Below are positions 1-32,000 of a stretch of 32,000 bases of DNA, one piece after another (the stretch's first letter is position 1; every line of letters starts with the position of its first letter). The translations under genes and the position numbers were made by a program. Origin of the DNA: Candidatus Saccharimonadota bacterium (lineage in GTDB: Bacteria > Patescibacteriota > Gracilibacteria > UBA1369 > 2-02-FULL-48-14); the NCBI GenBank assembly GCA_965230905.1, contig OZ246396.1, forward strand, positions 510,001 to 542,000, in the 5' to 3' direction. Below the pieces are notes generated by a model, which was not told the DNA's origin, did not search any database, and worked only from the letters and a program-made list of their open reading frames with translations.

Positions 1-1
1 C

Positions 2-289
2 GAAACGGCGACGTATTACTTTGGCGCGTCTTCGAGCGCACACCGCGACAGCAAGGCGCCGTATTTGCTGCAGTGGACGGCCATTCGGGATGCACGGCGA
101 GCGGGTCTGAAGATGTATGACTTTTTGGGCGTGGCGCCGGAAGGCGATGAGCGGCATGCGTGGAGTGGTGTGACGCAATTTAAAACCCGCTTCGGTGGGA
201 AGCGGGTTTCGTATCATTCTTCGCAGGTTTTTGTGTTCAGGCCTTTTTGGTGGACGCTTTACCGGCTAGCCAAGTTGTTTAGGCTTTAG
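2..289 (+). CDS. FemAB-family peptidoglycan interpeptide-bridge aminoacyltransferase, C-terminal fragment (5' end lies outside the window)
   Basis: The frame is open from the window edge. It translates to ETATYYFGASSSAHRDSKAPYLLQWTAIRDARRAGLKMYDFLGV...FKTRFGG, which matches the conserved C-terminal block of the FemAB / lipid II glycyltransferase family. TAG stop at 287-289. Confidence 0.75.
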   Translation, partial: ETATYYFGASSSAHRDSKAPYLLQWTAIRDARRAGLKMYDFLGVAPEGDERHAWSGVTQFKTRFGGKRVSYHSSQVFVFRPFWWTLYRLAKLFRL

Positions 290-813
290 CCACGGCGTGG
301 TAGTTGGCTGGCCTTTAAATTGTCGTGTTTATACATTAGCCCCGCTGCTGGAGAGGTGTAGATGCTATTGAACGCAGCCTGAAGAGGTGCGGTTGCCTGT
401 TTCCACTCTGCGAGATTTTTAGCTTTATAGTATGTAACGCTGCCTCCTCGATTGCCGCCGAGTCCACGGTTGTGGTTAATATCAAGGTCCTGTCCCAGCT
501 GACTAGCAATTTCTTTTATAGCTGACTGACTTGGGATGGCTCCGGTTGTGGTGGTATCTCCGGTTAATGCTTCCTCTACGTCATGTCGTCCATGTTTTCC
601 CACAAGGGTCAGTATCGTCTGGGTATTTGTGTCAATGCTAAGCTCTCGATCTGAATCTTCAGACCCTTGACTGTCTTGAGTTGCGTCAGGTGACCAGCCG
701 AGTACATCTGCATTTATAGGTTCGTCTTCGCTGCTTCCTTCTACATCGGTTCCGTCTTTCATGGTATCTTGGTTAATTGTCAGTATTCTACGACTTTTTG
801 TACGAACTGTCAA
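286..813 (-). CDS. hypothetical protein with an acidic, Ser/Thr/Asp-rich N-terminal half; start uncertain (TTG at 813 or ATG at 762)
   Basis: 175-codon ORF immediately downstream of def on the same strand. I recognise no family. Its TAA stop overlaps the FemAB stop by 4 nt. Confidence 0.35.
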   Translation of the reverse strand: MTVRTKSRRILTINQDTMKDGTDVEGSSEDEPINADVLGWSPDATQDSQGSEDSDRELSIDTNTQTILTLVGKHGRHDVEEALTGDTTTTGAIPSQSAIKEIASQLGQDLDINHNRGLGGNRGGSVTYYKAKNLAEWKQATAPLQAAFNSIYTSPAAGLMYKHDNLKASQLPRRG

Positions 814-827
814 GTCGGCCGGCTAGG

Positions 828-1313
828 CTATTTCTTCTTTGGCTTCTTTTCTTCGATCTCGTGCGCGCGGTCGATGAAGAGTTTTCCATCTAAATGATCG
901 ACTTCGTGTTGAATGATGCGGGCGTTGAAATGGTCGAGGAGCAGGCTTTGTTCCTGGCCTTTAATATTCATGAAGCGGACCATCAAATGAGCGTGGCGCA
1001 TCACTTTTCCCCACATGCCGCGCAAGCTGAGGCAGCCTTCTTCACCGTCTTCCATTTCTTCGGAGGCGTCTACGATTTCTGGGTTGATGATGGGGAAGAC
1101 GATCTCGTTTTTTTCGCCGGGGTTGAGGCGCACAATTGCCATGCGAATGTTGCGGCCGCACTGGGGCGCCGCGATGCCTACGCCGTTTTCGGCGAACATG
1201 GTCTTGGTCATTTCTTGCGCGAATTTGCGGATTTCGGGCGTGACTTTAGCCACACGTTTGGAAACCGTGCGGAGGATAGTGTTATCGGAGCCTTTTTCAA
1301 CAGGAATTGCCAT
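828..1313 (-). CDS. def: peptide deformylase
   Basis: 161 aa carrying the three canonical deformylase motifs: GIAAPQCG, EGCLS and HEVDHLDG. Confidence 0.95.
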   Translation of the reverse strand: MAIPVEKGSDNTILRTVSKRVAKVTPEIRKFAQEMTKTMFAENGVGIAAPQCGRNIRMAIVRLNPGEKNEIVFPIINPEIVDASEEMEDGEEGCLSLRGMWGKVMRHAHLMVRFMNIKGQEQSLLLDHFNARIIQHEVDHLDGKLFIDRAHEIEEKKPKKK

Positions 1314-1333
1314 GATGCAAGGACTTTAGCAGG

Positions 1334-1519
1334 TCAGCGGATGGTCGGCAATCCGTCCTTCTTTTCTTCGTTTAGTTCAGCGAAACCCTTTTCGAAAATT
1401 CGCTTAACGGCAATCGTTATAAGGAGGATAGCGCGCGCATGGCCCACGGGGTCTTTAACTACACTACGCAGGATGGGGCCGTTTCGTTTTGTGGCTTCTT
1501 GAACGGGTGCTTCTTCCAT
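1334..1519 (-). CDS. small hypothetical protein (61 aa)
   Basis: Fills the gap between the upstream small ORF and def on the same strand (20-22 nt spacers). No recognisable motif. Confidence 0.3.
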   Translation of the reverse strand: MEEAPVQEATKRNGPILRSVVKDPVGHARAILLITIAVKRIFEKGFAELNEEKKDGLPTIR

Positions 1520-1541
1520 TTTATATAGAGGTGGGCTGGGC

Positions 1542-1736
1542 TTATTGTTTTGACTCTGTGGGCCCTACCTTAGCTGTGGAAAGGATCTGTTGAGCCCTCT
1601 GCTCTATAAAACGAGCGAACTGAGCTGAATTCGCTCCAGCCTGAAGAGCAGGGGCTCCGGTTGGAGCGCTAGCACTCAAGAGTTGTGTTAGGGTTGGTTG
1701 GGAGATAAGAGCGTGGTCTTGTTTGAGTGCGGTCAT
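1542..1736 (-). CDS. small hypothetical protein (64 aa, Ala/Gln-rich)
   Basis: Starts 9 nt after the prfB stop on the same strand. No recognisable motif. Confidence 0.3.
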   Translation of the reverse strand: MTALKQDHALISQPTLTQLLSASAPTGAPALQAGANSAQFARFIEQRAQQILSTAKVGPTESKQ

Positions 1737-1745
1737 AGGATTGGT

Positions 1746-2831
1746 TTAAGGCTTGGATTTTAGACTGGCTTCTATGAATCCGTCAAGGTCTCCGTTGAGG
1801 ACTTTGTCCACTTGGCTGGTTTCGTAATCGGTGCGGTGGTCTTTAACCATTTGATAGGGCTGGAGAACATAGGAGCGGATTTGGTTGCCCCAGGAGTGCT
1901 GCACGTGGTCGCCGCGGATTTCTTGGATGGTGTCGAGGTGGTTTTGTTCCTGCAGGGCGAGGAGTTTGGTCTTCAGAGTTTTAAGGGCGTTTTCGCGGTT
2001 TTGAACCTGGCTGCGCTCGGTTTGGCAGGCTACGGAAAGGCCGCTGGGGATGTGCGTGACGCGGGCGGCCGTGCTGGTTTTGTTCACGTTTTGTCCTCCG
2101 GCGCCGCCGGCACGGAAAAAGTCCCACTCTAAATCGTCGTCACGAATTTCCAGCTCCACCTCCTCCATTTCGGGCACCACTTCCACCATGGCAAAAGACG
2201 TTTCGCGGCTTTGCTTGGCGTTGAACGGCGAGAGGCGCACCAGGCGGTGCACACCGTGTTCGTGTTTTAAGTAACCGTAGGCGTAGGCTCCTTCCACCCG
2301 GAAGGAGGCGGATTTTATGCCCGCTTCTTCGGCGGGGGACAGATCCAGTTGAGTGGTTTTCCAGCCGCGGTTTTCACAAAAACGCAGGTACATGCGCATC
2401 AGCATTTCGGCAAAATCCTGGGCGTCCACGCCGCCGGTTCCAGCGTGGAAGGTGAGTATCGCGTCTTTGGCGTCGTAGGGGCCGCTGAGGTAGAGCTCGA
2501 TGCTGAGGCGGCTATGGAGTTTTTCGGCTTCTTGCGTATCGGCGGCGATTTGTTTGGCGCTGTCCGCATCTGCAGCATCGATCATTTCGTTGAGGTCGAG
2601 GAGGTTTGCGGTGTCGTGCTCGAGTTTTTCCCAAGATTCAATAATATCGCGGATGAAGCCGGCCTCTTTGGAGATGCGCTGCGCGCGTGCTTGGTCGTTC
2701 CAAAAATCCTGCGCGGACATGTCTTTTTCAAGATCCGCGAGTTTGGACTTTTTGGCGGGTAGCGCCAAGTGTTCGAGGGATTTCTTCACCTCGTCTTGGA
2801 GCAGGAGCAGCCGATCTTTGATTTCTTGCAT
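1746..2831 (-). CDS. prfB: peptide chain release factor 2, contiguous ORF with no programmed +1 frameshift
   Basis: The SPF tripeptide (RLSPFNAK) and the GGQ motif (GAGGQNVNKTSTAARVTHIPSG) are present. I place the start at ATG 2831 (MQEIKDRLL...), giving 361 aa. The 19 extra codons in the ORF track look non-native. Confidence 0.93.
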   Translation of the reverse strand: MQEIKDRLLLLQDEVKKSLEHLALPAKKSKLADLEKDMSAQDFWNDQARAQRISKEAGFIRDIIESWEKLEHDTANLLDLNEMIDAADADSAKQIAADTQEAEKLHSRLSIELYLSGPYDAKDAILTFHAGTGGVDAQDFAEMLMRMYLRFCENRGWKTTQLDLSPAEEAGIKSASFRVEGAYAYGYLKHEHGVHRLVRLSPFNAKQSRETSFAMVEVVPEMEEVELEIRDDDLEWDFFRAGGAGGQNVNKTSTAARVTHIPSGLSVACQTERSQVQNRENALKTLKTKLLALQEQNHLDTIQEIRGDHVQHSWGNQIRSYVLQPYQMVKDHRTDYETSQVDKVLNGDLDGFIEASLKSKP

Positions 2832-2856
2832 CACGAGGCCTAGAATACCCTGCGAT

Positions 2857-4341
2857 ATGTCTACCGCAAAGAAAATCCTCAGCAACACCGCCGTTCAGGT
2901 GTTTGGCCGCGCCATTATGGCCGTGCTCAGCATTGTGATTTTAAAAATCATTGCGCATTTTTTGAGTGTGGAGGGTTATGGAATGTACACGGCGGTTTAC
3001 GAGTTTTTGGCTTTCTTTGGGATTGCCGCGGACCTCGGACTCTTCACCATTGCGGTGCGGGAAATGAGCAAGGGTGAACGAGACAAGACCTTTATTGCGA
3101 ACAATATTTTGGGGATGCGGATGACGATGGGGGCCATAATGATGGCGCTGGCGAGCGTGGCGGCTTTTGTGATTCCCGCGTACCAAGGAACCTACATTCC
3201 CATGGGCGTGGCGATTGCGTCTATTTCTGTGTTTTTGGCCATTATGCACGGCACGGTTTCCAGCGTGCTGCAGGTGGAGCTGAAGATGCAGCACTCCACG
3301 TGGGGTCTGGTGCTGGGGAAACTATTTTCGCTGGCGTGGATGGTTGGTGTGATCTTTTACTTTTTCCAAGACGAACCTTCGCAGGAGGCGTTCAATCAGC
3401 TGATGGTCGCTGGGGTGGTGGGGAATTTGATCTCATTTTTGTACACTTTTTACTTTGCACTCAAGGTGCAAAAAATTCGTCCGCAGTTCACTAAGCAGTA
3501 TTGGAAAGAAATTGCTATTACGGCGGCGCCGTATGGAACCGCGCTTATTCTCAACATGGTGTATTTCCGCGTGAGCAGTTTGATGCTGCTCTTTATTGAT
3601 GGGCCCAAAGAGCTGGGGTACCTGGGGCCCGCCATGCGGATTTTGGAGATTTTGAACGTGATCCCCGTGTATTTTATGAACAGTGTTTTGCCGGTGCTTT
3701 CGCGCGCCGTGCGGGAGGGGAGCTCGCAGGTGGAACGGATTGTGCAGCTGTCCTTCAACTTTTTGTTCATGACGGCGCTGCCCATGTCCGTGGGGCTGTA
3801 TTTGCTGGCGTACCCCATTATTTTCCTCATCACACAACCGGAGTTTTTGAGCGATTTGCCTAACGGCGTTTATGGCTCCGATTACGCCCTGCGAATTTTG
3901 GTGCTGGCGATGTTCTTTTCTTTCCTCAACAGCACCTTCAACTACTCGCTGATTTCGCTCGGCAAACAAAATCATTTGCTGTGGATCAACGGAAGCGCGG
4001 CCGTGCTCAACATTGCTGTGAATTCTTTCCTGATTCCGGCCTACGGGTTCCGCGGGGCGTGCTGGACCAGCGTGGGCGTGGAACTCTTTATTCTGATTCT
4101 TTCGTACAGTGTGGCGCGGCGCCATATCCGTTACCGTTTTGACTTGTGGGCGCTATTTAAGACCGCGTTGGCCGGGCTGCTCATGGGCGCCGCGGTTTAC
4201 TATCTAAAAGACCCCACCTATAAGTTATGGGGGCTCCAGAATTTGAATGTGATTGTGTTGGCGGGCGGCGGGGCGGTTCTGTACGCCGGGCTACTGTATA
4301 TATTTAGAGCGATTCCTGAAGAATTCCGTTCCAAAGTATGA
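2857..4341 (+). CDS. MOP-superfamily polysaccharide/oligosaccharide flippase (Wzx/MurJ-like), polytopic membrane protein
   Basis: Start at ATG 2857 (MSTAKKILSNTAVQVFGRAIMAVLSIVILKIIAHFLSVEGYGMY...), giving 494 aa with many hydrophobic helices, typical of the polysaccharide biosynthesis protein family. The upstream part of the 613-aa ORF is antisense to prfB. Confidence 0.8.
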   Translation: MSTAKKILSNTAVQVFGRAIMAVLSIVILKIIAHFLSVEGYGMYTAVYEFLAFFGIAADLGLFTIAVREMSKGERDKTFIANNILGMRMTMGAIMMALASVAAFVIPAYQGTYIPMGVAIASISVFLAIMHGTVSSVLQVELKMQHSTWGLVLGKLFSLAWMVGVIFYFFQDEPSQEAFNQLMVAGVVGNLISFLYTFYFALKVQKIRPQFTKQYWKEIAITAAPYGTALILNMVYFRVSSLMLLFIDGPKELGYLGPAMRILEILNVIPVYFMNSVLPVLSRAVREGSSQVERIVQLSFNFLFMTALPMSVGLYLLAYPIIFLITQPEFLSDLPNGVYGSDYALRILVLAMFFSFLNSTFNYSLISLGKQNHLLWINGSAAVLNIAVNSFLIPAYGFRGACWTSVGVELFILILSYSVARRHIRYRFDLWALFKTALAGLLMGAAVYYLKDPTYKLWGLQNLNVIVLAGGGAVLYAGLLYIFRAIPEEFRSKV

Positions 4342-4423
4342 GCCTGGACTTGGGGGGCGGTTTTCGCTAAAGTGCTCCTGTAAACAAAACTCGAGGGAAG
4401 AAGACTCGTTTAATTGTACCTAG

Positions 4424-6229
4424 ATGAACAAACTTGATAAATTGTCGGAATGGCTTAGAGATGCGGTGCAGGGCGGGAGCAAGGCTCCGCTGGTTTCGCA
4501 GACCGAGCAAAAAAAACAGCACGCCGCCCAACCGGAGGCGATAAAAAAGACGCGGGGGCCGGCCATTCATCCTAAAACGCTGCGGGCTATTCCTATTGGA
4601 GGACTGGAGGAGGTGGGAAAGAACGCCATGATTTTTGAGTATGAGAACGACATTGTGGTGATTGATATGGGGTTCCAGTTCCCGGAAGATGAACTCTTTG
4701 GGGTGGACTATATTATTCCGGATATTCAGTACCTCGTGCAGCGCAAGGAGCGCATCCGGGGGATTTTGATTACGCACGGACACTTGGACCACATTGGCGC
4801 GCTTCCTTATGTACTGCCGGATTTGGGGTTCCCAACGGTGTATGGATCGCCGCTCACGCTGGGCCTCGTGCAAAAGCAGCTCGAGGAACACAAGCTGGTG
4901 AAGCACACGCGCTTTAAGGTAGTGGACAATAAACAGACGTATCAGCTCGGGGCGATGCAGGCGGAATTTTTCCGGGTGAATCACTCGATTCCGGATGCGA
5001 TGGGAATTTATTTACGCAGCCCGGCTGGAAATATTATTCACACGGGAGACTTTAAGTTTGATTTCACACCCGCCGATGGACTTGATGCCGACATTAAGAA
5101 ATTGGGCGAAATTGGGAAACGCGGAGTGAATATTTTGTTTTCGGACAGCACGGGGGCTCTTAAGCCGGGGCACACGCTTTCGGAAAGAATGGTGGCGGAG
5201 AGCCTGGAGTACGCGATCATGAACGCCAAAGGGCGCATTGTGATTGCCTCTTTTGCTTCCTTGATCGGACGCATCCAACAGATTCTACAGTTTGCTCAAA
5301 AGTATGGGCGAAAGGTGTTCCTCTCTGGGGGAAGTCTGGAGGCCAACTTTGAAATCGCGAAAAAACTTGGGTTTTTAAAATTTCCGGCCGAACTGGTGCA
5401 CAGCATTCGTGAGGTGAACAAATACGACGAGCGAAATGTGCTTATTTTGAGTACAGGGGGGCAGGGAGAGCCGATGGCGGCGCTGAGCCGCATGGCTACG
5501 AACGCTCACGCACAGGTGAAGATTCACGAGGGTGATACGGTGGTGATGTCTTCATCGCCGATTCCGGGGAATGAACGGCAGGTGCAATTTTTGGTGGACT
5601 GTCTGGCCCGCATGGGAGCGAAAGTGATCCACAACCAACTGGCCGACGTGCACGCGTCCGGGCACGGGCAGCAGGAGGATTTGAAGCTTATGATGAGCCT
5701 GGCGCGGCCGGAGCACTTGGTGCCGGTGCACGGGAACTTTTATATGCGCCGCGCGCACGGGGACTTGGTGCCGGATGTGGGAATCCCTTTAGAGAATGCG
5801 CACATGCTGGACAACGGGCACGTGATTGAGTTGAAGGATGGAAAGGTGGCGATGAAGAAAGAAGATATTAAAGTGAGGTACGTTGTGGTGGACGGGCTAG
5901 GAACGGGAGATTTGGGGTCACAGGTGCTGAAGGAGCGTGAAACCATGGCCCAGAACGGTCTGGTGAGCGTTACGATTAAGATGAGTCACGGAAAAGTGAT
6001 GGGTGCGCCTTTTATACAACTCCGTGGATTTTTGGCCGGAAAGGACATGGAAAAGAACATGAAAGAAATGGATAAAAAGGTGCGAGACAGCATTTTAAAA
6101 CTGCAGAAACGGAATGGGAAACCCAGCGTGCACGACTACGAAAATGTGATTCGCAGCGATTTAGCGGGTTACGTTGTGCAAAAGTTCAATAAACGGCCCC
6201 TGATCCTACCTGTTGTGGTGTTTATGTAG
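4424..6229 (+). CDS. rnj: ribonuclease J (metallo-beta-lactamase / beta-CASP family)
   Basis: IPIGGLEEVGKNAMIFEY, the HGHLDHIGALPY zinc motif, and beta-CASP and C-terminal domains at the typical size. It carries an extra basic N-terminal extension of about 50 aa. Confidence 0.9.
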   Translation: MNKLDKLSEWLRDAVQGGSKAPLVSQTEQKKQHAAQPEAIKKTRGPAIHPKTLRAIPIGGLEEVGKNAMIFEYENDIVVIDMGFQFPEDELFGVDYIIPDIQYLVQRKERIRGILITHGHLDHIGALPYVLPDLGFPTVYGSPLTLGLVQKQLEEHKLVKHTRFKVVDNKQTYQLGAMQAEFFRVNHSIPDAMGIYLRSPAGNIIHTGDFKFDFTPADGLDADIKKLGEIGKRGVNILFSDSTGALKPGHTLSERMVAESLEYAIMNAKGRIVIASFASLIGRIQQILQFAQKYGRKVFLSGGSLEANFEIAKKLGFLKFPAELVHSIREVNKYDERNVLILSTGGQGEPMAALSRMATNAHAQVKIHEGDTVVMSSSPIPGNERQVQFLVDCLARMGAKVIHNQLADVHASGHGQQEDLKLMMSLARPEHLVPVHGNFYMRRAHGDLVPDVGIPLENAHMLDNGHVIELKDGKVAMKKEDIKVRYVVVDGLGTGDLGSQVLKERETMAQNGLVSVTIKMSHGKVMGAPFIQLRGFLAGKDMEKNMKEMDKKVRDSILKLQKRNGKPSVHDYENVIRSDLAGYVVQKFNKRPLILPVVVFM

Positions 6230-6232
6230 GAC

Positions 6233-6309
6233 GGTGCAAAACCTTTGTGCAATTGTGCATAAGTGGTGCAAACGGGCTTTTTGCGATGTGCACAATGCGG
6301 TGTGCATAA
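6233..6309 (+). repeat. array of six same-orientation 9-mers of the form (T/G)GTGCA(A/T/C)A(A/T/C), the reverse complement of the TTATGCACA type
   Basis: GGTGCAAAA 6233-6241, TGTGCAATT 6246-6254, TGTGCATAA 6254-6262, GGTGCAAAC 6265-6273, TGTGCACAA 6287-6295, TGTGCATAA 6301-6309. Confidence 0.8.
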
Positions 6310-6392
6310 AGGGTGCTTTTGGCTTGTGAGTTTTGAATTTTTGTTTTGAAGTTTGTCAGTTTTCGAAGGGGCTTTGCAGAGGTTTTGAACTT

Positions 6393-6455
6393 TTTTGCAC
6401 GGTTTTACACGAGTTATGCACAGGTTTTCCATTTAACAGATCTAAGTTTTGCACA
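6393..6455 (+). repeat. array of four 9-mers in the opposite orientation (TTWTRCACR)
   Basis: TTTTGCACG 6393-6401, TTTTACACG 6403-6411, TTATGCACA 6414-6422, TTTTGCACA 6447-6455. The first three are spaced 10-11 bp apart. Confidence 0.75.
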
Positions 6456-6542
6456 ATTGACGGATTTGAATCTATAGAGATTGTCTACTTTAGACAGAAA
6501 AAGTGGTGAAAATACATTAAAAGTGGGGGGCAAGGCAAGGCC

Positions 6543-6600
6543 TTACTATTAATAACTACTGTTTTATATAATTAATCATTAATTAGAAAATTGCTTATAG
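6543..6600. other. AT-rich tract, candidate DNA unwinding element
   Basis: 9 G/C in 58 nt, with ATTAAT three times (6548-6553, 6571-6576, 6578-6583). It lies about 50 nt upstream of the dnaN start. Confidence 0.5.
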
Positions 6601-6647
6601 ACACATGAAAAGAAATTTGGTTTTATGGATGGGATTTCCCAACTCTT

Positions 6648-7757
6648 ATGAAACTTTCTTGCTCTCAAGCCGACCTCGCTCTGGCTCTTTCTCTGGTGAA
6701 CCGTGCGGTGAGTCCCAACAATACTTTGCCCGTACTGAATAATATTTTGGTGAAAGCGGAAGGAAAACGATTGTTTTTATGTGCGACCAATCTGGAAATT
6801 GCGATCAGTGCGTCTTTTGATGCGGATGTGCAAAACGAAGGAACGCTCACAGTTCCGGCAAAGGTTATGAGCAGTTATGTGAGTCTACTTCAGGAAACAA
6901 ATGTGGAATTGGCGGTTTTGAATGGTAATACCATGGCGGTGAAGACAGCTGGATCTGAAAGTAAGATGAAAGGAATTTCCAGTGAGGAGTTTCCTCTTTT
7001 GCCTAAACTAGACAATCCCACGGTATTTACTTTGCCGGTGGAAGAACTCAAGGCTGCTATTGAACAAGTGGTGTTTGCTGCGTCTACCAATATTTCACGG
7101 CCGGTTTTAACAGGTCTGTATTGGAAGATTGATGGGAAGACTTTGAAGCTTGTGGCCACCGACAGTTACCGATTGGGAGAGAAGACGGTGGAACTCACGG
7201 AAGCGGCCGCTGGCGACGTTTCGTTTATTGTGCCCGCTAAGACTGCGCAGGAACTTTCTAAGATTTTGGAAAGTGCTAAGGAAAAGACTTTTGAGGTGCG
7301 AATAGGTAAGGGGCAGATTTTATTTAAGGTGGGGGGAGTGGAGCTGATGAGTAGGCTTATTGAAGGGAATTTCCCGGATTACGAAAAGATTTTACCTAAG
7401 GAAATTAAGACCACCTTGGCGATTTCGAACGAAGCTTTCACCCTGGCGCTCAAAAAGCTGAGCGTGATTGTGCGAGAAAATAACAACAATGTGAAGGTGC
7501 GGAGTGAAAAGGATAAACTGCTGATTTTTAGCGACGAAACTCAGGTTGGACAGGGGGCTTGTGAGGTTCAGGCCATTGGAAACACCAGCGGCGAAATCAT
7601 TGAAACGGCGCTCAATGTGCAATACCTGCTGGACGTGCTCTCACACCTGAAAGACCCCGATGTGCATTTTGGCTTGAACGACGGACTTTCTCCTGTTATG
7701 GTAACGCCGGCCCAAGCGAGCGGGTATTTGCATATAATTATGCCGCTCAAAATTTAG
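6648..7757 (+). CDS. dnaN: DNA polymerase III beta subunit (sliding clamp)
   Basis: 369 aa. The N-terminus MKLSCSQADLALALSLVNRAVSPNNTLPVLNNILVKAEGKRLFLCATNLEIAIS is typical of DnaN, and the length fits three domains. Confidence 0.93.
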   Translation: MKLSCSQADLALALSLVNRAVSPNNTLPVLNNILVKAEGKRLFLCATNLEIAISASFDADVQNEGTLTVPAKVMSSYVSLLQETNVELAVLNGNTMAVKTAGSESKMKGISSEEFPLLPKLDNPTVFTLPVEELKAAIEQVVFAASTNISRPVLTGLYWKIDGKTLKLVATDSYRLGEKTVELTEAAAGDVSFIVPAKTAQELSKILESAKEKTFEVRIGKGQILFKVGGVELMSRLIEGNFPDYEKILPKEIKTTLAISNEAFTLALKKLSVIVRENNNNVKVRSEKDKLLIFSDETQVGQGACEVQAIGNTSGEIIETALNVQYLLDVLSHLKDPDVHFGLNDGLSPVMVTPAQASGYLHIIMPLKI

Positions 7758-7829
7758 GTGCCCAGGCGAACCCGAAGGGTTTGCTAACAAGAAGGTGGCG
7801 AAAGCCACATCATAACTTTTTAGAGTCTC

Positions 7830-10800
7830 GTGAAAGATTGTAAACATTTAATCAAACTCTTCCCTGCAGGACAAAACCTGAAGGTGATTGAGCAGTTCGA
7901 TCAACAAGGCTATAGCTCACTTTCAGGCAGCGGGAATTATTCGTCCAAGGCTTTTTTGATTGCCGACTTGCTCCGGGAGATTAAGGATTTGAAAAAAGTG
8001 CTGTGGATTTGCAGCGATCAGGTACACAAGGAAAACATTACTCGATCGCTTTCGCTGTGGGCGGATGCGCCGGTTTATGATTTTAATGTGGAAGAAAACC
8101 TGATGCGAGACCGAGCTTTGGAACGAAAAAACAAGGTACGGACCATGGAATTGGTTTCACTCGTTTTGCAAAAAAGTGTGACTCGGTTTTTCACTATCAT
8201 GTACAAGGATTTGTTTTTGAATTACCCCAGTGCGGTGGAAATCGAAAAGAGGATTTTGAAGGTGGCCCAAAGAGACAGTATAGACAGTGTGTCGTTTTTT
8301 GAGTCGCTCATCACCCTGGGTTACGAGGTTTCGGACGATGCGTTTGTGGAGAAGGGCGAGTACTTCCGCCAGGGAGACCTGCTCACGATTTGGCCGGTGA
8401 ACAGCGAGGCGCCGATTCGCATGGAACTGGCTTTTGACGACATTGAGCGGATTGCGATTTTTGATCAAACGACGAAGGAGGACGTGAGCGAACTCAAGGA
8501 AATTGAAATCTATCCGATTGCTGTGCCCGAGGGCGGGGTGAATTTATTGAGTTATTTTGGAAAGGGAACCTTGGTGCTGGATGACGAGGTGGAGTTCCCC
8601 GACGACGAAACCGAAAAGTTTGAGGCGGTGATGGCGGCAAGGAATCCGGAGTCGCGGTACATCGAGTTCCGCTCGTTTATGGAGGAGACGCCGTACCACC
8701 ACCATTTGCATTATTTGTCCGTGCTCAAGTACTACAACCCGCTGGATTTTATTGCGGATTTGAAGGAAAAAATGAGTCAGGATTGGACGGTGTTTTTGTT
8801 CACCAAGCATCCGGAGCTGTATCACAATTTATTTGAAGACAAGGGAATTGCTTACAGCGATTACAGCAAAGGTGAGTACCGGGGTGGGGCGGAGGTGGTG
8901 ATTTTCCCGATTGGAGTGGACGATGTTTTCCCGGAAGGTTTTCAGAATCCGGCGCTAAAATTGACGCTTATCACGGACCGAAATGTGGGGAATTTTGTGG
9001 AGACGGAAAAGAAGGCGCCGGAGCGGCAGAAGGTGTACATGGACTTTTTGACGGGACTTAAGACGGGCGACTTTGTGGTGCACAGCGACCACGGAATTGG
9101 GATCTTTTTGGGACTCGACAAGCGCACCATCGACGGGGTGACGCGTGAATATTTGAAAATTGGATACGCGGAAAACGACAAACTTTTTGTGCCGATTGAC
9201 CAGGCGGACAAGGTTTCTAAATTCATTGGATCAGGGGATAGGCCGCCGAAATTGACGCGGCTCGGAAGCGCCGAATGGACCACGGTGCAAAACCGGGTTC
9301 GCAAGGAAACGGAGAAAATTGCTCAGGAACTTTTGGAACTTTATGCGGAACGCGAAAGCGCGCGCGGGTTTATGTTTGAAGCGGATACAGCGCGCATGCT
9401 GCAGTTCGAAAAGAATTTTGAATACGAAGAAACGCCGGGTCAAACCCGCGCTATTTTGGACGTGAAGCGCGACCTCGAAGGCAAGAAGCCGATGGACCGA
9501 CTGGTGTGTGGAGATGTGGGATTTGGAAAGACCGAAGTGGCGATGCGCGCGGCCTTTAAAGCCGTGGAAGGGAAGAAGCAAGTGGCGGTGCTCGCGCCGA
9601 TCACGATTCTGGTGGACCAGCATTACAAAAACTTTAAAAAGCGTATGGAAGGATTCGATGTGCGCATTGAAATGCTCAGCCGTTTCCGCAGCCCAGCCGA
9701 GCAAAAAAAGATTCTGCGTGCGCTCGAAAAAGGTGAGATCGATATTATTATTGGAACGCACCGACTTTTGCAGGAAGATATTAAATTCAAGGACCTTGGC
9801 CTGGTGGTGATTGATGAAGAACAACGTTTTGGAGTGAAGCAAAAAGAGGCGCTCAAGAACCTGCGCAAGGAAGTGCATATTCTCACGATGACCGCGACGC
9901 CAATACCCAGAACGCTCAATATTTCGCTGCATGGACTTCGAGACATTTCTACCATCACCACGCCGCCGCCCGGACGTTTGCCGATTGTGACCGAGGTGCG
10001 CCGCTTTTCGCTGGGGCTGATTAAGAGCGTGGTTGAAAAAGAAATTGAACGCGGCGGACAAATTTACTTTTTGCACAATCGTGTGCAGACCATTGATGAC
10101 ATGGCCGCAAAACTCAAATCCTTGCTACCTAAGGCGCGCGTAGTGGTGACACACGGGAAGTTGAGGCCCGACGACTTGGAGGCCCGCATTTTGGCCTTTA
10201 AAAACGCTGAATATGACATTCTCGTTTCTTCGACAATTATTGAAAATGGAATCGACTTACCAAATGCGAATACTTTGATTGTGAACAGTGCGGAACGGTT
10301 TGGACTCGCGCAGCTTTACCAGTTACGTGGACGAGTTGGACGAAGTCGTAAGCAGGCCTATGCGTACTTTTTGTACCATATGAAGCGCTTGCCGCTGGAT
10401 GCCAAAAAGCGTCTGCGGGCGATTGTGGAGGCGAACGAACTCGGGGCGGGATTCCAAATTGCGATGAAGGATTTGGAGATTCGCGGCGCCGGAGATATTT
10501 TGGGCGCGAACCAAAGCGGCGCCATTCAAGTGGTGGGAGTTTCGCATTTTATTCGTATGCTGAACCAAGCCGTGGACGACTTGAAGAAAGGCCGAAAAGT
10601 GACCGACGAGCACACCGTGCCGGAAGTGACCATTGAAATTCCGCTGCCCGCGTACGTGCCCGACGAATATATTATTTCATCCAAAGAAAAGATTTCCGTG
10701 TACCAAAAACTCGCGAGCGCCGACACGCTGGAGTACCTCACGGAACTCCGCATGCAGCTCACGGAAGACTACGGACGCATGCCGGAAGAAGTGGCGAATT

Positions 10801-11099
10801 TGTTCCGCGTTTTGGAAATCAAGATGCTAGGAAAGAAGGCTCGCATCATCAACGTGAAGGCGGAAAATGTTCACGGTAGTGACGATCGCCAGATTGTTTT
10901 ACACATGTCTAGTCACGTTAGACCCGAAAATATTATGTCGCTACTCGACGAGAATTCTAAGTGGATTATTTCCGGAACCAAGCTAAAAATCAAGATTAAG
11001 GAGCTGGGAACGAACTGGGTGGAAGAACTTAAAAAGAGCCTCGCGGCGCTTGGCAAGAAACTCAAGAATGCGCCGGGGAGTGAGGTGGAGAAGGACTAA
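7830..11099 (+). CDS. mfd: transcription-repair coupling factor
   Basis: 1089 aa with a GTG start. CarD/RNAP-interaction-like block (GDFVVHSDHGIGIFLG...YAENDKLFVP), SF2 helicase motifs GDVGFGKTEVAMRAAF, DEEQRFGV, TATPIPRTL and QLRGRVGRS, and a TRCF C-terminal domain. Confidence 0.93.
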   Translation: MKDCKHLIKLFPAGQNLKVIEQFDQQGYSSLSGSGNYSSKAFLIADLLREIKDLKKVLWICSDQVHKENITRSLSLWADAPVYDFNVEENLMRDRALERKNKVRTMELVSLVLQKSVTRFFTIMYKDLFLNYPSAVEIEKRILKVAQRDSIDSVSFFESLITLGYEVSDDAFVEKGEYFRQGDLLTIWPVNSEAPIRMELAFDDIERIAIFDQTTKEDVSELKEIEIYPIAVPEGGVNLLSYFGKGTLVLDDEVEFPDDETEKFEAVMAARNPESRYIEFRSFMEETPYHHHLHYLSVLKYYNPLDFIADLKEKMSQDWTVFLFTKHPELYHNLFEDKGIAYSDYSKGEYRGGAEVVIFPIGVDDVFPEGFQNPALKLTLITDRNVGNFVETEKKAPERQKVYMDFLTGLKTGDFVVHSDHGIGIFLGLDKRTIDGVTREYLKIGYAENDKLFVPIDQADKVSKFIGSGDRPPKLTRLGSAEWTTVQNRVRKETEKIAQELLELYAERESARGFMFEADTARMLQFEKNFEYEETPGQTRAILDVKRDLEGKKPMDRLVCGDVGFGKTEVAMRAAFKAVEGKKQVAVLAPITILVDQHYKNFKKRMEGFDVRIEMLSRFRSPAEQKKILRALEKGEIDIIIGTHRLLQEDIKFKDLGLVVIDEEQRFGVKQKEALKNLRKEVHILTMTATPIPRTLNISLHGLRDISTITTPPPGRLPIVTEVRRFSLGLIKSVVEKEIERGGQIYFLHNRVQTIDDMAAKLKSLLPKARVVVTHGKLRPDDLEARILAFKNAEYDILVSSTIIENGIDLPNANTLIVNSAERFGLAQLYQLRGRVGRSRKQAYAYFLYHMKRLPLDAKKRLRAIVEANELGAGFQIAMKDLEIRGAGDILGANQSGAIQVVGVSHFIRMLNQAVDDLKKGRKVTDEHTVPEVTIEIPLPAYVPDEYIISSKEKISVYQKLASADTLEYLTELRMQLTEDYGRMPEEVANLFRVLEIKMLGKKARIINVKAENVHGSDDRQIVLHMSSHVRPENIMSLLDENSKWIISGTKLKIKIKELGTNWVEELKKSLAALGKKLKNAPGSEVEKD

Positions 11100-12835
11100 G
11101 CCGTGGGCTGCGCCAGTTGATTCAGGCTGTACAGCGAGCTCTGAAGTCGTGCTATTTGCTCGGCGTTGAGGCCCAGGGTTTTAGCGTTGCCAAGTGCGGT
11201 TGAGATGTCCATGGTTGTACCGGCGATGTCACGGAAAATCGGCTCACTTTTGGCTACGGCGGCCTCTGCTTTAACCGTAGCACCCTCGGTGTTTCTTACA
11301 CCGTATTCTGCTTGGTCAAGCGCTTTATGCGCCGTGTGCGCAGTGTGTTCTGCACGGTGAACTAAATGATATTTGCCATTTACGGCCTGTGCTTTTGCCA
11401 GAAGGCCCTCGGTGATTTCGGCCGCCTCGACTCCGTAGGCAGCCAAGCGAGGGAATTGCTGGAGTACTGGATTGATGGCCATGGCGAAGGTTTCAAGGCC
11501 GCGGACCGCGCCGGTTACGCGTGCAAGGCCAGCCATTTTACCGCCCACGGCACTCAAGCTCTTTACCTTAAGGAGAGCGCCCACCCCGCCTCCAATCCCG
11601 AGTCCTGCCACCATCTCTGAAGTCATACGAATAACCAAAAGTTGCATCTCCAGAGGAGTCATAGTATTTGCACCGTGTTCCACCAGCTGCTTACCCATTT
11701 TGTAGGTATCTGGTTTTAGAAGATACGGCATCACATGGATTACGTGCCCGATGGCATCTATGGGGTGCCGGAAGAAGTCCAAAGTGGCGCCGACCGCAGA
11801 GTCGACACCCCCACACGTTGCGAGTAAGTACTGTTGATTGGGGCTGAGCTGATTTACGGGTGTCCCCATGTAAACCTGCGCCGCTCCTTCGAGTGAATAA
11901 ATTTGCTTGAACCCCTCCACCGAGAGGAGATCTTTCACCATTGGCTTGTCCTGCGCGCCATGGATAAGGAAGTTGAGCATGAGGGACATTTCTTCGTCGG
12001 TCATCATCACCTCGGCGCTTGCTTCCGGATGCGCAATCATCTCTTTGTGAGCAGGATTGAATAGAACATTGCCCATCACTTGATTTAGAAGAGAATGAAC
12101 GTCGAGAGCGTCTTTGAATGTGGAAAGGAACAGGCTCTTTGCCCTTCCCGGATCCACACTTGCTTGAGCTTGAACCCTTTTAAGGGCGGCGACGATGGTG
12201 GCGCCCACATCTGCTATTTGCATGCCCGTCAAATTATAAAACTCCGTTCGGGCAGCGCCGTAAGCTCGTGAATTTTTAATATCTTCAAGCTCTGTGAGCA
12301 GTGTTTTGTTTTCCTGCTCATATCCCACCAATTTTTCGACATTGGGCTTTTGTCCCAAGGTCTCACCAATCGCCACCAAGGTGTCTGAAAGGCGATCTGG
12401 GTTGAACGTGGATTCGGGTAAAGTGGCCTGGTAAGTCTCCTGTACTTTTTGTTCCAAGCGCATTTCTTTACCGGCGGCGGAGCTTAGCTCGGTTCGCATC
12501 TCAAGCAACTGTGTACTTGCGAGGTAGGCCACGGCATCGATCTGTCCTCTTGCCGATTCACCCTCTCCAGCGGTGAGGAGATCGAACTGAAAAGCGAGAT
12601 TTTCGAGTAGGGCTTCTGGGGTATCCTCATTGTTACGCTGCACGTCCAAGAAGTTTTCCTTCACCCCTTCATAAATGCCCATTTGCTTGTAGCTCCCAAT
12701 GGCTCCACGGATGGCCCTTTCAGACTCCACGATTTCTATCTTACGGCTCACCGAAAGATCCATTTCAGCTTTATTGACTCGGCCTTCTGCCGACGTCATT
12801 GCGTCGCTCACCGTTCTAGGTTTTTCAGGTGCCAT
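11096..12835 (-). CDS. hypothetical protein (579 aa): helical, coiled-coil-like N-terminal half and a Gly-rich hydrophobic segment near the C-terminal third
   Basis: Long ORF whose ATG overlaps the upstream gene's stop (TAATG). Contains MVAGLGIGGGVGALLKVKSLSAVGGKMAGLARVTGAV and an HTAHTAH run. No signal peptide and no family I recognise. Confidence 0.6.
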   Translation of the reverse strand: MAPEKPRTVSDAMTSAEGRVNKAEMDLSVSRKIEIVESERAIRGAIGSYKQMGIYEGVKENFLDVQRNNEDTPEALLENLAFQFDLLTAGEGESARGQIDAVAYLASTQLLEMRTELSSAAGKEMRLEQKVQETYQATLPESTFNPDRLSDTLVAIGETLGQKPNVEKLVGYEQENKTLLTELEDIKNSRAYGAARTEFYNLTGMQIADVGATIVAALKRVQAQASVDPGRAKSLFLSTFKDALDVHSLLNQVMGNVLFNPAHKEMIAHPEASAEVMMTDEEMSLMLNFLIHGAQDKPMVKDLLSVEGFKQIYSLEGAAQVYMGTPVNQLSPNQQYLLATCGGVDSAVGATLDFFRHPIDAIGHVIHVMPYLLKPDTYKMGKQLVEHGANTMTPLEMQLLVIRMTSEMVAGLGIGGGVGALLKVKSLSAVGGKMAGLARVTGAVRGLETFAMAINPVLQQFPRLAAYGVEAAEITEGLLAKAQAVNGKYHLVHRAEHTAHTAHKALDQAEYGVRNTEGATVKAEAAVAKSEPIFRDIAGTTMDISTALGNAKTLGLNAEQIARLQSSLYSLNQLAQPTA

Positions 12836-13161
12836 TATAAAGACTCAAGAATATTTTCAGGATTTTCTTTGGCGGAACTTGAGGCCTCCCACTTTTTAAG
12901 AAAGCGGGGAAGCTCTACATGTTTGAAGTTTTCAAGGGCCTTTAAATGATCGGCATCGATTGTAGCTAAATGAGAAGCTTCCTCCTCACGGATTTCCTTT
13001 ACACTTTGAGCTTCTTTGCCAAGTATGCCTTTAAGGCGCTCAAGACCCGTCTCATTCAATTCCCCCAGAGTGCTTAGCCAGTACCACTGTTCTTCAGGGC
13101 TGTCTTTAAGCGCTTCGGAGCTTTCGATCAAGTGACGAAGGTCTTCTTGTAGAGAGGTCAT
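12835..13161 (-). CDS. hypothetical small acidic helical protein (108 aa)
   Basis: Coupled to both neighbours, with an ATGA overlap at 13158-13161 and a TAATG overlap at 12833-12837. No recognisable motif. Confidence 0.5.
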   Translation of the reverse strand: MTSLQEDLRHLIESSEALKDSPEEQWYWLSTLGELNETGLERLKGILGKEAQSVKEIREEEASHLATIDADHLKALENFKHVELPRFLKKWEASSSAKENPENILESL

Positions 13162-13730
13162 GCGGCAGAAATATTAAGGATATGTTCGAGAACCGCCACC
13201 AGTGTTTCTGGATCTGACGTTTTAAAAAGGCGTTCATTGAAGGTTCTCTGGTCGGGGCTGGCGCTTGTGGAGCTGGAGGGGCTGTTCAAAAGTGCATACA
13301 GGGCCAAGGCGGCGTTTTGCTCTACGTTGTGTGAGCCCGCTTCCATGGCTGCACTAACAAGCGCACCCTTTTCTAGTGAGGCCAGACGGCGTTTAGTCGA
13401 AGCGTCGACGTCAAGCATATCAAATAAACGATCTTGTACAGAAGGATCCTTTGGACTCGCAATCCACTTGTCGAAACACACAAAAAGCTTTTGGGTAGCC
13501 TCCACTTTACCTTGGGCCATCGCACGAGTTATTAAGTCGGCGCAATACCAGTGAGCGGGGTGGTATTTGTCCCTGGCTTGTTCTAAAAGAGCCTGCTTAC
13601 TTTCCAGGGCAAGAAACATGATTTCACCGCGCGCGTCCATTTTTGCGCCCGCAGGTAGAGCCTCTGTGGCGGCGACTTGATCTAGGCCCTTTTTTGTCAT
13701 AGCTATTTTTAAATCTTTAAATTGTACCAC
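13158..13730 (-). CDS. hypothetical protein (190 aa from GTG 13730, or 180 aa from ATG 13700)
   Basis: First gene of the three-gene minus-strand operon. Its TGA stop overlaps the next ATG. No recognisable motif. Confidence 0.55.
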   Translation of the reverse strand: MVQFKDLKIAMTKKGLDQVAATEALPAGAKMDARGEIMFLALESKQALLEQARDKYHPAHWYCADLITRAMAQGKVEATQKLFVCFDKWIASPKDPSVQDRLFDMLDVDASTKRRLASLEKGALVSAAMEAGSHNVEQNAALALYALLNSPSSSTSASPDQRTFNERLFKTSDPETLVAVLEHILNISAA

Positions 13731-13754
13731 AAACCTGAAGTCTTGAGAAGGGAC

Positions 13755-13783
13755 TTGAGGGGGAGCCCGGTCTGAGTTATACT
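13755..13783 (+). promoter_or_regulatory. candidate sigma70-type promoter for ssrA
   Basis: TTGAGG (13755-13760), a 17-nt spacer, then TATACT (13778-13783). The -10 ends 21 nt before the mature tmRNA 5' end, which fits an RNase P-processed leader. Confidence 0.35.
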
Positions 13784-13804
13784 TACCCAGCTCTTTGAAA
13801 ACGT

Positions 13805-14238
13805 GGGGATGTACAGGCTTTGACAGAAAGATTTAGAAGTCCGTTGCCTGCTTTCAGGTGGTTGTCTGGTCCCACCTTAACCCGTCCAGACAAACTTAAG
13901 TGCTAAAAACACTGAAAACGATGGTGAACTTTCACTCGTTGCACAACTCAAGGCTCTTGTGAGCCCTCGAGAACTTGCACTTGCTTAGTTCCCTCGTTTG
14001 AACCGTCATTAAGTACGGTTCCGTTCCTTCACCGACGCCTTGTGGGTGAAACGAGCGTAATATCCGAGGCTTAGGGAAACTCCTGCTAGTGTTCCGGGAG
14101 CGTACCGAAACTTTGAAGACTCGACTGCAGCGCTTTTGTCCGCTTTTTATACTGCAGCCGTAAACAAAGCGAACTATGAAAGTAAACGGTTTCGCACTTC
14201 CTTTTTGGACGCGGGTTCGATTCCCGCCATCTCCACCA
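13805..14238 (+). ncRNA. ssrA: tmRNA (transfer-messenger RNA)
   Basis: 5' GGGGAUGUACAGGCUUUGAC. 3' T-arm GCGGG-UUCGAUU-CCCGC, then acceptor strand CAUCUCC, discriminator A and an encoded CCA. The acceptor pairing gives the G3:U70 alanine identity pair. An internal open frame at 13902-13988 ends ...RELALA-TAG. Confidence 0.9.
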
Positions 14239-14241
14239 TTT

Positions 14242-14514
14242 TTAATAAACCTCATCGTGGGCTCCAACATCTACAGGAATAATGAGGTCTTTTTTGACGA
14301 TGAAGTCTAAAACCACTCGGTAGCTGATGTTGATGGAAACGGACTGGAGCTTTTTCAAAACGCCTTTGAGCTTATGTAATCTTAAAGAGGGGTGGGAAGG
14401 GTTTAGCGACAAAAGTTTCAAAGTTTTGGCATATTGCTCTTTAAGCTCAGGGTGTTTTTTTAAAAACTTTGCTGCTCGGCGCTCGTAGCTTTCGGTGAAA
14501 ATCAACTTAGGCAT
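14242..14514 (-). CDS. RelE/ParE-superfamily type II toxin (mRNA interferase-like)
   Basis: 90 aa. ...LRLHKLKGVLKKLQSVSINISYRVVLDFIVKKDLIIPVDVGAHDEVY fits the RelE/StbE/ParE C-terminal pattern. It overlaps the upstream antitoxin gene by 8 nt. Confidence 0.85.
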   Translation of the reverse strand: MPKLIFTESYERRAAKFLKKHPELKEQYAKTLKLLSLNPSHPSLRLHKLKGVLKKLQSVSINISYRVVLDFIVKKDLIIPVDVGAHDEVY

Positions 14515-14764
14515 TCGCGATACGGTTTAAGTGATCCTCTACAGAGTCTTCGTGATAGTGGCCGGCAGCGACATCTGCCTCAGACTCGCTCAGGGCTACC
14601 GCGAGTTCGCATTCGCGCAGGCGGCTGTATTCTTGGTTGGACAGGACCACATAGGTGTTTTTGCCGTGCACGGTGATGATGGCCTCCAAACCTTGAGTCA
14701 CAATGGGTTCAAGTGCGGAAACGCCGCCCAATTTCAGATCGTTCGCGGTAATAATATTATTCAT
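14507..14764 (-). CDS. Phd/YefM-type antitoxin
   Basis: 85 aa. The N-terminus (ITANDLKLGGVSALEPIVTQGLEAIITVHGKNTYVVLSNQEYSRL) fits the Phd/YefM fold pattern. It lies upstream of the toxin and overlaps it. Confidence 0.8.
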   Translation of the reverse strand: MNNIITANDLKLGGVSALEPIVTQGLEAIITVHGKNTYVVLSNQEYSRLRECELAVALSESEADVAAGHYHEDSVEDHLNRIANA

Positions 14765-14820
14765 AGTGCTTTAAATAGTGCTATCGTTAGTATTCTAGCA
14801 CGGTGTTTGTTTTGGAACAA
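14763..14820 (-). promoter_or_regulatory. candidate toxin-antitoxin promoter with operator-like repeats
   Basis: On the minus strand: TTGTTC (+ coordinates 14815-14820), a 17-nt spacer, then TAGAAT (14792-14797). Direct repeat ATAGTGCT at 14763-14770 and 14775-14782. Inverted repeat GTGCTA 14778-14783 / TAGCAC 14796-14801; its distal arm overlaps the -10. Confidence 0.4.
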
Positions 14821-14876
14821 TCTCAAAATAAGTAAATGAGTCGGAAGGTGCGTGGAAAGTTTAGAGCCAGCTGGCA

Positions 14877-14905
14877 TTGACCTGCGGCCGACTTTGTTTT
14901 ATAGT
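14877..14905 (+). promoter_or_regulatory. near-consensus sigma70-type promoter upstream of the 115-aa ORF
   Basis: TTGACC (14877-14882), a 17-nt spacer, then TATAGT (14900-14905), 23 nt before ATG 14929. Confidence 0.45.
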
Positions 14906-14928
14906 AGGCGCACTTTCACTGAATAGGT

Positions 14929-15276
14929 ATGCCTCAATTAGAAGTCGCTCACTACAGATCGTGCGCAGTAGCAAAACCGGCGGAAGAGCTTAAAACCGTT
15001 CTTACTGGTGTAACCGTAGAGGACGGAGAAATAGACCGTTTGAGAGATGAAGTTATTGCTGCCTTTGACGGTCCTGTGGATGAATCGCCCGTGGTTGTAT
15101 TAGAGCTCCTCGTCGCTTCACGCATTCTGCGGGTTTATAATCGAGAGGTTGAAGACGCGGTTATAAGGCATACCGGAAGAATACCTGAATTTTTAACGTC
15201 GTGGATTATACCTGAATCGACTGCCCTTGATGGGGCTATTGTCCGATCGGTAGGAGCGTGGAAAGTTAGCCGATAG
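14929..15276 (+). CDS. hypothetical protein (115 aa)
   Basis: ATG-initiated ORF behind a strong promoter-like element. No recognisable family. Confidence 0.45.
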   Translation: MPQLEVAHYRSCAVAKPAEELKTVLTGVTVEDGEIDRLRDEVIAAFDGPVDESPVVVLELLVASRILRVYNREVEDAVIRHTGRIPEFLTSWIIPESTALDGAIVRSVGAWKVSR

Positions 15277-15280
15277 TTTG

Positions 15281-15290
15281 ATCTCCACCA
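15281..15290 (+). repeat. 10-bp exact copy of the tmRNA 3' terminus (ATCTCCACCA)
   Basis: Identical to 14229-14238. It lies in the 16-nt gap between two convergent orphan ORFs. Confidence 0.4.
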
Positions 15291-15292
15291 GG

Positions 15293-15871
15293 CTAACCAA
15301 GTCGTGATCGTGGATGGTCAGGGGTGGATCTTGCGAGTGAACGCACACGCTCCCGTACGGCTTCACTCAAGTGACCTAAGTGAGGGGAATCTCGCAGAAC
15401 GGCATTTGCTATATCACGGCCAGCGAATGGCCTGTAGGCATTGCCCAATCTGTCAGCGTAACTGTGGACGCTTCTAGCCAGGTGACCTGACGAACTCCCA
15501 ACGACTCGACCAATAGCCGCATCAATCTGAGCACGCGTAGCATCAGTGGTTCTTTGTCTGTGTGCCGTAAATCCGTCATCAAGGCGTGGCCTATGGACGT
15601 TTTGAATCATGAGTCGAATGACGAAATTTACCACCTCGCCAACAAGTTCTTGCTCGACCTCACCCGCATCTGCACGTTCTTGTGCGTTGGCAACCATTGC
15701 CTCGAGCCTTGGGTCTCCATTTTGTGGCACCCGATTGTCAAAATGGCTGAACAAAAGGTCTGCAAGTGAGTCGTTGTCTTGTCTGTCCATGATTCGTCCA
15801 AGCAGACCCATGAGGGAGCCTAGCTTGTGGTTGCGATTGACGCTGGTGTTTATTGAAGAGGGTTGATGCAT
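15293..15871 (-). CDS. hypothetical Arg/His-rich protein (192 aa from ATG 15871; TTG alternative at 15892)
   Basis: Only long ORF here without a competing annotated gene. No recognisable family. Confidence 0.45.
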   Translation of the reverse strand: MHQPSSINTSVNRNHKLGSLMGLLGRIMDRQDNDSLADLLFSHFDNRVPQNGDPRLEAMVANAQERADAGEVEQELVGEVVNFVIRLMIQNVHRPRLDDGFTAHRQRTTDATRAQIDAAIGRVVGSSSGHLARSVHSYADRLGNAYRPFAGRDIANAVLRDSPHLGHLSEAVRERVRSLARSTPDHPRSRLG

Positions 15872-16010
15872 GTCGGGTGAATTAATTGACAAGAGTGCAT
15901 ATTAGTGCAAAACGCATAAATCGTCAATGGAGTGCGGCAAATTGATGGAAGCAGCTTGCCATTAACAGATTAAATGTGCTAATATTTAACTGTCATCTTT
16001 TTTCGACGAC

Positions 16011-16751
16011 ATGTTGAATTTAATCCAATCTTTAGGGGCAAGTCCAAAAGAGGCTAAAGTTTTTCTCACCTTGTTGGAGCTTGGCGCTCAGCCTGTGGGG
16101 ACTCTTGCGAAACAGCTTGGGCTAGCTCGTTCGTCCACGTACTCTATCCTGGAACGGTTGGAGGCACTTGGCCTTGTTGAACCTTTTGAACGCAACAAAA
16201 TTAAGTACGTGAAATGTATTTTGGTGGAATCCATCCAAGATCTTATTCATGCAAAGGAAAGAAGAATTAAGCAGATCAAGGGGCTTTATGAAGACAAGCT
16301 GCCAGAGCTGCAAAAGTTGGAGCATCGCCTTAGTATCACGCCAAAAATAAAACATTTTGAAGGGAAGGAAGCAGTGATGCGTATCTACGAGGAAGTGCTC
16401 AAAGCGAAGTCTTTTGACGCAATTTTTAATCCTCAAGTGGTCAAGCAGCACATGCTGGAATATCACTACGCAATCCCCATGTTGGCAGATCAAAAGACAG
16501 TTCATTTGCGAGAACTGCTCGTCGCAGGAACTGAGGCGAGAGAGTATAAGGCTAAATTTGAAAGACCGAATCACGAAATCCGCATTCTGCCTGAAGGTGT
16601 GGAGATAAACGCGGACACAATTATCACTGACAACGAAATTTATATGGTGGGATATTCTGAAAAGGAGGTTTCTGCCACAGAAATTAGGAATCCAATTTTG
16701 GCTCAGGCGCAAAAAGTGCTTTTTGAGGGGTGGTGGGGGAGATTGTCGTGA
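16011..16751 (+). CDS. TrmB-family winged-helix transcriptional regulator
   Basis: N-terminal LGASPKEAKVFLTLLELGAQPVGTLAKQLGLARSSTYSILERLEALGLVE is the typical TrmB HTH, followed by a C-terminal domain of about 150 aa. Confidence 0.8.
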   Translation: MLNLIQSLGASPKEAKVFLTLLELGAQPVGTLAKQLGLARSSTYSILERLEALGLVEPFERNKIKYVKCILVESIQDLIHAKERRIKQIKGLYEDKLPELQKLEHRLSITPKIKHFEGKEAVMRIYEEVLKAKSFDAIFNPQVVKQHMLEYHYAIPMLADQKTVHLRELLVAGTEAREYKAKFERPNHEIRILPEGVEINADTIITDNEIYMVGYSEKEVSATEIRNPILAQAQKVLFEGWWGRLS

Positions 16752-16766
16752 AAATAAGTCGGCAGA

Positions 16767-16780
16767 CCCTCTCCACCATT
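16767..16780 (+). repeat. 13-of-14 copy of the tmRNA 3' terminus plus flank (CCCTCTCCACCATT)
   Basis: Compare CCATCTCCACCATT at 14227-14240. It lies 16 nt after the TrmB-like gene stop. Confidence 0.45.
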
Positions 16781-16830
16781 GCATTTAAAACGGATTTTGC
16801 TAAAGTGCTGACATAAATAATCCTTATGTT

Positions 16831-17028
16831 ATGAAAACGCACCTCACTGTTCCTGGCCATGGAGAAGGAGATGACCTTCAGCAAGATTTTGTACACGTGG
16901 GCGCTGGGCGCAACGAGCAGGTTTTGACGCTTTCCGAATACGCAGAGGTATCTTCATTGGCTGTCCATAATGCAGAACAGATTTTTGAGATGATGCCTGA
17001 TGCAGACGAAGAAACCATTGGAGACTGA
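16831..17028 (+). CDS. hypothetical protein (65 aa), in the same frame as the next ORF and separated from it by one TGA
   Basis: ORF ends at TGA 17026-17028. The next ATG (17038) is in the same frame, 9 nt later. Confidence 0.3.
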   Translation: MKTHLTVPGHGEGDDLQQDFVHVGAGRNEQVLTLSEYAEVSSLAVHNAEQIFEMMPDADEETIGD

Positions 17029-17037
17029 TTAAAGCTT

Positions 17038-17562
17038 ATGAACGAATCCTGTTTAGAGGAGATCCCTGAGGTGAGCACCATCATTTGTGCCCCACTCGTT
17101 TTTCCTGTGTGCGCGGACTTTGAGGAAGAGTTTTTAGGGGCTATTCGCCGTCCGTGGCTAGACATTGTTCCAGTCACAAATGTTTCGGTCCATGTATTGC
17201 TTGAGATAAGAGGCGTGCTGGGCGTAGTTACGAGGATTGTCCCGAAAGTGTATGTTAACAGGATTGGGACGGTTAAGAGTGGCGTGATACAAGACGATGT
17301 TCTTGGGGGATGCATCGCAGCTCCGTGCGGAAGAAATGAGGATTTTAGCGAGAAAAACTTTGTTTTAGCTAGAAGTGTTGGTGAGACACGGCTGGGCGCT
17401 GATGATTATCTCGATTCGTGGCTGCTAAGCCAGGGAATCACTTCTAATGAAGGCACGCTTGCAAAAATGGAGTTCCGCGCCAAGCCATGGGTTGAGTCGT
17501 GGAAAGCGATCAGTCGTTTGGGGCGAGCTTCGAGTAGCCAAGGTCAAGTTTTTGCTGTATAA
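17038..17562 (+). CDS. hypothetical protein (174 aa)
   Basis: Its stop lies 7 nt before the ABC-F start, so co-transcription is likely. No recognisable family. Confidence 0.45.
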   Translation: MNESCLEEIPEVSTIICAPLVFPVCADFEEEFLGAIRRPWLDIVPVTNVSVHVLLEIRGVLGVVTRIVPKVYVNRIGTVKSGVIQDDVLGGCIAAPCGRNEDFSEKNFVLARSVGETRLGADDYLDSWLLSQGITSNEGTLAKMEFRAKPWVESWKAISRLGRASSSQGQVFAV

Positions 17563-17569
17563 ACTCCGC

Positions 17570-19054
17570 ATGTCTACTAGTGAAACCATTCTCAGTTTTG
17601 ATAACGTCTCGTTTGAATTCGAGCACAAGAAGCCGATTTTGGACAGTGTGAGTTTTTCTGTGCGGCGCGATACCAAGATCACGATCATGGGGCAAAATGG
17701 AGCTGGGAAGAGCACGATTTTGAAACTGATCAGCGGGGAGCTGAAGGCAAAAGAAGGGGCGGTGAATAAAATTCCCAAGTTGACCATTGCAACGGCTTAC
17801 CAGGTGATTCGGCCGGAGGACCGCGAGCTCACCATTCGCGAGTTTTTCCAGAAAAATTTCAAAGAAAAAGTTTACGACATCGACAGGCGCATCGACGAGG
17901 TTTTGGCGGTGGTGAATTTGCTTGCGCCGCACGACCGACTTGTGAAGAGCTTTTCTGGTGGGCAGCAAGCGCGACTTTTGCTCGCGTCGGCGCTGATTCA
18001 GGATGCGGACCTTTTGCTTTTGGATGAGCCGACGAACAATTTGGACAAAGAAGGAATTGGACATTTGACGGCGTTTTTGGTGATGTATGAAAAGACCTGC
18101 ATGGTGATTTCCCACGACGCGGACTTTTTGAATTCGTTCACGGAGGGGGTGCTGTATTTGGATACCTTCACGCACAAAGTGGAGCAATATGTGGGAAATT
18201 ATTTTGATGCGGTGGATGAAATTGCGCGTCGAATTGAAAAAGAAAACATGAAAAATGCGCAGCTGGCGAAGGCGATTATTAAGAACAAAGAGCAGGCGAA
18301 CGTGTTTGCGCACAAGGGAGGAAAACTTCGTCTGGTGGCGCGCAAAATGCGTGACAAGGCGGAGGAAATGGAAGAGGCCAAAGTGGACGTGCGACGTGAA
18401 GACAAAACGATTCGACCGTTTGAAATTCCTGCTCAGGAGGATCTCAGTGGGGAACTGCTCAAGCTTTCAGAGGTTTCCGTGATTCGTCATCACCACGCGA
18501 CCATGCGAAAAGTGGAGGTGTCACTCCGAAAAAATCAGCATCTGCTTTTGACCGGGCCGAATGGAATTGGGAAGAGCACGCTACTCGAAACACTGGCATC
18601 CGGGAAAGCGAAGGGCGCCGTGATCGCACCGGGGGTGCGCGTGGGCTATTACCGTCAGGATTTTTCGACTTTGAATTTTGAACACACGGTGCGCGAGTCA
18701 CTGATGGAGGCACTCGAATCGTCGCAAAGTGAGGAGCAAGAGAAAGGAGATCGCCCAGCAGAGGAAGAAATGCGCATGGTGGCTGCGGGATTTTTGATCA
18801 CCAAAGAACTCATCAATTCGAAAATTGGCACCCTGTCCGAAGGGCAGAAAGGACTCGTTTCTTTTGCGCGACTCGTTTTGCAAAAGCCGGGCTTGCTGAT
18901 TTTGGATGAGCCCACGAACCACATCAATTTCCGCCACTTGCCGGTGATTGCTCAGGCTTTGGACGCCTACGAAGGCGCTATGATTTTGGTTTCGCACGTG
19001 CCGGAATTTGTGGACCAAATCCACATTGATATGGAGCTGAATTTGGACAAGTAG
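17570..19054 (+). CDS. ABC-F family ATPase (two ABC domains, no membrane domain)
   Basis: Start at ATG 17570 (MSTSETILSFDNVSF), 494 aa. Walker A GQNGAGKST and GPNGIGKST; signature motifs SGGQQARLLLA and LSEGQKGLVSFA; Walker B LLLLDEPTN and LLILDEPTN. Confidence 0.9.
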   Translation: MSTSETILSFDNVSFEFEHKKPILDSVSFSVRRDTKITIMGQNGAGKSTILKLISGELKAKEGAVNKIPKLTIATAYQVIRPEDRELTIREFFQKNFKEKVYDIDRRIDEVLAVVNLLAPHDRLVKSFSGGQQARLLLASALIQDADLLLLDEPTNNLDKEGIGHLTAFLVMYEKTCMVISHDADFLNSFTEGVLYLDTFTHKVEQYVGNYFDAVDEIARRIEKENMKNAQLAKAIIKNKEQANVFAHKGGKLRLVARKMRDKAEEMEEAKVDVRREDKTIRPFEIPAQEDLSGELLKLSEVSVIRHHHATMRKVEVSLRKNQHLLLTGPNGIGKSTLLETLASGKAKGAVIAPGVRVGYYRQDFSTLNFEHTVRESLMEALESSQSEEQEKGDRPAEEEMRMVAAGFLITKELINSKIGTLSEGQKGLVSFARLVLQKPGLLILDEPTNHINFRHLPVIAQALDAYEGAMILVSHVPEFVDQIHIDMELNLDK

Positions 19055-19057
19055 TTT

Positions 19058-19312
19058 ATGGCTTTCACGGTTTACATTCTTCGCTGCAAAGATGGTACTT
19101 TGTACACGGGTTCCACGAACCATTTGGAAAAACGTGTGCACGCGCACAATCACTTGAAGAGTGCGGCCAAGTACACGCGAGCGAGGCGGCCGGTGGAATT
19201 GGTTTACAGCGAAAGCTGCGCCAACTTTGCAGAGGCGCGGAGTCGTGAGGCAGCGATTAAGAGGCTGACTCGTGAAGAGAAGCTTGCGCTAATTACTTCG
19301 TGTTCTTTTTAA
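19058..19312 (+). CDS. GIY-YIG nuclease-domain protein (UPF0213/YhbQ-like)
   Basis: 84 aa. FTVYILRCKDGTLYTGSTNHLEKRVHAHN...RRPVELVY matches the GIY-YIG core. Confidence 0.85.
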   Translation: MAFTVYILRCKDGTLYTGSTNHLEKRVHAHNHLKSAAKYTRARRPVELVYSESCANFAEARSREAAIKRLTREEKLALITSCSF

Positions 19313-19317
19313 CTACA

Positions 19318-20340
19318 CTACTTATCAACCGGAGCGCCACTTAACTTAAGGGCCACCTCATTTTCTGTGCGTATGGCCCAGGCGAAACTTCTTTGCAAAG
19401 GCTTGGAAGCGTCTATTGGCGTGGACGGGAGCTCTGTAAGGGCTTTGGGCTGGGCACGCACCGCTTCTGCCTCATCTCTTAAACGCTTCAAACGAACGTG
19501 TTCCAAGAGTTTTTCCGCAAAGGCCTCTGCAGAGGGGGCGAAGTCCGCCTTATCTTGAGGACGCCAATAAAACGGATCGTCCCCTAAACTTGCATCGTAG
19601 TCAGAAGGGTACCTGCAAAGAGACTGGTTCCACTCGTAGACAGCTATATCGGAGGGATGTTCTTGCAGCCAGCGCTTAATCATGCCAGGGAGCTTCCTGT
19701 CTATTCCTGCTTGAACTTCTTTACTTTCCTTCTGATATCCTATGTGTTTCATAAAACTCGCGCTGAATGCCAAGGCTGCAAACACGAGAAGTGAGGTGCT
19801 TTGGACTCCGGCGATTTCCTCAGGTAGGCGCTGGTCTTTGGCGAACATAGCAGTCACTCCCATGGCGAGTATAGGAATCATTCCCGTGGCTAAAGTGACC
19901 GAGTTATTTCGTAAGTCTGCCTCATGAGCCTGTGCACGCAAGGCTTGCAGGCCCTCTCTGGGTTCGTGAATATTATCAACGTGTTCAATTTTTAAATCTA
20001 GGGAGCGGAAGACGTCGCGGCGGGTTTGAAGTATCGGCACCAGAAGCTCGCTGAGTTCCAGCAAAAGCTCCGTGTAAAGGGAGCGAACCTCCTCGTTACT
20101 TAGATATTCCCTAATGGTGGATAGAAAACTGGAAAGGCCGCGGTACCCTCCGCCCACGTTGATTTCGGGGAGGCCGTTGGGAGTGCCCGCCTCTGCAAGT
20201 GCGACTCCGATTCGGTCTTTCAGGGCTTTGCATATACCAATCACACGGGCTGGGGGAGGCGTCTCGGGCGCACGTTCGGTCAAGATCCCGAGTGTTTTAT
20301 ATAGCGCTTGGATTTTTTCTCCGGACGAATATTCGCTCAT
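19318..20340 (-). CDS. hypothetical membrane protein (340 aa, two predicted transmembrane helices)
   Basis: ATG start. Hydrophobic segments VTLATGMIPILAMGVTAMFA and STSLLVFAALAFSASFM. No recognisable family. Confidence 0.6.
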   Translation of the reverse strand: MSEYSSGEKIQALYKTLGILTERAPETPPPARVIGICKALKDRIGVALAEAGTPNGLPEINVGGGYRGLSSFLSTIREYLSNEEVRSLYTELLLELSELLVPILQTRRDVFRSLDLKIEHVDNIHEPREGLQALRAQAHEADLRNNSVTLATGMIPILAMGVTAMFAKDQRLPEEIAGVQSTSLLVFAALAFSASFMKHIGYQKESKEVQAGIDRKLPGMIKRWLQEHPSDIAVYEWNQSLCRYPSDYDASLGDDPFYWRPQDKADFAPSAEAFAEKLLEHVRLKRLRDEAEAVRAQPKALTELPSTPIDASKPLQRSFAWAIRTENEVALKLSGAPVDK

Positions 20341-20392
20341 ATTTCTTAGGCAAGGCTTGATCCTAACAGAGGAGTGCTGCCCTGTAAACGGC

Positions 20393-21820
20393 TTAGGAGC
20401 GCAGTTTAAGCGTTTTGGTGATGCCCACTTTGTTCACAAAATAGCGGTCGTGGGAAATCAGGATCATGGCGATTTCTTGGTCGAGGAGGAAGCGTTCCAA
20501 ATCTTCGCGGAGGAAGATGTCGAGGTGGTTTGTGGGCTCGTCCAGCAGAAGCACATCCGGCCTATTGGTGAGCAGGATGGCGAACTCGAGGCGGCGTTGT
20601 TGGCCGTAACTCAGGGTTTTTATTTTGCTGTCTACGAGTTCGGCGGGGAACAAAAAGTTGGCGAGCACGCTGCGGCCGGAGGTGTATTCGATTTGAGTCT
20701 GATTGCCGAATTCGTCGAGCACGGTTTTGTTTTGATCGAGCTTGGAGAACTGGCCAAGGTAACCAATTTTAAGATTGGCTCGCAGGTTCACGGTGCCGTC
20801 ATAATCTTTATCGGTGCCGCTGAGGATGCCGAGCAAGGTGCTTTTGCCGGAACCGTTGGAGCCCTCTACAAGGATGCGGTCGCCGTGCTCCACTTTGAGC
20901 ACCGTGTCCTTTAAAAGTTCCTTGTCGCCAAAGTGTTTAGAGTTGATGCGCACGTTCATCACCATGCCTTCTTGGCCGGTTTTGAGTGGTTTCATTTTCA
21001 CGCGTGGATCGGGCACGGGGGCAGGCGGCGCCTTTTTTTCCATGCGCTCGAGGGCCTTCTTTTTTTGAGCCACCGTGGCGGTGAATTTGAATTTTGGATG
21101 ATTGGCGTTTTCGGCAAGCCAGGCTTCGAGCTCGTTCACTTCGCGCATGCTGAAATCGTAGAGTTGCATGCGTTTTTCATAACGCTCGTAGCGCTCTACT
21201 AGGAAGCGGTCGTAGGAGCCGCTGTAGACTTCAATGCCGTGCTCAGCGGTGATTTCCCAGATTTGATTCGCCACGGCGTTGATGAAAAAGCGGTCGTGCG
21301 ACACAAAGGCCACAGAGCCTTTGAATTCATTCACAAAACCTTTGAGCCATTCGATGCTGGTGTGGTCGAGGTGGTTGGTGGGTTCGTCGAGCAGAAGGAT
21401 GGTGGGTTCCAGCAGCAGAAGTTCCGCAATGGCGATTCGCACGCGTTGCCCTCCGCTCAGACTTTTAAGAGGCTGTTCCAAAATTTCTTGGGGGAGGCTC
21501 ACGTCTTGCAGCACCATGTCGATTTGGTAGCTCATCCATTCTTCTTCCAATTTGGTCAATAAATAGGCGCCCACGGTTTGTTCTTCATCGGGGAAAAGAA
21601 TGTCCTGTTTGAGGTAGGCGATGACTTCCTGTGAGCAGTTCACGCTGCCTTGCGCCGGCTCGAGTTCGCCCGTGATGAGTTTGAGGGGGGTCGATTTTCC
21701 ACATCCGTTTTTACCCACAATGGCCACGCGTTTTTTGGACGCGCCATCGAGCGAGACGCTGATGCCTTCAAAGAGGGGGCCGGAGGCGGTTTCGTAGGAA
21801 AGGTCTTTTGTGAGGAGCAT
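20393..21820 (-). CDS. ABC-F family ATPase (second paralogue)
   Basis: Start at ATG 21820 (MLLTKDLSYE), 475 aa. GKNGCGKST and GSNGSGKST; LSGGQRVRIAIA and LSYGQQRRLEFA; LLLDEPTNHLD twice. The remaining 354 codons of the 829-aa ORF are antisense to topoisomerase IB. Confidence 0.9.
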   Translation of the reverse strand: MLLTKDLSYETASGPLFEGISVSLDGASKKRVAIVGKNGCGKSTPLKLITGELEPAQGSVNCSQEVIAYLKQDILFPDEEQTVGAYLLTKLEEEWMSYQIDMVLQDVSLPQEILEQPLKSLSGGQRVRIAIAELLLLEPTILLLDEPTNHLDHTSIEWLKGFVNEFKGSVAFVSHDRFFINAVANQIWEITAEHGIEVYSGSYDRFLVERYERYEKRMQLYDFSMREVNELEAWLAENANHPKFKFTATVAQKKKALERMEKKAPPAPVPDPRVKMKPLKTGQEGMVMNVRINSKHFGDKELLKDTVLKVEHGDRILVEGSNGSGKSTLLGILSGTDKDYDGTVNLRANLKIGYLGQFSKLDQNKTVLDEFGNQTQIEYTSGRSVLANFLFPAELVDSKIKTLSYGQQRRLEFAILLTNRPDVLLLDEPTNHLDIFLREDLERFLLDQEIAMILISHDRYFVNKVGITKTLKLRS

Positions 21821-21862
21821 TTTTAGAGTTGAAGCCGCGTTACTATAAGGTAAGATTGGCTC

Positions 21863-22903
21863 ATGCTCAAGACCAGCGGTTCTAAAGATCCTGTTAAGGA
21901 AGCGAAAAAGGCCGGGCTTTTGTATGTGCATCCGAGCGCGCCGGGCATTGAACGGAAAAAAACGGGGAGGGGCTTTGGGTATACATTGCCGAATGGGAAG
22001 GAGCTGAAGGATGTAAAAACGGTCGACCGAATCCGCTCGTTGGGGATTCCGCCGGCGTGGAAAGATGTGTGGATTTGCACGCACGAAAATGGACATTTGC
22101 AGGCGACGGGGCGGGACGTGCGGGGGCGGCTGCAGTATTTGTATCATCCAGAGTGGAGGGCGGTGCGCAGCCAAACTAAGTACCATCGTATGCTGACTTT
22201 TGCCGAGGTGCTTCCAAAAATTCGACAAAAAACCATGCGCGATTTGGAACAAAAAGGCCTGACTCGGCAGCGAGTGCTGGCGGCGATTGTGCGGATTATG
22301 GAAAAAACTTTGATCCGGATTGGGAATGAGGAATACGCCAAGGAAAACGATTCTTTTGGGCTCACGACCATGCGAAGTAGACATGTGAAAGTGGCGGGCG
22401 GCGTGGCGAGCTTTCACTTTAAGGGGAAGAGCGGGGTGGTGCACGACGTGGAATTGGATAGTCCTAAATTGGCCAAGATTATTCATCAATGCCAGGAGCT
22501 GCCGGGCCAGGAACTGTTTGGATTTTTGGATGAGGAAGGTAGAGCGCATGACCTGGGTTCGCACGACGTGAACCTGTATTTGCAAGAACTGAGTGGCGAA
22601 GAGATCACGGCTAAGGATTTTAGAACGTGGTTTGGCAGCGTGCATGCTTTGCAAGAAGTGAGGGCGCTGGAGCCCGGGGTTTCTAAGGCGGCGCGGAAGA
22701 AAAATATTGTGCAGGTGGTGGACTGTGTTTCGAGGCAGCTTGGCAACACCAAAGCGGTGTGCAAAAAGTCCTACATTCACCCCGGAATTTTTGAGTGGTA
22801 TTTGGAAGAAAAGGCTTTTGAGTTTAAGTGTAAGTGTGGCAAGGCGCCCAAGCTTCACGAGGCCGAACATGAGCTGGTGCACTTCCTGCTGGCTAACTCA
22901 TAA
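21863..22903 (+). CDS. DNA topoisomerase IB (bacterial/poxvirus-type)
   Basis: 346 aa. IPPAWKDVWI, LQATGRDVRGRLQYLYHPEW, GLTTMRSRHV, FHFKGKSGVVHDVEL, TAKDFRTWFGS and KKSYIHP, which contains the catalytic Tyr context. Confidence 0.9.
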   Translation: MLKTSGSKDPVKEAKKAGLLYVHPSAPGIERKKTGRGFGYTLPNGKELKDVKTVDRIRSLGIPPAWKDVWICTHENGHLQATGRDVRGRLQYLYHPEWRAVRSQTKYHRMLTFAEVLPKIRQKTMRDLEQKGLTRQRVLAAIVRIMEKTLIRIGNEEYAKENDSFGLTTMRSRHVKVAGGVASFHFKGKSGVVHDVELDSPKLAKIIHQCQELPGQELFGFLDEEGRAHDLGSHDVNLYLQELSGEEITAKDFRTWFGSVHALQEVRALEPGVSKAARKKNIVQVVDCVSRQLGNTKAVCKKSYIHPGIFEWYLEEKAFEFKCKCGKAPKLHEAEHELVHFLLANS

Positions 22904-22996
22904 AATTTTGCATAAATTTAGCGATGGCGGGGTGATTTTGCTTGTGCAGAGCTTAAATTAAGGTTAAAGTGGGCGAGACTTTTTCTCGCAAAAAAT

Positions 22997-25378
22997 ATGA
23001 AAATTGCACTCATTTGTGGCGGACCGTCCATGGAACGCGGCATTTCTCTCAACTCGGCGCGGAGCGTCCTGAATCATTTGGAAGGGGACGGAATTGAAAT
23101 TGTGCCGGTGTATTTTGATTATAAAAAACGGCCTTACCATTTGCTCACGTCGCAGCTTTATTCCAACACGCCTTCGGACTTTGATTTTAAACTCCGTGAG
23201 ACGGCAAAATTTTTAAGCCAGACTGCGCTGAAGAACTTGCTAAAAAGTTGTAACATCGCCTTCCCGGTGATGCACGGACAGTTTGGGGAAGACGGCGGAA
23301 TTCAGCGTTTATTGGAACGTTTTAAGGTGCCGTACGTGGGCGCCGATATTGAGGCCTGCAAGCGTTGGGACAAACATGTGGCCAATGAGTTTATTCGCGA
23401 AAATGGATTTTATGCGCCGCCCTGTGCGCTACTCAAAATCAATCAGGACGATCATAGGGAAATTATTGACGCGTTTTTTAAAGAGCACAAAATCAAGCGA
23501 GCCGTGGTGAAACCGGCGAGCGGGGGTTCCAGCATTGGAGTGTACTCCGTGGAAACGCCCGCGCAGGCACTGGAAAAAGCCAAGCTCTTGTTTAGCCGCC
23601 GCATGGACACTCGCGTTGTGGTGGAACCCTTCAGTACGGGCGTGGAATTCACGGTGATTATTTTGCAGAACCGCTTCAATATGCCGGTGGCCATTTTGCC
23701 CACGGAGATCGAAACGGATTACCAGAAAAACCAGATCTTTGATTTTAGGAAAAAATATTTGCCCACGCGGCAAGTGCGTTACCACTGCCCACCGCGTTTT
23801 AGCAACGAAGACATTGAGCGTATTCAAGTGCAGGCCGAGCAACTTTTCAAAATCATGGGCATGCGTGACTTTGCCCGCTTCGATGGGTGGCTGATGCCGG
23901 ATGGGAAAATTTGGTTTTCGGATTTCAATCCCATTAGTGGAATGGAGCAGAACAGCTTTTTGTTTCAGCAGACTGCGCGTATTGGATTCAGTCACCGGGA
24001 CCTTTTGTATTATGTGGTGAAGCACGCGGCGGACCGTTATGGAATTGCGATGCCGCCCAAGCGCGAGCCTTCGCAGGTTAAACGCAAGCCGGTGAATGTT
24101 TTGTTTGGGGGAAATACTTCCGAGCGGCAGGTTTCGGTGATGAGTGGAACCAACGCGTGGCTCAAACTACGGCGCAGTGAAAAGTACGCGCCTCGGCCTT
24201 ATTTTTTGGATTTGAACGGGGAGGTGTGGGAAGTGCCTTATGCGCTCACGCTCAACCACACGGCGGAGGAAATTTTAGAAAATTGTGAGGGGGCGGAAGA
24301 TAGCGAAAAACGCCTACGCTTTTTGGAAGAAAAAGTGCGGCTGCGGCTGGCTTTGGAAGTGGGCGATACCAGCGAGCCTTTCTTTATTCCGCGCAAAATG
24401 AGTCTGCAGGAATTTATAAAGCAGAGCCGTTTTGTTCTGCTGGGTCTGCATGGCGGGATCGGTGAAGATGGAACTTTGCAGCGCATGCTCACGAAGGCCG
24501 GCGTGAAGTTCAACGGGCCCAGCGCAGAGACTTCGGAGATTTGTATGGATAAGGCAGAAACAGGGAAACGCCTCGCGGGCCTGGAGAAATTCGGCATTTT
24601 TGTAGCGCCCAAGCACACGGCCCGGGCAACGGAATTTAAGGGCTTTAAAGTCAAGGACTTCGATGAATATTTCGCAAAGCTACAGAAGAAACTCGGCGCA
24701 AAAACCGTGATTGTGAAACCGCAGGACGAGGGATGTTCTTCCGGAATTGTGCGGCTCTTTAGCGCTAAAGATTTGCAAAACTATATGCACTTGGTGCTGG
24801 CCAATGCCACGCAGATTCCCCCCGGGACTTTCACCAATCAAAGCACGCCCATTGAGATGCCCCTGCAGACCATGGATAAACTTTTGTTCGAACAATTCAT
24901 TGAAGTGGATACCGTGCGGGTGAAAGGAAACCGGCTCAAATGGAAACGTAAAAAAGGGTGGGTGGAAGTGACGGTGGGCGTGATTCAAGATGAAAATCAT
25001 CTCTACCACGAGGGCACTTTGCATGCACTGAGCCCGAGTCTCACGGTTGCGGAAGGCGAAGTGCTTTCGGTGGAAGAAAAATTTCAAGGAGGAACCGGCG
25101 TGAATATGACGCCTCCGCCCGAAAGCCATGTGAAGCCTGCGGTGCTGGCGCGCGTTAAAAAATCCATTGAAAAAGTGAGTGAGGTGCTGGGCATTGAAGG
25201 CTACAGCCGTCTCGACGCGTTCATTCAAATCGACACCGGTGACATTATTTTGATTGAAGTAAATACGCTGCCGGCGCTCACGCCGTCCACGGTTTTGTTT
25301 CATCAAGGCTTGGCGGAAAAGAAGCCCGTGTATCCGCTGGAACTTTTGGAGAAAATCGTGGAGAATAAGGGCTATTAG
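22997..25378 (+). CDS. ddl: tandem fusion of two D-alanine--D-alanine ligase-like ATP-grasp modules (793 aa)
   Basis: Module 1 (about 22997-24050): KIALICGGPSMERGISLNSA, FPVMHGQFGEDGGIQRLLE, VVKPASGGSSIG, ARFDGW...FSDFNPISGM. Module 2 (about 24080-25375): VNVLFGGNTSERQVSVMSG, LLGLHGGIGEDGTLQRML, VIVKPQDEGCSSGI, SRLDAF...LIEVNTLPALT. Confidence 0.85.
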   Translation: MKIALICGGPSMERGISLNSARSVLNHLEGDGIEIVPVYFDYKKRPYHLLTSQLYSNTPSDFDFKLRETAKFLSQTALKNLLKSCNIAFPVMHGQFGEDGGIQRLLERFKVPYVGADIEACKRWDKHVANEFIRENGFYAPPCALLKINQDDHREIIDAFFKEHKIKRAVVKPASGGSSIGVYSVETPAQALEKAKLLFSRRMDTRVVVEPFSTGVEFTVIILQNRFNMPVAILPTEIETDYQKNQIFDFRKKYLPTRQVRYHCPPRFSNEDIERIQVQAEQLFKIMGMRDFARFDGWLMPDGKIWFSDFNPISGMEQNSFLFQQTARIGFSHRDLLYYVVKHAADRYGIAMPPKREPSQVKRKPVNVLFGGNTSERQVSVMSGTNAWLKLRRSEKYAPRPYFLDLNGEVWEVPYALTLNHTAEEILENCEGAEDSEKRLRFLEEKVRLRLALEVGDTSEPFFIPRKMSLQEFIKQSRFVLLGLHGGIGEDGTLQRMLTKAGVKFNGPSAETSEICMDKAETGKRLAGLEKFGIFVAPKHTARATEFKGFKVKDFDEYFAKLQKKLGAKTVIVKPQDEGCSSGIVRLFSAKDLQNYMHLVLANATQIPPGTFTNQSTPIEMPLQTMDKLLFEQFIEVDTVRVKGNRLKWKRKKGWVEVTVGVIQDENHLYHEGTLHALSPSLTVAEGEVLSVEEKFQGGTGVNMTPPPESHVKPAVLARVKKSIEKVSEVLGIEGYSRLDAFIQIDTGDIILIEVNTLPALTPSTVLFHQGLAEKKPVYPLELLEKIVENKGY

Positions 25379-25399
25379 CTACTTTAGTGCCCCTCAAAA

Positions 25400-25801
25400 A
25401 TGGAATTCCCTGTACCGCTCAAACAGAAATTTTTAGACAAAGCTGAAAAGCTGCGCGTTTTTCCGCAGGATATTGAAGAGCAGTTTGTGCGGGGCAGTGG
25501 GAGCGGGGGGCAAAAAATGAACAAGACGGCGAGCACGGTGTGGCTCAAACATCTGCCCACGGGCATTGAAGTGAAGTGTCAAAATCAGCGTGAACGTGAG
25601 GCGAACCGCATGGAGGCCTACCGCATGCTGCTCATGAAAATTGAAGAAAAAATTCTGGGCAAAAAATCAGAGATGGCGCAAAAAATGTTCAAACTCCGTA
25701 AGCAAAAAAAGCGTCGCAGTCGCAAAGCCAAAGACAAAATGATGGATGCGAAAACGCAGCGAGGGGAGCTGAAAGAAAATCGTCAAAAACTTAAATTCTA
25801 A
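25400..25801 (+). CDS. arfB: RF-1-domain GGQ protein with a basic C-terminal tail, ArfB/ICT1-like peptidyl-tRNA hydrolase (alternative ribosome rescue factor)
   Basis: 133 aa. GSGSGGQKMNKTASTVWLKHLPTGIEVKCQNQR, followed by a Lys/Arg-rich tail (KLRKQKKRRSRKAKDK). Confidence 0.75.
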   Translation: MEFPVPLKQKFLDKAEKLRVFPQDIEEQFVRGSGSGGQKMNKTASTVWLKHLPTGIEVKCQNQREREANRMEAYRMLLMKIEEKILGKKSEMAQKMFKLRKQKKRRSRKAKDKMMDAKTQRGELKENRQKLKF

Positions 25802-26511
25802 TGTACGATCAAGCTTTCTACCTTACGGGTAAACGTGGCAACAACGCCTTTTCGTATGAAGATCGTGGTGGCGAGCCAACCTTGTACGTGCCGTCTGTGA
25901 TTGAGGGGGCTTTGGAGGATGTGGAGGAGGGCGAGGAAGTGGTTTTTTCAGATAAAGATGACGAGGGGGTTTTGCAAAACTGCAAGGGGCTGAAGCACTT
26001 TGTGAAAACGGAGTTTAACGGAGTGCCCGTGGTCATTGTGGACAATCACAATCACGTCTTTTATTTTTGGTACGAAGCACTTTCGCAAGGCATTTTGCAG
26101 AGAGGAGCGAACCTGGTTCATATTGATGCTCATAAGGACGCGCGGGTGCCGGAGCAGCTCTTTGACGGCGGAACTTTGGAGGACGCTTTTCGCTACACGA
26201 ATGAAGTGCTGAATGTGGGGAATTATATTATTCCGGCGCAAAAAGAAGGGCTGGTGGGGGAAGTTCAATTTGTTACGGGTGAGGCCGCGCTGGAGGACCT
26301 TTCTTTTATGGATAGGGGAAACAAGATCCTCAATGTGGATCTGGATTTTTTTGCACCGGACCTCGACTACATTTCTTTTGAAAAAACCAAGGCTTTTATT
26401 TTGGAGCAGGCAAAAACTGCTTCGCTGATCACGGTGTGTACGAGCCCATTTTTTATAGATCAAAAGCTGGCTATCCAGAGGCTGAGCGACCTATTCTCTG
26501 GTCGATCCTAA
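25801..26511 (+). CDS. UPF0489-like protein of unknown function
   Basis: 236 aa. The blocks VVIVDNHNHVFYFWYEA, LVHIDAHKDA and LNVDLDFFAP resemble the conserved blocks of the UPF0489 (C5orf22-like) family. Its start overlaps the arfB-like stop (TAATG). Confidence 0.6.
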   Translation: MYDQAFYLTGKRGNNAFSYEDRGGEPTLYVPSVIEGALEDVEEGEEVVFSDKDDEGVLQNCKGLKHFVKTEFNGVPVVIVDNHNHVFYFWYEALSQGILQRGANLVHIDAHKDARVPEQLFDGGTLEDAFRYTNEVLNVGNYIIPAQKEGLVGEVQFVTGEAALEDLSFMDRGNKILNVDLDFFAPDLDYISFEKTKAFILEQAKTASLITVCTSPFFIDQKLAIQRLSDLFSGRS

Positions 26512-27705
26512 AAGGCCCGCGCTGATCCAAAATGGCGCCATGAAAAGTGGGAAGAGCAGGCTGTTGACGAAGATGCAGTGGACAAAAAGCCCGCAGAGAG
26601 CGGAAAGGAAGCCGAGGCCGTAGCCGGTTCGTCGTAGGTCCCAGGCTTTTTTGGCGAGGAGGAGGTAAAGGGCGAGGAAGGGGGCGAAGCCCAGAAGGCC
26701 GGTCATGGCGAGGACATTGAGGAGGCTGGAATCGCCGCCGCTGGCGGAATGAATGTTGAGGTCTTTGAGCGTGCCGAGTTCAAGCGCAGCGTATTTGTAG
26801 CGGTTGTAACCCTGGCCGAGGATGGGCTTTTCTAAAAAGAGCTGCCAGGCTTCGTCCCAGGAAGCAAAGCGCAGGCGGGCGGAGGCATCGGGCAGGGTGT
26901 AGTCTTCTACAAACACGGTCTGCACGCTGTCCACCAGACTCAGGAAACGGGCCTGCACGGGTGGCAGCACCGCCACCATGAGGAGTAAGCCCACGCCAAG
27001 GGCTGCGAGGAGTTTAACTGAACGTAGAAGGCCAAAAACAAAGAGTCCGGCGATGAGGGCCAGGTAGGCGCTGCGCGAAAGGGTGAGGGCGATGGCCATA
27101 ACGACCATGGCTGCTAGGGGTAGCAGCAGTTTGCGCCAGCGTTTTTCATCCCAGGCGGTGCCCAGAATCAGGGGGAGCATGAAGGCCAAAAATCCTCCCA
27201 CAAAGTTGGGGTCGAACCAGGTAGAGAGCAGACGGCTCACGTGCGGGTCCCAACCAATGGCCTCCATTTCGGTGAAATCGGGCATGATTTTAAGCTGCAC
27301 AAAACCGGCCAGGCAGAGTAGAAACGTGAAGCCGAAAAGCATCCATAGAGTGGCGCGTTTTTCGTCCCTACTTTGGTTCCACACAATCACGGAAAGGAAG
27401 TAAAAACCGGCCCAGCGGATGCCGTAAAAGGCGGCGGGTAAAACTTCGCCCAGGCTCATGTCGCCGGAGTTGATGAGTAGGGAAGATAGACCGAATAACA
27501 AAAAGAGCGCTCCCGGCAACAGGGTGGGTGGGAGTTTGAGCGGCTGGCGTTTAAGCAGCTTCCAGCCCAGCCAAGCAGCGGCAAAAAAAGGGATGAAAAG
27601 GTCGATCAATAAAAAGCCGTGAAAACGCTCGAGCTCCGCAATGAAGCCAAAGAGCAGGGTGAGTGCGAGGCCAAGGGTGCTGAAGCTGAGGGCTTTTTTG
27701 AACAT
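26491..27705 (-). CDS. O-antigen ligase-like (Wzy_C domain) polytopic membrane protein
   Basis: 404 aa with about 10 hydrophobic helices. The ALTLSRSAYLALIAGLFVFG block and a periplasmic loop are typical of the O-antigen ligase/polymerase family. Confidence 0.7.
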   Translation of the reverse strand: MFKKALSFSTLGLALTLLFGFIAELERFHGFLLIDLFIPFFAAAWLGWKLLKRQPLKLPPTLLPGALFLLFGLSSLLINSGDMSLGEVLPAAFYGIRWAGFYFLSVIVWNQSRDEKRATLWMLFGFTFLLCLAGFVQLKIMPDFTEMEAIGWDPHVSRLLSTWFDPNFVGGFLAFMLPLILGTAWDEKRWRKLLLPLAAMVVMAIALTLSRSAYLALIAGLFVFGLLRSVKLLAALGVGLLLMVAVLPPVQARFLSLVDSVQTVFVEDYTLPDASARLRFASWDEAWQLFLEKPILGQGYNRYKYAALELGTLKDLNIHSASGGDSSLLNVLAMTGLLGFAPFLALYLLLAKKAWDLRRTGYGLGFLSALCGLFVHCIFVNSLLFPLFMAPFWISAGLLGSTRE

Positions 27706-27728
27706 CGCGGGTATTGTACACTAAGGCC

Positions 27729-28328
27729 GTGAAAATTCTTATTGCCACCACCAACCGGGGAAAATTCAAAGGCATTTTGGAAACTCTACAGACTTTTGAT
27801 GCGGAATTTGTTTCTTTGGAGGACGTGGGAATTACGGCGGATTTTGAAGAAGTGGGCGAGAGTTTTGCTGAGATTGCGCTGGGCAAGGCACGGTTCTACC
27901 ACGGACTTTCTGGGTTGCCCACGGTGGCGGACGACAGTGGAATCATTGTGGACGCGATTGCGGGAGAGCTGGGGCTTAAAACCCGGCGTTGGGGCGCGGG
28001 AGCGAGTGCGAGCGATGAAGAATGGCTGCGGTTTTTTATGGAACGTATGGAGAGTGAAAGTAACCGGGCGGCCGAATTTGTTTGTGCGGCGGCTTACGTT
28101 TCCGGTAACTTGGAGCAAGTGTTTGAAGGCCGCACGCGTGGAGTGATCACGGCTGAAGCGGAGGCGCCTTTGTATGCCGGGATCCCGCTTTCCAGCGTGT
28201 TTAAGCCGGAGGGGTATGATAGAGTGTACATGGCGCTTTCAACTGAAGAAAAACAAGATGCTAGCCACCGCGCGAAAGGTTTTTGCCAACTCCTAAATTT
28301 TTTAAAACAGGCGAACCCACATCAATAA
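27729..28328 (+). CDS. rdgB: RdgB/HAM1-family non-canonical purine NTP pyrophosphatase
   Basis: KILIATTNRGKFKGI, EEVGESFAEIALGKA, TVADDSGIIVDA. I prefer the GTG start at 27729 over the TTG at 27714, which falls inside a -10-like element. Confidence 0.85.
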   Translation: MKILIATTNRGKFKGILETLQTFDAEFVSLEDVGITADFEEVGESFAEIALGKARFYHGLSGLPTVADDSGIIVDAIAGELGLKTRRWGAGASASDEEWLRFFMERMESESNRAAEFVCAAAYVSGNLEQVFEGRTRGVITAEAEAPLYAGIPLSSVFKPEGYDRVYMALSTEEKQDASHRAKGFCQLLNFLKQANPHQ

Positions 28329-28329
28329 T

Positions 28330-28572
28330 ATGTTTAAACTCTACAGCTATCAGGATTGCCCCTACTGCGACAAAGTGCGCGCGGCTTTTGCGGAAATGAA
28401 TCTTGATTATGAAGAAGTGGATGCGGAGCGGGGAACGCCGGGCTCGCTGAAACTTTTGGAATTGGGTGGAAAGCAACAAGTCCCCTTTCTCGTGGACGAA
28501 GAGCAGGGTATTTTTATGTACGAATCTGACGATATAATCTCCTATGCACGAGCACGTTCTCAAAAGAATTGA
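28330..28572 (+). CDS. glutaredoxin-family protein
   Basis: 80 aa with a CPYC active site (LYSYQDCPYCDKV) and QVPFLV, the thioredoxin-fold signature. Confidence 0.85.
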   Translation: MFKLYSYQDCPYCDKVRAAFAEMNLDYEEVDAERGTPGSLKLLELGGKQQVPFLVDEEQGIFMYESDDIISYARARSQKN

Positions 28573-29104
28573 GGAAGAAAATTCCGAACAAGACGTGTGG
28601 ATAGTGGGGCCGGCCACCGGTCGCATGCTGCATTGGCTGGTGCGTGTACTTGCGCCGGATGTGGCGCTGGAAATTGGAACGAGTGTGGGTTACAGCGCGG
28701 TTTGGATTGCCTCGGCTCTCGATAAAAACCAGCGCGGCCAACTGTGGACCATTGAGTCCCATGAGGAGCGCTACGGCCGCGCGCAAAAGAATATTGAGGA
28801 GGCCGGCCTCACGCACCGGATTTTTCAACTGAAGGGCCACGCGCCGGAAATTTTTACCGAAAATCCCGCACTGCCCGAACAAATTGATTTCGCTTTTTTT
28901 GATGCTACCAAACAAGAACACCAGTCTTATTTTGACGCCATTTTCCCGCGCATGAAAAGTGGGGGGATGATTGTGGTGGACAATGTTCTGTCGCACCGTT
29001 TTGGAAAGATGCAGCAATTCATCGATGCGGCTCATGCCAACAGCGAGCTAAAAGTGGTGGAAATTCCCGTGGGGGACGGCCTGCTTATTGCTCGGGTCGT
29101 CTAG
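28544..29104 (+). CDS. class I SAM-dependent O-methyltransferase (family 3, caffeoyl-CoA OMT/YrrM-like)
   Basis: 186 aa. VALEIGTSVGYSAVWIASAL, FAFFDATKQEH, GGMIVVDNVL. It overlaps the glutaredoxin gene by 29 nt. Confidence 0.85.
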   Translation: MHEHVLKRIEEENSEQDVWIVGPATGRMLHWLVRVLAPDVALEIGTSVGYSAVWIASALDKNQRGQLWTIESHEERYGRAQKNIEEAGLTHRIFQLKGHAPEIFTENPALPEQIDFAFFDATKQEHQSYFDAIFPRMKSGGMIVVDNVLSHRFGKMQQFIDAAHANSELKVVEIPVGDGLLIARVV

Positions 29105-31886
29105 GAGCGGCGTCTCTGGTTTTGAGCACATCCAGAAGGCCAGTGTCTTCCGCCGGTTCCTCCTCGGGGGCTGCTTCCTCTTCTTCAGGCTCTTCGTCCT
29201 CTTCTTCTTCGTCGGTCACGCGGAGCTGGATGGTGCTCTTGGAAGAATAACCGTATTGGTCCACCACTTTGGCGGTGACTTCAATCACGCTGCCGGCACG
29301 GGTGGTGGTGGGAATAGAGATGCGGCCGGTGAAAGGAGATTCAGGAGAGGTGTAACGCAGGTCGTCGTCCACATAGAATTCCACGCGGTCTACGCCGTTT
29401 CCGTTGTCCAGGATGTCCACTTCCACATCGTGGAGGCGCACTTCTTTACTGATCGAGGAAAGGCTGCTTGGATCGGTGATGGCGATTTCAGGAATATTCG
29501 CTGCGGTTTCCGCATTGTGAATGTCACTCGCGGATTGAGTGGGAGGCTGAGAGTTACCCTCTTGCGTGGCGGCCCACGCGTCTATGTCATCTTGCCAGTT
29601 GCTCCAGTCTTCTTTGTGAATTCGGTAGCTGCGTCCTTCCACCACGTCTTCGGGAGAATATTCGGTGGCCAGGCGCTTGGTCACGGTCTCAATTTTCACA
29701 TTCACATAGGCGTCGTCGAGTTCGGTTGGCACGGCGAAGTCCGCAAAGATTTCGGTGGTCACCATGTCGGGAGGCGTGCTTTCGCTGGCGAGTTTTCCGC
29801 TGGCTTTGCTCACGGCGATTTCCTTAATTCCAGCCGGACGTTGCCATTCGGTGGGTTCCAAACGGTTCAGCACTTTGCCCATGTAGTTTTTCCAAATAGG
29901 CGCGATGGTGCTGTAGGATTCTCCGTTGGAATTCAGGGCGGTTCCGTCCGCGTTTCCGGCCCATCCAATGGTCACGAGGGTGGGGGTGTACGCTGCGATC
30001 CAGTTGTTGTTGGGTAGACCCGTGGTCTTCTCATTTGAAGTCCCGGTTTTAGCGGCATTGTCGATGGCGGGGAGGTAGATATTGGTTCCGAGCCCGGCAC
30101 TCGGGTCAGACAAAATATCGTTCATAATGTAGGCCACTTGTGGGTCGAGCACCGTGGTTTTTTCTACTTCCGTTTCGTCCCATTGTTCCAAAATCTTTCC
30201 GTCGGTGGTCACGATTTTTAGAATAGAGCTCGGCTCCACGTGGACTCCATTGGTGGCGAATACACTGTAGGCCTCCGCCATTTCTAGCGGGGTCACCACT
30301 GCCGTTCCTAAGGCGATGCTTGCTCCATAGGCGTTGGATTCATCGTAGTTCAAACTTTCGAGGCCCAACTTTTTTCCAAAATCAACGATGTCATCTTCCT
30401 CTCCCGCTAAGAAATAAGCTTTTACTGCAGGGATGTTTCGGGATTGTCCCAGCGCGTAACGCAGGGTCATAGGTCCCTTAAAACCTCCATCGTAGTTCTT
30501 GGGAAAGTAAGTTCCAAAGTGGGTTGCTACATCATAGAAAACGGTGGCTGCGGTGTATTGATTGAGCAGGGCGAGTGAGTACACAAAAGGTTTGAAGGAA
30601 GATCCCGGCTGGCGAACGCTGGTGATCATGTTCACCTGACCGTCGATCTCTTGATTGTTGAAGTCGGATGAACCCACCATGGCCAAAATTTGCCCCGTTT
30701 GCGGCTGCATAGAGATGAGGGCCGCGTTGTTGGCGCCGTAGGTGTCGAGCAGAGTTTCTTTTCGTTCCTCAATGGCCTCTTCTGCTGCTTTTTGGAAGTC
30801 AGGATCGAGCGTGGTGTAGACCTTGAGACCTCCCTGTTCCACAATGTCCGCTCCGTATTTTTCTTCGAGTTCTTGTTTTACCCACAGCACGAAGTGTTCG
30901 GCGGTATCGAGTTCGTTGTAATTGGTGAAAGCCAGCGTTTGCATTTCGGCGAGGGCAGCGACGGCTTCTTCTTCAGAAATCATGCCCAGTTCCAGCATAC
31001 GATCCAGCACCAAATCGCTGCGGCCCTTGATATAAAAAGTGCTTGCGTCGGGCATGGTGAAGGTGGTTCCCAGGAGTCCACGCGTGTATTCGTCCCATTC
31101 CAAATCTTCTTCACCCGTGATGCTGCGGCCGTTCAAACTTTCCTCGGTGAGTTCAAAAGTGAGCACCGTGTTTTTATAGCTTCCGTAAGGGGAATAACGG
31201 GTGGGCTTGTTGGGGATCCCGGCCAGTATTGCAGATTCCGCTATCGTTAGGTCTTTTGCGTCTTTATCAAAGTAACGTTTGGCCGCGAGCTCGATTCCGT
31301 AGGCGTTGTTTCCGTAGGGAATTTCGTTGAGGTACATCAGCAAAATCTCGTCTTTGCTGAACTTCAGTTCCATCACCATTGCGATGATGATTTCACGGTA
31401 TTTACGAATGTAGCTTTGCTCCAAACTGAGCATGGCGTTACGCGCGAGCTGTTGCGTGATGGTGGATCCTCCGCGCGGCGTTCCGATGCCAAATTCGGAG
31501 AGCACGGCTTTGAAAAGCGCGGGAATGTCGATTCCCATGTGTTCGTAAAATTCATCGTCTTCAATGGCCAAGGTGGCGTCGATGAGGGCCGGGGAAATTT
31601 CGTCGAGTGATTTCAGGGATTCGCGGTTTTCTTCTCCATGAATGGTGTAGAGCAAGTTTCCTTCACGGTCCAAAATTTGAGTCGAGTCTTTTGCTTGGGC
31701 GTCGGTCGGGTTGAAGGTGAGCAGAATCCAAAAAGCGTAGAAAAAGGTGAATACAAAAGTCGCTCCGATTGCGCCAATGATTCCAATGATCACGTAACGC
31801 GCCGCACGCTGTTTTTTGTTCATTTCAGAGCGTGGCTTGAGCTTTTCCCAGCCTCGCTTAATATGGTGTTTTGTCCATTTTTTCAT
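29085..31886 (-). CDS. class A penicillin-binding protein (PBP1A family: GT51 glycosyltransferase plus transpeptidase) with a C-terminal Ig-like domain and an acidic tail
   Basis: 933 aa with an N-terminal membrane anchor. GT51 motifs EDDEFYEHMGID and GGSTITQQLARN. Transpeptidase motifs SSFKP (SxxK), SRN and KTGT. C-terminal block VDRVEFYVDD... followed by an EEEEDEEPEEEE tail. Confidence 0.93.
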   Translation of the reverse strand: MKKWTKHHIKRGWEKLKPRSEMNKKQRAARYVIIGIIGAIGATFVFTFFYAFWILLTFNPTDAQAKDSTQILDREGNLLYTIHGEENRESLKSLDEISPALIDATLAIEDDEFYEHMGIDIPALFKAVLSEFGIGTPRGGSTITQQLARNAMLSLEQSYIRKYREIIIAMVMELKFSKDEILLMYLNEIPYGNNAYGIELAAKRYFDKDAKDLTIAESAILAGIPNKPTRYSPYGSYKNTVLTFELTEESLNGRSITGEEDLEWDEYTRGLLGTTFTMPDASTFYIKGRSDLVLDRMLELGMISEEEAVAALAEMQTLAFTNYNELDTAEHFVLWVKQELEEKYGADIVEQGGLKVYTTLDPDFQKAAEEAIEERKETLLDTYGANNAALISMQPQTGQILAMVGSSDFNNQEIDGQVNMITSVRQPGSSFKPFVYSLALLNQYTAATVFYDVATHFGTYFPKNYDGGFKGPMTLRYALGQSRNIPAVKAYFLAGEEDDIVDFGKKLGLESLNYDESNAYGASIALGTAVVTPLEMAEAYSVFATNGVHVEPSSILKIVTTDGKILEQWDETEVEKTTVLDPQVAYIMNDILSDPSAGLGTNIYLPAIDNAAKTGTSNEKTTGLPNNNWIAAYTPTLVTIGWAGNADGTALNSNGESYSTIAPIWKNYMGKVLNRLEPTEWQRPAGIKEIAVSKASGKLASESTPPDMVTTEIFADFAVPTELDDAYVNVKIETVTKRLATEYSPEDVVEGRSYRIHKEDWSNWQDDIDAWAATQEGNSQPPTQSASDIHNAETAANIPEIAITDPSSLSSISKEVRLHDVEVDILDNGNGVDRVEFYVDDDLRYTSPESPFTGRISIPTTTRAGSVIEVTAKVVDQYGYSSKSTIQLRVTDEEEEDEEPEEEEAAPEEEPAEDTGLLDVLKTRDAAPRRPEQ

Positions 31887-31901
31887 AAACCGATGGTTTT
31901 A

Positions 31902-32000
31902 TTAACGCCCGCGTATTGTACCACCAAACTTTTCTATGGCAAGGAAGGTGGCGTCCTGCAGGGTCTGATATTCTTTTTCGGTGAGCGTTCTTTCAGAATG
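31902..32000 (-). CDS. C-terminal 32 codons of an unidentified gene that continues beyond the window
   Basis: The minus-strand frame is open to the window edge (...RTLTEKEYQTLQDATFLAIEKFGGTIRGR, then TAA at 31902-31904), 15 nt upstream of the PBP start. It is too short to identify. Confidence 0.25.
   Translation of the reverse strand, partial: HSERTLTEKEYQTLQDATFLAIEKFGGTIRGR

Follow-up and report, generated by a model that had tools for sequence, protein, structure and literature searches.

An origin-like cluster of DnaA boxes upstream of dnaN, conserved among Peribacteria and without a local switch in GC skew

Introduction

Replication origins linked to dnaN, with dnaA located elsewhere, are known in Synechococcus elongatus and Prochlorococcus, where they contain TTTTNCACA-type boxes and coincide with an extremum of GC skew or of marker frequency. 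In the classical dnaA-dnaN intergenic origin of Bacillus subtilis, the basal unwinding system (BUS) at incC combines DnaA-boxes 6 and 7 with DnaA-trios and an AT-rich region. The R1/DUE arrangement of Escherichia coli gives an orientation rule for such elements, in which a box reading TTATCCACA on the top strand has its trios downstream, and the trios on that same strand read NTN, ideally CTA.

Dense clusters of DnaA boxes also occur away from replichore boundaries, and include E. coli datA and the B. subtilis DnaA-box clusters, which to our knowledge have neither an adjacent trio-like element nor an extreme AT tract. Pseudomonas oriCII, located upstream of gidA and conserved across families, can drive replication of a plasmid but is not required for initiation on the chromosome, and it controls the neighbouring operon through DnaA (PMC13438810).

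Departures from two-way replication have been described as well. Complete genomes of the order UBA1400, within the Candidate Phyla Radiation (CPR), have a monotonic cumulative GC skew, for which the authors proposed either an adjacent origin and terminus or unidirectional theta replication, and in DciA-depleted Vibrio cholerae initiation at a DnaA origin is one-way, with the direction set by the orientation of the origin. A published Peribacteria genome has a normal V-shaped GC skew, with dnaA (616 kb) and dnaN (1,075 kb) separated by 459 kb and with no intergenic room beside dnaA.

Here, we describe an intergenic gap immediately upstream of dnaN in a 32,000-nucleotide stretch of a bacterial chromosome (the window), which a first-pass annotation had proposed to be an oriC. 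That proposal stands in so far as the gap contains a conserved, non-random cluster of DnaA boxes, an AT tract and a classical layout; the switch in GC skew that should accompany an origin is locally missing. We compare the element with its counterparts in related genomes, and weigh a retained origin-like DnaA site against an active origin and a promoter.

Materials and Methods

The window forms part of a contig of 1,307,106 bp from a Hainich groundwater metagenome (ena:ERZ1292638 NODE_1), with window position 1 at about position 739,338 and the gap at about 745,567-745,984 of that contig. Eighty dnaN-centred loci, designated here by L numbers, were collected in one scan of species-representative genomes. 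The close clade is defined as 22 loci with the order RNase J, gap, dnaN, mfd and with DnaN identities of 56-93%. A metagenome scan for two boxes at a 33-bp spacing added five Peribacteria loci (L097, L110, L119, L120 and L121) among the matches listed, most of which were chance or tandem repeats. We searched for dnaA by tblastn using a B. subtilis DnaA sequence as the probe. GC skew was followed through 41 kb around the gap, from about -15 to +25 kb, with the additional left flank taken from L003. In the distant clade four-fold sites were used in place of third codon positions, because Lys/Glu-rich proteins (e.g. RNase Y) confound third-position skew.

Results

Organization of the gap upstream of dnaN

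The local gene order is def(-), prfB(-), flippase(+), RNase J(+), the gap, dnaN(+) and mfd(+), and the DnaN homologues place the organism within the Peribacteria/Peregrinibacteria group of the CPR. The features of the gap are listed in Table 1. Fifteen of the 16 motif coordinates in the first-pass annotation are exact, the exception being position 6359, which had been read as GTTTTGAA; the two copies of AAAAGTGG are among those correctly placed.

Table 1. Positions of the genes and sequence features at the dnaN-linked element, numbered within the window
Feature	Position	Strand	Description
RNase J gene	4424-6229	+	
Gap	6230-6647		418 nt
Left DnaA-box array	6233-6309	- (TTWTNCACA on minus strand)	6233, 6246, 6254 (perfect), 6265, 6287, 6301 (perfect)
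T-rich stretch with GTTTTGAA-type repeats	6330-6390	+	6330, 6343, 6382; 6359 is GTTTTCGA
Right DnaA-box array	6393-6455	+	6393 and 6403 (one mismatch each), 6414 TTATGCACA (box B), 6447 TTTTGCACA (box C)
Spacer	6456-6524		Length and sequence differ among relatives; holds an inverted repeat and AAAAGTGG twice (6499, 6519)
G run then GCAAGGCAAGGCC	6525-6542	+	Clade consensus G run + TTGRCAAGG
DnaA-trio-like repeats	6543-6564	-	Top strand TTA CTA TTA ATA (A) CTA CTG TTT
AT-rich tract, candidate DNA-unwinding element	6543-6600		Lowest stability in the 32-kb window
dnaN-proximal block	6595-6647	+	DnaA-box-like TTATAGACA (6595-6603, contains TAGACA), then conserved AAATTTG-TT--AT (to 6632)
dnaN (sliding clamp)	6648-7757	+	mfd (7830-11099) always next

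The boxes form two opposed arrays, the leftward-facing ones filling the left part of the gap. The left-array boxes at 6254 and 6287 are 33 bp apart, forming a mirror image of the right-hand pair, boxes B and C, which are also 33 bp apart, are invariant in the clade and have a conserved TTTAACAGATCTAAG (6432-6446) between them. Most close relatives have leftward-facing boxes at the corresponding place, and in the right array the sites at 6393 and 6403 are spaced 10 and 11 bp from the next box. The GTTTTGAA-type repeats are probably weak plus-strand DnaA sites of the same orientation; in distant relatives the tandem boxes are TTTTGAACA and TTTTAAACA, and TTTTGAACA-type sites are the main boxes. 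An 87-aa open reading frame on the minus strand (6169-6432) crosses the left array, has no family match, is absent as a gene from public records, and is probably spurious.

The inverted repeat within the spacer is TGTCTA-CTT-TAGACA (6482-6496). The G/C-rich patch that follows may be a very degenerate proximal box; four positions of the clade alignment within it (G155, C157, A158 and A159) are invariant or nearly so, and relatives have TTTTGGAAA or TTTTGTAAA followed by CCCC in its place. The dnaN-proximal block, which in several relatives includes a perfect TGTGCAWAA, is probably the promoter or leader of dnaN and would contain a separate operator for DnaA. A sigma-70 promoter scan of the gap returned one weak match that is not above chance, and an Rfam search of the gap gave no credible match. 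The conserved TTGRCAAG...TACTA block was considered as a promoter and rejected, as it did not fit normal spacing. Elsewhere in the window, 22997-25378 (+) codes for a 793-aa protein in which the N- and C-terminal domains of D-Ala-D-Ala ligase are both present twice, making it a tandem duplication or fusion of Ddl.

Enrichment of DnaA boxes and the AT-rich tract

The window contains 11 perfect matches to TTWTNCACA, the standard relaxed DnaA-box consensus (PMC13438810), where 3.0 are expected, and none of 100 shuffles reached that number. Four are in 6254-6455 and two more lie just within the flanking genes (6175 and 6827). The density of perfect boxes is 17.3 per kb in 6230-6460 versus 0.22 per kb elsewhere in the window, a difference of about 80-fold. 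When one mismatch is allowed there are 8 boxes in 231 nt, against a maximum of 6 per window of that size in 200 Markov simulations, and the cluster has P = 0.0005 relative to simulations of the gap's own composition. The predicted concentration of the 9-mer at the gap is thus confirmed within the window. To describe it as a variant, lineage-specific box was an overstatement, since TTATGCACA conforms to TTWTNCACA; the box that does not vary within the clade is TTTTGCACA.

The AT tract has 9 G/C in 58 nt, as originally counted, and is both the most AT-rich and the least stable 58-60-mer in the window. Its dG of -61 (the next best is -68) is 4.8 sd from the window mean of -85.9 (sd 5.2), and it is predicted to be the adjacent, easily melted AT-rich element of an oriC.

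CTA repeats and their relationship to DnaA-trios

The strand on which trios should lie was checked using an unrelated metagenomic dnaA-dnaN locus (L142/L183), which conforms to the E. coli orientation rule. This textbook origin of a low-GC lineage (L142 3,751-3,900; L183 532-680), our reference for box and trio orientation, has boxes in the order GTTTTGCACA, 33 bp, TTATGCACA, TTATCAACA and AATCCACAG, followed by CCCC, CTA CTA CTA TTA CTA CTA, an AT tract, a Shine-Dalgarno sequence and dnaN. In the 270 nt before dnaN at 75 related loci, CTACTA is present 42 times on the top strand and 3 times on the bottom strand, against an expectation there of about 1.6, and before dnaN at 75 loci the corresponding counts for ACTACT are 53 and 5. 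The repeats are therefore on the strand dictated by box orientation, and in the gap their bottom strand reads 3'-AAT GAT AAT TAT-5'.

The published search rule calls for a box with at most two mismatches located 0-16 bp from three or more NAN trios (PMC8287927). No qualifying box occurs within 16 bp of the main CTA-type run (6543-6564), which falls outside this rule because box C is about 88 bp upstream. The sole formal match to the BUS rule in the gap is TTATAGACA at 6595, followed after 13 bp by TTG GTT TTA, and L047, L082 and L033 have a two-mismatch box beside the repeats. We refer to the repeats at 6543-6564, which resemble DnaA-trios, as trio-like rather than as proven DnaA-trios.

Conservation among related genomes

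Conservation of the region in relatives, which the first-pass annotation had put forward as a check on its proposal, is seen in at least 27 related Peribacteria. These genomes have in common two invariant boxes 33 bp apart, box arrays that oppose each other, a patch rich in G, CTA repeats specific to one strand, and an AT tract, a layout that is classical for a dnaA-dnaN origin except that dnaA is missing. Each of the 22 close loci has the pair of boxes with a 33-bp spacing, and every distant locus lacks it. In the clade module, shared by the 22 close loci and the five from metagenomes, a weak box (TTTTnCACG) is followed 11 bp on by an invariant GTTTTGCACA and then, 33 bp later and across a conserved TTTAACAGATTAAAG, by TTTTGCACA, which is likewise invariant; from there a spacer that varies, at about 85-100 bp, leads to a G run plus TTGRCAAGG, to YTA CTA ... 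CTA CTG TTT, and to the AT tract. The homologous element of the distant clade comprises tandem boxes, a G/C patch, CTA repeats and an AT tract. All five metagenome loci of Peribacteria are upstream of dnaN, and no second context was found among the matches listed.

Two relatives, L011 and L119, have insertions of 400-680 bp that split the box/AT module from the dnaN-proximal block. The block stays with the dnaN start codon, and the module remains intact after the separation, showing that it is an independent unit. The insertion sites are at 9,560-9,840 in L011 (about 400 bp) and downstream of 1,800 in L119 (about 680 bp), and the L011 insert apparently contains a small minus-strand ORF.

Different clades have different genes to the left of the element, which identifies its left edge as a recurrent rearrangement point. 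In L010 (5077-7620, minus strand), and also in L012, L013 and L018, an 850-aa MurD-type ligase fusion lies directly left of RNase J; it includes additional domains (PF26298/PF26299), which some sources label Glu epimerase, and is widespread in the CPR. Among the best 120 matches listed, neither this fusion nor chorismate synthase, both of which are neighbours of dnaN in relatives only, had an orthologue on the source contig.

Other types of repeat were also encountered. Two JGI metagenome contigs, L188 (about 10,900-11,327) and L109 (1-300), have long tandem arrays of a 17-bp unit, CCTTGTTATGCACAAG, that contains a perfect DnaA box, giving 14-25 perfect boxes per 600 bp. Similar arrays occur in L100 (12-bp unit CTTTTTGCACA) and L193 (16-17-bp units ending in TTTTACACA or TTTTGCACA), and these might be DnaA-titrating arrays or iterons. 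The two-box pattern also retrieved arrays with a 66-bp period and units starting with GTTTTGCACAGAACA (L090 11,847-12,087; also L086 and L170), which look like tandem or CRISPR-like repeats with no relation to dnaN.

Linkage to dnaA and dnaN

The first-pass annotation reported that no dnaA gene flanks the gap, and we agree: tblastn gave no match across the window and the adjoining 9 kb on the left (L003), and all 80 related genomes likewise lacked a match within 10 kb of dnaN. As a positive control, dnaA was recovered with this probe from unrelated loci. Of the two genes to which an oriC is commonly linked, the element thus has dnaN directly downstream. Placing the origin of Peribacter riflensis from its published gene table was tried and abandoned, the gene-strand bias being too weak (56-77% on one strand).

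GC skew in this genome and the close clade

The raw GC skew in 1-kb bins is positive throughout the region from -9 kb to +32 kb, with the exception of 11,828-12,827 (-0.04), and the cumulative curve over 41 kb has no minimum at the gap. Third-position skew, expressed in the plus-strand sense, is positive on both flanks in genes of either orientation. For example, def and prfB – minus-strand genes 3.4-5.8 kb to the left – are each +0.40 at third codon positions, and RNase J has a third-position skew of +0.34 and a four-fold skew of +0.54. At four-fold sites generally, the left flank has a skew of +0.27 in plus-strand and +0.31 in minus-strand genes, and the right flank +0.29 and +0.30, respectively. 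The asymmetry is a property of the chromosome strand, not of transcription, and it is unchanged at the element.

A GC-skew switch near 6.3 kb had been named beforehand as the observation on which the origin call depended. None is present locally (-15 to +25 kb), where skew is equally positive on both flanks and the gap does not coincide with a minimum. This is not peculiar to the one genome, as the left flank is significantly positive in 19 of 22 close relatives, from which it follows that the element is not a boundary between oppositely replicated arms in this lineage. L011, one of the 19, has an extreme skew of 0.68 on the left and 0.76 on the right. Asymmetry in L011 (raw GC skew 0.29-0.39; four-fold 0.7-0.8) and L042 (0.89 at four-fold sites) is similar in size to the published G/C disparity of the UBA1400 genomes.

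GC skew in more distant relatives

More distant relatives behave differently from one another. Four-fold skew on the left and right flanks, respectively, is -0.26 and +0.13 in L065, -0.21 and +0.37 in L038, -0.16 and +0.36 in L046, -0.11 and +0.35 in L029, -0.14 and +0.15 in L061, -0.26 and +0.04 in L077, and -0.40 and 0.00 in L060. L025, the deepest member of the close clade, also has a sign change (-0.17 left, +0.12 right), and in six genomes the minimum of the raw cumulative curve lies 95-343 bp ahead of the start of dnaN. The presence of a sign change at the homologous element in several distant relatives indicates that the element is, or was, an origin in the class. Many other related genomes have positive skew on both flanks, and in a large group of relatives negative skew is confined to a 4-5-kb block before dnaN, beyond which positive skew resumes. 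The relation of the element to the replication arms thus varies between lineages.

The negative block, present in L044, L036, L039, L038, L052, L048, L032 and L070, corresponds to minus-strand genes for RNase Y, YtxH, VanW and sometimes a pentapeptide-repeat protein, from -4.8 to -0.3 kb of dnaN. Its four-fold skew is opposite to that of every other nearby minus-strand gene, and beyond it are plus-strand TPR, PSP1, holB and Mur ligase genes with positive skew; a short leftward-replicated zone and a transcription effect are both possible causes. L051 is the only locus with both flanks negative at four-fold sites (-0.21 and -0.47), which puts its dnaN on the C-rich strand, apparently head-on to replication.

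Discussion

The dnaN-linked element resembles several known systems and differs from each. Like the classical dnaA-dnaN origin with incC in B. subtilis, it has, just upstream of dnaN, co-oriented boxes facing a G/C patch, CTA-type repeats (3'-GAT-5' on the other strand) and an AT tract; the unrelated L142/L183 locus has the same two boxes 33 bp apart, and then CCCC-(CTA)n-AT. It differs from classical origins in having no dnaA at its left, in having no skew switch, and in the distance of about 88 bp from its nearest good box to the repeats, as compared with the 0-16 bp of the published rule. The origins of S. elongatus and Prochlorococcus are similar in placing a cluster of TTTTNCACA-type boxes directly upstream of dnaN without an adjacent dnaA, although the element here is off the skew extremum in this genome and in its close clade.

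Resemblances to non-origin sites are also evident, in that the element is a dense group of intergenic DnaA boxes outside a replichore boundary and beside a regulated gene, as are E. coli datA and the B. subtilis clusters. With Pseudomonas oriCII it shares an origin-like, conserved box cluster with the TTWTNCACA consensus next to a cell-cycle operon; however, oriCII is within 10-20 kb of the true origin and its function was established by experiment, whereas the element here is known from sequence alone. The UBA1400 genomes (Microgenomates) belong to the same radiation of small-genome bacteria and likewise have one strand that is G-rich irrespective of gene orientation, but that pattern is of whole closed genomes with no mapped origin, and ours is of 41 kb around a candidate origin.

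We suggest that the gap is an oriC-type site for DnaA assembly that could open DNA, and that it is probably not a two-way origin in this genome. It appears to descend from a classical dnaA-dnaN origin, dnaA having since moved elsewhere. The reading that we tentatively favour, with confidence a little short of even, is that it is now a retained and unused origin-like DnaA site, the true origin being elsewhere. DnaA would occupy the two invariant high-affinity boxes (6414 and 6447), and would extend from there across the weaker, phased boxes as well as the opposed array on the left, with a second, dnaN-proximal box at 6595 lying within the probable promoter. The site would serve as a DnaA-sensing or DnaA-titrating locus beside dnaN-mfd, forks arriving from the left would replicate it passively, and the active origin would be more than 15 kb away. 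DnaA binding, DNA opening, a regulatory or titrating role, and the silence of the element are all things that we infer from its sequence.

In favour of a retained site are the uniform strand composition across the element and the presence of DnaA-box-like sites in the dnaN-proximal block itself; base rates also favour skew over box clusters for locating an origin, and oriCII is a precedent for an origin-competent site that initiation on the chromosome does not need. Against it, the whole layout is strongly constrained in at least 27 genomes, and it is not obvious why so much would be kept at a site where DNA never opens. The module is intact in L011 and L119 despite being cut off from dnaN, which speaks against regulation of dnaN as its sole role, a genuine change in the sign of the skew falls exactly at the homologous element in several distant relatives, and no alternative origin was seen in the 41 kb around the element.

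Nearly level with this reading, and only slightly less probable, is an active chromosomal origin from which replication is effectively one-way. Initiation might establish a rightward fork alone, running from the AT tract to dnaN, or origin and terminus might lie side by side; a single fork would then copy nearly the whole chromosome and reach the left flank in the same direction. The complete and strongly conserved origin layout is what such an origin would have, with boxes that face the AT tract, CTA repeats on the DnaA-trio strand, and a module that is independent of the dnaN promoter, and the homologous element is at a skew sign change in L065, L077, L060, L038, L046, L029, L061 and L025. 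There is a precedent in the same radiation in the monotonic skew of UBA1400, to which the raw skew of L011 is similar, and one-way initiation has been demonstrated in DciA-depleted V. cholerae. It is harmful in V. cholerae, however, and the published Peribacteria genome has a normal V-shaped skew. A dif-like site, sought near the element as a sign of an adjacent terminus, was not found. One-way replication is also an extraordinary claim to make from a local pattern (41 kb) that passive replication explains equally well. In its broader form – that a whole clade of Peribacteria replicates its chromosome of about 1.3 Mb essentially one way from an intact dnaN-linked oriC, and sister lineages with the homologous origin replicate both ways – we give the proposal the same probability, somewhat below even.

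We consider it very unlikely that the site is an ordinary two-way origin in this lineage. The sequence layout and its conservation would suit one, and the recurrent rearrangement point at the left edge, where neighbours differ between clades, offers a means by which a rearranged or recently acquired left flank could mask the skew switch. We give this little credence, since RNase J adjoins the element in every member of the close clade, where DnaN identity falls as low as 56%, and this adjacency is as old as the clade; recent rearrangement cannot explain the uniform skew, as four-fold sites would have re-equilibrated, and the skew is equal on both flanks and present in RNase J itself. Least probable of all is that the gap is only a dnaN promoter or leader, with a UP-like AT element and with boxes that are simple operators of no origin ancestry. 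Such a role accords with the TAGACA -35-like hexamer and box-like sites of the conserved dnaN-proximal block, and with the clear TATAAT found 25-45 nt before the start codon in distant relatives. It accounts poorly for some 14 box-like sites in two opposed arrays, far above the need of an operator, for the separation of an intact box/AT module from the promoter block in L011 and L119, and for the recurrence of the two-box 33-bp geometry with CCCC, (CTA)n and an AT tract in the unrelated dnaA-dnaN origin of L142/L183.

Either of the leading outcomes departs from the textbook. If the element is a working origin, the unchanging skew across it would connect the strand disparity seen in some CPR genomes with replication that runs one way from a defined site; were this to hold for a whole clade of Peribacteria, it would be the first mapped origin tied to a monotonic CPR GC skew, and would provide a natural contrast between one-way and two-way initiation. 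If instead it is a silent but preserved origin, the Peribacteria would join Pseudomonas in keeping a second origin-competent DnaA site for regulation, and would serve as a warning against calling origins in uncultivated bacteria from DnaA boxes and dnaN linkage alone.
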